Source: Octopus sinensis
Taxonomy: Eukaryota
Assembly: GCF_006345805.1 (NCBI RefSeq)
Contig: NC_043021.1
Coordinates: forward strand, 18,848,001 to 18,912,000
Length of the DNA: 64,000 nucleotides
Reading direction: 5' to 3'
Below, in pieces: positions 1-64,000 of the stretch. Both the position numbers and the translations under genes were made by a program. Position 1 is the first letter of the stretch. Each line of letters opens with the position of its first letter. The notes under the pieces were generated by a model. It had not been told where the DNA came from. It ran no database searches and was given only the letters and a program-made list of their open reading frames with translations.

Positions 1-997
1 GAAGTTTGCTTCTCATCTGCATGGTTCTGGGTTCAGTGTTACTGCAAAGCACCTTGGGCAAGTGTCTTCTACAATAAGCCGAGGCCAACAAAAGCTTTGT
101 GTGTGGATTTGGTAGATGGAAACTGAAAGAAGCCCATTACATATATATATGTGTGTTGTTTGTGTCTTCTTCTCTTGAACTCACATGATAGTTGTAAATG
201 ATTGTCACTGTCATACAAGCGGTGTCATTCATTTCCAATATTCTGTGAGAACACATTTGGCCATGGAGGGAATATTACCTTGCTTGGAAGCAGAAGAGAG
301 GAGGCAACAGGAAGGACATTTGAACATAGAAAATCTGCCTCAAAAAATTCTGTCTGACCCAAAAGAAAACATCATCAAACCAACAGGGAAGATTCTATGA
401 GATTGTTTGATTTGCTAGAAATAGAAGGCAAGTCACCTTTAATCTCTTAGCATTCAGATTATTCTGTCAAATGTAAAGCTTATTTATTCACATTGTTTTG
501 ATTTAACCAAGCATTACCTCGTAGTTTTGAGATATTGATGATGTGATTGTTTATCTTTAGAATGACATTTTAGAGTAGGTGTGACAAGCCAGATCAGGTC
601 AGTTTGAACTTAAAACAGGTTGAATTTTTGGGCTGGATATGACCAAGTTTGAATGCTAAAGGGTTAAATCACATGCTTCAGTCTTAGAAAAGAACAAATC
701 GGTTAAAATGATTTAGGGTGCAGTGTACCTGAGGAAAAAGGGGACAGTTAGAGCTGAAATGTAGTTGATTACAGAGCTGCTCAGTCAGAGCTGACCTAGG
801 GCTAAACTCTAACAATGGTGTCAGTATATGTTTCTTGTATTCTCAACCATGATTGGCTGGGCTTCCTATCCAACACTCTTCATCTCTGTCTGGTATCATC
901 TTGAAATTTTACCTTACCACTTTTTTGATCACCCAGTCCTCATCAACTGCTAATTTCTTTTTACCATCAGTTTGTATTACAACATCATTTTCATATA

Positions 998-1394
998 GGC
1001 GCAGGAGTGGCTGTGTGGTAAGTAGCTTGCTTACCAACCACATGGTTCTGGGTTCAGTCCCACTGCGTGGCACCTTGGGCAGGTGTCTTCTACTATAGCC
1101 TCGGGCCGACCAAAGCCTTGTGAGTGGATTTGGTAGACGGAAACTGAAAGAAGCCCGTCGTATATATGTATATATATATATATATATGTGCGTGTGTTTG
1201 TCCCCCTAGCTTTGCTTGACAACCGATGCTGGTGTGTTTACGTCCCCGTCACTTAGCGGTTCGGCAAAAGAGACCGATAGAATAAGTACTGGGCTTACAA
1301 AGAATAAGTTCTGGGATTGAGTTGCTCGATTAAAGGTGGTGCTCCAGCATGGCCGCAGTCAAATGACTGAAACAAGTAAAAGAGTAAAAGAGTA
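998..1394 (+). mobile_element. SINE family A (tRNA-like head, internal (TA)n/(TG)n, AAAGAGT-repeat tail), full length
   Basis: Head GGCGCAGGAGTGGCTGTGTGGTAAGTAGC...GGTTCAGTCCC (A/B-box-like), core CCTTGGGCAAGTGTCTTC, tail GAAACAAGTAAAAGAGTAAAAGAGTA. Many further full or partial copies in the window. Confidence 0.9.
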
Positions 1395-1920
1395 TATCTT
1401 CATCTAGCACCTTCTCCTATTTGCAGACATGACTTTTTTCATCCATTTCCATATCATGACAATCATCCCTTCTGCACTCCTTTCCACAACACAAATTCTT
1501 CCTTTCTCTCTAATGAAGTGATATGCCTGGAATGTTAGACTCCTCTTCTTTACAACATAACATTTATTCCACTCTTTTAAATCTACTTTGTATTATTATT
1601 AACATTGACCACATTACTAATAATTTCCTCAAAGTCTACTGTTTCGTTGAGTAACTCTGTAATTCTTCCCAAGAACCTGCTTGCCCCTCACTCTTATCTC
1701 CTCACATAAATGCTGCCCTCACATCCCACCTGGGATTTTCTAGTTTCACAAACTGCATGGCAACCTCACTAATGTTGATGACATGGAAAAAGCACCCTGG
1801 ACATGCTGTAAAACGATACGCATTAGTAAGGGCAAGTGTCTTCTACTATAGCTCCAGGTAACTGGATTTGGTAGATGGAAACTGAAAGAAGCCTACCATA
1901 TACATTCATTCATACATACA

Positions 1921-1952
<32 letters not shown>

Positions 1953-2845
1953 AACAAACATGGGTGTGTTTATATATATATATATTATACATGGGTGTGT
2001 TTATATATATATAACCTCGGAACCCTGGTTGAAAAGCACTGATCTAATGTATGCTTTTCCATGCTTGCATGGGTTTGATGGAATTTGTTATGTGCACTTT
2101 CTATGGCCAAATGCCCTTCTTGTCACCAACTCTCACATTTTTCCAAGCAAGGTAATATTTCCCTGTGACGGACATGTTTTCACAGAAGATTGAAATGAAG
2201 GACACTACTTGTATGCTGGTGACATTTGTTTACAACTGTCATGTGACATCAAGAGAAGGGGACACAAACACACCCATGTTTACACACACACACACACACA
2301 TGTATGTATGTATGAGTGTATATAGTAGGCTTCTTTCAGTTTCCATCTACCAAATCCAGTTACAAGGCTTTGGTCAAACCTAGAGCTATAGTAGAAGACA
2401 CTTGCCCAAGATTTCATGTAGTGAGGACTGAACCTGAGACCATGTGGTTGGGAAGTAATTTTCTTATCACACAGCTACACCTGTGCCTAGCCATACCTGG
2501 CGAATTAAATAATTTCTCTCTCTAATTCATTGTTGCATGTTGCAATACGAATCACTCAGTTGCAATGAAGCATGAAATATCTGAACCAACACTTGTTATG
2601 GACACACTTGTTGGACCCAGTAGAGTTGGTGCAGTGGAGACGCTTTTGTTGGCTCAGTAGAGGTAGTTTTATTAGCTGGATATGGGTACATTTGGCCTAG
2701 TAGAGGGACAATTGTTGCTTGGTATGGGCATACCTGTTGGCCCAGTAGGAGCAGTCATGTTGGTTTAGCATGGAGCTCTGTCATCAGCTCAGTATCATTG
2801 ACACCATGCATTTACATATATATATATATATGTGTGTATATATAT

Positions 2846-3128
2846 ATGACCGTGACCAACCAAGCTATCAGATATTGCTACACATCGCTGGTCACAATGC
2901 GCTTCACATTGTTTTAGCCTTCAAATGATGCCACCCCGCTGGCTAAGTGAGCAGACCAACAGAAGAAAGAGTGAGAGAAAGTTGTGGTGAAGGAGTACAA
3001 CAGGGATTGCCTCGTGGAGCTTTAGGTGTTTTCGCTCAATAAACACTCACAACGCCCGGTCTGGGAATCGAAACACGATCCTACAACCGCGAGTCCGCTC
3101 TCCTAACCACAGGGCTATTGCGCCTCCA
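2846..3128 (-). mobile_element. SINE family B (tRNA-like head GGAGGCGCAATGGCCTAGTGGTTAG)
   Basis: Reverse complement of the copies at 9370, 13616 and 26034. Confidence 0.85.
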
Positions 3129-3154
3129 CATATATACATACATATATATATATA

Positions 3155-3355
3155 TAACGGGAAGGTTTACGAAAATAAACAAAAGACGAAGGCAGGTGGA
3201 GTACAAACAAACAAATGTATTAGTATGGCGCTCAGGAATAGAAATAGAACAAGTCTTTTACGTTTCGAGCCTACGCTCTTCGACAGAAAGATACACAGAA
3301 AAGAAACAAGGAGAGAAAAAAATGTGTGTAGGAGCTAACGGTCTATCATGGCGTT
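3155..3355 (-). mobile_element. Penelope-like terminal-repeat fragment carrying a hammerhead motif
   Basis: Near-identical to 25802-26016 (+); contains a minimal type I hammerhead and runs into (TA)n. Confidence 0.65.
3254..3291 (-). ncRNA. Minimal type I hammerhead ribozyme motif, A6U core variant
   Basis: Minus strand TCTTT-CTGTCGA-A-GAGC gtag GCTC-GAAA-CG-TA-AAAGA: 5-bp stem I, 4-bp stem II, palindromic ACGT stem III. Confidence 0.7.
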
Positions 3356-3423
3356 CTTGCTTTCTCTTATACAAGAAAAGCCATTGTTAGAAAGAATTAT
3401 TGAAACAGGTCATTGATAATGCA

Positions 3424-3695
3424 GTGTGAGGCCTTTATATGACTCTTGAGCCGCACCAAAGATTTTCACATTTTATTGCATAATGCACAGTTGTGCTGGC
3501 TGGCAGAAGGAACCGGTACCACAGTATGAAGTCTTTTGACATGCCTTTTTGAATCATCCAAGTGAAAGGCACACCTTTCCACAGGCGCACATGTTCTGGT
3601 GTCAACAATAGCTGTATCATTCTTTACAAAGTCGCTTCTTTTATGGCTGACCAGGCCTGCACGACTCAAAACATTTTCCTTCTACAAATCACGCA
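3424..3695 (-). pseudogene. Degenerate two-C2H2-zinc-finger coding relic
   Basis: CVICRRK/(frameshift)LSRAGLVSHKRS ... HNCALCNKM*KSLVRLKSHIKASH; one frameshift and one TGA at a probable Cys codon. Confidence 0.6.
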
Positions 3696-4499
3696 CACAC
3701 ACTTATATGTGCGTCAGACGTGTCGATCCTTTGTGATAAGCAGTATCCATCAACCGGACATGACCCTTGTTTACATTTCCCAGCACACTTCAACACTTGT
3801 TCCCAACAACCAGCTGCTCTCATCCAATGAGCTCTAAGCACAATAACACAGGTATTTCAACGTTTTTCCTAACACACATACACGCACACACACACACACA
3901 CATGCACACACACGACTTACTTTCTCACACATTTCATACATACACATCATTATTGATATATACATACATATATATATATATTCATATATCACACCACTCC
4001 CCGCTCACTCATTCACACATAGATAATCATGTGCACACACACACACACACACACACATACATACGCACACACATACACACACATACGTACGCACACACAC
4101 ATGCACACACACACACATACGCACACACACACATACATACATACACACACATTCTTTACATTCCTTTATCTTGTGATTGGTGCTTGTAACACTTAACGTG
4201 ACAATCCCATTTATTATGAGTGTTGGTCACTACTGTATTTATGGATCTGGGTTACTAACCATTGTGGAATAACAACAATCCGTTGCCTTTGTCATTTGTT
4301 GTAGATACTCCGAGTGCCTGCATCTGCGCAATTACTTTTCATGAAGCAGGCCTAAGAAATGATTTCTTTTCTTTTATTTCTTTACCTTTCTTTGTCGAGC
4401 CCATCAGTTGTGAATAAATGCAGGATACCCCTGTCCACTCCTCTGGAGCACAGCTGATACAGCTAGCTACCAAGTCTGTTGAAGGTATTACTGTTCGAA

Positions 4500-4985
4500 A
4501 AGGCAGCAAGCTGGCAGAACCGTTAGCACGCCGGGCGAAATGCGTAGCCCTATTTCGTCTACTGTTACGTTCTGAGTTCAAATTCTGCCAAGGTCGACTT
4601 TGCCTTACATCCTTTCGGGGTCGATTAAATATTAAATAAGTACTAGTTACACACTGGGGTCGATATAATCGACTTAATCCATTTGTCTGTCCTTGTTTGT
4701 CCTCTCTGTGCTAGCCCCTTGTGGGTAGTAAAGAAATAGGTATTACTGTTTTAAGGTAGCGAGCTGGCAGAAACGTTAGCACGCCGGCGAAATGCGTAGC
4801 CGTATTTCGTCTACTGTTATGTTCTGAGTTCAAATTCCGCCGAGGTCGACTTTGCTTTTCATCCTTTCGGGGTCGATTAAATAAGTACCAGTTACATACT
4901 GGGGTCGATATAATCGACTTAATCCGTTTGTCTGTCCTTGTTTGTCCTCTCTGTGTTTAGCCCCTTGTGGGTAGTAAAGAAATAG
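4500..4985 (+). mobile_element. Head-to-tail dimer of SINE family C (Deu/Nin-like central domain)
   Basis: Two ~245-bp copies containing GAGGTCGACTTTGCCTTTCATCCTTTCGGGGTCGAT-like sequence, bounded and separated by AGGTATTACTGTT. Confidence 0.85.
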
Positions 4986-5244
4986 GTATTACTGTTTGAA
5001 CTCAAAGAACCCAAACACATACTGCAATGAGGGCAAACATTCCACTGGTCCCCTGCCTGTCACTGTTCTTTCTCTATCAACATCAAAAGGACGAAATGCA
5101 GAGTTGACTTTTGGTGAGATCTAAACTTGCATTGCTGACAGTCATAAGAAATACAAGGCACAGCCAGTATGTCTTTACCCCTTTTTATAAAAAAAATGTA
5201 GGGTGTGATTTTGAGGGGGATTTGGCTGCTATTTTGTAGTAGAC

Positions 5245-5965
5245 CAGTGGCACATAAAAGGGCACCATTTGAGTATGATCGTTACCAGCGTTGCCTTACT
5301 GGCACCTGTGCCCGTGTTATAGTGCCCGATCCGAGCGTGATCATTACCAGAACAACCAACTGGCTTCCGTACCTGTGGCACGTAAAAGGGCACCATTCGA
5401 GCATGATCGTTACCAGCGTCGCCTTACTGGCACTTGTGCCTGTGCTAGTAGGGTGCCAAGAGCACCATCTGAGCGTGATCATTGCCAGAGCAGCCAACTT
5501 GCTTCCGTACCTGTGGCACGTAAAAGGGCACCATTCGAGCATGATCGTTACCAGCGTCGCCTTACTGGCACTTGTGCCTGTGCTAGTAGGGTGCCAAGAG
5601 CACCATCTGAGCGTGATCATTGCCAGAGCAGCCAACTTGCTTCCGTACCTGTGGCACGTAAAAGGGCACCATTCGAGCGTGATCGTTACCAACGTTGCTT
5701 CACTGGCACCTGTGCCGGTGGCATGTGCAAAAAGATTCGAGTGAGGTCATTGCCAGTACCGCCTGACTGGTCCTCGTGCCGGTGGCACGTAAAAAGCACC
5801 CACTACACTCTCGGAGTGGTTGGCATTAGGAAGGGCATCCAGCTGTAGAAACTCTGCCAGATCAAGATTGGAGCCTGGTGCAGCCATCTGGTTCGCCAGC
5901 CCTCAGTCAAAATCGTCAAACCCATGCTAGCATGGAAAGCGGATGTTAAACGATGATAATGATGA
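5245..5965 (+). mobile_element. Family E element: ~138-bp internal tandem units plus (GAT)n-tailed 3' module
   Basis: Unit AAAAGGGCACCATTCGAGC... repeated about 3.5 times, then AGCACCCACTACACTCTCGGAGTGG...CATGGAAAGCGGATGTTAAACGATGAT. Confidence 0.8.
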
Positions 5966-6169
5966 TTAAAAAGCTCCAGCTGCTTGATTGCTATTTTATT
6001 TTATTGATCTCCAGAAACACAAAGTTGACTCCATCTGGATTTGAATAGATTGTTCTACTATTTGTTGAATCGATGGGTGAACCTCTCTGAAGTTGCTTAG
6101 CCTGCTAGAAAAAGCAGCTAATGCGCTCTACCACTTTGAATATCAAGACAGGACACATTCGATGATAAT

Positions 6170-6400
6170 GTAGTTTTCATCTTCATCATCATCATCTGGT
6201 GAAGCTTGCTCAGATATTGTCTTTCAATTGCTAATTTCTTGTCTGTGGATGCTGGCCATATCTTCATCATCATCATCTGGTATAGCTTGCTTGGATAATG
6301 TCTTTCAATTGCTAATTTCTTGTCTGTGGATGCTGGCCGTATCTTCATCATCATCATCATCTGGTAGAGCTTGCTTGGGTAATGTCTTTCAATTGCTAAT
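6170..6400. repeat. ~81-84-bp tandem repeat, about 3 copies, containing (CAT)n
   Basis: GTCTTTCAATTGCTAATTTCT recurs at about 6220, 6300 and 6386. Confidence 0.85.
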
Positions 6401-6709
6401 TTCTCATCTATGGTTGCAGGTCCTATGGACGATTGTAGTGCTGGTCAAACCATGGTTCATAAAAGTATGATTTGTTCTGCAAAGTGGGATGAAATCCAGA
6501 TACAAAGTATTTTATTGTATGCCATGCATTTCATTCCCCACTGCCACCCTGCTTTCCTGGCAGGGTGGGTAACAGGTGCTAGGCCTTGCCAAAGGGCAAC
6601 CTATGATTTTGTATGGAACTGCTTCTTGAGTATTCACAGCTAGCCTGTATAAGCTACAGGTCATTCCCCTATCTGCAAACTGGGGACCCGATGAATGGGA
6701 GTAACCATT

Positions 6710-6943
6710 AAAGACGGCAAGCTGGCAGAATTGTTAGCACACTGGGCGAAATGCTTAGCGATATTTCGTCTGCCGCTACGTTCTGAGTTTAAATTCCACC
6801 GAGGTCGACTTTGCTTTTCATCCTTTCAGGGTCGATTAAATAAGTACCAGTTACGCACTGGGGTTGATATAATCAACTTAATCCATTTGTCTGTCCTTGT
6901 TTGTCCTCTCTGTGTTTAGCCCCTTGTGGGCAGTAAAGAAATA
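6710..6943 (+). mobile_element. SINE family C with 12-bp target-site duplication
   Basis: GGGAGTAACCAT on both sides. Confidence 0.9.
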
Positions 6944-7016
6944 GGGAGTAACCATCACCACACTATGGCAACTGTAGTCTTAGTCTTACTTATCCCTAAT
7001 TAGGTGGTGTAATCAT

Positions 7017-7370
7017 CATCTTCATCATCATCGTTTAACGTCTGTCTTCCATGCTGGCATGGGTTGGACAGTTTGACTGGGGACTGGCAAGCCAGTAGGC
7101 TGCACCAGGCTCGAAACAGATCTGGCGAGGTTTCCACAGCTGGATACCCTTCCTAACGCCAACCATTCCGAGAGTGTAGTGGGTACTTTTTTATGTGCCA
7201 CTAGCACAGAAGCCAGTCAGGTGACACTGGCATCGACCACGTTCGGATGGTGCTTTTTATGTGTCACCAGCACAGGGAGTCAGTCAGATGGTACTGGCAT
7301 CAACCCACACTTGAATGGTGCTTATTACATGCTACCAGAACGGAACCAGTCAGGCGGCACAATATGCAAT
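7017..7370 (-). mobile_element. Family E element
   Basis: (CAT)n followed by the reverse complement of the family E 3' module and degenerate internal units. Confidence 0.75.
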
Positions 7371-7682
7371 GCTATTGAGTAGGGGTCTGGTTCAGCCTGG
7401 GGCTAAACAACAACTTGACTGTTGACTGGTTTAACCCTTCGGTGTTCAGATTACTATATCAGATGTAATGTTTATTTCTTTTATCTTTTACTTGTTTCAG
7501 TCATTAGACTGTGACCATCCTGGGCACTGCTTTGAAGAACTTTTAGTCAAACGAATCAAACCTACTGCTTATTTTTCTTTTTATATCTGGTACTAATTCT
7601 ATCAGTTTTTTTTGCCAAACTGTTTAGTTATGGGGACATAAACACACCAACACCAGTTGTCAAGTGGTGGTTGGGGACAGAC

Positions 7683-7938
7683 TTGTGCCGGTGGCATGTG
7701 TAAAAAGATTCGAGCGAGGTCATTGTCAGTACTGCCTGACTGGCACTGTGCTGGTGGCACATAAAAAGCACCCACTACACTCTCGGAGTGGTTGGCGTTA
7801 GGAAGGGCATCCAGCTGTAGAAACTCTGCCAGATCAAGATTGGAGCCTGGTGCGGCCGTCTGGTTCGCCAGCCCTCAGTCAAAATCGTCCAACCCATGCT
7901 AACATGGAAGGTGGACGTTAAACGATGATGATGATCAT
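7683..7938 (+). mobile_element. Family E element, 3' part
   Basis: Matches 5720-5965. Confidence 0.85.
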
Positions 7939-8399
7939 CATGAAAGGAAAAAAGTAAAGTTGATCACAGTAGGAAATGTGTAACATCCTCCACCCCTCTC
8001 ATTGGTTTTCAACTCATGAATGCCACAAGAAAATGGTCAGTCTGCAACAGCTGGTTGACTGTATATAAAAAAAATCAGATGACTTATTGGATTTCAAGAC
8101 TTCTTTGTTCTAATTGTTGGCTTTTCTGGTAAATGCTGTGTCTAATGTAGAGAGAGTGGGGTTTGATTCCATGTTTAAATGTCATTGTATTTAGCTATAA
8201 GGTACAGGCATGGCTTGTGGTAAGCAGGTTGCTTCCCAACCACGTGGTCCTGGGTTCAGTCCCACTGCGGAGCACCTTGGGCAAAGTGTCTTCTACTGTA
8301 GCCCCAGGCTGACCGAGGCCCTGTGAGTGGATTTGGTGGACAGAAATTGAAAGAAGTTTGTCAGGTGTGTGTGTGTGTGTGTGTCTTTTTTTTTAATTT

Positions 8400-8790
8400 T
8401 TTTTACTTGTTTCAGTCATTTGACTGTGGCCATGCTGGAGCACTGCCTTTAGTCAAGCAAATCAGCCCCAGGACTTATTCTTTGTAAGCCTAGTACTTTT
8501 TCTATCGGTCTCTTTTGCTGAACTGCTAAATTACGGGGGATGTAAACACACCAGCATCGGTTGTCAAGCAATGTTGGGGGTACAAACACAAACACACACA
8601 CACACATATATATATATATACATATATACGACAGGCTTCTTTCAGTTTCCGTCTACCAAATCCGCTCACAAAGCTTTGGTCGGCCCGAGGCTATAGTAGA
8701 AGACACTTGTCCAAAGTGCCACGCAGTGGGACTGAACCCGGAACCATGTGGTTGGTAAGCAAGCTACTTACCACACAGCCGCTCCTGCGC
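8400..8790 (-). mobile_element. SINE family A
   Basis: Reverse complement of 998-1394. Confidence 0.9.
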
Positions 8791-8884
8791 CCATAAAACA
8801 TAAAGACAGACGAAATACCATTAAGCATTTCACCCAGTGCACTAATGTTTCTGGTAAGATATATATATATATATATATATATAC

Positions 8885-9288
8885 ACTTTACTCTTTTACT
8901 TGTTTCAGTCATTTGACTGCGGCCATGCTGGAGCACCGCCTTTAGTCAAGCAAATCGACCCCGGAACTTATTCTTTGTAAGCCCAGTACTTATTCTATCG
9001 GTCTCTTGCCAAACCGCTAAGTGACGGGGACGTAAACACACCAGCATCGGTTGTCAAGCAATGTTAGGGGAACAAACACAGACACACAAACACACACACA
9101 CATACATATATATATATACATATATACGACAGGCTTCTTTCAGTTTCCGTCTACCAAATCCACTCACAAGGCATTGTTGGCCCGGGGCTATAGCAGAAGA
9201 CACTTGCCCAAGATGCCACGCAGTGGGACTGAACCCGGAACCATGTGGTTGGTAAGCAAGCTACTTACCACACAGCGCTCCTGCGCCT
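8885..9288 (-). mobile_element. SINE family A
   Basis: Reverse complement of 998-1394; shares its right flank with the 8400 copy. Confidence 0.9.
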
Positions 9289-9369
9289 ATAAAACTTAAA
9301 GACAGATGAAATACCATTAAGCATTTCACCCAGTGCACTAATGTTTCTACTAAGATATATATATATATG

Positions 9370-9674
9370 TGGAGGCGCAATGGCCTAGTGGTTAGGGCAG
9401 CGGACTCGCGGTCGTAGGATCGCGGTTTTGATTCCCAGACCGGGCGTTGTGAGTGTTTATTGAGCGAAAACACCTAAAACTCCACGAGGCTCTGGCAGGG
9501 GGTGGTGGTGACCCCTGCTGTATACTTTCGCCACAACTTTCTCTCACTCTTTCTTCTGTTGGCCTGCTCGCTTAGCCAGCGGGGTGGTGTCATTTGAAGG
9601 CTAAAACAATGCGAAGCGCATTGTGACCAGCGATGTGTAGCAACATCTGATACCTGGTCGGTCACGTGATCACG

Positions 9675-9680
<6 letters not shown>
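9370..9680 (+). mobile_element. SINE family B
   Basis: tRNA-like head with GGTTTTGATTCCC B-box-like motif; flanked by (TA)n. Confidence 0.9.
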
Positions 9681-9734
<54 letters not shown>

Positions 9735-9921
9735 ATTTAAAACAGCTTGATTCAGATCCATATGACTTAAAGTTTTGCTGAGCTGTAAACATAAATATCC
9801 ACATTATTGAAATCTCAAAGTTATGAAATAACGCATGATTAATTCAAAGCAATGTGAATAAATAAGCATTACACTCTGAATGCGAAAGGGTTAATTGATA
9901 ATGATGATGATGATGATGATG

Positions 9922-10345
9922 ATGGCTCAGTGATTAGAGCATCAAGCTCACAATCAGGAGGTAGTCAGTTCGATTCCCGGACCAGGCTGGTCTTCTATAA
10001 ACAACCTTGCCTGGACTTGTGCCTTGGAGGGGAACTTTCTAGGTGCAATCCCATGGTCATTCATGACGAAAATGGGTCTTTGTGAGTTTGATTCCTGGAC
10101 TGGGCTGCGTGTTGTGTTCTTGAGCAAGACACTTTATTTCATGTTGCTCCAGTTCACTCAGCTGTAGAATGAGTTGCGACATCACAGGTGCCAAGCTGTA
10201 TCGGCCCCTTTGCCTTTCCCTTGGATAACATTGGTGGCGTGGAGAAGGGAGGCTGGTATGCATGGATGACCGCTGGTCTTCCATAAACAACCTTGTCTGG
10301 ACTTGTGCCTTGGAGGGGAACTTTCTAGGTGCAATCTGTACCTGA
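9922..10345 (+). mobile_element. SINE family D, rearranged pair
   Basis: tRNA-like head GGCTCAGTGATTAGAGC...GTTCGATTCCC, core TTCTTGAGCAAGACACTTTATTTCA, 3' module AACAACCTTG...CTAGGTGCAATC present twice. Confidence 0.75.
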
Positions 10346-10962
10346 TGATGGTCATGATGAGAGAAACCTATCAACATGGGCAAGATTAATTAGTGTTAAT
10401 GATCTGACAAAGTAGTTAGGGTGCTTCCACTAAAGAGGGACTTTCTGCTGAGGCAACAAGAGAGTCTCTGCGGAGCCAATAAGGGGACGTCCACTGAGGC
10501 AGAAAGAATATTTCACTGGGGCAGAGGGGGACCTTCTTCTGTGCTAATTAGAAAGCTTTTTACCTTGATTGGAAACTGGTGAGGGTTGACAACAAGAAAT
10601 ACATTCTGGCCCTAGAAAATCCACCTCTGTAAGCTCTGTCTGACCCAGGTATGTATGGAAATGTGGACATTTAAATGATGAGGACAATAATGATGTGTGT
10701 ATGTGTACTGCAAAATAGTGGCTGTTTTTTTTATCTACTAATGGTTTTGTGTGTGTATGTGTGTGTGTGTATGAGAGAGAATGGGAGGCTTGTGTCATAT
10801 CTTAGCCACTGTGATCTCCAAGTGGGCACTTAAAACAATTGGCGGTGACCTCTTATAGAGTAAGCTGTATCGTGACCAAATGTGTGTGTGTGTGTGTGTG
10901 TAAATTTAAACATCTGTTTGTGTGTATACACATTTGTGTTGTAGGTTGTGTATGAGCATATG

Positions 10963-11038
<76 letters not shown>

Positions 11039-12732
11039 TGTATGTTAGATTATATAATAAGTGTAAGAAACCAGCTCTTCATTAAATTGTGTTTGTTGAA
11101 ATCAGAGCACAACTGTCTCTGCCTCTTACTTTCACTTCTTTTTCTTCTTTACTCTCCTTCAAACACACACACACACACACACACACACATGTGGTAATGT
11201 AAAAAATGTATACAAGTGTATTTACACACACTCACATGCATACACATGTACTTATAAAAGAAACCCTATGTGGCTGTGTGGTTAAGAAGCTTGCTTTGCA
11301 ACTACATGATTCCGGGTTTCAGTCCCACTACAGGCTGCCACTTTGGGAAAATGTCTTCTACTATAGCCCTGGGCACCAACTATTGCATTCTGAGTAGATT
11401 TGGTTGATGGAAATTGTGTGAAGCCCATCACATCATGCACACACACAAACACACAGTTCATCATTTTTGCATCATTTAACATCCGTTTTCCATGCTGGTA
11501 TGGGTTGGATGGTTTGACAGGAGCTGCCCAGACACCATGTCAGTTTTGACATATATATATATTTATAAGTGTGTCTGTGACTGCATTTGTTCTCCACACT
11601 GCTTGAGAAATGGTGTGGGTTTGTTTACATCCCCAAAACTTAGCTGTTTGACTGAACAGAGTGATAGAATAAGTAACTGGCTTCAAAAGATTAAACATCA
11701 TATATACATGTACACACACATACACATTTATATATATATATGTATATATTCTTTTATTCTTTTACTTGTTTCAGTCATTTGACTGTAGCCATGTTGGAGC
11801 ACCACCTTTAGTCAAACGAATTGACCCCAGAACTTATTCTTTGTAAGCCTAGTACTTATTCTATTGGACGCTTTGTTGAACCGCTAAGTTACGGGGACGT
11901 AGACACACCAAGCATTGGTTGTCAAGCGATGGTGGGGAGACAGACACAGACACAAACATATATGGACGCACTCACACACATATGATATATACGACGGGCT
12001 TCTTTCAGTTTCCGTCTACCAAATCCACTCATTTATAATCTTCCATGAAAATTCATCTGGTCATTGGGAATTATTAGCTCCCTTGGAAACAGATGAGGAT
12101 TGACATCAGACGGAGCATCCAGCTGTAGAAAATCTACCTCAAAGAAATGCATAGACGAGTGGACATTAAAATCATAATGACGATGACATTTTCTGTTTCC
12201 TTGTGTAAACAAAATTCTCATTTGCTTGCTTTAGGTGATAGATTAACCCTTTAGCATTCAAAACATCCATATCAGGCCAAAAAACTTAGCAGTTCAGCAG
12301 AAGATACCGATAGAATAAGTACTAGGCTTACAAAGAATAAGTCCTGGGGGTCGATTCGATTCGACTAAAGGTGGTGCTCCAGCATGGCCGCAGTCAAACC
12401 AGACAGATCTGGCCTCTCGCACCTTCCCTACAATGTTATTCCAAAAAAAAAAACAGTCATGCCATCAAAATTTCAAAGCTGTGAGATAATGCATGATTAG
12501 TTCAAAACCATGTGAATTAATAAGCCATTACATTTTACAGAATAATCTGAGTGCTAAAGGGTTAAACCAGCCATGCCTGGTCCAACTATTATATTTTATG
12601 TTCATACCGGCCAGATCTGGTCTCTCACACCTACCCTATAATGTCATTCCAAAATTATACAATCGCATCATGGGAATCTTGAAGCTATGAGTTAATGCAG
12701 GATTAGTTCAAAACAATGTGAATAAATAATAT

Positions 12733-13150
12733 AGGCGCAAGAGTGGCTGTGTGGTAAGTAGCTTGCTTACCAACCACATGGTTCCGGGTTCAGTCCCACT
12801 GCGTGGTATCTTGGGCAAGTGTCTTCTGCTATAGCCCCGGGCCGACCAATGCCTTGTGAGTGGATTTGGTAGACGGAAACTGAAAGAAGCCTGTCGTATA
12901 TATGTATATATATGTATGTATGTATGTATGTGTGTGTGTTTGTGTGTCTGTGTTTGTCCCCCCAACATAGCTTGACAACCGATGCTGGTGTGTTTACGTC
13001 CCCGTCACTTAGCGGTTCGGCAAAAGAGACCGATAGAATAAGTACTGAGCTTACAAAAGAATAAGTCCCGTGGTCGATTTGCTCGACTAAAGGCGGTGCT
13101 CCAGCATGGCTGCAGTCAAATGACTGAAACAAGTAAAAGAGTAAAAAGAG
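12733..13150 (+). mobile_element. SINE family A inserted into a P1 MITE
   Basis: MITE sequence (12553-13203, reverse orientation) resumes after the SINE; TAAATAA on both sides. Confidence 0.85.
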
Positions 13151-13450
13151 AGTAAATAAGCTTTACATTTGACAGAATAATCTGAACGCCAAAAGGGTTA
13201 AACTTGTCTCCTCTGCTCTTGCCACAATAAAAGTGCTTCCATCTTATTCTTGGTTGAGTTAACAATAGGAAGAAATACCATCCAGCTGTGGAAAAAAAAG
13301 AAGAAAAAACTATAATAGTATAAGGACAGGAAAAAAGTGCCTTATCTTAAACTTGCCGACAATAAATATTGAGCTATGAATTACACATACACAGATATAC
13401 ACAGAAACACACAGAGATATACATCCAAATGCATATATATATATATATAG

Positions 13451-13483
<33 letters not shown>

Positions 13484-13615
13484 TATCACCCATCACGTGA
13501 CCGACCAGTCCATCAGATGTAGTTACACATTGCTGGTCACAATGCGTTCGCATTGTTTTAGCCTTCGAATGACGCCATCCCGCTGGCTAAGCGAGCAGGC
13601 CATATATATATATAT

Positions 13616-13928
13616 GGAGGTGCAATGACCCAGTGGTTAGGGCAGCGGACTCACGGTCGTAGGATTGCGGTTTCGATTTCCAGACTGGGCGTTGTGAGTG
13701 TTTATTGAACGAAAACACCTAAAAGCTTCACGAGGCTCTGGCAGGGGGTGGTGGCGATCCCTGCTGTACTCTTTTGCCACAACTTTTCTCTCACTCTTTC
13801 TTCTGTTGGCCTGCTCACTTAGCCAGCGGGGTGGCGTCATTCGAAGGCTAAAACAATGCAAAGCGCATTGTGACCAGCGATGTGTAGCAACATCTGAAAG
13901 CCTGGTTGGTCATGGTGATCACGGTGAC
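13616..13928 (+). mobile_element. SINE family B, preceded by an inverted 3' fragment at 13488-13601
   Basis: Sequence similarity to 9370-9680. Confidence 0.85.
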
Positions 13929-14076
13929 ATATATATATCATTATCATCATCATTGTTTAATGTCTGTTTTCCATGATGGCATGGGTTGGATGGTCTGACA
14001 GGAGTTGGCCAGTCAGGGAGCTGTCCAGACTCCAGTTGTCTTTTGTACCCATGTACAGCAGATCATCACAACTCCT

Positions 14077-14113
14077 GGTTTCCGACGAAGAGCTCCGCTC
14101 GAAACGTCATACC
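14077..14113 (+). ncRNA. Minimal type I hammerhead motif, degenerate (U4C), in a Penelope-like end (~14060-14205)
   Basis: GGTTT-CCGACGA-A-GAGC tcc GCTC-GAAA-CG-TC-ATACC; stem I has 4 of 5 pairs. Confidence 0.65.
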
Positions 14114-14714
14114 CTCCTTCTTTCCTTTTTTCCTGAGCGCCTAATAATACTTTAATTGTTCCACCTGTTGCGTTGTTGTCTTTTTTGTTTTCTTGTTTGG
14201 ATTAACTTTATATATATATACTCACACACAGACATACACAAATTGCACACACACATGTATATACACTCTCTGCCTTGTTATTTAGTAAGGAAAATGGAAA
14301 ACCTTTCTTAGCTTCTAGAAGAAAGACTGGGTCCCAAATCCCTCTTTCATTGGTGTTTAAACCCTACAAATTTTATACTTTACCAATACTCCCATACACG
14401 CGCAACCTGAAATATTGTAAAAAAAAAATGTCCCTAGATGTATTGTATCATCATCATCATCATCATTTAATGTCCCTGTTCCATGCTGGCATGGGTTGGA
14501 TGGTTTGACAAGATCTGACTGCATCATGCTTCAATATCAGCTTTGACATAGTTTTTCTGGTTGAGTGCCCTTCTTAATGCCAACCACTTTACAGCGTGTA
14601 CTGGGTGCTGGTTTTCATGTTGCACGACTAGTGAAGTTACCATGTGGCTTGCAAGATTATGAGCCCTGAGAAAGGTGGTTTTATGCTCAGAGATGATGGG
14701 GTTGAAGTATGAGA

Positions 14715-14821
14715 AAAGGGGCCAGACAGGAACAGGTTTTTTGCTGCAAAGGGGCCAGACAGGAACAGGTTTTTTGCTGCAAAGGGGCCAGACAGGAACA
14801 GGTTTCTTGCTGCAAAGGGGT
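14715..14821. repeat. 33-bp tandem repeat, about 3 copies
   Basis: AAAGGGGCCAGACAGGAACAGGTTTTTTGCTGC repeated. Confidence 0.9.
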
Positions 14822-15529
14822 CACATGAGTACTTGGAATTTAGAAGAGAGAATGGATGGTGAGGGATTAGGGTAGAACTGGAAAGAGATAAAAGTAGTGG
14901 TGATGACATATCTGGGTGGACACTTAAGATATGAGATGTGTAGAAGTGAGGGGTTAATGCTTGGCATTTTCCAGCTCTTTACATTCTGAGTTCAAATTCT
15001 ACTGAGGTCAGATTTGCCTTTTTGTCTTCTCAGGGCCAAGTACTAGGGTGTATGGTATTGACTAAACCCCATCCCCTTAAAATTATCTATATCATATATA
15101 TATCATTAATGTGAGGTATGTAGTTTGTGACTTTGTTAGTGTTGCTTTTGGTGTTTTACCCTTGGTCAACTCATGTTAAGTAGAGCTATGAAAAAAAAGG
15201 CTTTCCACCTGTGACCATTTTGTTCTTTGAGAAATGTGGAGGCACATGGCTTAGTGGTTAGGGTGTTGGACTCATGATTGTAAGATTGTAGTTTCGATTC
15301 CTGGACCGGGTGATGCATTGTGTCCTTGAGTGAGATTCTTTATTTCACATTGCTCCAGTCCACTCAGCTGGCAAAAAAGTGTTATCCTGTAATGGAGCAG
15401 CATCCCATCCAGGGGTTAATACATGCACCACAGAAACCAGGAAACTGCCCTATGAGTCTATATGATTTGGGAAGGATCTTCAACCATCATCATCTCCTTT
15501 TCAGAAATATGTAAGACTGCATCGACTAA

Positions 15530-15992
15530 AGTGCCAGTGGAACATAAAAGGGCACCATTCGAGTGTGATCGTTACCAGTGTTGCCTTACTGGCACTTGTG
15601 CCTGTGCTAGTAGAGTGCCAAAAGCACCATCCGAGCTTGATTGTTGCCAGAGCAGCTAACTGGCTTCCGTGCCGGTGGCATGTAAAAGGGCACCATTCGA
15701 GCGTGATCATTACCAACGTCGCCTTACTGGCACCTGTGCTCGTGGCATGTGTAAAAAGATTTGAACAAGGTCATTGCCAGTACCACCTGACTGGCCCCTG
15801 TGCCGGTGGCACGTAAAAAGCACCCACTATATTCTCGGAGTGGTTGGCATTAGGAAGGGCATCCAGCTGTAGAAACTCTGCCAGATCAAGATTGGAGCTT
15901 GGTGCAGTCATCTGGTTCACCAGACCCCAGTCAAAATCGTCCAACCCATGCTAGCATGGAAAGCGGACGTTAAACAATGATGATGATGATGA
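15530..15992 (+). mobile_element. Family E element with internal units
   Basis: Similar to 5245-5965 but with fewer units. Confidence 0.8.
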
Positions 15993-16376
15993 CTAAAGTA
16001 TCTTATCCTTCGTTAAAAATGTTAGTGTAATTTCAGGAAAATTTGGCTTTCATTTCTAGCAGGTTGACTAACCTCATAGAAGCTCTCTACAAGGCTTGCT
16101 GTTTTTATGGTGTGATGTAATGTAGAGTGGTGTTTGGTTATTACACACTTGTGGGAACTGGTTCAATTTCGATTATAAAAAAAGAAAAAGGATTAGAGAA
16201 AAAAATGAAGCTGCATCAATTTGTGTTGACTGTGTGAATATAATTTGAGTTCAGGTATGGATTTTGCTATGGAGTCACAATGGGGACATTGATGATTTTA
16301 ATTTTACCTAAGATTGGTCAAATGTGTCTATTTATTATTCCTTTTTATCACACATTTTGTTGGAACTCCTGGAGTC

Positions 16377-16616
16377 TTACAGGCATAGCAGGCTTGCTGC
16401 TTGCAGCCTATGGTTCTTTTCGACTAATACTTTCTTGATAATTTTGGCTGTGCCAAGTTGACAAACTTTTTGTAACAGTTCTACTGGGCACTCTATTCCG
16501 ATTTTCTTTATATCCGTCTTGATGCCTTCTGATATTGTCCCCAAGGACCCAACAATAACTGGTATTATCTTCATTTTCCATAGCTGCACTATTTCGTACT
16601 TAAGAGGGTTGTATTT
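16377..16616 (-). mobile_element. R4/Dong-clade non-LTR retrotransposon, C-terminal fragment
   Basis: KYNPLKYEIVQLWKMKIIPVIVGSLGTI...LLQKVCQLGTAKIIKKVL fits the end of the restriction-like endonuclease domain; 5' side abuts (TTA)n. Confidence 0.8.
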
Positions 16617-17231
16617 ATTATTATCATTATTAACAAGAAGCTTGCTTCCCAACCACATGGTTCTGGGTTCAGTCCCACTGCGTGGCACCTTGGACAAGTG
16701 CCTTCTACTATAGCCTTGGGCTGACCAAAGCCTTGTGAGTGGATTTGGCAGATGGAAACTGAAAGAAGCCTGTAGTATTCTTTTAGTCAAGTTTCTGATG
16801 CTCGCCGCCACAGACACATGTACCCTTAATGTAGTTCTCAGGGAGATTCAGCCTGACACAGAATGTGACAAGGTTGGCCCCTTTGAATTAAAGGTACAAC
16901 TCGCTTTTGCCAGCTGAGTTGACTGAAGCAAAGTGAAATAAAGTGTCTTGCTCAAGGACACACTGCACTGCCAGGAATCAAACTTGTGACCTTATGATCA
17001 TGGGTTTGATATAGTAACCACTAAGCCACATGCCTGTGTAGCCATGTGTTTTCATATAAAACAATAAAATGCTATTTAAACAGCTATACATTATCGAATC
17101 TCAAGTAATTCTGAGTCAGAAATAAACATTAGAGTATAAACTGGTCTGCCCTTCAACAAATAAGAACTTGGTTTTGTAAGATTTTCTGCAGTGGACCATC
17201 TCCAGGTCTTTCCTGCTGATGGGTCTAACAC

Positions 17232-17843
17232 AGGAGTGGCTGTGTGGTAAGTAGCTTGCTTACCAACTACATGGTTCCGGGTTCAGTCCCACTGCGTGGC
17301 ACCTTGGGCAAGTGTCTTCTACTGTAGTCTTGGGTTGACCAAAGCCTTGTGAGTGGATTTGGTAGACAGAAACTGAAAGAAGCCCGTCGTACATATGAGT
17401 GTGTGTGTGTGTGTGTGTGTGGTAACAACCGATGCTGGTGTGCTTACGTCCCCGTAACTTAGCGGTTCGGCAAAAGAGACCGATAGAATAAGTACTAGGC
17501 GAGCTGGCAGAAACGTTAGCATGCCGGGCAAAATGCTTAGCAGTATTTCATCTGCCGTTACGTTCTGAGTTCAAATTCCACCGAGGTCGACTTTGCCTTT
17601 CATCCTTTCGGAGTCGATAAATTAAGTACCAGTTTCGCACTGGGGTCGATGTAATCGACTTAATCCCTTTGTCTGTCCTCGTTTGTCCCCTCTATGTTTA
17701 GCCCCTTGTGGGCAATAAAGAAATCAGAATCAGTACTAGGCGTACAAAGAATAAGTCCTGGGGTCGATTTGCTCGACTAAAGGCGGTGCTCCAGCATGGC
17801 CGCAGTCAAATGACTGAAACGAGTAAAAGAGTAAAAGAGTATT
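17232..17843 (+). mobile_element. SINE A interrupted by SINE C (17498-17724)
   Basis: AGAAT(A/C)AGTACTAGGC duplicated around the C copy. Confidence 0.8.
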
Positions 17844-18289
17844 TATGTGTCTATCCCATCTACCCAGGTATCTCTTCTTCATGGTCCTTGTTTTTGGATG
17901 AACTCTCAATCCTTGCTCTTCGCTCAATTCACTAAGCTTTCCCGGAAAATGATTGAAGTCATTGTAGAAACGGTGGACCTTTGTGTTTGTACTAGAATTG
18001 AGGCTATTTTAATTAGAGATCATGCTCTCTGTTAATTCAGAAATATAGTTTGCTTCATTCTGCTGTGTCTGGGGAGAGTCATTTTCTTTTTGTGCCTTAT
18101 AATATAACACACTCACCGGTAAAATTTCCACTTTTTTCTTATTTTTATTTTCCTAAAATTTTCGTTGCGTCTTGCAACCTTTTCACTAGTCTTGACTCAG
18201 TCCGTTATTTACACTGCATTCCTTTTTGCTTGTTTGTGTGCATGTGCGTGGGTCAGCGTGTGTGTGTGTGTGTGCCTATACATGCATGC

Positions 18290-18800
18290 ATGTACGTATG
18301 TATGTGTGTGTATTTTTGCATGTGTATGTATGTATATATATATATATGTGTGTGTGTGTATGCATATGTATATATGTATGTCTTTGCATCTTTATGTATG
18401 TATATATATATGTGTGTGTGTATGCATATGTATAAATGTATGTCTTTGCATCTTTATGTATGTATATATATATGTGTGTGTGTGTGTGTGTATGCATATG
18501 TATAAATGTATGTTTTTGCATCTTTATGTATGTATATATATATGTGTGTGTGTGTGTGTATGCATATGTATAAATGTATGTCTTTGCATCTTTATGTATG
18601 TATATATATATATGTGTGTGTGTGTGTATGCATATGTATAAATGTATGTCTTTGCATCTTTATGTATGTATATATATATGTGTGTGTGTGTGTGTGTATG
18701 CATATGTATATATGTATGTCTTTGCATCTTTATGTATGTATATATATGTGTGTGTGTGTGTGTGTATGCATATGTATATATATGTGTGTGTGTGTGCATA
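18290..18800. repeat. Compound TA/TG minisatellite (~60-bp unit)
   Basis: ATGCATATGTATAAATGTATGTCTTTGCATCTTTATGTATG recurring with variable (TA)n(TG)n. Confidence 0.9.
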
Positions 18801-19149
18801 TGTATCTAAGTATCCTGCATATTTATGTGCTTGTATGTCCGCGTTTGTGTATTTTCTATGTATGTGTGTGTGTGAGCATGTGTTTGTATATGTATGCACC
18901 TCTGTCTCCTTGTGTGTGTTATGCAACTATGTACCGTTTTTGTATGTATGGATGTGCATCTTTATATGTGTGGATCCGAGTCTCCATATGTGTCTGTTCA
19001 TATAATCTATATACCTATCCGTCTGTATATTGATCTGGACATTGCTTCATGTTTGCCAAAAACGTTTTTAATGACAAACAAAGACCTCATACAGTGAATT
19101 TAAGAATTATGGACCTTTTTTCAAGCACCCTTAACTGGGAATCATAAAA

Positions 19150-19866
19150 TATCCCTACTTTGACTCTTTAGCATTCAAACTACATGGTTAATGTTATGCT
19201 TATTTATTCATATTGTTTTTGAATTAATCATGCATTATCTCATAGCTTTGAGATTTTGATGACATGATTGTTTATTTTTAGAATGACATTGTAGGGAAGG
19301 TGTGAGAAGTCAGGTGTGGTCAGTTTGAACATAAAACAAATAGAATGTTTGGTTGTGGCTGGTTTAAATGGGTATGGTTTGATTATTGCTGGGGCTTTTT
19401 AACCCTTTAGTATTCAGATCACTCACTCAAATGTATTACTTATTTATTCATATTGTTTTCAATTAATCCTGTATTATCTCTCAGCTTTGAGATTTCAAGG
19501 TAGTGATTGTTTATTTTAAGAATGACATTGTATGGTAGATGTGAGAGGCTGGATTGGACCAGTTTGAACATAAAACAGGTAGAACATCTGGGTTGGATAT
19601 GGCTGGTTTAAATGCTATGGATTTAAGTAATTAGTGCTTAAATCTTTAACATTTAAATTGGTCAAATCTGGCTCAAATATTGCATGTTTTACATTCAAAC
19701 TGGTCATATCTAACCTCTCACTCCTAACCAATTCTAACGCTCTAAAAATAAGCAATCACATCATTGAAATCTCAAAGCCACTTGGTAATGCATGATTAAT
19801 TCAAAACAATGTGAATAAAAAAAGGAATTACATTTGACAGAATAATCTGAACATTAAAGGGTTAAA
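19150..19866. mobile_element. Cluster of three piggyBac-like MITEs (family P1, ~220 bp)
   Basis: Family ends TTAACCCTTTAGCATT / AATGCTAAAGGGTTAA (TTAA target, CCC/GGG TIR ends). Other copies at about 440-668, 20674-21575, 22360-23230, 43350-43550 and 55622-56090. Confidence 0.75.
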
Positions 19867-19920
19867 CGAGACGGTGGATTGGCAGATTTGTTAGTGTTGT
19901 ATGAAATGCCTTATAGTATC

Positions 19921-20490
19921 TGTTGGGTTGTCCAGAAAGTTCGTGCCGATTTTTAAAGGAAAGAAAAAGGTCAATAAATACTTGCCATTACATTTTTAAT
20001 CAATCAAATATGAACCATTTTGTTGCACGATGCGTCTCCATCTTTCCTTTAACTTGAAAATACCCTCTTCCCAGAATTGGGTTGGGTTCATGGCAAAGAA
20101 TTCATCAAGGTATCTATTTACGTCATTCAAGGAATTGAAATTTTTACCATTAAGACTATTCTGCAGAGACCTGAATAAGTGGAAATCCGAAGGAGCAATA
20201 TCTGGTGAATATGGAGGGTGGGGTAACACATCCCAGCCAAGCTGCAGCAATTTTTGTCTGGCTCCCAAAGCATCAAGTGCCGAAAATGAACTTTCTTATC
20301 TTCCATTTTAAAGGATTACAGAATTAACACAGGTTATAGGAACATAAACCTTCTTCCACGAAAAGATTGCTTAAACTGTGCTTTAAATGGAAGTGTAGTC
20401 AAATCCTATTTTATGGACTCAACCATGTTCTAAAATAAGTCGAAAGGTAAGCTACTATAAATTGGCACAAACTTTCCGGACAACCCAATA
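19921..20490 (-). mobile_element. Internally deleted mariner (D,D34D type) element with both TIRs
   Basis: TIRs TGTTGGGTTGTCCAGAAAGTTCGTGCC / GGCACAAACTTTCCGGACAACCCAATA. N-terminus MEDKKVHFRHLMLWE (ATG at 20306) joined to ARQKLLQLGWDVLPHPPYSPDIAPSDFHLF...GSYLID*. Confidence 0.9.
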
Positions 20491-21505
20491 ATTATGGTCC
20501 TTAATGTTCTGAGTTGAAATCCCACCATAATCAGCTTTTTCTTTCATCATTCTGGGATGCGATAAAATTAAATAATAATTCTAGTACAAGGAATACTTTT
20601 AATCAACTGATATTGATGTCTCTCCCAGGCTTCTGGGAATCCTAAACGAATTCTCTTAATTTGATTTGCACATTAACTCTTTAGCATTCAGATTATTCTG
20701 CCAAATGTAATGCTTATTTATTCACATTGTTTTGAATTAATCATGTGTTTTCTCACAGCTTTGAGATTTCAATGATGTGATTATTTTCAGAATGATATTG
20801 CAAGGTAGGTGTGAGAAGTTAGATCTGGCCAGTTTGAACATAAAGCTGGTAGGATATCTGGGCCAGACATGGCTGGTTTAAACCTTTAGTATTCAGATTA
20901 TTCTGTCAAATGTAATAATAAATAAATGCACCCTTTTAAAGCCTAGCCAGGCTCATGGGCCCGGTTTCCCAGTTTCAATGGCGTATGTGTTCCCCATCTG
21001 GACGGGATGCCAGTCCATCACAGCGTTACTCATTTTTGCCAGCTTAGTGAACTGGAGCAATGTGAAATAAAGTGTCTTGCTCAAGGACACAACACACCAC
21101 CGGGAATTGAACTCACGACTTTACGATCATGAGCCGAATGCCCCTAACCACTAAGCCACGCGCCATCACAATTACATTCTGTCAAATGTAATGCTTATTT
21201 ATTCACATTGTTTTGAATTAATCATGCGTTATCTCACAGCTTTGAGATTTCAATGATGTGATTATTTTCAGAATGATATTGTAAGGTAGGTGTGAGAAGT
21301 CAGATCCAGCCAGTTTGAACATAAAGCTGGTAGGATATCTTGGCCAGACATGGCTGGTTTAACCCTTTAGCATTCAGATTACTCTGTCAAAAGCAATGCT
21401 TATTTATTCACATTGCTTTGAATAAATCATGATTTATTTGGTAGCTTTGAGATTTTGATGTTGCGATTGTTTATTTTTAGGATGACATTGTAGGGTAGGT
21501 GTGAG

Positions 21506-22172
21506 AGGCTGCATCTGGCCTGTTTGAACATATAACATGTAGAATACTAAATGTGGCTGGTTTAAAGGCTAAAGGAATGAACTATGCTTGGTTTTCTCAG
21601 CGAAAAATTGCTAACCAAGCAGAGTTCATTCCTTAGCCTTTAAACAGCCACATTTAGTATTCTACATGTTATATGTTCAAACAGGCCAGATGCAGCCTTT
21701 CATCTACTCTCCAATCATCATCATCATCGTTTAGCATGGAAAGCGGACGCTAAACGATGATGATGATGATTGGAGAGTAGATGAAACGCTGTACTGGCCT
21801 GTTTGAACATATAACATGTAGAATACTAAATGTGGCTGGTTTAAAGGCTAAAGGAATGAACTCTCTTGGTTTTCTCAGTGAAAATCTGCTAACCAAGCAG
21901 AGTTCATTCCTTTAGCCTTTAAACCAGCCACATTTAGTATTCTACATGTTATATGTTCAAACAGGCCAGATGCAGCCTTTCATCTACTCTCCATCATCAT
22001 CATCATCGTTTAGCATGGAAAGCGGACGCTAAACGATGATGATGATGATTGGAGAGTAGATGAAACGCTGTATCTGGCCTGTTTGAACATATAACATGTA
22101 GAATACTAAATGTGGCTGGTTTAAAGGCTAAAGGAATGAACTCTGCTTGGTTTTCTCAGAGAAAAATCTGCT
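21506..22172. repeat. Tandem array (~280-bp period, ~2.4 units) of a double-hairpin unit S-L1-S'-L2
   Basis: TGTTTGAACATATAAC starts at 21521, 21800 and 22080; its reverse complement occurs at about 21668-21683 and 21948-21963; loops L1 (~19 nt) and L2 (13 nt) recur in one orientation. Confidence 0.9.
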
Positions 22173-22786
22173 GTTTATTTAGCATGAATTTCAATCTACT
22201 TATTTTTTCCAGAAAAACTCTGACATCATAGCAGAAACCTAAGTTGTTTTTGAGGGAAAAGGCTGAAAATCTTTGTTTCTGTATTAATAACACATAAACT
22301 TGGTCCCAATATAAAGTAAGTTTATTCATACTGGAGACCATCAATTTAGACAATATCTTTAACCCTTAAGCATTTAAATTGACTGTATCCCATCCAAATA
22401 TTCTTCCTGTTTTATTTTCAGACCAGCCAGATCCAGCCTCTCACAACTATCCGACAATATCGTTTTTGATATAAATAATCACATCATTGAAATCCCAAAG
22501 CTACAAGATAATCTATGGTTAATTCAAAACAATGTGAATTAATAAGCATTACATTTGACAGTAATCTGAATGCCAGATTGTTAAAGCAGCCATATCTGGC
22601 CCAAATAATCTACCCGTCTTATATTGAAACCAACCAGATCCTGTCTCCCACACCTACCCTACAATGTCACTCTAACAATAAAGTTATGTCATTGAAATCT
22701 CAAAGCTACAAGATAATCCATGATTAATACAAAACAGTGTAAATAAATAAGAATTACTTTTGACAGAAAATCTGAATGCTAAAGGG

Positions 22787-23010
22787 TTAACCCTTTCATT
22801 ACCATATTTACTTTGAGATGCTCTGTGTTTCTTTCAATTACTTTAAATATAACAAAGTATTTAGTAAAATAAGTTATCATTCAGCTAGTGTTAGGAACAT
22901 AAATTGCGATTAAGGTTTGGTGGAAGATTTTAATTGAAAACTTATGAAAACAAGACACTTGTATTCAGAACCAGAGCTGGTTTCAGCCGGGTTGGTAATG
23001 AAAGGGTTAA
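22787..23010. mobile_element. piggyBac-like MITE family P2, sharing TTAA sites with P1 neighbours
   Basis: TTAACCCTTTCATTACC...GGTAATGAAAGGGTTAA. Other copies at 27229-27458, 42630-43350 (three) and 56720-57195 (two). Confidence 0.8.
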
Positions 23011-23404
23011 TCCAGCCGTGTTTGGCCCAAATATTCTACCTATTTTATGTACAAACTAGCCAAATCTGGCCTCTCACACCTACCCTACAATGTCATTCTA
23101 AAGATAAACAATCACATCATTGAAATTTCAAAGGTATGAGATAATGCATGATTAATACGAAAAACAATGTGACTAGATAAGCATTACATTTGATAAAGTA
23201 ACCGAATGCTAATGGGTTAAGTGGGTTAAATCCTTGATGGAGTCTCTCAGTTCAAGGAGTTTGAAAGCATTGTGCACTTGATAAAGTTCTTTGGAAGTCA
23301 CTTTACACTTTTGCACACTTCTCTGTTTCATTTTACATCATCACATAAGGGTTCTAGCCGGTGCTTACTCATAATCTCCTTTGAATGTGGAACAAGTCCT
23401 CTAT

Positions 23405-23674
23405 TCATTCCTTCATTGTTCGACTGTGGTCGAGACAATGGAATTTACTATGTTATGCCAGACTTTACGGTCCATCATAGCATTACGGAGGTCCTGCTGC
23501 TGGATGCCTGTATCCCTGGAGATTACATCAGGGCAGGAGAGTGTGCGCCCTCTGGTATCCCGAGCAGATGGCTTCCAGAGAGAAGAGTAGAATTACCCTC
23601 GTTTTTCAGCTCTACAACAATGTCCAGCAAAACTGGACTTTCCTACCTATCACAAGAGATGATATGTATGTATG

Positions 23675-23707
<33 letters not shown>

Positions 23708-24207
23708 TATATATATCATCATCATCATAGTAATTGTTCGACCATAGTTGAGACAATGGAGTTTACTATGTTATGCCAGACTTCACGGTCCATCATAGCA
23801 TTACGGAGGTCCTGTTGCTGGATGCCTGAATCCCTGGAGATTATATCAGGGTAGGAGAGTGTGCGCCCTCTGGTATCGCGAGCAGATGGCTTCCAGAGGA
23901 GAAGAGTAGAAATTACCTCGTTTTCAGCTCTACAACAATGTCCAGCAAACTGGACTCTTCTACCTTTCACAAGAGATGACACAGGTGGTAATTTCCCATA
24001 TATTTGTGCTTTGGTTGGATGACGCTTCCACGAGATATTTTGAGCTCTCATAAGGAGGCGAGTGTAAGTTCCATCCAACCGCCTCTCAAGCTTCTTTGAT
24101 AACGTCCAGGTTTCTGAGCCATATAGTAGAATTGGTTCGACCTGTGGCTTTGAAGATTTTAAGTTTGAAATCTCTACTTAAATTTGATGACCAGATCTTA
24201 TGCATAT
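23405..24207 (-). mobile_element. Two adjacent RTE-clade LINE 3' fragments (23405-23645 and 23733-24207)
   Basis: MHKIWSSNLSRDFKLKIFKAT/EPILLYGSETWTLSKKLERRLDGTYTRLLMRAQNISW...RRVQFAGHCCR...DREVW; second shorter copy of the same 3' end; third fragment at 34455-34618 (+). Confidence 0.85.
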
Positions 24208-24425
24208 CAAGTCTTCTAATTGATTTTGGTCATGAGATGTCCAATTGCTGTGATTATTCTCAGCTTGTAGAATCTCCATCGATTAATAAAATGCACAGAC
24301 ATGGTCGTGCAGCTAAGAAGGATGATTCCTGACCATGTGATCTTGGGTTCAGTCCTGCTATGTGGCACCTTTGGGCAGATGCCCAAAGCCTTGTGAGTAC
24401 ATGTGTGCATATGTATATATGTGTT

Positions 24426-24463
<38 letters not shown>

Positions 24464-25129
24464 ATGGTGTGTGTGTGTGCCCTAGTCTAGATATCACATG
24501 TTGGTTTGTAAATGAGCATCATCATCATCATACAAGTAATGTTGTTTGTTTCCAGTCTTCCCTGGAAAAGTATGTCTGGGCTATGGAGATATATAACCCT
24601 GCTTGGAAACAATGTGAGGGTTGGCAACATGAAGGGGTATCTCCAGGCATGGAAAAAAAATCTGCCCTGAGAAACTCCTTCCGGCCTATGCAAGCATGGA
24701 AAAGCGGAAATTAAATGATGATTGATATGAGAATGACTTTGGCTGAAAAGTCCTGCAGAACTGAGATGCAAACTGGAGCCCCTAATTTCAGAATTATCCT
24801 TGAAACAGAACTGGTAGGACAAAAGAGAAAATAATATGGTATGTTAGGAATCGGTAAGTCAATTATCTTTGCTGTCGGTTAGTAGAAAATATGTAATATA
24901 ACCGAATGAACTGAAAATCAAATACACATAATGTGTTTTATGGGTGGGTGGGTGTCACCCTGGTCGTAATTATGTTTCTGGGTTAACAACTGTGCCTTTT
25001 TGTAGCCTTTGCACAGAAAACACATTTTTGAAGTATTTGATGAATATTTCCAATTGTTTGGGCATATGTATGCATGTATGTTCGTTCGTACATATGTATG
25101 TGGATCTATGTATATACGTGTGTATATAT

Positions 25130-25543
25130 ATTACTCTTTACTCTTTTTTACTCTTTTACTTGTTTCAGTCATTTGACTGCGGCCATGCTGGAGCACCGCC
25201 TTTAGTCGACCCCGGGACTTATTCTTTGTAAGCCCAGTACTTATTTTATCGGTCTCTTTTGCCGAACCGCTAAGTGAAGGGGGACATAACATAAACACCA
25301 GCATCGGTTGTCAAGCAATGCTAGGGGGACAAACACAGAACACACAAACATTACACACAGTTTATATATATATATATACACATATATACGACAGGCTTCT
25401 TTCAGTTCCGTCTACCAAATCCACAAGGCATTGGTCGGCCCGGGGCTATAGCAGAAGACACTTGCCCAAATGCCACGCAGTGGGACTGAACCCGGAACCA
25501 TGTGGTTGGTTAGCAAGCTACTTACCACACAGCCACTCCTGCG

Positions 25544-25546
<3 letters not shown>
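25130..25546 (-). mobile_element. SINE family A
   Basis: Reverse complement of 998-1394. Confidence 0.9.
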
Positions 25547-25591
<45 letters not shown>

Positions 25592-25876
25592 GGCTTGGTG
25601 ATGCAAGCAGGAAGAAATTAAACTCTAAGCATAAGTGTATATAGTTTTATCATTATGACCTCAAGTGCCAAACTAATGCATGAAATTCTTGTCCCTTGAG
25701 TCACTCTGTTGCTTCTGCTAAATACTAATACATGTATGTATGTATACACACACACACAGATATATATCTCCCTCTAGCGTCTGACCACTGCCCAAAGTCA
25801 GGACGCCATGATAGATCGTTAGCTCCTACACGCATTTTATTCTCTCCTTGTTTCTGTCCTTGTTTTTTTCTGTGTA

Positions 25877-25914
25877 TCTTTCTGTCGAAGAGCGTAGGCT
25901 CAAAACGTAAAAGA
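25877..25914 (+). ncRNA. Minimal hammerhead motif (A6U plus G12A) in a Penelope-like fragment (25765-26016)
   Basis: TCTTT-CTGTCGA-A-GAGC gtag GCTC-AAAA-CG-TA-AAAGA; same family as 3254-3291. Confidence 0.6.
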
Positions 25915-26033
25915 CTTGTTCTATTTCTATTCCTGAGTGCCATACTAATACATTTGTATGTTTGTACTTCACCTGCCTTCGCCTTTTTTTTTTTATTTTC
26001 GTAAACCTTCCCGTTATATATTTATATATATAT

Positions 26034-26330
26034 GTGGAGGCCCAGTGGTTAGGGCAGCGGACTCGCGGTTGTAGGATGGCAGTTTCGATTCCCAGACTGG
26101 GCGTTGTGAGTGTTTATTGAGCGAAAACACCTAAAGCTCCATGAGGCTCTGGCAGGGGGTGGTGGCGATCCCTGCTGTACTCTTTCGCCACATCTTTCTC
26201 TCACTCTTTCTTCTGTTGGCTTGCTCGCTTAGCCAGCGGGGTGGCGTCATTTGAAGGCTAAAACAATTCGAAGCGCATTGTGACCAGCGATGTGTAGCAA
26301 CATCTGATAGCCTGGTCGGTCACGGTGATA
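26034..26330 (+). mobile_element. SINE family B
   Basis: Similarity to 9370-9680. Confidence 0.85.
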
Positions 26331-26743
26331 TATATATATATATATCTTATCTTATCTCTTACTTGTTTCAGTCATTAGACTGTAGCCATACTGGGGCACC
26401 ACCTTAGAAAGTTTTAGTCAAAGGAACTGGCCCCAGTACTTTTTTTTATAAGCCTAGTACTTATTCTATTGGTCTTGCTCTTGCTGAACTGATAAGTTAC
26501 GGGGATGTAAACACTCCAACACTGGTTGTCAAGTGGGGGTGGGGCACAAACACAGATACACACATATCTTTAATAATAAGCGTAAAATTCTGTGTGTCTG
26601 TCCGTCAGTCCGGGACCCTTGTGTCTCAGTCTACGTTTGCTCTACATAGACGTATTATACCATTTTGGAATCAGGACGATCCTGAGAATGAAAATCTGCC
26701 CTTCATTTGGTCCTTGAACATCCAGCATTGTATTTATATATAT

Positions 26744-26975
26744 ATTTCTTTACTGCCCACAAGGGGCTGAACATAGAGGGGGACAAACAAGGACAGACAG
26801 AGGGATTAAGTCGATTACATCGACCCCAGTGCGAAACTGGTACTTTATTTATCGACCCCAAAAGGATGAAAGGCAAAGTCGACCGTGGCGGAATTTGAAC
26901 TCAGAATGTAACGACAGACGAAATACCACTAAGCATTTCGCCCGGTGCGCTAACGTTTCTGCCAGCTCGCTGCCT
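26744..26975 (-). mobile_element. SINE family C
   Basis: Reverse complement of 6710-6943. Confidence 0.85.
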
Positions 26976-27685
26976 TAAATGATGATACTGTATTTATATA
27001 TATGATAGGAATTCTTTCAGTTCCCATCTACCAAGTCCACTCATAAGGCTTTGGTTGCCCCAAAGCTATAGTAGAAGGCACTTACCCAAGGCACTGCAGG
27101 ACTGAACCTAGAACCTTGTGGTTGGGAATCTTGAAAATTTGAGAGGTTTTTGTTGTATTCCGCTGTATCTCATAGATGTTCTGCTTCATGAATACCTGTC
27201 TGTGTGATGTTACAATGTAATAAAATCTCTTAACCCTTTCAATACCAACCCAGCTGAAACTGGCCCTGGCTCTGAGTACAAAATGTCTTGATTTCATAAA
27301 ATTTGAATTAAAATCTTCCACCAAACCTTAGTCACAATTTATGTTCCTAACACTAGCTTAATGATAAATAAGGTATTTCACTAAATTCTTTGTTATATTT
27401 AAAGTAATTGAAAGAAACACAGAGCATCTCAACAGAAATACAGTAACGAAAGGGTTAATGAAAGAATTGTAGCGATAACGAATCCATTCATTTGTTCTTA
27501 TTGTTATTTCACACCAAACTGGTGATTTCTTCAGCTTTGGATACTCTTGGAGTTGCAGATTACCAAGCACCATTGAATGGCCTACCTGTAGGATTTGTGT
27601 TTTACTGTGTAGCCATTAATATTGTGTGCTTCACTTTGATATGCCCTGATCTCGTCTGACCCTCTTTAATTAGCACACACACATA

Positions 27686-28097
27686 TACGAGGTTTGATCA
27701 ATAAGTATCTGGACTGTTGCCATAGTGATGAAACTAAAGCATGCAGAGTGAAGCCACTTGGCAAAGATTGACCTTGAACTTTGTTGTCTATGTGCACTAA
27801 GTTTTAAAGTTCTAGCTCACTTCTACTGTTTATAGCAGTGCTTTGAAGGAAGGTGTGTAGCTGCCAAACTTCTGTGAAAACTGCTTTCAGCTGATCAAAA
27901 AGACACTTGAGTTTCAGTTGCACAAGATCTATCTCCTTGATTGTGTTGAGAACAATGAAAACATTTTGAAAACTTTGTGTAGGCCTCTGAGCAGGTATCG
28001 CCGAGCTTTTGGCAAAATTTGATGCAGATTCTCTGCTCTACTTCCTCTGTCCTGGTCAATGCAATGATCATACGCTACACACCTTCCTTCCAAGCAT
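27686..28097 (-). mobile_element. Non-autonomous mariner-like element with long inverted ends, one end truncated
   Basis: TACGAGGTTTGATCAATAAGTATCTGGACT terminus; GAAGGAAGGTGTGTAGC inverted as GCTACACACCTTCCTTC; minus strand encodes EEVEQRICIKFCQKLGDTCSEAY (mariner N-terminus-like). Confidence 0.7.
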
Positions 28098-28140
28098 GTA
28101 TATATATGTATATGTATGTGTGTGTGTTGTATTATTATGT

Positions 28141-28175
<35 letters not shown>

Positions 28176-28181
28176 TATAAT

Positions 28182-28580
28182 AGGTGCAGGAGTGCTGTGT
28201 TGATAGTAGCTTGCTAACCAACCACATGGTTCTGGGTTCAGTCCCACTGCGTGGCATCTTGGGCAAGTGTCTTCTTGCTATAGCCCCGGGCCAACCAATG
28301 CCTTGTGAGTGGATTTGGTAGACGGAAACTGAAGAAGCCTGTCGTATATATGTATATGTATGTGTGTGTTTGTGTGTCTGTGTTTGTCCCCCTAGCATTG
28401 CTTGACAACCGATGCTGGTGTGTTTACATCCCCATCACTTAGCAGCTCAGCAAAAGAGACCGATAGAATAAGTACTGGGCTTAGAAAAGAATAAGTCTCG
28501 GGGTCAATTTGCTCGACTAAAGGCGGTGCTCCAGCATCGCTGCAGTCAAATGACTGAAACAAGTAAAAGAGTAAAGAGTA
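28182..28580 (+). mobile_element. SINE family A
   Basis: Similarity to 998-1394. Confidence 0.9.
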
Positions 28581-28902
28581 AATATATATATACACACACA
28601 CAATAGTGTGTATGTATATCATCATTATCATCATCATTATCAATTAACATCCATATTTTCATGCTGGCAATGGTTGGATTGTTTAATTAGAACAAATGAG
28701 CCAGAGGTTTCACCAGGTTCTTCGTCTACCTTGGCATGGTTTCTAGAGCCGAATGCCCTTCCTAATGCTAACCACTTAGCAAAGTGTACTGGGTGCTTTT
28801 TATGTGGCACCAGCTCCAGTGAGGTCACAAATACCTGCGAGATAAGACACCCAAGTTGGGTATAGACTGGAGAAAAAATACTGTGATAGAAGGAGATTAC
28901 AG

Positions 28903-29098
28903 GTAAGTTCACCGCTATCAATTCAACATGAGGAAAGTTCACTGTGAGCTAAGTTCACCTTGAGGAAAATTTGCCGAGAAAATATTTCTATAGTATATCA
29001 CAATTAATGCTTAAAAACATTTTCAATGAGAGAAAAAAAAAAGTGTAATTGATGACCATGAACTTTTCCTGTGGTGAATTGATGAAGGTGAACTTACT
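28903..29098. mobile_element. Old ~200-bp MITE-like element
   Basis: Imperfect ~40-bp TIRs GTAAGTTCACC...GGAAAGTTCA / TGAACTTTTCC...GGTGAACTTAC. Confidence 0.5.
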
Positions 29099-29610
29099 GG
29101 ACATGGGTTTGCCCACCTTGTAAATGAGTGAGAAAGAGAGAAGTAAGAAAGATCAGGTTTAGGTACAACGTGAATATGAGACAAAATCAGAAGTGCACTG
29201 AGTGAAAATAGTATGACAGATGATTAGCGATAAGGAATGAGCTGAACTCAGAGGATATCAGTTCAGAGTAACAGGAAGTGAAGAAAATATATGTATAGTG
29301 AGGTCGTTGCCAGTGCCGTTGGACTGGCTCCTGTGCAGGTGGCACGTAAAAATCACCATTTGAGTGTGGCAGTTGTCAGTACCACCTGACTGGCCCTCGT
29401 GCCGGTGGCATGTAAAAGCACCCACTACACTCTCGGAGTGGTTGGCGTTAGGAAGGGCATCCAGCTGTAGAAACTCTGCCAGATCAAGATTGGAGACTGG
29501 TGCAGCCATCTGGTTCGCCAGTCCTCAATTAAATCGTCCAACCCATGCTAGCATGGAAAGCAGACGTTAAACGATGATGATGATGATGATATATATATCT
29601 ATCTATTTAT

Positions 29611-29808
29611 CTATCCGCTCAGTCGAAGTCGACTCTCGGTTACTCGTTGGATCAGTGTCCTCCAGTCAGTTCTATCCTGGGCCGCTTCTTTCAGATTGGC
29701 TATGTCCATGCTGGTATCACTCTTGATGGTGTCAAGCCAGCGGGTTCTTGGTCGGCCTCTTCCTCTCTTGCCACTGACCATTCCAAGCATGATGTCCTTC
29801 TCCAGGGA
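29611..29808 (-). mobile_element. RTE/BovB-like LINE 3' terminus, 65 uninterrupted codons plus stop
   Basis: SLEKDIMLGMVSGKRGRGRPRTRWLDTIKSDTSMDIANLKEAAQDRTDWRTLIQRVTESRLRLSG*, followed by a (GATA)n-like tail. Confidence 0.85.
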
Positions 29809-29974
29809 TATATATATGATATATATATATAATAATAATAATAATATGAGGGAATATTATTCCAAACTTACCAGGAAAGATTCAATTTAGAAATACTAAA
29901 TCGAATTTCACGAAATATAATATATATTTATATATATAAATTAGAAAAAAACACCTTTTATCAATTCAATAATA

Positions 29975-30074
29975 NNNNNNNNNNNNNNNNNNNNNNNNNN
30001 NNNNNNNNNNNNNNNNNNNNNNNNNNNNNNNNNNNNNNNNNNNNNNNNNNNNNNNNNNNNNNNNNNNNNNNNNN
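29975..30074. other. Assembly gap (100 N)
   Basis: Run of N. Confidence 1.
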
Positions 30075-30252
30075 CTAGTTTTACTCCGCTTTTGTTACAT
30101 TGTTTCTCCCATATCTATTTTATTCTCTCCTTTTATCTTCCTGCATATATTTTGTTTCAACTTTTCATCTATCCATCTGGTCTATCCATCTGTCCATCTA
30201 GTATAACTCTCTGTCTATCTTTCTATCTATCTTTCTATCTATCTATCTATCT

Positions 30253-30304
<52 letters not shown>

Positions 30305-30327
30305 CTATCTATATATATATATATATA

Positions 30328-30737
30328 TAGGCGCAGGAGTGGCTGTGTGGTAAGTAGCTTGCTAACCAACCACATGGTTCCGGGTTTCAGTCAGTCCCAC
30401 TGCGTGGCATCTTTGGCAATGTCTTCTGCTATAGCCCCGGGCCGACCAATGCTTGTGAGTGGATTTGGTAGACGGAAACTGAAAGAAGCCTGTCGTATAT
30501 ATGTATATATATATATATACGTGTATGTGTGTGTGTGTGTTTATTCCCCTAGCATTGCTTGACAACCGATGCTGGTGCGTTTACGTCCCTGTCACTTAGC
30601 GGTTCGGCAAAAGAGACCGATAACATAAGTACTGGACTTAAAAAGAATAAGTCCTGGGGTCGATTTGCTCGACTAAAGGCGGTGCTCCAGCATGGCCACA
30701 GTCAAATGACTGAAACAAGTAAAAGAGTAAAAAAGAG
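30328..30737 (+). mobile_element. SINE family A
   Basis: Similarity to 998-1394. Confidence 0.9.
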
Positions 30738-30949
30738 TATATATATCCATCCATCCATCCATCTATTTCTCCTTTATTATCTCTACTCATCTTACTGTCG
30801 AAACTATCAATGCCTAGCTGTAATATTTACCCATCTGTCTTTGCATCCAGCTATCTATACATAAAGCTATTCAGGTGTACATCTATCCGACTATCTATCT
30901 ACCTGTCTGTCTGTCTATTTGTCTGTCTATCTCTCTGCCTGTCTACTTG

Positions 30950-32070
30950 TCTGGCCATCTATCCATCTGTCTGTCTATCTATCTATCTATATCTATCATA
31001 TATCTATCCATCCATCCATGCCTCCACTCTTCTATCCATCCATCCATCCATCCATGCCTCCACCTTTCTATCTATCCATCCATCCATCCATGCCTCCACC
31101 CTTCTATCCATCCATCTATCCATGCCTCCACCCTTCTATCCCTCCATCCATCCATGCCTCCACCCTTCTATCCATCCATCCATGCCTCCACCTTTCTATC
31201 CATCCATCCATCCACCCTTCTATCCATCCATCCATCCATCCATCCACCCTTCTATCCATCCATGCCTCCACCCTTCTATCCATCCATCCATCCATGCCTC
31301 CACCCTTCCATCCATCCATCCATGCCTCCACCCTTCTATCCATCCATCCATCCATCAATCCATCCATCCATCCATGCCTCCACCTTCTATCAATCATCCA
31401 TGCCTCCACTTTCTAATCCACCATCCATCCACCCTTCTATCTATCCACATCCAAGCCCTCCATCACCCCTTCTCCATCCAGCTCCACCTTTATCCATCCA
31501 TCCATGCCTCCACCCCTCTATCCACACCACCCTCTATCCATCCATGCCTCCACCCTCTATCCACCATCCTATCCACATCCATCCATCCATGCCTCCACCC
31601 TTCTATCCATCCATCCATCCATGCCTCCACCCTTCTATCCATCCATCCATCCATCCATGCCTCCACCCTTCTATCCATCCATCCATCCATGCCTCCACCT
31701 TCTATCCATCCATCCATCCACCCTTCTATCCATCCATCCATCCACCCCTCATCCATCCATGCCTCCACCCTTCATCCATCAATCCATGCTCCACCCCTCT
31801 ATCCATCCATGCCTCCACCCTTCTATCCATCCACCCCTCTATCCATCCATGCCTCCATCCATCCATCCATCCATCCATGCCTCCACCCTTCTATCCATCC
31901 ATCCATCCATGCCTCACCCTTCTATCCATCCATCCATCCATCCATCCATCCATGCCTCCACCCTTCTATCCATCCATCCATCCATCCATCCATGCCTCCA
32001 CCCTTCTATCCATCCATGCCTCCACCCTTCCATCCATCCATCCATCCATCCATCCATCCATCCATCCACC
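30950..32070. repeat. (CCAT)n-based minisatellite with core CCATGCCTCCACCCTTCTAT
   Basis: Direct inspection; explains ORFs 30810-32314. Confidence 0.95.
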
Positions 32071-32559
32071 CATCTCACCATCCCTTAATCATACGCTCTT
32101 AAAACTCTGTATTGCATTCTTCACCTCTCAATTTCTTTATTTCATACCAATGAGAGATGTGTGCATTCTTTTATGCATGTGTGTGTGTGCGTGTACGTGT
32201 AGTCGCAAGCATGGTTGTGTGGTTAAAAAGTTTGCTTCCCAACCACATGGGTCCGGGTTCAGTCCCGCTGCATGGCACCTTGGTCAAATGTCTTCTACAA
32301 CAGTCCTGGACTGATTGAAACCTGTAAGTGAATTTGGGAAACAGAAACTGAAAGAAACTTGCCATGTGTGTGTGTTTGTTTGTTTACATCTGTGCTACCT
32401 CAGACAAAAGTTACGACATGAAGTTGTGTTGTTATTTGCACTTTTGTCAATAAACAGCCCATTCACATCATGCTTTTGAAGGCCCTTGAATTGAGAAACC
32501 CCTTACTTGAAAACAGGTAAGGGTTAGCATCAGGAAGAGCATCCACCTCTATCACTATA

Positions 32560-32912
32560 TGTCTCTCACTCTTCTCCAACACTTTTACTTTTACGTGGTC
32601 CTTTGCTATTCGTAAGACCCGCAGAAGAGAAAGCAGGTCAATCCCCGACACCGAGAGCATCGACGGATGGATGAATGTGCATCCAGGCTCAGCGGTTGCG
32701 TAGGAAGTCGGGGACAAGAAACAGGAAGAAAGAGTGAGAGAAAGTTGGAGTGAAAGAGTACAACAGGGGTCTCCACCACCCCCTGCCGGAGCCTTGTGGA
32801 GCTTTAGATGTTTTTTGCTCAATAAACACACACAACGCCCGGTCTGGGAATCGAAACCGCGATCCTATGACCGCGAGTCCGCTGCCCTAACCACTAGGCC
32901 ATTGCGCCTCCA
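32560..32912 (-). mobile_element. SINE family B, longer 3' variant
   Basis: Head is the reverse complement of 9370; 3' part differs. Confidence 0.7.
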
Positions 32913-33231
32913 CTGTTAATGCTGTTCATACAAACATCATACAATCTGCCTTTCATCCTGAAAGAGGGAGGGAGAGAGAGGAAGAGACCTTTTGTTGCCA
33001 GCAGAGGTAATAGCTCTCTGGACTTTCTCCAACCTATTCTTATTCTAGCAACTATGCTTTCAGAACATCCTCCTCCACTGCTAATTTGGTCACCTAGGTA
33101 ACAGAAACTACTTACTGCCTCTAGGGATCCTCTTGGGCTTGTAAGAAAAATCTATTTCCCATGTGTTCTTCATATTTTTACCCCTGTACATCTTCCACAT
33201 AGAATGACTACTTTCTCTATTACCCTTTCTT

Positions 33232-33650
33232 ATTTCTTTACTGCCCACAAGGGGCTACACACAGAGAGGACAAACAAGGACAGACAAACGAATGAAGTCG
33301 ATTACATCAACCCCAGTGCATAACTGGTACTTAATTTATCGACCCCGAAAGGACGAAAGGCAAAGTCGACCTCGGCGGAATTTGAACACAGAATGTAGCA
33401 GCAGACAAAATACCTCTTTTTTTTACTACCCACAAGGGACTAAACACAGAGAGGACAAACAAGGACAGACAAATGGATTAAGTCGATTATATTGACCCCA
33501 GTGCGTAACTGGTACTCATTTAATCGACTCCGAAAGGATGAAAGGCAAAGTCAACCTCGGCGGAATTTGAACACAGAATGTAGCAGCAGACGAAATACCA
33601 CTAAGCATTTTGCCCAGCGTGCTAACGATTCTGCCAGCTTGCCGCCTTCT
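33232..33650 (-). mobile_element. SINE family C with tandemly repeated 3' body
   Basis: One head plus two body units. Confidence 0.8.
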
Positions 33651-33659
33651 CTATTACCC

Positions 33660-34120
33660 TTTCTGTTATTCAACTGCACTCTTGTGTGTCCATAGCTTTG
33701 CACTGGTTACCTTATGGAATTTCTGCCTACACTCTTCTTACATATCAAGCAGGGCCATTTACCTGATGGGTGAAGAGTCTTTTTTCTTTCTTTTGCATAC
33801 TACAGCATTCGTTTTTGCTAGGTTAACCACAAGGCTTTTTGATTTCAGGTTTTACTTCCATACCTGGAATTTCTTTTCCAATTCTTCTACAAATTCTGCT
33901 GTAAGAACAAGGTCATCAGTTTATAGTATTTCCCAAGGGCATCCAGTCTTAAATTTTCCTCTTATAGCCTGGAATACTATGATGAACAAACAGCAGGGGA
34001 CTAAGTACTGTGCAGTGGTGAACTCCTACCTGTACAGGAAATTCATTGCTGCACTAGTGGCTTATTCCCCACCTTACTGACAATACATGGGTTTAATGTT
34101 TCTAACAAGCCATTTGTCTA
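33660..34120 (-). mobile_element. Degenerate RTE-clade reverse transcriptase fragment
   Basis: With stops and frameshifts: VQVGVHHCTVLSPLLF...GCPWEIL*TDDLVLTAE...VNLAKT...GKWPCLICKKSVGRNSI. Confidence 0.75.
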
Positions 34121-34143
34121 CTCCTATTCACAAGCCATTCGTT

Positions 34144-34193
<50 letters not shown>

Positions 34194-34292
34194 ATACCAT
34201 GTACGCCTATGAGGATTTACTTTCCCAATGAAACTCGGTTTTTTCTCAAACCTGTTATAATGTGATACAAGTCTTTGGTGTGGCAATTGTAC

Positions 34293-34385
34293 GCGGCTGA
34301 AGAAAGCTTTTGATCTATCTGTTAAATCAATTATGCATTGATATAAGAATAAGTTGTTCAATAAAGCCTGAAACATATGTACCGC
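34293..34385 (+). ncRNA. Type I hammerhead with canonical core and long stem II, in a Penelope-like end (~34195-34425)
   Basis: GCGG-CTGAAGA-[AAGCTTTTGA...TCAATAAAGCCT]-GAAA-CATATG-TA-CCGC; palindromic ACATATGT stem III. Confidence 0.75.
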
Positions 34386-35019
34386 AAAATCCTTTGTGTC
34401 CTGTTTTTCATTTACTTCATTCGATACATATATATATATATATTATGTGACAATTACTCTTCTCCTCTGAAAGCCATCTGCTTGCGATACCAGAGGGCTC
34501 ACACTCTCCTACCCTGATGTAATCTCCAGGAATACAGGCATCCAGCAACAGGACCTCCCTAATGCTATGATGGACCGTGAGGTCTGGCGTAGAATAGTAA
34601 ATTCCATTGTCTTGACCGCTCTCTCTCCCTCTTGGGGGAAAAAGGTAAGTTGGTAGGGATGGGTCACCAGAGCAAAACCTTCAAGAAGCGAGAGAATTGA
34701 TTGTTTTTACAGAAATCTATTACATCCCATCAGTATTTTCTCAGAGTAGGCAGTTGGTGACCTTTATGCAGTAAAACACAGGCACGCGACTGAGTTGAAG
34801 GCAGATATATTTCTGCCTTTATGGCACGTAAAGAAAACAATGTTGTAGGAAGGCGTAGGAGTGGCTGTGTGGTAAGTAGCTTGCTTACCAACCACATGGT
34901 TCTGGGTTCAGTCCCACTGCATGGCACCTTGGGCAAGTGTCTTCTACTATAGCCTTGGGCTGACCAAAGCCTTGTGAGTAGATTTAGTAGGCAGAAACTG
35001 AAAGAAGCCCATCGTATAT

Positions 35020-35076
<57 letters not shown>

Positions 35077-35197
35077 ATGTTTGTGTGTCTGTGTTTGTGC
35101 CCCCAACATCGCTTGATAACTGATGCTGGTATGATTATGTCTCCGTAATTTAGCAGTTCAGCAAAAGATACCGATAGAATAAGTACTAGGCTTACAA

Positions 35198-35628
35198 CGT
35201 AATTTGAACCCACAACGTAACAGCAGACAAAATACCTATTTCTTTACTACCCACAAGGGGCTAAACACAGAGAGGACAAACGAGGACAGACAAACAGATT
35301 AAGTCGATTATATCGACCCCAGTGCGTAACTGGTACTTATTTACTTGACCCCGAAAGGATGAAAGGCAAAGTCGACCTCGGCGGAATTTGAACTCAGAAC
35401 ATAACAGCAGACGAAATACCTATTTCTTTACTACCCACAAGGGGCTAAACACAGAGAAGACAAACAAGGACAGACAAATGGATTGTGTCGATTATATCGA
35501 CTGCAGTGCGTAACTGAAAGGATGAAAGGCAAAGTTGACCTCAGCGGAATTTGAACTCAGAACATAACAGCAGACGAAATATCGCTAAGCATTTCCTATG
35601 CTAACGATTCTGCCTGCTCACCGCCTTG
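35198..35628 (-). mobile_element. SINE family C with ~184-bp tandem body units
   Basis: One head, two units and the start of a third; junction GAAATAG|GTATTT. Confidence 0.8.
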
Positions 35629-35639
35629 GATGCTTGTTG

Positions 35640-37714
35640 TTTAGGGTATGTGTTGTTTATGAAGAGTGTTCCAGTTGACCCATTCTATTGACTCATATGC
35701 TATTCTGTTGAATTGACAATGTTTTGTGCAAGATAGGGACTGTTCCTTGCAGAGATTTGTTTGGTAGGCAGTGTATAGTGTCATGTGTCCTGGTGCTGAT
35801 TCTAAATTTCTTTCCATAATTTTGTAAACTGTGCCTAATGCTCCAGTTACTACTAGTGCCATTTTCATGACTAATGCTCCAGTTACTAGCAGTACCATTA
35901 GAATTCCTAATACTCCAGTTACTAGCAGTACCATTAGAATTCCTAATGCTCCAGTTACCAGTGTTACCATTAAAATGCCTAATGATCCAGTTACTACCAG
36001 TGCCATTTTCATGACTAATGCTCCAGTTATTAGCAGTACCATTTTCATGACTAATGCTCCAGTTACTAGCAGTTCCATTTTTATGCCTAATGCTCCAGTT
36101 ACTAGTGTTACCATTAAAATGCCTAATGCTCCAGTAACTACTAGTACCATTTTCATGCCTAATGCTCCAGTTACTAGTGTTACCATTAAAATTCCTAATG
36201 CTCCAGTAACTACTAGTACCATTTTCATGCCTAATGCTCCAGTTACTAGTGTTACCATTAGAATTCCTAATGCTCCAGTTACTAGCAGTACCATTTTCAT
36301 GCCTAATGCTCCAGTTACTAGTGGTACCATTAAAATTCCTAATGCTCCAGTTACTAGCAGTACCATTAAAATTCCTAATGCTCCAGTTACTAGCAGTACC
36401 ATTAAAATTCCTAATGCTCCAGTAACTACTAGTACCATTTTCATGCCTAATGCTCCAGTTATAGCAGTACCATTAAAATTCCTAATGCTCCATTTACTAG
36501 CAGTACCATTAAATTCCTAATGCTCCAGTTACTAGCGGTACCATTAAAATTCCTAATGCTCCAGTTACTAGCAGTACCATTAAAATTCCTAATGCTCCAG
36601 TAACTACTAGTGCCATTTTCATGCCTAATGCTCCAGTTACTAGTGTTACCATTAAAATTCCTAATGCTCCAGTTACTAGCAGTACCATTAAAATTCCTAA
36701 TGCTCCAGTAACTACTAGTACCATTTTCATGCCTAATGCTCCAGTTACTAGTGTTACCATTAAAATTCCTAATGCTCCAGTAACTACTAGTACCATTTTC
36801 ATGACTAATGCTCCAGTTACTAGTGTTACCATTAAAATTCCTAATGCTCCAGTAACTACTAGTACCATTTTCATGCCTAATGCTCCAGTTACTAGTGTTA
36901 CCATTAGAATTCCTAATGCTCCAGTTACTAGCAGTACCATTTTCATGCCTAATGCTCCAGTTACTAGTGGTACCATTAAAATTCCTAATGCTCCAGTTAC
37001 TAGCAGTACCATTAGAATTCCTAATGCTCCAGTTACTAGCAGTACCATTAGAATTCCTAATACTCCAGTTACTACTAGTACCATTTTCATGACTAATGCT
37101 CCAGTTACTAGCAGTACCATTAAAATTCCTAATGCTCCAGTTACTAGCAGTACCATTAGAATTCCTAATGCTCCAGTTACTAGTAGTACCATTAAAATTC
37201 CTAATGCTCCAGTTACTACTAGTGCCATTTTCATGACTAATGCTCCAGTTACTAGCAGTACCATTAGAATTCCTAATGCTCCAGTTACTAGCAGTACCAT
37301 TAGAATTCCTAATACTCCAGTTTCTAGTAGTACCATTTTCATGACTAATGCTCCAGTTACTAGCAGTACCATTTTCATGACTAATGCTCCAGTTACTAGT
37401 GGTACCATTAGAATTCCTAATACTCCAGTTACTAGCAGTATCATTAAAATTCCTAATGCTCCAGTTACTAGTGGTACCATTAAAATGCCTAATGATCCAG
37501 TTACTACTAGTGCCATTTTCATGACTAATGCTCCAGTTACTAGCAGTACCATTAAAATTCCTAATGCTCCCATTACTAGTGGTGCCTGTTTCACTCTCAT
37601 ACCCTACATTTGAATATCTCAGTGTCAAGGGCCTTGTATTTTTATAATTTCTCTACTCCTTTTCAGGCAATATTTTCATTAGAAGAGATTGCAATGCCTA
37701 TCACTGTGCACATA
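35640..37714 (-). mobile_element. R4/Dong-clade C-terminal relic split by a minisatellite
   Basis: 5' flank CTVIGIAISSNENIA*KGVEKL*KYKALDTEIF/KM*GMRVKQAPLVMGALG; 3' flank GTVYKIMERNLESAPGHM.../SLQGTVPILHKTLSIQ. Confidence 0.8.
35831..37574. repeat. 36-bp minisatellite, about 48 units
   Basis: CCTAATGCTCCAGTTACTAGCAGTACCATTAAAATT with alternating variants (TTCATG, AGAATT). Confidence 0.95.
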
Positions 37715-37995
37715 TTTGTTATTGTTATTGTTGTTGTTATTATTTTAGGTGGAAAACTAGCAGAATCGTTAACATGCCAGACAAAATGCTTAGTGGCATT
37801 TTGTCCTTCTCTGTGTTCCGAGTTCAAATCTCACTGAAGTCAACTTTGCCTTTCATTCCTTCAAGGTCAATAAAATAAGTACCAGCAGAGTACTGGTGTC
37901 AATGTATTCAATTTATCCCCTCCCCTGAAATTGCTGGCCTTGTGCCAAAATTGAAAATCATTATTACTATTGTTGTTGTTATTATTATTATTATT

Positions 37996-38730
37996 TTATG
38001 TTTGACTTTTGCTTTGCATTTGTACAAATTGGCTCCAAGTCTCACCCAGAGACCTCAAGAGACAACAAGTTGGAAGCTTGTTGGTGTTATGCCTAGGGTG
38101 CCATATATTTGGTTTTGTACATAGTGTTGTTCTAGAGAATGTTTAAGAAACCATAAGAAAATTATGAGTTTGTTTTAAAATTTCAGATTACACAGACAGT
38201 ATTTTACGTAGGATATGGGCAATTCCCATGAGCACTATATTTTGAATTTCTGCCATTTTGGGGCTTCCTGGTATCTGAGCTAGGTAGCAATCAGCCCCTT
38301 TGCTATCATTCCTAGGGTACCTATGACAACAGGTATAGGTTTAATCTTCAGGTTCCACATTTTGCTAATTTCTGTTTCAAGATCTTTATACTTGCTCAGT
38401 TTTTGGTAGGTCTTGACAGATACATTTATATCGATTCAGACAGTGATATCAATGAGGAGGCATGATTTTTGTCTGAAGTCTTTCAGTATAATGTCTGGCC
38501 TATTTACATCTGTCATTCTGTCAGTTTGAACGGTGAAGTTCCAGAGGAGTGAGATGCGATCATTTTCAAGCATTGGAGGTGGTTTGTGTTCCCACCAATT
38601 TCTATCAAGGGGCAAGTCCAGGAGTTTTGCAAGTTACCCAGTGAATATATTATGCAGCTCTATCATGCTTGTTGAGATACTCTGTAGGCGCAAGAAGACT
38701 GCACTTGAAGACAACATGATCAATGGTTTC
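37996..38730 (-). mobile_element. 5'-truncated R4/Dong element (end of CCHC knuckle, PD-D endonuclease, 3' UTR), bounded by (TAA)n
   Basis: ETIDHVVFKCSLLAPTEYLNKHD...WWEHKP...LLWNFTVQTDR...NRPDIILKD...CLLIDIT...KYKDLETEISKMWNLKIKPIPVVIGTLG...MGIAHILRKILSV* (stop at 38188-38190). Confidence 0.9.
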
Positions 38731-38747
38731 ATTATTATTATTATTAT

Positions 38748-39310
38748 ATATTGTGTGAGAGAGCAGTGCATGCCATCAAAGTGACACTGGGGTAAAATAT
38801 ACGAAGCCCAGTATACTCATCATGACTACCCGTCTGATAAGGATACACCAGGCACATGCATCACAACCATATGTGTGCGACATGGTGATCTCATATCAAG
38901 ATAAACAGCACATGACCTTGCAGATGGGGCCCAGTTAGAATTTTCTTCTGGTTGAGTAGCCCATCTCGCTCAAAAGGTCCCTGAATAAGGATTGTGTAAG
39001 GATGTTGAACGAACCACCCCTGTTTCCAAAGGTGAATTATCCAAACTCCGAAGAATCCCTCTCAACACATGGCTATGATGCTTCCCCACTACTTCTGCTT
39101 GTGATCAGAGATGCACATATTGTCAGCCACTAAGGGACATGCTCAACTGGTTATGGTGAAACAACTGACAAGCAAATCTGTGGAATTGAGCAGAATATTT
39201 GCTGTAGCCCATCTTTTATACCAAGACAAAACAATGTACATGATAACACTTCCAATCAGTTAAGATCAGAAGCCATGAGAGCCACTGCCTGGTACTGCAT
39301 CAGGGCATTT
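38748..39310. mobile_element. ~560-bp non-coding interspersed element between (ATT)n tracts
   Basis: Sharp (ATT)n boundaries on both sides; no ORF in the track; sequence recalled as an octopus interspersed repeat (not verified). Confidence 0.55.
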
Positions 39311-39337
39311 ATTATTATTATTATTATGATTATTATT

Positions 39338-39548
39338 CAGTAGTTTTATTTTTATAGCGTGCTTTCACTTCACTACCGAGCGCAGCTCTGTGTGCCTTGG
39401 GAATGTGCTGTGATTTATTGTGAAGCTCTGATGGTTATTGTACGGAAAGTGTTCTGCGTAGGATGTGTGCAGTGCCTAGTAGTGCAATTTTGTAAGTCCT
39501 GGTGTTTTTGTTATGTATTTGTCTGAATATTTTTTTATCATGCCTAAT
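39338..39548 (-). mobile_element. R4/Dong extreme 3' fragment with 3' UTR, bounded by (TAA)n
   Basis: LGMIKKYSDKYITKTPGLT/KIALLGTAHILRRTLSVQ* (stop at 39435-39437). Confidence 0.85.
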
Positions 39549-39634
39549 TATTATTATTATTATTATTAAATACCTGTGTTTCTTTGACTTCTGAAAAGCC
39601 TAACATGGTTGTTTTTGTATTGTTTCATTGACAG

Positions 39635-39701
39635 CTGTGTCTGGAGCCTAGCGGAAGTTTACATGTTAATGTGGAATTGCTGAATGGATCATTCTCAGAC
39701 G
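39635..39701 (+). CDS. Internal coding exon (67 nt), LCLEPSGSLHVNVELLNGSFSD+1 nt; resembles the end of the C2 domain of novel protein kinase C (epsilon/eta type)
   Basis: Branch-point-like CCTAAC at 39599-39604, pyrimidine-rich tract and ACAG acceptor ending at 39634, GTAAGT donor from 39702. Open in phase 0 to phase 1. Peptide resembles recalled PKC-eta VDLEPEGKVFVVITLTGSFTE; recalled PRKCE/PRKCH exon 2 is 64 nt with the same phases. No flanking exons found in the window. Confidence 0.6.
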
Positions 39702-39959
39702 GTAAGTACCTCTTGTTAGTTACACTTGTCATTTGTCTTGACCATTATCCATTCCCTCTGACACTATTGTTTGGTCGCCATTCTTTGAGGCGGTGCGGGG
39801 ACAGGGGATCACCATCAAGGAGTTTGGATTTTGTGTGTGTGTATGTGTGTGAGGGTGGGTTGGTGCAGTGTTTCTTCGCATGAAGAAACAATCATGGGTT
39901 TCGAATAAGGTTAGCAGATGCATTCATTCATTCATTCATTCTTTGCTTAGTTTATTTGG

Positions 39960-40270
39960 CCCATCATCATCATCGTCATCATAACCATCATCATCATAAC
40001 CATCATCATCATAACTATCATCATCATAACCGTCAGCATCATAACCATCATCATCATAACCATCATCATCATCATAACCATCATCATAATCATCATCATT
40101 GTGATCTTCATCATTATCATCATCTTCATCACCATCACTGTCGTTGTCATCATCATCATCATTATTGCCATTACCGCCATCATCGTCCTCCTCCTCATTA
40201 TCGTCCTTATCATCATCATCGTCCTCCTCGTCCTCCTCCCCTCCTCCTCCTCCTCATTCTCATCATCATC
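39960..40270. repeat. Cryptic (CAT)n/(CCT)n simple repeat
   Basis: Direct inspection; similar tract at 54815-55355. Confidence 0.9.
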
Positions 40271-40813
40271 ACACATACACATATACACACTAAATTAGTT
40301 GGCATTAGGAAGGGCGTCCAGCTGTAGAAACCATGCTAAAGCTGGCACTGGAGCGTGATGCAGCTCTGTGCCTCACTGGGTCCTCTTGAATGGTCCAGCC
40401 ACTCGCAGCATGCAAAATGTATGTTAATGTATGTTAATGATGATGATGAGAATGATATACAAACCACATAGTTCCGGTTCAGTCCCACTGCACGGCACCT
40501 TTGGCAAGTGTCTTCTACTATAGCCTTGAGCCGACCAAAGGCTTGTGATTGGATTTAGAAGACGGAAACTGAAAGTAGCCCATCGTGTGTATATATATAT
40601 ATGTGTGTGTGTTTGTCCCCTCACCGTCAGCTGATAACCAATATTGGTGTGTTTACATCTCTGTAACTTAGCAGTTCGGCAAAAGATACCGATAGAATGA
40701 GTACTAGGCTTACAAAGAATAAGCCCTGGGGGGTCGATTTGTTCAACTAAAAGCAGTGCTCCAGCATGGCTTTAGTGAAATGACTGACACAAGTAAAAAG
40801 ATAAAAGATCATG

Positions 40814-40849
<36 letters not shown>

Positions 40850-41576
40850 CACACACATATTGTGCTATTGTTGTTGTTTAACTTCAGGTTTCCTTATTGA
40901 GAAGGTGATAACCTATCATCAAAGTTTAACCACCCATGACAATCACATCTATTTTGCAGGTTATATAGCAGCGCTATGTTATCTATTTTTAAATCTGGTT
41001 GAGCGTGATTTGCAAGAAATTTGGTTTCTATTTCCAGCTGGTTGAGCAACCACATAGAGGCTCTCTCATTGGCTTGCTAACAGGATGTTGGGTTGTGGAG
41101 ATGTAGATGATAAATGATGAATATAGGCCAGTGAAAATTAACAGGGAGAAGGGGTAGTTCTGAGTGGGGTGTGGTTGCTTTTGTTAATTTAGTGCAATGC
41201 AGAACCGGACCAATTATGACAGAGTTGGGACTGGAAGTGTCCCGGATTTCTGGATTTTCTGGTTTTCTGGAGACAGTTCTAAATATGTACTTAAAATAAA
41301 CTATGGAAAGAAAAGAGCTAAATTGTGATTTAACAGATTCGAAATTAGTACAATGTCTAAATCAGGGTCTGTTTGATATTTATCAATCCACTTAAAATGC
41401 TTGAAATACATCATAGGTGTAGGAGGATGGCTGTGTGGTAAGAAGTTTGTATCTCTACCACATGGTTCCGGGTTCCGTCCTACTGCATGACACTTTGGGC
41501 AAGTGTCTTCTGCTATAGCCTCAGGCCGACCAAAGCCTTGTAAGTGGATTTGGCAGAAAGAAACTGAAAGAAGCCC

Positions 41577-41626
<50 letters not shown>

Positions 41627-41678
41627 CCATTCTTGTTGCTTTTTTCCTATATATATATATATATAATAATTATTATTT

Positions 41679-41931
41679 GAGGGAATATTATTCCTAACTT
41701 ACAGGGAAAAATTCAATTTAGAAATACTAAACCAAATTTCACAAAATATAATATATATATATAAAAATAAGAAAAAAACCCCACTTTTTATCAATTCAAA
41801 ATGAACAATTAAATTACACCATCTAGAAAATTACATATAATAGAAATATTAAAATTAAAATAACAATAATATACCGATGATTAGGTAAATTGCAAAATAA
41901 TAATAAAAACGTATATATTTGGTAGAATAAC

Positions 41932-41984
<53 letters not shown>

Positions 41985-42269
41985 TATATATATATAATTA
42001 AGAGAAATAACCGCTATTAAGTAATTCAATAGTGAAAGACTTTATATCATATAGAAAAATTTAAATATACTATAATAAATATTATTCAAAAAGTCACTAA
42101 ATTAAATAAACATTAAATTGACTACGCGCGTTTCGTGACTATATCTTTAAAGTCTTTCACTATTGGATTACTTAATAGAGGTTATTTCTCTTAATATATT
42201 ATATATTGTGAAATTTGGTTTGGAATTGCTAAATTGAATTTTTCCCTGTAAGTTTGGAATTATATTCTC
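41679..42269. mobile_element. AT-rich fold-back element, probably Penelope-derived
   Basis: 42147-42269 is the reverse complement of 41679-41755 joined to 41996-42045; half-hammerhead at 42115-42144; same family at 29846-29974. Confidence 0.65.
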
Positions 42270-43677
42270 TACTATTATTATATATGTGTGTGTGTCTGTG
42301 TTTGTCTCCCACTACCGCTTGATAACTGGTGTTGGTGTGTTTACCGCCCCCGTAACGTAGCAGTTCAGCAAAAGAGACCAATAGAATAAATACATGGCTA
42401 CAAAAAATATGTCCTGGGGTTTATTTGTTCAGCTAAAAGCCTTCAAGGTGGTGCCCCAGCATGGTCGCAGTCAAATCACTGAAACAAGTAAAATATATAA
42501 AATACTGAATGTACCACGTATAATGTTTTTAATGAAATGAAACGAAAGAAAGTGAAGAACACGGTTTTATTTAGCAGATTCAGGTACAAATTTATACAAT
42601 TCTAAAGCAAATTATGTTTAACCCTGTAACATTTAACCCTTTCATTACTGTATTTCTGTTGAGATGCTCTGTGTTTCTTTCAATTATTTTAAATATAACA
42701 AAGAATTTAGTAAAATGACTTAGTTATTATTCAGCTAGTGTTAGGAGCATAAATTGTGACTAAGATTTGGTGGAAGATTTTAATTCAAAACTTTTGAAAA
42801 TAAAACATTTGTACTCAGAGCCAGAGCTGGTTTCAGCCAGGTTGGTATTGAAAGGGTTAAGAATTGCTTCTCTATTATATATTTTAACCCTTTTCGTGCC
42901 ATATTTCTGTTGAGATGCTCTGTGTTTCTTTCAATTACTTTAAATATAACAAAGAATTTAGTAAAATAACTGAGTTATCATTAAGCTAGTGTTAGCAACA
43001 TAAATTGTGACTAGGGTTTGGTGGAAGATTTTAATTCAAAACTCATGAAATCAAGACATTTGTACTCAGAGCCAGAGCTGGTTTCAGCATGGTTGGTCAC
43101 GAAAGGGTTAAATTAATCATTTGTTAACCCCTTTGTTACCATATTTCTGTTGAGATGCTCTCTGTTTCCTTCAATTACTTTAAACATAACAAAGAATTTA
43201 GTAAAATAACTTAGTTATCATTCAGCTAGTGTTAGGAACATAAATTGTGACTAAGGTTTGGTGGAAGATTGTAATTCAAAATTTATGAAACAAGACATTT
43301 GTACTCAGAGCCAGAGCCGGTTTCAGCTGGGTTGGTATCAAAAGGGTTCAACTGATTAAATGTGGCCAAAATATTCTATGTGTTTTACGTTCAAACTAAC
43401 CTGATTCAACTTTAACTTTTCCAACGCATTGTCATTCTAAGAATAAAACTGTCACATCATCAAAATCTCAAAGCAATGAAATAATACATGATTAATACTG
43501 AACAATGTGAAGAAATAAGCGATACATTTGGGAGAGAAATACAAATGCTAAAAGGTTATCTTTATCAGTTCGCTCAGAAAAGTGAAGACTAAAAAGATTA
43601 CTGATGAGGTCACAGAATGTGTGATGAAAGACTTTTGACAAAGACACTAACATAATAATAATAATAATAATAATAAT

Positions 43678-43995
43678 AAGAGCACACAGAGAGTGCAAGC
43701 CTCCACCAAAGCAACACTGTCCTCTCAATGATTAACCGGAGATGATTTTTAGAATATCTGAAATAAACTCGATCATTCTCAGAAATTAAGTGAAAGAACC
43801 GGAAAGATAATCCAGAATCTTTGTCTAGTACCCGATTGATCCCCAGATCTAATCAGTCCATGCCAGTCATGAGGCCAAAGATCCTTAAAAGTTTCATCCG
43901 AATCCATCTGGCGATTCTTGAGATATCTTGTCCACGGACAAACAAACAAACACAACTGAAAACAATACCTCCACCTTTGCTAAGGTGGATGTAAT
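43678..43995 (-). mobile_element. Helentron-associated (HINE/DINE-1-like) non-autonomous element
   Basis: Palindromic sub-TIR ACCTCCACCTT-tgct-AAGGTGGATGT (43967-43992), (AAAC)n microsatellite, second sub-TIR CCTCCACC near 43700, short stem-loop GCAC...GTGC, T-rich ends. Confidence 0.6.
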
Positions 43996-44397
43996 AATTA
44001 TGATAAAGCTGAAGTGAGGACCAAGTATATAGTGTGTATATGTGTGTGTTTAATTGGCAAAATATTCCCAAGTATAACAATATCTGTTTCAACATATGCT
44101 TTCACACCAGGAACATTGCAAAACAAATACATAAATGTAATATTTTCAACATATCCTATGCAAATTAAAGGGTAAAGGGTAAAATCTCCTTCAGGAGTAT
44201 TTCCATATGATGTGACTGACAGTTGTCCCTAGCATTAAATGTAATATCACTATTGTAAACATATCAAACACTATTATGATTGGTCTTTATCTTTGGTACG
44301 TGTTAGAAAGCTTCGACAAAAGATGTAACTGCCATCATACCATTCCAGAAATATTAACACACAAAACTCAGAATAAATAGGTTACATCGCATTCTTA

Positions 44398-44451
<54 letters not shown>

Positions 44452-44674
44452 CATACATACACACAAGAATGGAATGTAACCTATTTAACTGGAGGGGTAA
44501 ACGTGGCTATGTGGTAAGTAGCTTGCTTACCAACCACATGGTCCTGGGTTCAGTCCCACTGCATGACACCTTGGGCAAGTGTCTTCTACTATAGACTTGG
44601 GCCAACCAAAGCCTTGTGAGTGGATTTGGGAGATGGAAACTGAATGAAGCCCATCATATATATGTGTGTATATG

Positions 44675-44709
<35 letters not shown>

Positions 44710-44915
44710 TTGTCTCTCCTCCATTGCTTAACAACTGATGTTTGTGTGTTTATATCCCCGTAACTTAGCAGTTTGGCAAAAGACACTGAGAAAATAAGTA
44801 CTAGGCTTACAAAGACCAAGTCCTGGGGTTGATTTGTTTGACTAAAGGTGGTGCTCCAGCATGGCCGCAGTCAAAATGGCTGAAACAAATAAAAGAATAA
44901 AAAGGATGTATATGT

Positions 44916-44985
<70 letters not shown>

Positions 44986-46755
44986 CTGGATGGGAGGCTG
45001 GTATGCATGAGTGACTATGAGATTTCACCTAGAAAGTTACCCTCCAAGGCACAACCCTGGGCAAGGTTGTTTTTATGGAAGACCAGCAATCACTCATGCA
45101 TACCAGCCTCCCATCTACGCCACCGATGTTATCCAAAGGAAAGGCTAAGGCACCAGTGATGTCGCAACTCATTTCTACAGATGAGTGAACTAAAGCAACA
45201 TGAAATAAAGTGTCTTGCTCAAGAACACAACACAGCCCAGTCCAGGAATCAAACTCACTACCTCATGATTGCGAGCCCGATGCTCTAACCACTCAGCCAT
45301 GCACTTTCACAAATTAACAAACTTCAAAAACAGGGACTGTTTACTCAATGCAGGGTCCAGTATATTGCCCTATATTGCACAGTATTCCTGGATGTCTGGA
45401 AATTAAGGGTTTCTGGAAGCCAGAAGAGATGTCTGGTTTTGTACCAGATGCTACACTTGGTTCTTCAAGACTCTTTGGTTCTGATGACCATTCCACTTTT
45501 GTCTTTATCTTCTTTTACCTTTTAGTAGCTTGCTTACCAACCACATGGTCCTGGGTTCAGTCCCACTGCATGACACCTTGGGCAAGTGTCTTTGTGAGTG
45601 AATTTGGTAGATGGAAACTGAACAAAACCCATCATATGTGTGTGTGTGTGTGCGTGCGCACGCATGCATGCATGTGTGTGTGTCTTTGTTTTTGTTGCTC
45701 CCATTGGCAGCCGTACTGTCACCAGACTGGCCATGCTGGGGCAACACCTTGAGGAATTTTAGTCAAATAAATCAATCTCAGCACTCATCTTTTCTTTTAA
45801 ACCTGGTGCTTATTCCATTAGTCTCTTTTGCTGAACCACTAAGTTATGGAGATGTAAACACACCAGCACCATTTGTCAAGCAGTAGTGATCATCATCATC
45901 ATCCTCATCATTTAATGTCCATTTTCCATGCTGGTATGGGTTGGATGGTTTGACTGAAGACTGGCAAGCCACTAGGCTGCACTAGGCTCCAGTCTGATCT
46001 GGCAAAGTTTCTACAGTTGGATGCCTTTCCTAATGCCAACACTCTGAGAGTGTAGTGGGTGCTTTTTACGTGCCACCGGCATGGGAGCCAGTCAGGTGGC
46101 ACTGGCATTGACCATGTGTGGATGGTGCTTTTTATGTGCCACTGGCACAGGAGCCAGTCGGATGTTGGGACTAGCATCGACCACGTTTGGATGATGCTTT
46201 TTATGTTCAACCGGCACGGGGAGCCAGTCAGGCAGAACTGGCATTGACCCATGCATGAATGGTGCTTATTATGTGCCACCAATGCAGGTGCCAGTCAGGC
46301 AACAGTACGGGTGCCAGTGGGGGCAACAAAAACAAAGACACACACACACACATTCAGATACATGTGTGATTGTCTACTAGATCCACTCACAAAGCTTTGG
46401 TTGGCTCAAGGCTATAGTAAAAAGCACTTGCCCAAGGTGTCATGCAGTGGGGTTGGAACCATGTGGTTGGGAAGCAAACTTCTTACCAAACATCCACACC
46501 TGCACCACTGTTTACCATTTCAATATCAAACACTTTGTGATTCAGTTTTTAGACCCTCATTTAAAAAAAAATATTCATTTTCAAAATTAAAAGTCTGTCC
46601 TTCAAATTCTTCATTATTTTGAAAAATAGTCATTCTTTTTATATAGGCGGGGTCTAGGGCCTCTTTTAGTCATGCCTGTCTTTGGGTTTCTAGCCTTGGA
46701 AAGTTCAGCTGCAGGCCATGGCAAAGTTTTGTTTTTATGGTAAACTAGCAGCTGT

Positions 46756-46989
46756 AAAGGCGGCAAGCTGGCAGAACCGTTAGCACGCCGGGTGAAATGC
46801 GTAGCCGTATTTCGTATGCCGTTACGTTCTGGGTTCAAATTCCGCCGAGGTCGACTTTGCCTTTCATCCTTTCAGAGTCGATAAATTAAGTGCCAGTTAC
46901 GCACTGGGGTCGATGTAATCGACTTAATACCTATGTCTGTTCTTGTTTGTCCCTTCTATGTTTAGCCCCTTGTGGGTAATAGAGAAATA
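46756..46989 (+). mobile_element. SINE family C with 17-bp target-site duplication
   Basis: GGTAAACTAGCAGCTGT at 46739-46755 and 46990-47006. Confidence 0.92.
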
Positions 46990-47721
46990 GGTAAACTAGC
47001 AGCTGTCCAAATATCCAAATTTTCCCTCTCCACCCTATCAATACTCTCACAATCACCCCCACTCCATTCTCCACCCTATCAGTGCTCTCCCAATCATCCT
47101 TCATCCCCTCTCTACCCTTAGTGCTCTCCCAATCACCCCTCTTTCCTTCTCCCCACCATCATTGCTCTCCTGGTCACCCTTCCTCTCCTTGCCAAACCAT
47201 CAATTTTGCCCCAGTCACCCACCAGAATACAATGAAATGCAACAATTCCTGCAACCCACCCTTTCCAACACTAATAATAGTAATCCAATGTTTTGAATTG
47301 CTTCTTTGTTAATCAACCCCAGAAGGATGAAAGGAAAAATCTACTTTGGCCTGGTTTGAACTCAGAATACCAAGTTTTGGAACAAACACTGTTAACCATT
47401 CTATGTTGTTCTCTTGAAACTATTTATTAATTTACCATCCCTGTTCTTCCATATGTTCCTAACACTAGCTTAATGATAACTAAGTTATTTTACTAAATTC
47501 TTTGTTATATTTAAAGTAATTGAAAGAAACAGAGAGCATCTCAAAATAAATATGGCAACGAAACGGTTAAACACTGTCTTTTTCCAATTAATTTTGCAAA
47601 TAAAGAATTTAGTAAAATAACTTTGTCATGCTGTCAGGCACTTTGCTGAAGTCCATGAAGGTTATAATGGCAGGTGGCTGTCTTAAATCCTTTTATGGTC
47701 TAAATTCATTTTGATTTGGTC

Positions 47722-48055
47722 TCAGATGGCTAAATGGATGCTACACAAGGATGCTACGAATGGTCCTAAATGTGAAATGGCAGCAACGTATGACAAATAG
47801 ATGCCTTTATGGAGACCAGCTGAAAGTTAGTGAGAAGATTGAGCAAAGACGGCTGTGACTATCTGGTCACTGCGTGCGCCACCCTGAACCGGAAGCATTC
47901 AAATTAGTTTTGTAGAACCCACTTCATAGTAATGTAGGAAGAGGAAAACATTGTCACACATCGACAAGTTGATTGCAGACACTAGCCTGGAACATATCCA
48001 GTACCTTGAGGCAGTGATGATGGACCAAGAAGTGTGGCGGGTAGACTTGGTTGCT
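47722..48055 (+). mobile_element. Degenerate RTE-clade LINE 3' fragment
   Basis: GCYTRMLRMVLNVKWQQRMTNRCLYGDQLKVSEKIEQRRL*LSGHCVRHPEP...MMDQEVWR. Confidence 0.75.
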
Positions 48056-48119
48056 ACAGCCCAGGTTGGAACCAAGCCATAATAATGATAATAATAAAAC
48101 TTCATCTTTATAAATTTGG

Positions 48120-49008
48120 TATAGGAGTGGCTGTGTGGTAAGTAGCTTGCTTACCAACCACATGGTTCCAGGTTCAGCCCCACTGCATGACGCCTTGGGC
48201 AAGTGCTTTTTACTATAGCCTTGAGCCAACCAAAGCCTTGTGAGTGTATTTGGTAGACGGAAACTGAAAGAAGCCTGTCATATATATGTATATATATATG
48301 TGTGTGTCCCTCCAACATCGCTTGACAACCGATGCTGGTGTGTTTACGTCCCCGTAACTTAGCGGTTCGGCAAAAGAGAACCAATAGAATAAGTACTAGG
48401 CTTACAAAGAATAAGTCCAGGGGTTGATTTGCTCAACTAAAGGCGGTGCTCCAGCATGGCCGCAGTCAAATGACTGAAACAAGTAAAAGACAGAGTAAAG
48501 AGGCTTTGGTTGGCCTGAGGCTATAGTAGAAGCCCACTATGTCACACAATGAAATTTTGATGGAAGGTTTTAATTTAGCTAATTTTAAAGCAGAAAATTC
48601 GTCTCAGGTGAGATGGATATTTCTGTTAAAATATAACTACTTTACTCTTTTACTTGTTTCAGTCATTTAACTGCGGCCATGCTAAAGCACTGTCTTTAAT
48701 CGAGCAACTCGACCCCGGGACTTATTCTTTTGTAAGCCCAGTACTTATTCTATCAGTCTCTTTTGCCGAACCGCTAAGTAGCGGGGACATAAACACACCA
48801 GCATCAGTCGTCAAGCAATGCTAGGGGGACAAACACAGACACACTAACATATATACACACACATACATATATATATATATATACATATATACGATGAGCT
48901 TCTTTCAGTTTCTATCTACCAAATCCACTCACAAGGCTTTGGTCGGCCCGAGGCTGTAGTAGAAGACACTTGCCCAAGGTGCCACGCAATGGGACGGAAC
49001 CCGGAACT
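48120..49008. mobile_element. Inverted pair of SINE A copies (48120-48497 +, 48637-49008 -)
   Basis: Both near full length; further copies at about 49350-49700 (-), 49745-50130 (+), 44500-44905 (+) and 56098-56498 (-). Confidence 0.9.
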
Positions 49009-49699
49009 TTGTTTCAAAGATTCTTGAAAATCCTGAAGACTTTAGTAAATCAAATTTGTCATTATTAACCTGGTGTTTGGAACATAAATTAACTTGAATT
49101 ACTGCTAGAAGGTTTTAATTAAGGTAATTTTAAAACAGTGTGTTTGTGTCATAAAACCAGTGGATGGTCTCAGACGGATTGATATCAGAAAGGTCATTCA
49201 TTTCATCAACTCTGGGAAAAAGAAAAGACAAAGTGGACCACAACAGGATTTGAACTCAGAACACTAGGAACTACAACAAATGCCACATTCTAACAATCCT
49301 TTGAATTTACCTGTTAAAACGTACTGTTTCAAGATATTTCTATCTCTTCTCTTTTGCCCTTGTTTCAGTCATTAGACTGCAGCCATCCTGGGGCACCACT
49401 TCGAAGGGTTGGTGTTGAATTAATCCCCACCTCCAATACTTTTTTAAGCCTAGCGTTTATTCTCTCGGTCTCTTTTGCCAAACCACTAAGTCACAGAGAT
49501 GTAAACACATCAATGCAATTTCTCAAGTGGTGATGAGGGTCAAACAAACACACACACACACATCTATATGATGGGCTTCTTTCAGTTTCCATCGCCAAAT
49601 GCATTCACAAGGCTTTGGTTGGCCTGAGGCTATAGTAGAAAAAGCCCACTATGTCACACAATGGGACTGAACCCAGAATCACGTGGTTAGGAAGCAAGC

Positions 49700-49745
<46 letters not shown>

Positions 49746-50128
49746 GTGCAGGCATGGCTAAGTGGTAAGAAGCTTGCTTCCCAACCACATGGTTCCAGGT
49801 TCAGTTCCACTGTGTAGCACCTTGGGCAAATGTCTTCTACTATAATCTCAAGCTGACCAAAGCTTTGTGAGTGGATTTGGTAGACAGAAAGTGAAAGAAG
49901 TCTGTCTTGTATATATATATATGTAAATGTTTGTGTGTCTGTGTTTGGTCTCCCACCACTGCTTGACAACCGATATTGGTGTGTTTACATCCCCGTAACT
50001 TAGCAGTTCAGCAAAAGAGGCCGATAGAATAAGTACTAGGCTTACAAAGAATAAGTCCTAAGGTCGATTTGTTCAATTAAAGGCAGTACTCCAGCATGGC
50101 TGCAGTCAAATGACTGAAACAAATAAAA

Positions 50129-50165
<37 letters not shown>

Positions 50166-51699
50166 TGTATCAGCCAGGCCATTGGATGTAATTATACACC
50201 ACTGGCCACAATGCACTTCCTCACAAAATTTTAGCTTTCGGATGATGCCTCCCTACTGGTGGGGTAGACAAGCCTATGAATTATAAGTGAACAATGTGAG
50301 GTCATGACCTTCCTCCTAAATGGGATGTCAGTCTGTCTGGGAGGTCACTCATTTCGTGCTGAGTGAACTGGAAGCAACATATATTGAAGAGTTTTGCTCA
50401 AAAAAATGCAACACATGCACTGCCTGGTCCAGGAACCGAAACTACAATCTCGTGATTGTCAGTGTGACACCCTAAACCACTAAGCCATGAGCCTCCATGG
50501 TTTTGACAGGTTTTCTAAAAATCAGGAAGAAAAAAAAAATAAGGATAAAAATAAAAATCTGGAATCTGCGGAAAACCGGTGAAGGCCCGCATCGGCAACA
50601 CTAACAGAGATAACTGACTTTTCAGGTTTATCAAAAATAACGATTTCTTACATTGGCATCAGCCCATAAATCTGCAGAGAGAGAGAGAGAGAAGGAGAGA
50701 GCAGAGGAAAGAAGAAGAGGTGGTGGTGGTGGTGGCAGGGTGGAGTATGGTCAGTTAGATCAGCTGTTGAACTAGTAACTGTTTTAATTGATTCTGTATT
50801 GATGAAAGGAAAAGTTGAGGTTGACCCAGGTCTAGTTTCGAACGGCGAATATAAAGTCATGGAACATAATATCATTAGAAGATGTTTAGTCTTCTGCTTT
50901 ACCAAATACCTCCTCCTCCCCCTCCTCTTCCTCCCCTCCTTCCCCTCCCTTCTTCCCCTCCCCCTTAATTGTTTCTTATGTGGGCACTAGGCCAGTGGTT
51001 TTGAAGGGTGTGGGGCCACCAGTTGACTGCATTGACAGGCGTGGCTGTGTGCTTAGAAGTTTGCTTCTCAACCTTATGGTTCCAGGTTCAGCCCCACTGC
51101 ATGGCTGTGACACACCTTGGGCAAGTGTTTCTACTGTAGCGCCAGGTTGACCAAAAACCTTGTGAGTCAATTGGCAGCCTCTCAGCCCCTACCCCACCCC
51201 CATGTATTCTACATTTGTAAACCATGTAGAGTACATCGTGACATATGCACATACATCATGGAGTACACCATATCTTACATGTACATGCAGCACAGAGTAT
51301 CTCACGACGTACAGACATACATGCTATAGAGTACCCCATGACATATACACACACCATAGAGTACCTGACATCATACACACACAACAAAGAGTACTCCACA
51401 ATATGCATACACAATATAGAGTACCTCTCAGCATACACAATAAAAAGTTCCTGACAGCATACATACACACATCAAAGAATACTCCACGACATATATATAC
51501 AATATAGAGTACCTCTCCACATACAAAATAAAGAGTACCTGACAACACACAAAGTACTCCATGCATACATACACAATATAGAGGACTTCTCAAGGTACAC
51601 ACCATAGAGTACCTCAACATGGAGTACTTGACAACAGGCTTACATAGCATAGATTATTGCATGACATACACACATAGTACAGAGTACCTTTCAACATGT

Positions 51700-54300
51700 A
51701 CACAGCATAGAGTATGTCACAATATACACACCATAAAGTACCCCACAATATATACACCATATAGTACCTAAAGACATACACATGCACATACCATAAAGTA
51801 CCTCACGACACAGGCACATACACACTAGAGTACTCCCCACACCATAAAGTACCCCACAATATATGCACCATATAGTACCTCAAGACATACACATGCACAC
51901 ACCATGAAGTACCTCACAACACAGCACATACACACTAGAGTACTCCCCACACCATAAAGTACCCCACATATATACACCATATAGTACCTCAAGACATACA
52001 CATGCACACACCATAAAGTACCTCACGACACAGGCACATACACACTAGAGTACTCCCCACACCATAAAGTACCCCACAATATATACACCATATAGTACCT
52101 CAAGACATACACATGCACACACCATAAAGTACCTCACGACACAGGCACATAGACACTAGAGTACTCCCCATACTATAAAGTCCCCCACAATATATACACC
52201 ATATTGTACCTCAAGACAGACACATGCACACACCATAAAGTACCTCACAACACAGGAAAATACACACTAGAGTACTCACCATAAAGTACCCTGTAATATA
52301 TACACCATATAGTACCTCAAGACATACACATGCACACACCATGAAGTACCTCACAACACAGGCACATACACAATAGAGTACTCCCCACACCATAAAGTAC
52401 CCCACAATATATGCACCATATAGTACCTAAAGACATACACATGCACACCCATAAAGTACCTCACACACAGGCACATACACACTAGAGTACTCACCACACA
52501 TAAAGTACCTCACACACAGGCACATACACACTAGAGTACTCCCCACACCATAAAGTACCCCACAATATATACACCATATAGTACCTCAAGACATACACAT
52601 GCACACACCATGAAGTACCTCACAACACAGGCACATACACACTAGAGTACTCCCCACACCATAAAGTACCCCACAATATATACACCATATAGTACCTCAA
52701 GACATACACATGCACACACCATAAAGTACCTCACGACACAGGCACATACACACTAGAGTACTCCCCACACCATAAAGTACCCCACAATATATACACCATA
52801 TAGTACCTCAAGACATACACATGCACACACCATAAAGTACCTCACGACACAGGCACATAGACACTAGAGTACTCCCCATACTATAAAGTACCCCACAATA
52901 TATACACCATATTGTACCTCAAGACAGACACATGCACACACCATAAAGTACCTCACAACACAGGAACATACACACTAGAGTACTCACCACACCATAAAGT
53001 ACCCTGTAATATATACACCATATAGTACCTCAAGACATACACATGCACACACCATGAAGTACCTCACAACACAGGCACATACACAATAGAGTACTCCCCA
53101 CACCATAAAGTACCCCACAATATATGCACCATATAGTACCTCAAGACATACACATGCACACACCATAAAGTACCTCACGACACAGGCACATACACACTAG
53201 AGTACTCCCCACACCATAAAGTACCCCACAATATATACACCATATTGTACCTCAAGACAGACACATGCACACACCATAAAGTACCTCACGACACAGGCAC
53301 ATACACACTAGAGTACTCCCCACACCATAAAGTACCCCACAATATATACACCATATTGTACCTCAAGACAGACACATGCACACACCATAAAGTACCTCAC
53401 GACACAGGCACATACACACTAGAGTACTCCCCATACTATAAAGTACCCCACAATATATACACCATATAGTACCTCAAGTCATACACATGCACACACCATA
53501 AAGTACCTCACAACACAGGCACATACACACTAGAGTACTCACCACACCATAAAGTACCCCACAATATATACACCATATAGTACCTCAAGACATACACATG
53601 CACACACCATGAAGTACCTCATGACACAGGCACATACACACTAGAGTACTCCCCACACCATAAAGTACCCCACAATATATGCACCATATAGTACCTAAAG
53701 ACATACACATGCACACACCATAAAGTACCTCACGACACAGGCACATAGACACTAGAGTACTCCCCATACTATAAAGTACCCCACAATATATACACCATAT
53801 AGTACCTCAAGTCATACACATGCACACACCATAAAGTACCTCACAACACAGGCACATACACACTAGAGTACTCACCACACCATAAAGTACCCCACAATAT
53901 ATACACCATATAGTACCTCAAGACATACACATGCACACACCATGAAGTACCTCATGACACAGGCACATACACACTAGAGTACTCCCCACACCATAAAGTA
54001 CCCCACAATATATGCACCATATAGTACCTAAAGACATACACATGCACACACCATAAAGTACCTCACAACACATGTACATACACACTAGAGTACTCCCCAC
54101 ACCAAAAAGTACCCCACAATATATTCACCATATAGTACCTCAAGAAATACACATGCACACACCATAAAGTACCTCATGGCATAAGCACATACACACTAGA
54201 GTACTCCCCACACCATAAAGTATTCCATAATATATGCACCATATAGTACCTCAAGACATACACATGTACACACCATAAAGTACCTCACAGCATACACACA
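51700..54300. repeat. ~111-bp higher-order minisatellite, about 23 units
   Basis: Unit of four AGTAC-core sub-repeats; equivalent positions at 52061 and 52172. Confidence 0.92.
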
Positions 54301-56289
54301 CACCGTAGAGTGCCACATGATACACACATCATAAAGTACCCTACAACATACATAGACACCATACTGAAAAATAATGCTGCCAAAATCTGGATGCATAGAG
54401 TACAATTTAATATGAGAGAAAACAGAATGCTGGGACAGAACACTGCGCAACCCCAAGGCGACAGATGCGCTCTTGGTTGTGCAGAGAAAAACAGCTGCAA
54501 TAAAAAAATACAACAACTGATAAATAATTATTTAGATTGAAAAACAAAGAGAGAGAGAGGGAAGTGGAATTATTAAACTTTGACATATTCCTTGGCAAAT
54601 GTCTTACTTCATCAATAAACAGTATATAAATACACACACACAGACAGTATATATATATTTATATATGTGGTATATATATATTATAGTTGGCAAACTGACA
54701 GGTGGTACAACAACTAACACAAATGTCGGTTTTTTTTTTTTTTATCTTATATTTTTAATGGCTTCTATGATTTACATCAGATCCATGAGCCATTTCACTA
54801 TCGTCAATGTATTTCGTCATCATCATTGCCGTCATCAACATCACCAACATCATCATCACCATCGTTGTCGTCATCGTCATCACCATCATCATCATTATCA
54901 TCATCATTGCCGTCGTCGACATCACCAACATCATTATCATCAGTATCATCATCATTATCATCGTCGACGTCATCACCATTATCACCCTCATCATCATCAT
55001 CGTTATCATCATCATTGCCGTCATCAACATCACCAAATCATTATCATCAGTATCATCGCCATCATTGTCGTCATCATCATCATCATCACCCTCGTCATTA
55101 TCATCATCATTGCCGGCTTCGACATCACCAACAGCATTATCATCAGTATCATCATCTCGTCGTTGTCGTCGCTGCCACGGTTGTCGACATCGTTATCATT
55201 ATCATCGACATCGTCACCATTATCGTTTATCATCACCATCTTTGTCGGCGTCATCATCACCATCATCATCACTATCAACATTGCTAGCATCATCAACATT
55301 CACTATCACCACCAACATCACCTTCAGTGTCATCATAAAGATGATGATGATGATGGGAGTGGGGAGAGGGGGAGACCAAGATGATCGTTTGATATTTAGA
55401 AATCAATATTTATGTTAGAAATCATTAATATTTATGACTGTCAGAATCTTTAGAGTTTCACATAATATACCTTGTGGTATTTGTTGTTGCTCTTCATGTT
55501 CTAAGTTCAAGTCCTGCTGAGGTTGACTTAGCCTTTTAACCTTCTGGATGTTGATAAAACGAAGTGCCATTCCCCCAAGAATGTTTGACCTTTATTATGT
55601 CTGTAAAAAATTAAAGGGTTCTACTCCTTAGCATTTAGACTACCCTGTCAAATTTAATACCTATTTATTCACATTGCTGTAAATTAATTATGCTTTCATC
55701 GTTAATTATCTTGCAGCTTTGAGATTTCAATGAGGCCATTTTCTATTTCTAGAATGACATTGTAGGGTAGGTGTGAGAGGCCAAATCTAGACAGTTTGAA
55801 CATAAAACAAGGAGAATATTTGGGCCAGACATGGCTGGTTTAATCCCTTAACATTTAGATTATTCTCTGTCAAATGTAATTCTTATTTATTCACAATGTT
55901 TTGCATTAATCATGCATTATCTTGTAGCCTTGGGATTTCTATGATATGATTAGGGCTTTCCCTTGTAGCTTTGAGACTTCAGTGATATGATATTTAGAAT
56001 CACATTGTAAGGTAGGTATGAGAGGCAAGATCTGGCCAGTTTGGACATAAAACAGGTAGAATATTTGGACCAGATATGGCTGGTTTAATCCTGTAACTCT
56101 CTGCAGCCATGCTGGAGCACCGCCTTTAGCCGAGCAAATCGACCCCTGGACTTATTCTTTGTAAGCCTAGTACTTATTCTATCGGTCTCTTTTGCTGAAC
56201 CGCTAAGTTACGGGGATGTAAACACACCAGCATCGGTTGTCAAGCGATGCTGGGGGGACAAACACAGACACACAAACATATACACATAC

Positions 56290-56338
<49 letters not shown>

Positions 56339-57344
56339 TACGACAGGCTTCTTTCAGTTTCCGTCTACCAAATCCACTCACAAGGCCTTGGTCGGCCCGA
56401 GGCTACAGTAGAAGACACTTGCCCAAGTCACCACACAGTAGGACTGAACCCAGAACCATGTGGTTGGTAAACAAGCTACTTACCACACAGCCACTCTTGC
56501 ACCATTTAGATAACTGTGTCAAATATAATGCTTCTTTACTTACAATGTTTTGAATTAAACAAGCATTATCTTGTAGCTTTGAGATTTCAATAGCATCACT
56601 GGGTATTTGTAGCATGACATTGTAGGATAGATGTGACAGGCCAGATATGGCTAGTTTAACCTTTTTGATAGCAACCTGCCTGATATTGCCCTTGGGTCTT
56701 TGATAGAAAACTCCCTGTTTTAACCCTTTCATTACTGTATTTATGTTGAGATGCTCTGTGTATCTTTCAATTACTTTAAATATAACAAAGAATTTAGTAA
56801 AATAACTTAGTTATCATTAAGCTAATGTTAGGAACATTCATTTTGACTAAGGTTTGGTGGAATATTTTAATTCAAAATTTATGAAAACAAGACATTTGTA
56901 CTACAGAGCCAGTTTCAGCTGGGTTGATAATGAAAGGGTGAAGAATTGTTTCTCTATTATATATTTTAACCCTTTTGTTACCATATTTATGTTGAGATGC
57001 TCTGTGTTTCTTTCAATTACTTTTAAATAAAACAAAGAATTTAGTAAAATAACTTAGTTATCATTCAGCTAGTGTTAGGAACATAAATTGTGACTAAGGT
57101 TTGGTGGAAGATTTTAATTTAAAACTTATGAAAACAAGACATTTGTACTACAGACCCAGAGCCGGTTTCAGCCGGGTTGGTAACAAAAGGGTTAAAATGA
57201 TCCTAATTAAAAGCTTCCATCAAAATTTCATGTTATGTTCTAAGCACTGCACAACCCATAAGACAACAGATGTTGTCTTGGTTGTGCATGGAAACAAAAA
57301 AAAATGCCAAAAAAATGCAAAAAAAAATATATCAACTGATTAAA

Positions 57345-57711
57345 ACATTTTCAAAGACGTGGGCTGGCATGACATCACCCGAACTGGAGACACACCCAAG
57401 GACTTTCACAGTTTGGGGGGACTTAATTTTCATGATGTCCATGTCATGTCTTTCAGCCATTACAGTGTTTATAGAGCAATGAACAGCTGTCATGGTCCTG
57501 GCATTTTGATAGCCAGCATGAATCATCATGATACTTGTAACTCTTTTCTAATATTCAGATGGCTTACACTCCTCCATGCTGGTTAGCTTTTTCTCAACTA
57601 AAACTTGAATCTTTATGCTCTCCAATGCTGGTGATTGTTCACCAGTACACCAAAGTGTTCCTGAAAAATAAGGGACAAAAACCCCATCAAATTTAACCGA
57701 AGCACCCTGTA
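57345..57711 (-). mobile_element. Internally deleted IS630-Tc1-mariner element (maT/rosa-like), one TIR
   Basis: Terminus TACAGGGTGCTTCGG; MEECKPSEY*KRVTSIMMIHAG...CSINTV joined to KSPQTVKVLGCVSSSGDVMPAHVF. Confidence 0.65.
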
Positions 57712-57730
57712 TATGTATATATATATATAT

Positions 57731-58411
57731 ATGTTTGGTGTATTGAGAAGTACTGTCTCGAAAATAATGGCAACCTTTGAGACAGAGGGAAAAAACCTTC
57801 TCGTCGAAACAAAATTCCAGAACAAAACCAAAACTTTCAGATAGGGACCATCAGACTCTCTTACATGAATTGTTAGAAAGGATCACAAAAGTACAGCTCC
57901 CAAAATTACTGCAGGGCTTAATAACCACCTTGAGAAACCAGTTTCCACTAAAACTGTTCACCGGGCGCTGCACAAAGCCAGATTTCATAGGAGGGCTTCA
58001 ATCAGAAAATCACTACTTTCAAAAACAAACGTTGCAAAGTGATTAGAGCAGAGTAAAAACCTACAAAATTGGTCCTTAAAGCAGTGGAAGAATGTTATTT
58101 TCTCAGACGAGTCATCCTTTACCCTATTTCTGACCACTGGCTGAGTATACGTATAGAGACAGCCAAAAGAAGCAGATGACCTAGACTGCCTTCTTCCAAC
58201 TGTTAAACATGGAGGAGGATCTGTGATGATCAGGGGGAGGGGCTATATCTTGGAAATCCACCGGCCCAATGGTTTCCCTTCATGGCAGGATTAATAGTCA
58301 AGACCATTTAAGCATTTTATCTGATCAAATTCATCCTATGATTGTGGAACTGTTTCCAGAGGGAAACACAATCTTTCAGGATGATAATACACCAATTCAC
58401 TCAGCTAAAGT
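57731..58411 (+). mobile_element. Tc1-like transposase pseudogene fragment
   Basis: KPKLSDRD...VSTKTVHRALHKA...WKNVIFSDESSF...TVKHGGGSVMI...IFQDDNTPIHSAK with stops and frameshifts; third catalytic residue missing. Confidence 0.85.
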
Positions 58412-59202
58412 TCTTGCTGACAACAGTATGTGACACCAGTATCTGCCACAATTGTGACTTTGCTCTCCACGATGGGTCTTCTTCTCAAGCAGTTCTTCTT
58501 ACATATATATATATATGAGAAAACACCATCCGTTCGTGGCCGTTTGCCAGCTCTGTCTGGCACCTGTGCAGGTGGCACGTAAAAAGCACCCACTACACTC
58601 ACGGAGTGGTTGGCATTAGGAAGGGCATCCAGCCGTAGAAACACTGCCAAATCTGACTGGGCCTGATGAAGCCTTCCGGCTTCACAGACCCCAGTTAAAC
58701 CGTCCAACCCATGCTAGCATGGAAAACAGACGCTAAATGATGTTGATGATGATGATGATGATATATTATAGATATAGGGTGAAAAATTATTAATTTATAA
58801 TTAATAAATTTCACCAAGCAGTTTCGGTATGGAAAAGAACCATATTTGGTAAAAACTTATACAAGAAGTTTTATATATAATTATAACAATAATTAAGGGT
58901 TTAGCAACGAGTTGCTTAACCACATACCGAAAACTTTAGAAATAGCAGCCAAAAGACTGTTATTTCTATTCGCTTAATTATTGTTATAAATATATATATA
59001 TATATATAGATATATATATATATATATAACTCCAAGAAAGTTAGAGGTTGTGAACCCAACCAACTAAGGGATAATATCTATCCAATATACTGCTGGTAGA
59101 ATACCCAGTTATTAATACACAAGTGTTTTTTATTGCATTGCAATTACATTAGCAAGTGTACTAAATGGGTGATGGTAAAGAGTTATCCTACCATTAATTT
59201 AC

Positions 59203-59399
59203 AGAGCAATAAGAAAATGGAGGGGATCAATAGGTGGTATTCGTCAACTTTTAGACATTATATTATGTTAACTTATTTATTTATTTATTTACTAAAATGA
59301 CAATTACTGTCATTTTAGTAAATAAATAAATAAATTGACATAATATAATGTCTAAAAGTTGACGAATACCACCTATTGATCCCCTCCATTTTCTTATTG

Positions 59400-59403
<4 letters not shown>
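59203..59403. repeat. Near-perfect inverted repeat, ~98-bp arms, 5-nt loop
   Basis: AGAGCAATAAGAAAATGG...AATGACA-attac-TGTCATT...CCATTTTCTTATTGCTCT; two mismatches and one extra TATT unit. Confidence 0.95.
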
Positions 59404-59461
<58 letters not shown>

Positions 59462-60004
59462 TTCCCCCTTGTTCTGGTCTAACGACCCTCTATGTTTGTT
59501 TTCGTTTGGTTTCCTTGTATGTCCCTCTGTCCTGTTTTTGTCACCAACTTTGACCCTCCATAAATCCAAAATTTTATTTTGGTATTTTGGATTTGAGGGA
59601 GCAACTGTCTTCGAAGACTCGTATTGTCGTTCAATGCTCGAAATGAGGAGTAGACAGACAATTGACAACTGATGAAGGGTTGTTCTGTCTATTACTTGTC
59701 CTGGTCTCCATTTTTCCTCCTCTTGTTGTTTGCATATTTAACACATTTGTTTTCGTATTTCATGTTGTTTACTCTTGGTAATGTCCCGTACCCATATATG
59801 CATATACACAAATATATATATCGTTTATATTATATATATATACATATATATATATATAGATGTACTTACATCTCTTTCAGATTTAATTATATATATAAAT
59901 ATATATATATACATATATAGTTTATATCATATACATATAGATACACATGCACACATACAATATGTGTGTATATGCATATATATATATATATATACATATG
60001 TATG

Positions 60005-60067
<63 letters not shown>

Positions 60068-60226
60068 GTATATATATATATATACATATGTATATATATA
60101 TATACATATGTATATATATATATATATATGCATATATATACATATTTATATACATATGTATATGTGTGTGTGTATGTATATATATATGTATGTATATATA
60201 TATACGTATGTATATGTGTGTATGTG

Positions 60227-60262
<36 letters not shown>

Positions 60263-60589
60263 TATGTATATACATATCTATCTATCTATATATATATATA
60301 TATACATATTCATGAAAAACACACACACATACACACATGTTGATCATGCAAACTATAAACCAGTATTACATATTATTGTCTTAGAAGTAAAAAAATGCAA
60401 AACAATGTTTAATTAGCAAAAGGTCTTTTTGTATAAAATAAAACAACAACAACATCAACAACAAAGGGATAAGATAAGAAATGATATAATATTTCTATTT
60501 TCAGTCTCTCCTGCCATCTTGATTTCTCTGTACTGTGGTGAAATACTTGAAAAGTCGTCTGTATGTCTCTCTGTGACTATGTCTCTCTA

Positions 60590-62000
60590 TATTGTCTCCG
60601 TGTTTGGTTGCTGCTGTGTCTGTCTTGTCTTAATGTCTGTCTGTGGCTATGTCTATCTTGGATTGTATGTCTGTCTGTGACTCTGTCCATCTCTGTCTGT
60701 ATGTCTGTCTGTCTGTGGCTATGTCTACCTTGGATTGTATGTCTGTCTGTGGCTTTGTCTGTTCCATCTGTATATATGTCTGTGGCTATGTCTATTTTGG
60801 ATTGTATGTCTGTCTGTGGCTATGTCTATCTCGGATTGTATGTCCGTCTGTGGCTATGTCTATCTCGGATTGTATGTCTGTATGTGGCTATGTATATTCA
60901 ATCGTATGTCTGTCTGTCGTGGCTTTGTCTGTTCCATTTGTATGTCTGTCTGTGGCTATGTCTATCTTGGATTTTATGTCTGTCTGTGGCTATGTCTATC
61001 TCGGATTGTATGTCCGTCTGTGGCTATGTCTATCTCGGATTGTATGTCCGTCTGTGGCTATGTCTATCTCATGGTATGTCTGTCTGTCTGTGGCTTTGTC
61101 TGTTCCATTTGTATGTCTGTCTGTGGCTATGTCTATCTTGGATTTTATGTCTGTCTGTGGCTATGTCTATCTCGGATTGTATGTCCGTCTGTGGCTATGT
61201 CTATCTCGGATTGTATGTCCGTCTGTGGCTATGTCTATCTCGGATTGTATGTCCGTCTGTGGCTATGTCTATCTCGGATTGTATGTCTGTCTGTGGCTAT
61301 GTCTATCTTGGATTGTATGTCTGTCTGTGGCTATGTCTATCTTGGATTGTATGCCACCCCGTGGCTTTGTCTATCTCATCTGTATGTCTGTCTGTCTGTG
61401 GCTTTGTCTGTTCCATTTGTATGTCCGTCTGTGGCTATGTCTATCTTGGATTTTATGTCTGTCTGTGGCTATGTCTATCTTGGATTGTATGTCTGTCTGT
61501 GGCTATGTCTATCTTGGATTGTATGTCTCTCTATGGCTTTGTCTGTTCCATCTGTATGTCTGTCTGTGGCTTTGTCTGTTCCATCTGTATGTCTGTCTGT
61601 GGCTATGTCTATCTTGGATTTTATGTCTGTCTGTGGCTATGTCTATCTTGGATTGTATGTCTGTCTGTGGCTATGTCTATCTTGGATTGTATGTCTGTCT
61701 GTGGCTATGTCTATCTTGGATTGTATGTCTGTCTGTGGCTTTGTCTGTTCCATCTGTATGTCTGTCTGTGGCTATGTCTATCTTGGATTGTATGTCTGTC
61801 TGTGGCTATGTCTATCTTGGATTGTATGTCTGTCTGTGGCTATGTCTATCTTGGATTGTATGTCTGTCTGTGGCTATGTCTATCTTGGATTGTATGTCTG
61901 TCTGTGGCTATGTCTATCTTGGATTGTATGTCATCCCGTGGCTTTGTCTATCTCATCTGTATGTCTGTGGCTATGTCTATTCCATCTGTATGTCCGTCTG
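60590..62000. repeat. 33-34-bp minisatellite
   Basis: GTCTGTCTGTGGCTATGTCTATCTTGGATTGTAT with variant GGCTTTGTCTGTTCCATCTGTAT; explains ORFs 60563-62126. Confidence 0.95.
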
Positions 62001-62462
62001 TGGCTATGTCTATCTAGTTTGTATGTTTGTGTGTGTGTTGTGTGTGTGTCTATGTCCTTCTACTCTGTTTGTCTCTCCCTGGCTACGCCTATCTTGTCAC
62101 TAGATCTATCTAGCCTGTATATTTAATTGTGGCTATGTCTAACTCGTCTGTAGTTTGTTTCTATCCGTGCCTGTCTGGGTCTGGTTTGTAGGTTTGTATG
62201 TCTGCGGCTATGTCTATCTTGTCTGCTTGTCACTTGTCAAGTAAAATGCCTCCTAAAAATCATACATACATACATACACACTCATATGCACATGCATGTA
62301 CATACGCATATACACACATGCTTGTACATACATACATACATTCATACACATGTGCATACATACTCACTCACATGAACATACACATGCATTTATACATTCA
62401 ATTATTTATCTGACACACCCAACTTTTCAGTTATTAATTAGTGCAAGTGGTTCGTTCAGATT

Positions 62463-62493
<31 letters not shown>

Positions 62494-62494
62494 T

Positions 62495-62548
<54 letters not shown>

Positions 62549-63019
62549 TGATAAAGCAATGTGGCTTTTTTATAGATTATTGTTGTTTTTGCTGTTGTTG
62601 CTTAGTTCTGTGTCAGTTCCCGATCTAGCCAACATTGTGATCAAAGGTTATTCCATATGTGACCATCTTGTCGTTTTTTGTGTTGTTTTATTTATTTTTT
62701 TATTTTTCTCTAAACATGGTGTAAACTTTAATAATTCTTTCGGTGAGATTTAAGATTTAAGAGACACCTGACTGCCATTTCATGCAGATTGAGTAGTAAT
62801 AGAATATTATATACCACAATCATCACCACCACCCCCATCATGATCATTATCATCAAGATCACCACCGCCCCACCTCCACCATTTGAGTCCTTGTCTCTGT
62901 CTTAGACATCAGTATTAGCCACAATAAGGGTGGTATATTGATAAAATTGGTAGAGCATCCACTATTATAATTTTGTGTTTCTTATCACATCTTTCTACAT
63001 TCCAAGTTTAAAATTCCTG

Positions 63020-63462
63020 TCAGGGTCCAACTTCACCTGTCGGGGTCCGATTTTACCTGTCATCTTTCAAAATCCACAAAACCCCAACACTTGTATTTTT
63101 CCCCTGCACACAAGCTGATGTAGTGCTAATGCATGCATATACAGCTGCATGCGTGCGTGTGCACATACACGCGAGTACTTTCCAAATCTCTGACCAATCA
63201 CATACAGCTAGCTGGCATTCAATTGGCGTATCAAGTTTCGGGCATTTGGATTGGGTTTTGGATAGAAAATTCACAAAAAAGTCACTCCTGTTGATTTTTT
63301 AATGGCTTTGCAGGGTGACTGGGGAAATGTAAAGATGTGTACGACCACCCTTGGACGGTTTTGAATGACCATAGAAAGTGCGAGCCCTCTAACTGAAAAA
63401 TTGTGGATTTGTATAAAGGACACACACACAGACAGATATTTTGCCGTTTATATATAGAGAGA
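63020..63462 (-). mobile_element. Helitron-like non-autonomous 5' fragment
   Basis: Minus strand starts A|TCTCTATATATAAACGGC...GTCTGTGTGTG; no 3' hairpin or CTAG seen; left boundary uncertain. Confidence 0.4.
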
Positions 63463-63714
63463 TGTTGTGTAAACATTCAAAACATAGTCACTGTTTTCCC
63501 AAATCCTGCTGCATTTAATATGGGATTTTCATCCCCCAAAGTTGTCTTGGTGTGTAATTAGACCTACCTTTTCAAGGGCTGTAAATTTTAGTCTGAAAAA
63601 TTTATCCTGTATGCCATAAAATATAGTACAAACCCTTTCCCATACACATTCTCTCAAGCACATATACACAAACATTCTCTTGAACCCTTACTATATTTTC
63701 CAGCATACAAGTCA

Positions 63715-64000
63715 GTATGGTAAGCCCCAGCCCTTCCAAAGTGCCTTGGATCGTAGGATGGCCTGCTGTACTTACCTTGGACCGTTGGGCGACCTGCTGT
63801 GCTTGAGGAGACCTATTGAGTCGAGTACATCACCATCAACATCAAAAAATCAAATGGAAATTGTAGTTGTGATACCTGTGCTGGTGGCACGTAAAAAGTA
63901 CCAACCGAGCGTGGCCGTTGCCAGCCTCCTCTGGCACCTGTACCAGTGGCATGTAAAAAGCACCATCTGTACGTGGTCGATGCCAGCACCACCTTGACTG
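63715..64000 (+). mobile_element. Family E element, upstream part, running off the window
   Basis: GTGCTGGTGGCACGTAAAAAG units like those at 5245 and 15530. Confidence 0.65.

What the first reader, a model, noticed from the sequence alone, without database searches (positions are those of the whole stretch)
21506..22172. Head-to-tail concatemer of a 280-nt dumbbell: possible rolling-circle footprint of a rod-like circle
Seen: S(part)-L1-S'-L2-S-L1-S'-L2-S-L1, with arms of ~123 bp, L1 at 21594-21612, 21872-21890 and 22153-22172, and L2 ATGGAAAGCGGAC at 21736-21748 and 22015-22027. Loops keep one orientation. S and S' differ at two positions (AAACGCTGTA versus AAAGGCTGCA) in both units, so the whole unit was copied, not re-folded each time. 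S is a chimera of a family E (GAT)n tail, a P1 MITE end and local unique DNA. Inference: circularised, the unit is an almost fully paired closed rod, and rolling-circle or reverse-transcriptase copying of it would give exactly this array. Alternatives are double template switching plus tandem duplication, or an artefact: the many 1-bp indels between units look like poorly polished long-read sequence.
Basis: partly seen in the sequence, partly recalled or inferred. Interest (0 to 1): 0.8.

Follow-up and report, generated by a model that had tools for sequence, protein, structure and literature searches.

The report
SINE-tail fold-back grown into palindromic array
The 2.4-unit "dumbbell concatemer" is present as described, but it looks like a one-locus DNA rearrangement, not the footprint of a free circular replicon: a fold-back at the hairpin-prone 3' end of a very abundant SINE (a spot where the same fold-back recurs at about 30 other places in this genome), followed by duplication of the resulting 279-bp unit.

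Summary
Window 21502-22172 reads S0-L1-S'-L2-S-L1-S'-L2-S-L1, with ~123-nt arms, a 279-nt period and 2.4 copies. Loop orientation is constant, and two S/S' substitutions recur in both units.

The arm is a chimera of three parts:
- the last 22 nt of a SINE ("E", at least 86,000 copies, (GAT)n tail);
- the 3' third of a piggyBac-type MITE ("P1");
- 18 nt of DNA unique to this locus.

The unit, L1 and the right flank occur nowhere else in the 2.7-Gb genome. No ribozyme, viroid family, Rep signal or ORF is present.

L2 is the native 3' half of the SINE's terminal stem-loop. The S'|L2 junction sits on a native 4-nt inverted repeat (TAGC..GCTA) at the centre of a 14-nt palindrome. The same turn-around, with locally mirrored tail variants, occurs at about 30 other SINE-E copies.

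Best reading: an in-situ fold-back seeded at that hot spot. I favour cDNA snap-back during SINE retroposition. A replication-fork template switch (small inverted triplication) is a close rival. Either would then need a blunt second junction at L1, two point changes and a one-unit tandem duplication.

A rolling-circle replicon is not supported. An assembly artefact is not excluded.

The parts
21363..21501 (+). Left flank: 5' two-thirds of P1 MITE copy B (TTAA|CCCTTTAGC... start), near-consensus P1 sequence up to ...GGTAGGTGTGAGA
   Evidence: Aligns to P1 paralogues over B coordinates 1-193 at 76-81%. TTAA|CCCTTTAGC terminus. P1 consensus of the 21493 region.
21502..21593 (+). S0: partial arm. 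It is the 3' third of a P1 copy (to ~21576) plus 18 nt of locus-unique DNA. It carries the S'-type variant GGCTGCA.
   Evidence: 98% complementary to S'2 (I7). Five-arm alignment. Near-identity to S starts abruptly at about 21502-21508; upstream it is P1-type, about 75% identical to S.
21594..21612 (+). L1a loop (TTCTCAGCGAAAAATTGCT), native local unique DNA
21613..21735 (-). S'1: inverted copy of the full arm, ending ...(ATC)5 CGTTTAGC
21736..21748 (+). L2a loop ATGGAAAGCGGAC. It is the native 3' half of the SINE-E terminal stem-loop, in canonical orientation relative to S.
   Evidence: Paralogues read GCTAGC-ATGGAAAGCGGAC-GTTAAACGATGAT. RNA fold.
21749..21871 (+). S1: full arm. GCTAAAC + (GAT)5 (SINE-E 3' end), then 85 nt of P1 3' third starting at P1's usual SINE-E insertion site, then 18 nt unique. 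Carries the variant CGCTGTA.
21872..21890 (+). L1b loop
21891..22014 (-). S'2: second inverted arm
22015..22027 (+). L2b loop. It and its flanks are identical to L2a over 80 nt (the 13-nt loop plus 22 nt on the S' side and 45 nt on the S side).
   Evidence: D3, 100% over 80 nt.
22028..22152 (+). S2: full arm. 22028-22034 GCTAAAC; 22035-22049 (GAT)5; 22050-22134 P1 3' third; 22135-22152 unique.
22153..22172 (+). L1c loop, continuous with the unique right flank
22173..22368 (+). Right flank, single-copy in the 2.72-Gb genome
   Evidence: only self-matches.
22369..22770 (-). Two inverted P1 MITE copies facing copies A and B. Together they are a larger 75-90% inverted repeat that brackets the locus (context, not part of the array).
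   Evidence: I1, I4, I6, I13, I17.

Best explanation
This is a one-off rearrangement made in place, not a replicon.

Step 1 (inferred). A strand running out of the SINE-E 3' end folded back on itself. The turn sits at the SINE's terminal stem-loop, where a native 4-nt inverted repeat (TAGC...GCTA, 13 nt apart) lies at the centre of the 14-nt palindrome CCATGCTAGCATGG. The strand then copied the SINE tail, about 85 nt of the P1 MITE into which the SINE was inserting, and 18 nt of unique flank. That produced S'-L2-S.

I favour cDNA snap-back during target-primed reverse transcription of a 5'-truncated SINE-E insertion. In that model reverse transcription stops at the apical CUAG loop, the cDNA 3' end GCTA pairs with TAGC in the cDNA, and synthesis continues back over the cDNA and into the single-stranded target strand.

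Step 2 (inferred). The top-strand end, 19 nt beyond the end of the snap-back copy, was joined bluntly and primed second-strand synthesis around the hairpin. L1 was left as a loop, and S-L1 was left as a roughly 111-nt direct (target-site-type) duplication. The result is S-L1-S'-L2-S-L1, or 1.4 units.

Step 3. Two point changes arose in the right-hand S. That they are new changes is shown; their timing is inferred.

Step 4 (inferred). Slippage or unequal exchange between the 142-nt direct repeats S-L1 added one whole 279-bp unit, which copied the two changes.

Step 5 (inferred). Unequal exchange between adjacent tandem P1 copies replaced the sequence upstream of S0 with copy B.
For: In-situ origin:
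- The arm contains 18 nt of locus-unique DNA. L1 and the right flank are single-copy.
- The unit and its E-specific 27-mer occur nowhere else, even allowing 3 mismatches.
- Array length equals the native S0-L1 plus two units.

L2 and S are contiguous exactly as in the canonical SINE-E. S' replaces the SINE body at TAGC. No SINE-E body end lies between 7.1 and 29.5 kb of the window.

The SINE tail abuts P1 at the same GAT|ATTG site where SINE-E sits in P1 copies at other loci (L011, L014, L016).

Recurrence:
- The pattern ATCRTTTARC-L2-GYTAAAYGAT gives 233 hits at <=3 mismatches against 0 for reversed controls, and 20 exact hits of which 18 are elsewhere. The left arm co-varies with the right arm.
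- About 30 of 52 loci read (ATC)n directly upstream of the turn.
- The predicted mirror extensions, including locus-specific tail interruptions, were confirmed at C12:37900803 (97%), C15:41790013 (95%), C14:3730899 (94%) and C17:28614477 (92%). The one 5'-truncated control that returned a hit stopped at the known part.

SINE-E is young and very active: at least 86,123 canonical 3' ends, many perfect.

The junction coincides with the apical loop of the predicted 3' stem-loop. The snap-back hairpin is the MFE fold of the truncated cDNA.

[quoted passage not shown] L1-associated hairpin and foldback junctions are documented too (PMC11702581).

The S variant (C,T) is a new change on the S0/S' background. 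S0 and S' share a rare derived C (GCTGCATC) seen in 1 of 31 other P1 copies sampled, and the T of S is seen in none. Both S copies share the change, so a whole unit was duplicated after it arose.
Against: - A direct repeat of ~111 nt would be an unusually long target-site duplication.
- The 20 nt upstream of S0 are copy-B type, not S type (5-6 differences in 20 nt). An extra P1xP1 exchange, or a donor that is absent from the assembly, must be assumed.
- The two S/S' differences are not explained by the snap-back itself.
- Arm lengths at the other fold-back loci are known only through the microsatellite (>=23-35 nt).
- Enrichment of the perfectly complementary GCTAAA variant among fold-backs is weak: 10/18 against 38% in ordinary copies.
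- The partner LINE, its endonuclease motif and any read-level support were not examined.
Confidence: 0.45

Rival explanations
1. Replication-fork template switching produced a small inverted triplication (SIT / ODIRA / DUP-TRP/INV-DUP type) of a pre-existing full-length SINE-E sitting in a P1 copy.

A nascent strand, Okazaki-fragment sized, switched to the complementary strand at L1. It switched back at the TAGC/GCTA repeat next to the (GAT)n microsatellite. A later slippage event added one unit. A P1xP1 exchange then removed the first copy's SINE body.
For: - The architecture and scale match published SITs: DUP/INV/DUP medians 148/160/148 bp, spacer ~30 bp, junction ~6 bp reverse-complementary, and breakpoints near microsatellites (PMC13334657). 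Here the values are 111-142/123/142 bp, spacers of 19 and 13 nt, and a J2 microhomology of 4 nt lying 7 nt from (GAT)5.
- ODIRA junctions use pre-existing 2-14-bp interrupted inverted repeats, and secondary deletions of an arm are seen (PMC10766183).
- SINE-E inside P1 at this site is a common pre-existing substrate.
- With at least 86,000 identical substrates, recurrence at one inverted repeat is possible.
- Error-prone synthesis after a switch could give the two S changes and the excess of 1-nt deletions.
Against: - J1 (L1|S') has no microhomology or pre-existing inverted repeat.
- No SINE body or canonical first L2 remains at the locus.
- None of about 20 other fold-back loci scored showed a second same-strand L2-tail nearby, as a DUP-INV-DUP would. 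This is weak evidence, because the size of the candidate windows is unknown.
- Both spacers are shorter than the 40-80 bp preferred in ODIRA.
Confidence: 0.28
2. The array, or its copy number, is an assembly or consensus artefact of long-read sequencing.
For: - Seven private 1-nt deletions and three different bases at one L1 position lie within 670 nt. The adjacent older duplicate shows 0 indels over 222 nt. This points to a locally poor consensus where short-read polishing cannot place reads.
- No alternative haplotig of the locus exists for cross-checking.
- The assembly's size and contig count match my unverified recollection of a PacBio CLR + Hi-C octopus assembly.
Against: - The loops are genomic sequence (a SINE segment and local unique DNA), not adapters.
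- The two S/S' substitutions recur in both units, unlike random error.
- Both ends are continuous with native flanks.
- The same L2 fold-back occurs at dozens of other loci.
- Wild-type yeast gave 0 SIT reads in about 3 million PacBio HiFi reads, so the chemistry does not readily create such structures (PMC13334657).
- A single chimeric read would be outvoted in a consensus.
Confidence: 0.12
3. One reading: a free 279-nt dumbbell (rod-like circle of DNA or RNA) was copied by rolling-circle synthesis or by reverse transcriptase, and the concatemer integrated. An ODIRA-like hairpin-capped extrachromosomal intermediate that reintegrated by homology would be a variant of this.
For: - Head-to-tail periodicity with constant loop orientation and periodic S/S' mismatches. 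This excludes iterative self-primed doubling, which would flip L1.
- The unit folds into an almost perfect rod.
- Hairpin-capped extrachromosomal intermediates are proposed in ODIRA.
Against: - The unit is absent from the rest of the 2.7-Gb genome.
- The array ends are at homologous native positions.
- There are only 2.4 copies.
- No hammerhead, HDV, twister or hairpin ribozyme and no viroid family appears at E <= 10, and nothing at gathering thresholds.
- No Rep gene or nick motif is present.
- A 123-bp duplex is too small to hold a replication bubble.
- A tandem duplication explains the periodic mismatches equally well.
Confidence: 0.05
4. A mobile foldback (hairpin) MITE inserted here and was tandemly repeated.
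For: The genome is full of palindromic MITEs, for example window 59203-59403 with more than 1,700 candidate copies.
Against: - Neither S-L1-S' nor S'-L2-S occurs anywhere else.
- The arm contains locus-unique DNA.
- There is no TA or TTAA duplication at the array ends.
Confidence: 0.01

Closest known systems
cDNA snap-back 5' junctions in target-primed reverse transcription (R2-protein PRINT insertions, PMC11371274; L1-associated hairpin/foldback junctions, PMC11702581)
   Same: - The retroelement 3' end and tail abut the downstream target.
- The element is 5'-truncated at the turn.
- An antisense copy of the cDNA, continuing into nearby target DNA, lies upstream.
- The far junction is a blunt 'join'.
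- The turn recurs at a fixed position of one element family.
   Different: - These are natural, germline-fixed SINE events rather than engineered or over-expressed elements.
- The inverted copy here runs about 100 nt into the target.
- A direct duplication of ~111 nt is implied.
- The product was later duplicated in tandem.
- The reverse transcriptase and its LINE were not identified here.
Small inverted triplications (SIT; Lei et al. 2026, PMC13334657) and DUP-TRP/INV-DUP or ODIRA inverted triplications (PMC11293582, PMC10766183, PMC4689423)
   Same: - DUP-INV-DUP order.
- Okazaki-fragment-scale arms (111-142/123/142 nt).
- Short spacers (19 and 13 nt).
- A reverse-complementary microhomology at one junction.
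- Proximity to a microsatellite.
- Instability by slippage between the direct repeats.
   Different: - The second junction is blunt.
- The reference state upstream (SINE body plus first L2) is missing.
- One extra whole unit is present.
- The turn-around is tied to one position of a SINE family at about 30 loci.
L1 twin priming / 5'-inverted insertions (my own knowledge; also described in PMC11702581)
   Same: A retroposition by-product in which part of the insert is inverted.
   Different: Twin priming inverts the 5' part of the element by a second priming on the RNA. Here the inverted segment is a copy of the tail plus target DNA, a true palindrome.
Viroids, retrozymes and other rod-like circular RNAs; rolling-hairpin (parvovirus-type) and dumbbell/LAMP-type amplification (my own knowledge)
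   Same: - A unit of ~280 nt that folds into a rod.
- A concatemer of alternating orientation.
   Different: - No ribozyme, no family match, no other copies and no Rep or nick site.
- Rolling-hairpin or self-primed doubling would give flip and flop loop orientations, whereas the loops here are constant.

Membership tests
TPRT cDNA snap-back insertion | Retroelement 3' end with its tail is joined to downstream target DNA in sense orientation | tested here: met
   L2-GCTAAAC-(GAT)5 is followed by P1 sequence from P1's usual SINE-E insertion site.
TPRT cDNA snap-back insertion | Element 5'-truncated at the turn, with an antisense copy of the cDNA immediately upstream | tested here: met
   S' ends (ATC)5CGTTTAGC directly before L2. 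The nearest SINE-E body-end matches in the window are at 7.1 and 29.5 kb, none near the array.
TPRT cDNA snap-back insertion | Self-complementarity at the turn that lets the cDNA 3' end prime on itself | tested here: met
   TAGC/GCTA lie 13 nt apart at the centre of the palindrome CCATGCTAGCATGG. This hairpin is the MFE fold of the truncated cDNA, but it is weak at -0.9 kcal/mol.
TPRT cDNA snap-back insertion | Target-site duplication flanking the insertion | tested here: inconclusive
   S0-L1 and S-L1 form a ~111-nt direct repeat that could be a long TSD. The 20 nt upstream of S0 do not match S.
TPRT cDNA snap-back insertion | Recurrence at independent insertions of the same element | tested here: met
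   About 30 further loci have (ATC)n-RTTTARC-L2-GYTAAAY-(GAT)n. Locally mirrored tail variants were confirmed at four of them.
TPRT cDNA snap-back insertion | Dependence on a LINE reverse transcriptase and endonuclease (partner LINE, nick motif) | not tested
   The partner LINE was not identified. A biochemical test is not possible with these tools.
Small inverted triplication / DUP-TRP/INV-DUP / ODIRA | Direct-inverted-direct order of one segment | tested here: met
   S0-L1 / S' / L2-S-L1.
Small inverted triplication / DUP-TRP/INV-DUP / ODIRA | Both junctions at pre-existing short inverted repeats (reverse-complementary microhomology) | tested here: not met
   J2 is met (TAGC/GCTA, 4 nt). J1 (..ATCTGCT|AACCAAGC..) has no microhomology, and no native inverted repeat explains it.
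Small inverted triplication / DUP-TRP/INV-DUP / ODIRA | Unrearranged reference sequence retained upstream of the first copy | tested here: not met
   Upstream of S0 is P1 copy B, not the SINE-E body plus L2 plus tail. A secondary deletion would have to be assumed.
Small inverted triplication / DUP-TRP/INV-DUP / ODIRA | Size scale of arms and spacers | tested here: met
   111-142/123/142 nt with spacers of 19 and 13 nt, against published medians of 148/160/148 and 30.
Viroid-like / ribozyme-bearing circular RNA or retrozyme | Self-cleaving ribozyme or a match to a viroid/retrozyme RNA family | tested here: not met
   Rfam: nothing at gathering thresholds. At E <= 10 there were only sub-threshold miRNA- and snoRNA-type hairpin hits.
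Viroid-like / ribozyme-bearing circular RNA or retrozyme | Many genomic or episomal copies of the unit | tested here: not met
   The unit is found only at this locus in 2.72 Gb.
Rolling-hairpin / rolling-circle replicon | Rep or nickase gene, nick site, or flip/flop terminal orientations | tested here: not met
   The only long ORFs in the window lie in simple repeats or minisatellites, and the six scanned gave only weak repeat-driven Pfam hits and no Rep. The loops are in one orientation only.
Foldback MITE family | Dispersed copies with target-site duplications | tested here: not met
   No other copy exists. Compare window 59203-59403, which has more than 1,700 candidates.

The most novel reading that the evidence does not exclude
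SINE snap-back hairpins in this genome occasionally become closed, about 280-nt hairpin-capped (dumbbell) DNA molecules. These would be copied round and round by a strand-displacing polymerase or the LINE reverse transcriptase, and would reintegrate by homology. The array would then be the footprint of a microDNA-like, rolling-circle-amplified intermediate born from retroposition errors.
Probability: 0.05. Interest if true: 0.8.

Novelty: new member of a known kind. Interest (0 to 1): 0.4.

Why it matters
The array itself is a tidy example of a known class of rearrangement (fold-back or inverted triplication, then slippage). It shows how such a product can mimic a rolling-circle concatemer.

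The more useful result is the by-product. One defined position in the 3' stem-loop of a very abundant, young SINE is a recurrent fold-back hot spot, with about 30 germline-fixed cases among at least 86,000 copies.

If the snap-back reading is right, these loci are a natural record of an error mode of target-primed reverse transcription that has so far been documented mainly in engineered R2 and L1 systems. They are also a source of new perfect hairpins: potential small-RNA precursors, fragile sites, and seeds for palindromic tandem arrays.

If the replication reading is right, they are the first germline catalogue of small inverted triplications outside yeast mutants and tumours.

Tried and rejected
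- **Rfam.** Scans at gathering thresholds and at E <= 10 over 21300-22400 gave no ribozyme or viroid family.
- **Pfam.** The window's few long ORFs gave only weak, repeat-driven hits. They were no help in naming the organism and there is no Rep.
- **Donor search.** I searched for a donor of the E-specific segment with the whole unit and with a 27-mer at <=3 mismatches. None was found, so models that need a paralogous DNA or RNA donor are weakened.
- **Truncated SINE body.** I looked for a truncated SINE-E body near the array. There is none.
- **Transposase-hairpin origin.** Rejected. The hairpin centres are 18 nt or more from the P1 terminus and inside the SINE, not at a transposon end.
- **SMRTbell-adapter read-through.** Rejected. 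The two loops differ and both are genomic sequence.
- **Iterative self-primed doubling (rolling hairpin, LAMP-like, breakage-fusion-bridge).** Rejected, because L1 would alternate in orientation.
- **Scan for other multi-centre palindromic arrays.** None in the window or in 200 kb of neighbouring sequence. Single palindromes there are foldback MITEs or head-to-head SINE pairs. Further sampling was blocked.
- **Long-gap patterns.** 35-place patterns and a concatenated predicted-palindrome BLAST were used instead.
- **GCTAAA variant.** Tested for enrichment among fold-backs: 10/18 against 38%, not significant.
- **Literature search by SINE sequence strings.** No hits. The organism remains unverified.
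Full report
**1. The observation.**
- Window 21502-22172 reads S0(92 nt)-L1-S'-L2-S-L1-S'-L2-S-L1. The arms are 123-125 nt, L1 is 19-20 nt and L2 is 13 nt.
- Tandem Repeats Finder reports period 279, 2.4 copies and 96% matches. It is the only array of this kind among 41 tandem-repeat rows in the window.
- One unit folded as single-stranded DNA gives -135.7 kcal/mol, z = -33.
- Neither loop is self-complementary, and both keep one orientation.
- S1 and S2 read AAACGCTGTA. S0 and the complements of both S' read A(A/G)AGGCTGCA.
- The remaining differences among the five arms and three L1 copies are seven private 1-nt deletions, one substitution near L1 in S0, and three different bases at L1 position 8. 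The 80 nt spanning L2 are identical in both copies.
- A neighbouring older duplicate (20695-20916 vs 21176-21397) differs by 13 substitutions and no indel. The excess of 1-nt deletions is therefore specific to the array. It is either a locally poor long-read consensus or error-prone synthesis.

**2. The setting.**
- The window is a gene-poor, repeat-rich piece (C25:18,848,001-18,912,000) of a 2.72-Gb eukaryotic assembly with 13,516 contigs.
- That size and contig count match my recollection of a PacBio + Hi-C octopus assembly (named). I could not verify this, and nothing below depends on it.

**3. What the arm is made of.**
- *P1 element.* The ~205-bp element to the left ("P1") is a very abundant repeat, with 4,975 first-look candidates. 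In 21 of 23 sampled copies it starts TTAA|CCCTTTAGC, so it is a piggyBac-type MITE. It is often found in tandem dimers.
- *Copy B.* Copy B (21363 to ~21576) aligns to paralogues over its whole length. S0 is simply its 3' third plus 18 nt of flank.
- *L2 and the first 22 nt of S.* These are the ordinary 3' end of a SINE ("E")...GTCCAACCCATGCTAGC-ATGGAAAGCGGAC-G(T/C)TAAAC-(GAT)n. In six other copies in the window the tail is followed by six different flanks, so (GAT)n is the true end of the SINE.
- *Abundance of E.* The genome holds at least 86,123 canonical E 3' ends, many of them perfect 33-mers.
- *Preferred site.* At other loci (L011, L014, L016) E sits inside P1 copies at the same GAT|ATTG site at which the tail meets P1 sequence in S.
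- *Unique parts.* The last 18 nt of S, L1 and the 196-nt right flank are single-copy in the genome.
- *No copy elsewhere.* The full unit, and the 27-mer GATGATTGGAGAGTAGATGAAASGCTG, occur nowhere else.

The palindrome was therefore built at this locus from local DNA. It is not a member of any repeat family.

**4. Which junctions are new.**
- L2->S is native (canonical SINE order and orientation).
- S'->L2 is new. The canonical sequence has ...CCATGCTAGC before L2, whereas the array has ...CGTTTAGC. The junction lies in TAGC, which is complementary to the GCTA that starts S. It sits at the centre of the perfect 14-nt palindrome CCATGCTAGCATGG.
- In the predicted RNA fold, L2 is the 3' half of a two-tier terminal stem-loop and the junction is its apical CUAG loop.
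- S->L1->right flank is the simplest native order. L1->S' is then the second new junction, and it has no microhomology (..ATCTGCT|AACCAAGC..).
- S' is thus the copied arm at both loops.
- The array equals the native S-L1 plus exactly two inserted 279-bp units.

**5. The unexpected result: the L2 turn-around is recurrent.**
- A pattern for the fold-back (ATCRTTTARC-L2-GYTAAAYGAT) lies six mismatches from the canonical SINE. It hits 233 places at <=3 mismatches, against 0 for the reversed controls. Twenty hits are exact, and 18 of those are elsewhere in the genome.
- The left arm co-varies with the right arm: TTTAAC with GTTAAA, TTTAGC with GCTAAA, ATCA with TGAT.
- Reading the 15 nt upstream at 52 loci shows (ATC)n directly before the turn at about 30. 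The rest are point-mutated or 5'-truncated SINEs.
- I concatenated the predicted palindromes of a dozen loci and let BLAST report the extents. The mirror-image extension, including locus-specific interruptions of the microsatellite, was confirmed at C12:37900803 (97%, also 82% on the opposite strand over 76 nt), C15:41790013 (95%), C14:3730899 (94%) and C17:28614477 (92%).
- In the same search the one 5'-truncated control that returned a hit (C1:43814621), and three other non-fold-back loci, stopped at the known part.
- Each fold-back was therefore copied locally.
- No other listed locus has two turn-arounds within 1 kb. The case here, with 123-nt arms, a second loop and a tandem copy, is the extreme one.

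**6. Mechanism.** Two known processes make such a fold-back.

(a) *cDNA snap-back during target-primed reverse transcription.*
[quoted passage not shown] Blunt "join" junctions dominate for 5'-truncated inserts (PMC11371274).
- L1 also gives hairpin and foldback junctions carrying reverse-transcribed sequence (PMC11702581).

(b) *Replication-fork template switching.*
- Small inverted triplications have DUP/INV/DUP medians of 148/160/148 bp, ~30-bp spacers, ~6-bp reverse-complementary junctions and breakpoints near microsatellites (PMC13334657).
- ODIRA and DUP-TRP/INV-DUP events are the larger-scale equivalents.

I favour (a), modestly, for five reasons:
- the turn is tied to one position at the 3' end of a young, highly active SINE;
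- the SINE is truncated exactly at the turn and no SINE body is present;
- the tail meets P1 at the SINE's usual insertion site;
- the far junction is blunt;
- none of about 20 other fold-back loci showed a second same-strand L2-tail nearby (weak evidence).

Three points favour (b):
- the scale fits;
- a ~111-nt target-site duplication would be unusually long;
- SINE-E already sitting in P1 is a common substrate.

Either way the first product is S-L1-S'-L2-S-L1 (1.4 units).

**7. From 1.4 to 2.4 units, and the two mismatches.**
- Among 31 other P1 copies sampled, the first mismatch position is G or A, never C. The second is almost always G. S0 and S' share a rare C there (GCTGCATC), seen in one other copy. 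The T of S is seen in none.
- The S variant therefore arose by two new changes on the S0/S' background. It did not come from an independent donor.
- Both S copies carry the changes, so one whole unit was duplicated after they arose. Slippage or unequal exchange between the 142-nt direct repeats S-L1 would do this. The SIT paper names that same instability.
- Repeated de novo cycling on one duplex would not reproduce the same two changes. Self-primed doubling would flip L1.
- A rolling circle on a mismatched dumbbell would also reproduce the pattern. Nothing else supports it.

**8. What remains unexplained.**
- The 20 nt upstream of S0 are near-consensus P1 (copy-B type). The corresponding 17 nt of S and S' (TTGGAGAGTAGATGAAA) differ at 5-6 positions, and identity then jumps to ~100%.
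- The simplest account is an unequal exchange between adjacent tandem P1 copies, of the kind seen as "secondary deletions" in ODIRA products. This is inference.
- Three different bases at one L1 position, and the 1-nt deletions, may be consensus errors.

**9. Artefact?** I could not see reads. Five observations argue against an artefact:
- the loops are genomic sequence;
- the S/S' changes are periodic;
- the flanks are continuous;
- the same fold-back occurs at many other loci;
- wild-type yeast gave 0 SIT-like reads in about 3 million PacBio HiFi reads.

The copy number of the array is less secure than its existence.

**10. Verdict.**
- The rolling-circle reading is not supported.
- The array is a locally made fold-back (inverted-triplication-type) rearrangement seeded at a recurrent SINE 3' hairpin hot spot, then expanded by one unit.
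- It is a new member of a known kind. The hot spot is the part worth following up.

Noticed in passing
G000 genome-wide; e.g. C12:37900803-37900872, C15:41790013-41790070, C14:3730899-3730968, C17:28614477-28614545, C1:75457761-75457842, C4:1839249-1839301, C21:22142908-22142975: About 30 further loci carry a fold-back of the SINE-E 3' end around the same 13-nt loop ((ATC)n-RTTTARC-ATGGAARRCRGAC-GYTAAAY-(GAT)n). The arms mirror locus-specific tail variants. This is a recurrent hot spot, roughly 1 per 2,500 SINE-E copies.
   Followed up: partly
window 5600-5960, 7026-7350(-), 7600-7930, 15650-15985, 29250-29580, 58400-58745: SINE 'E': at least 86,123 canonical 3' ends in the genome, many perfect. 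The 3' end forms a two-tier stem-loop (CGUCC..CCAUG-CUAG-CAUGG..GGACG) containing the perfect 14-nt palindrome CCATGCTAGCATGG, followed by G(T/C)TAAAC and a (GAT)n tail. The GCTAAA variant has 13,368 copies and GTTAAA has 21,498. E inserts repeatedly into P1 MITEs at GAT|ATTG.
   Followed up: partly
window 19164-19845, 20677-20916, 21158-21576, 22369-22770, 23001-23201: A cluster of at least 8 copies of a ~205-bp piggyBac-type MITE (TTAA|CCCTTTAGCATTCAGATT...GCTAAAGGG|TTAA) in both orientations, often as tandem dimers sharing the TTAA. Copies A and B face inverted copies D' and E' around about 240 nt of unique DNA, like a foldback element with tandem-repeat arms.
   Followed up: partly
window 20673-20916 vs 21154-21397: A local 481-bp-period duplication, 94% identical, with 13 substitutions and no indels. 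This contrasts with the indel-rich array.
   Followed up: yes
window 21601, 21879, 22160 (L1 position 8): Three different bases (C, T, A) occupy the same loop position in three otherwise near-identical copies. All seven indels in the array are private 1-nt deletions. The cause is either consensus error in an unpolishable repeat or hypermutable hairpin-tip or error-prone synthesis.
   Followed up: partly
window 59203-59403: A near-perfect 201-nt palindrome (94% self-complementary) that belongs to a high-copy foldback MITE family (more than 1,700 first-look candidates). Many genomic hits match only one arm.
   Followed up: yes
L042 1740-2084 (C25:19,073,740-19,074,084): Two copies of another abundant SINE (TTTTACTTGTTTCAGTCATTTGACTGCGG...) lie head-to-head, forming a 345-nt palindrome at 89% around a GAGTATATATACTC centre. 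This could be another fold-back product or two independent insertions.
   Followed up: no
window 35834-37580, 60633-62035, 51727-54288, 31002-32083: Large minisatellite and satellite blocks: 36 nt x 48.6, 34 nt x 41.4, 111 nt x ~23, and (ATCC)n of ~1.1 kb. These account for almost all the long ORFs and the extreme GC/AT skews in the window.
   Followed up: no
G000 C6:706631-706665, C9:24598982-24599016, C5:112855712-112855746: Other inverted junctions occur at the same SINE-E region with different turn points. Examples are rc(SINE body end) TAGCATGGGTTGGACG joined to (A/G)TTTARC-L2, and an inverted GGACGTTAAACGA joined before GTTTAGC-L2. The whole 3' stem-loop region appears prone to strand switching.
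   Followed up: no
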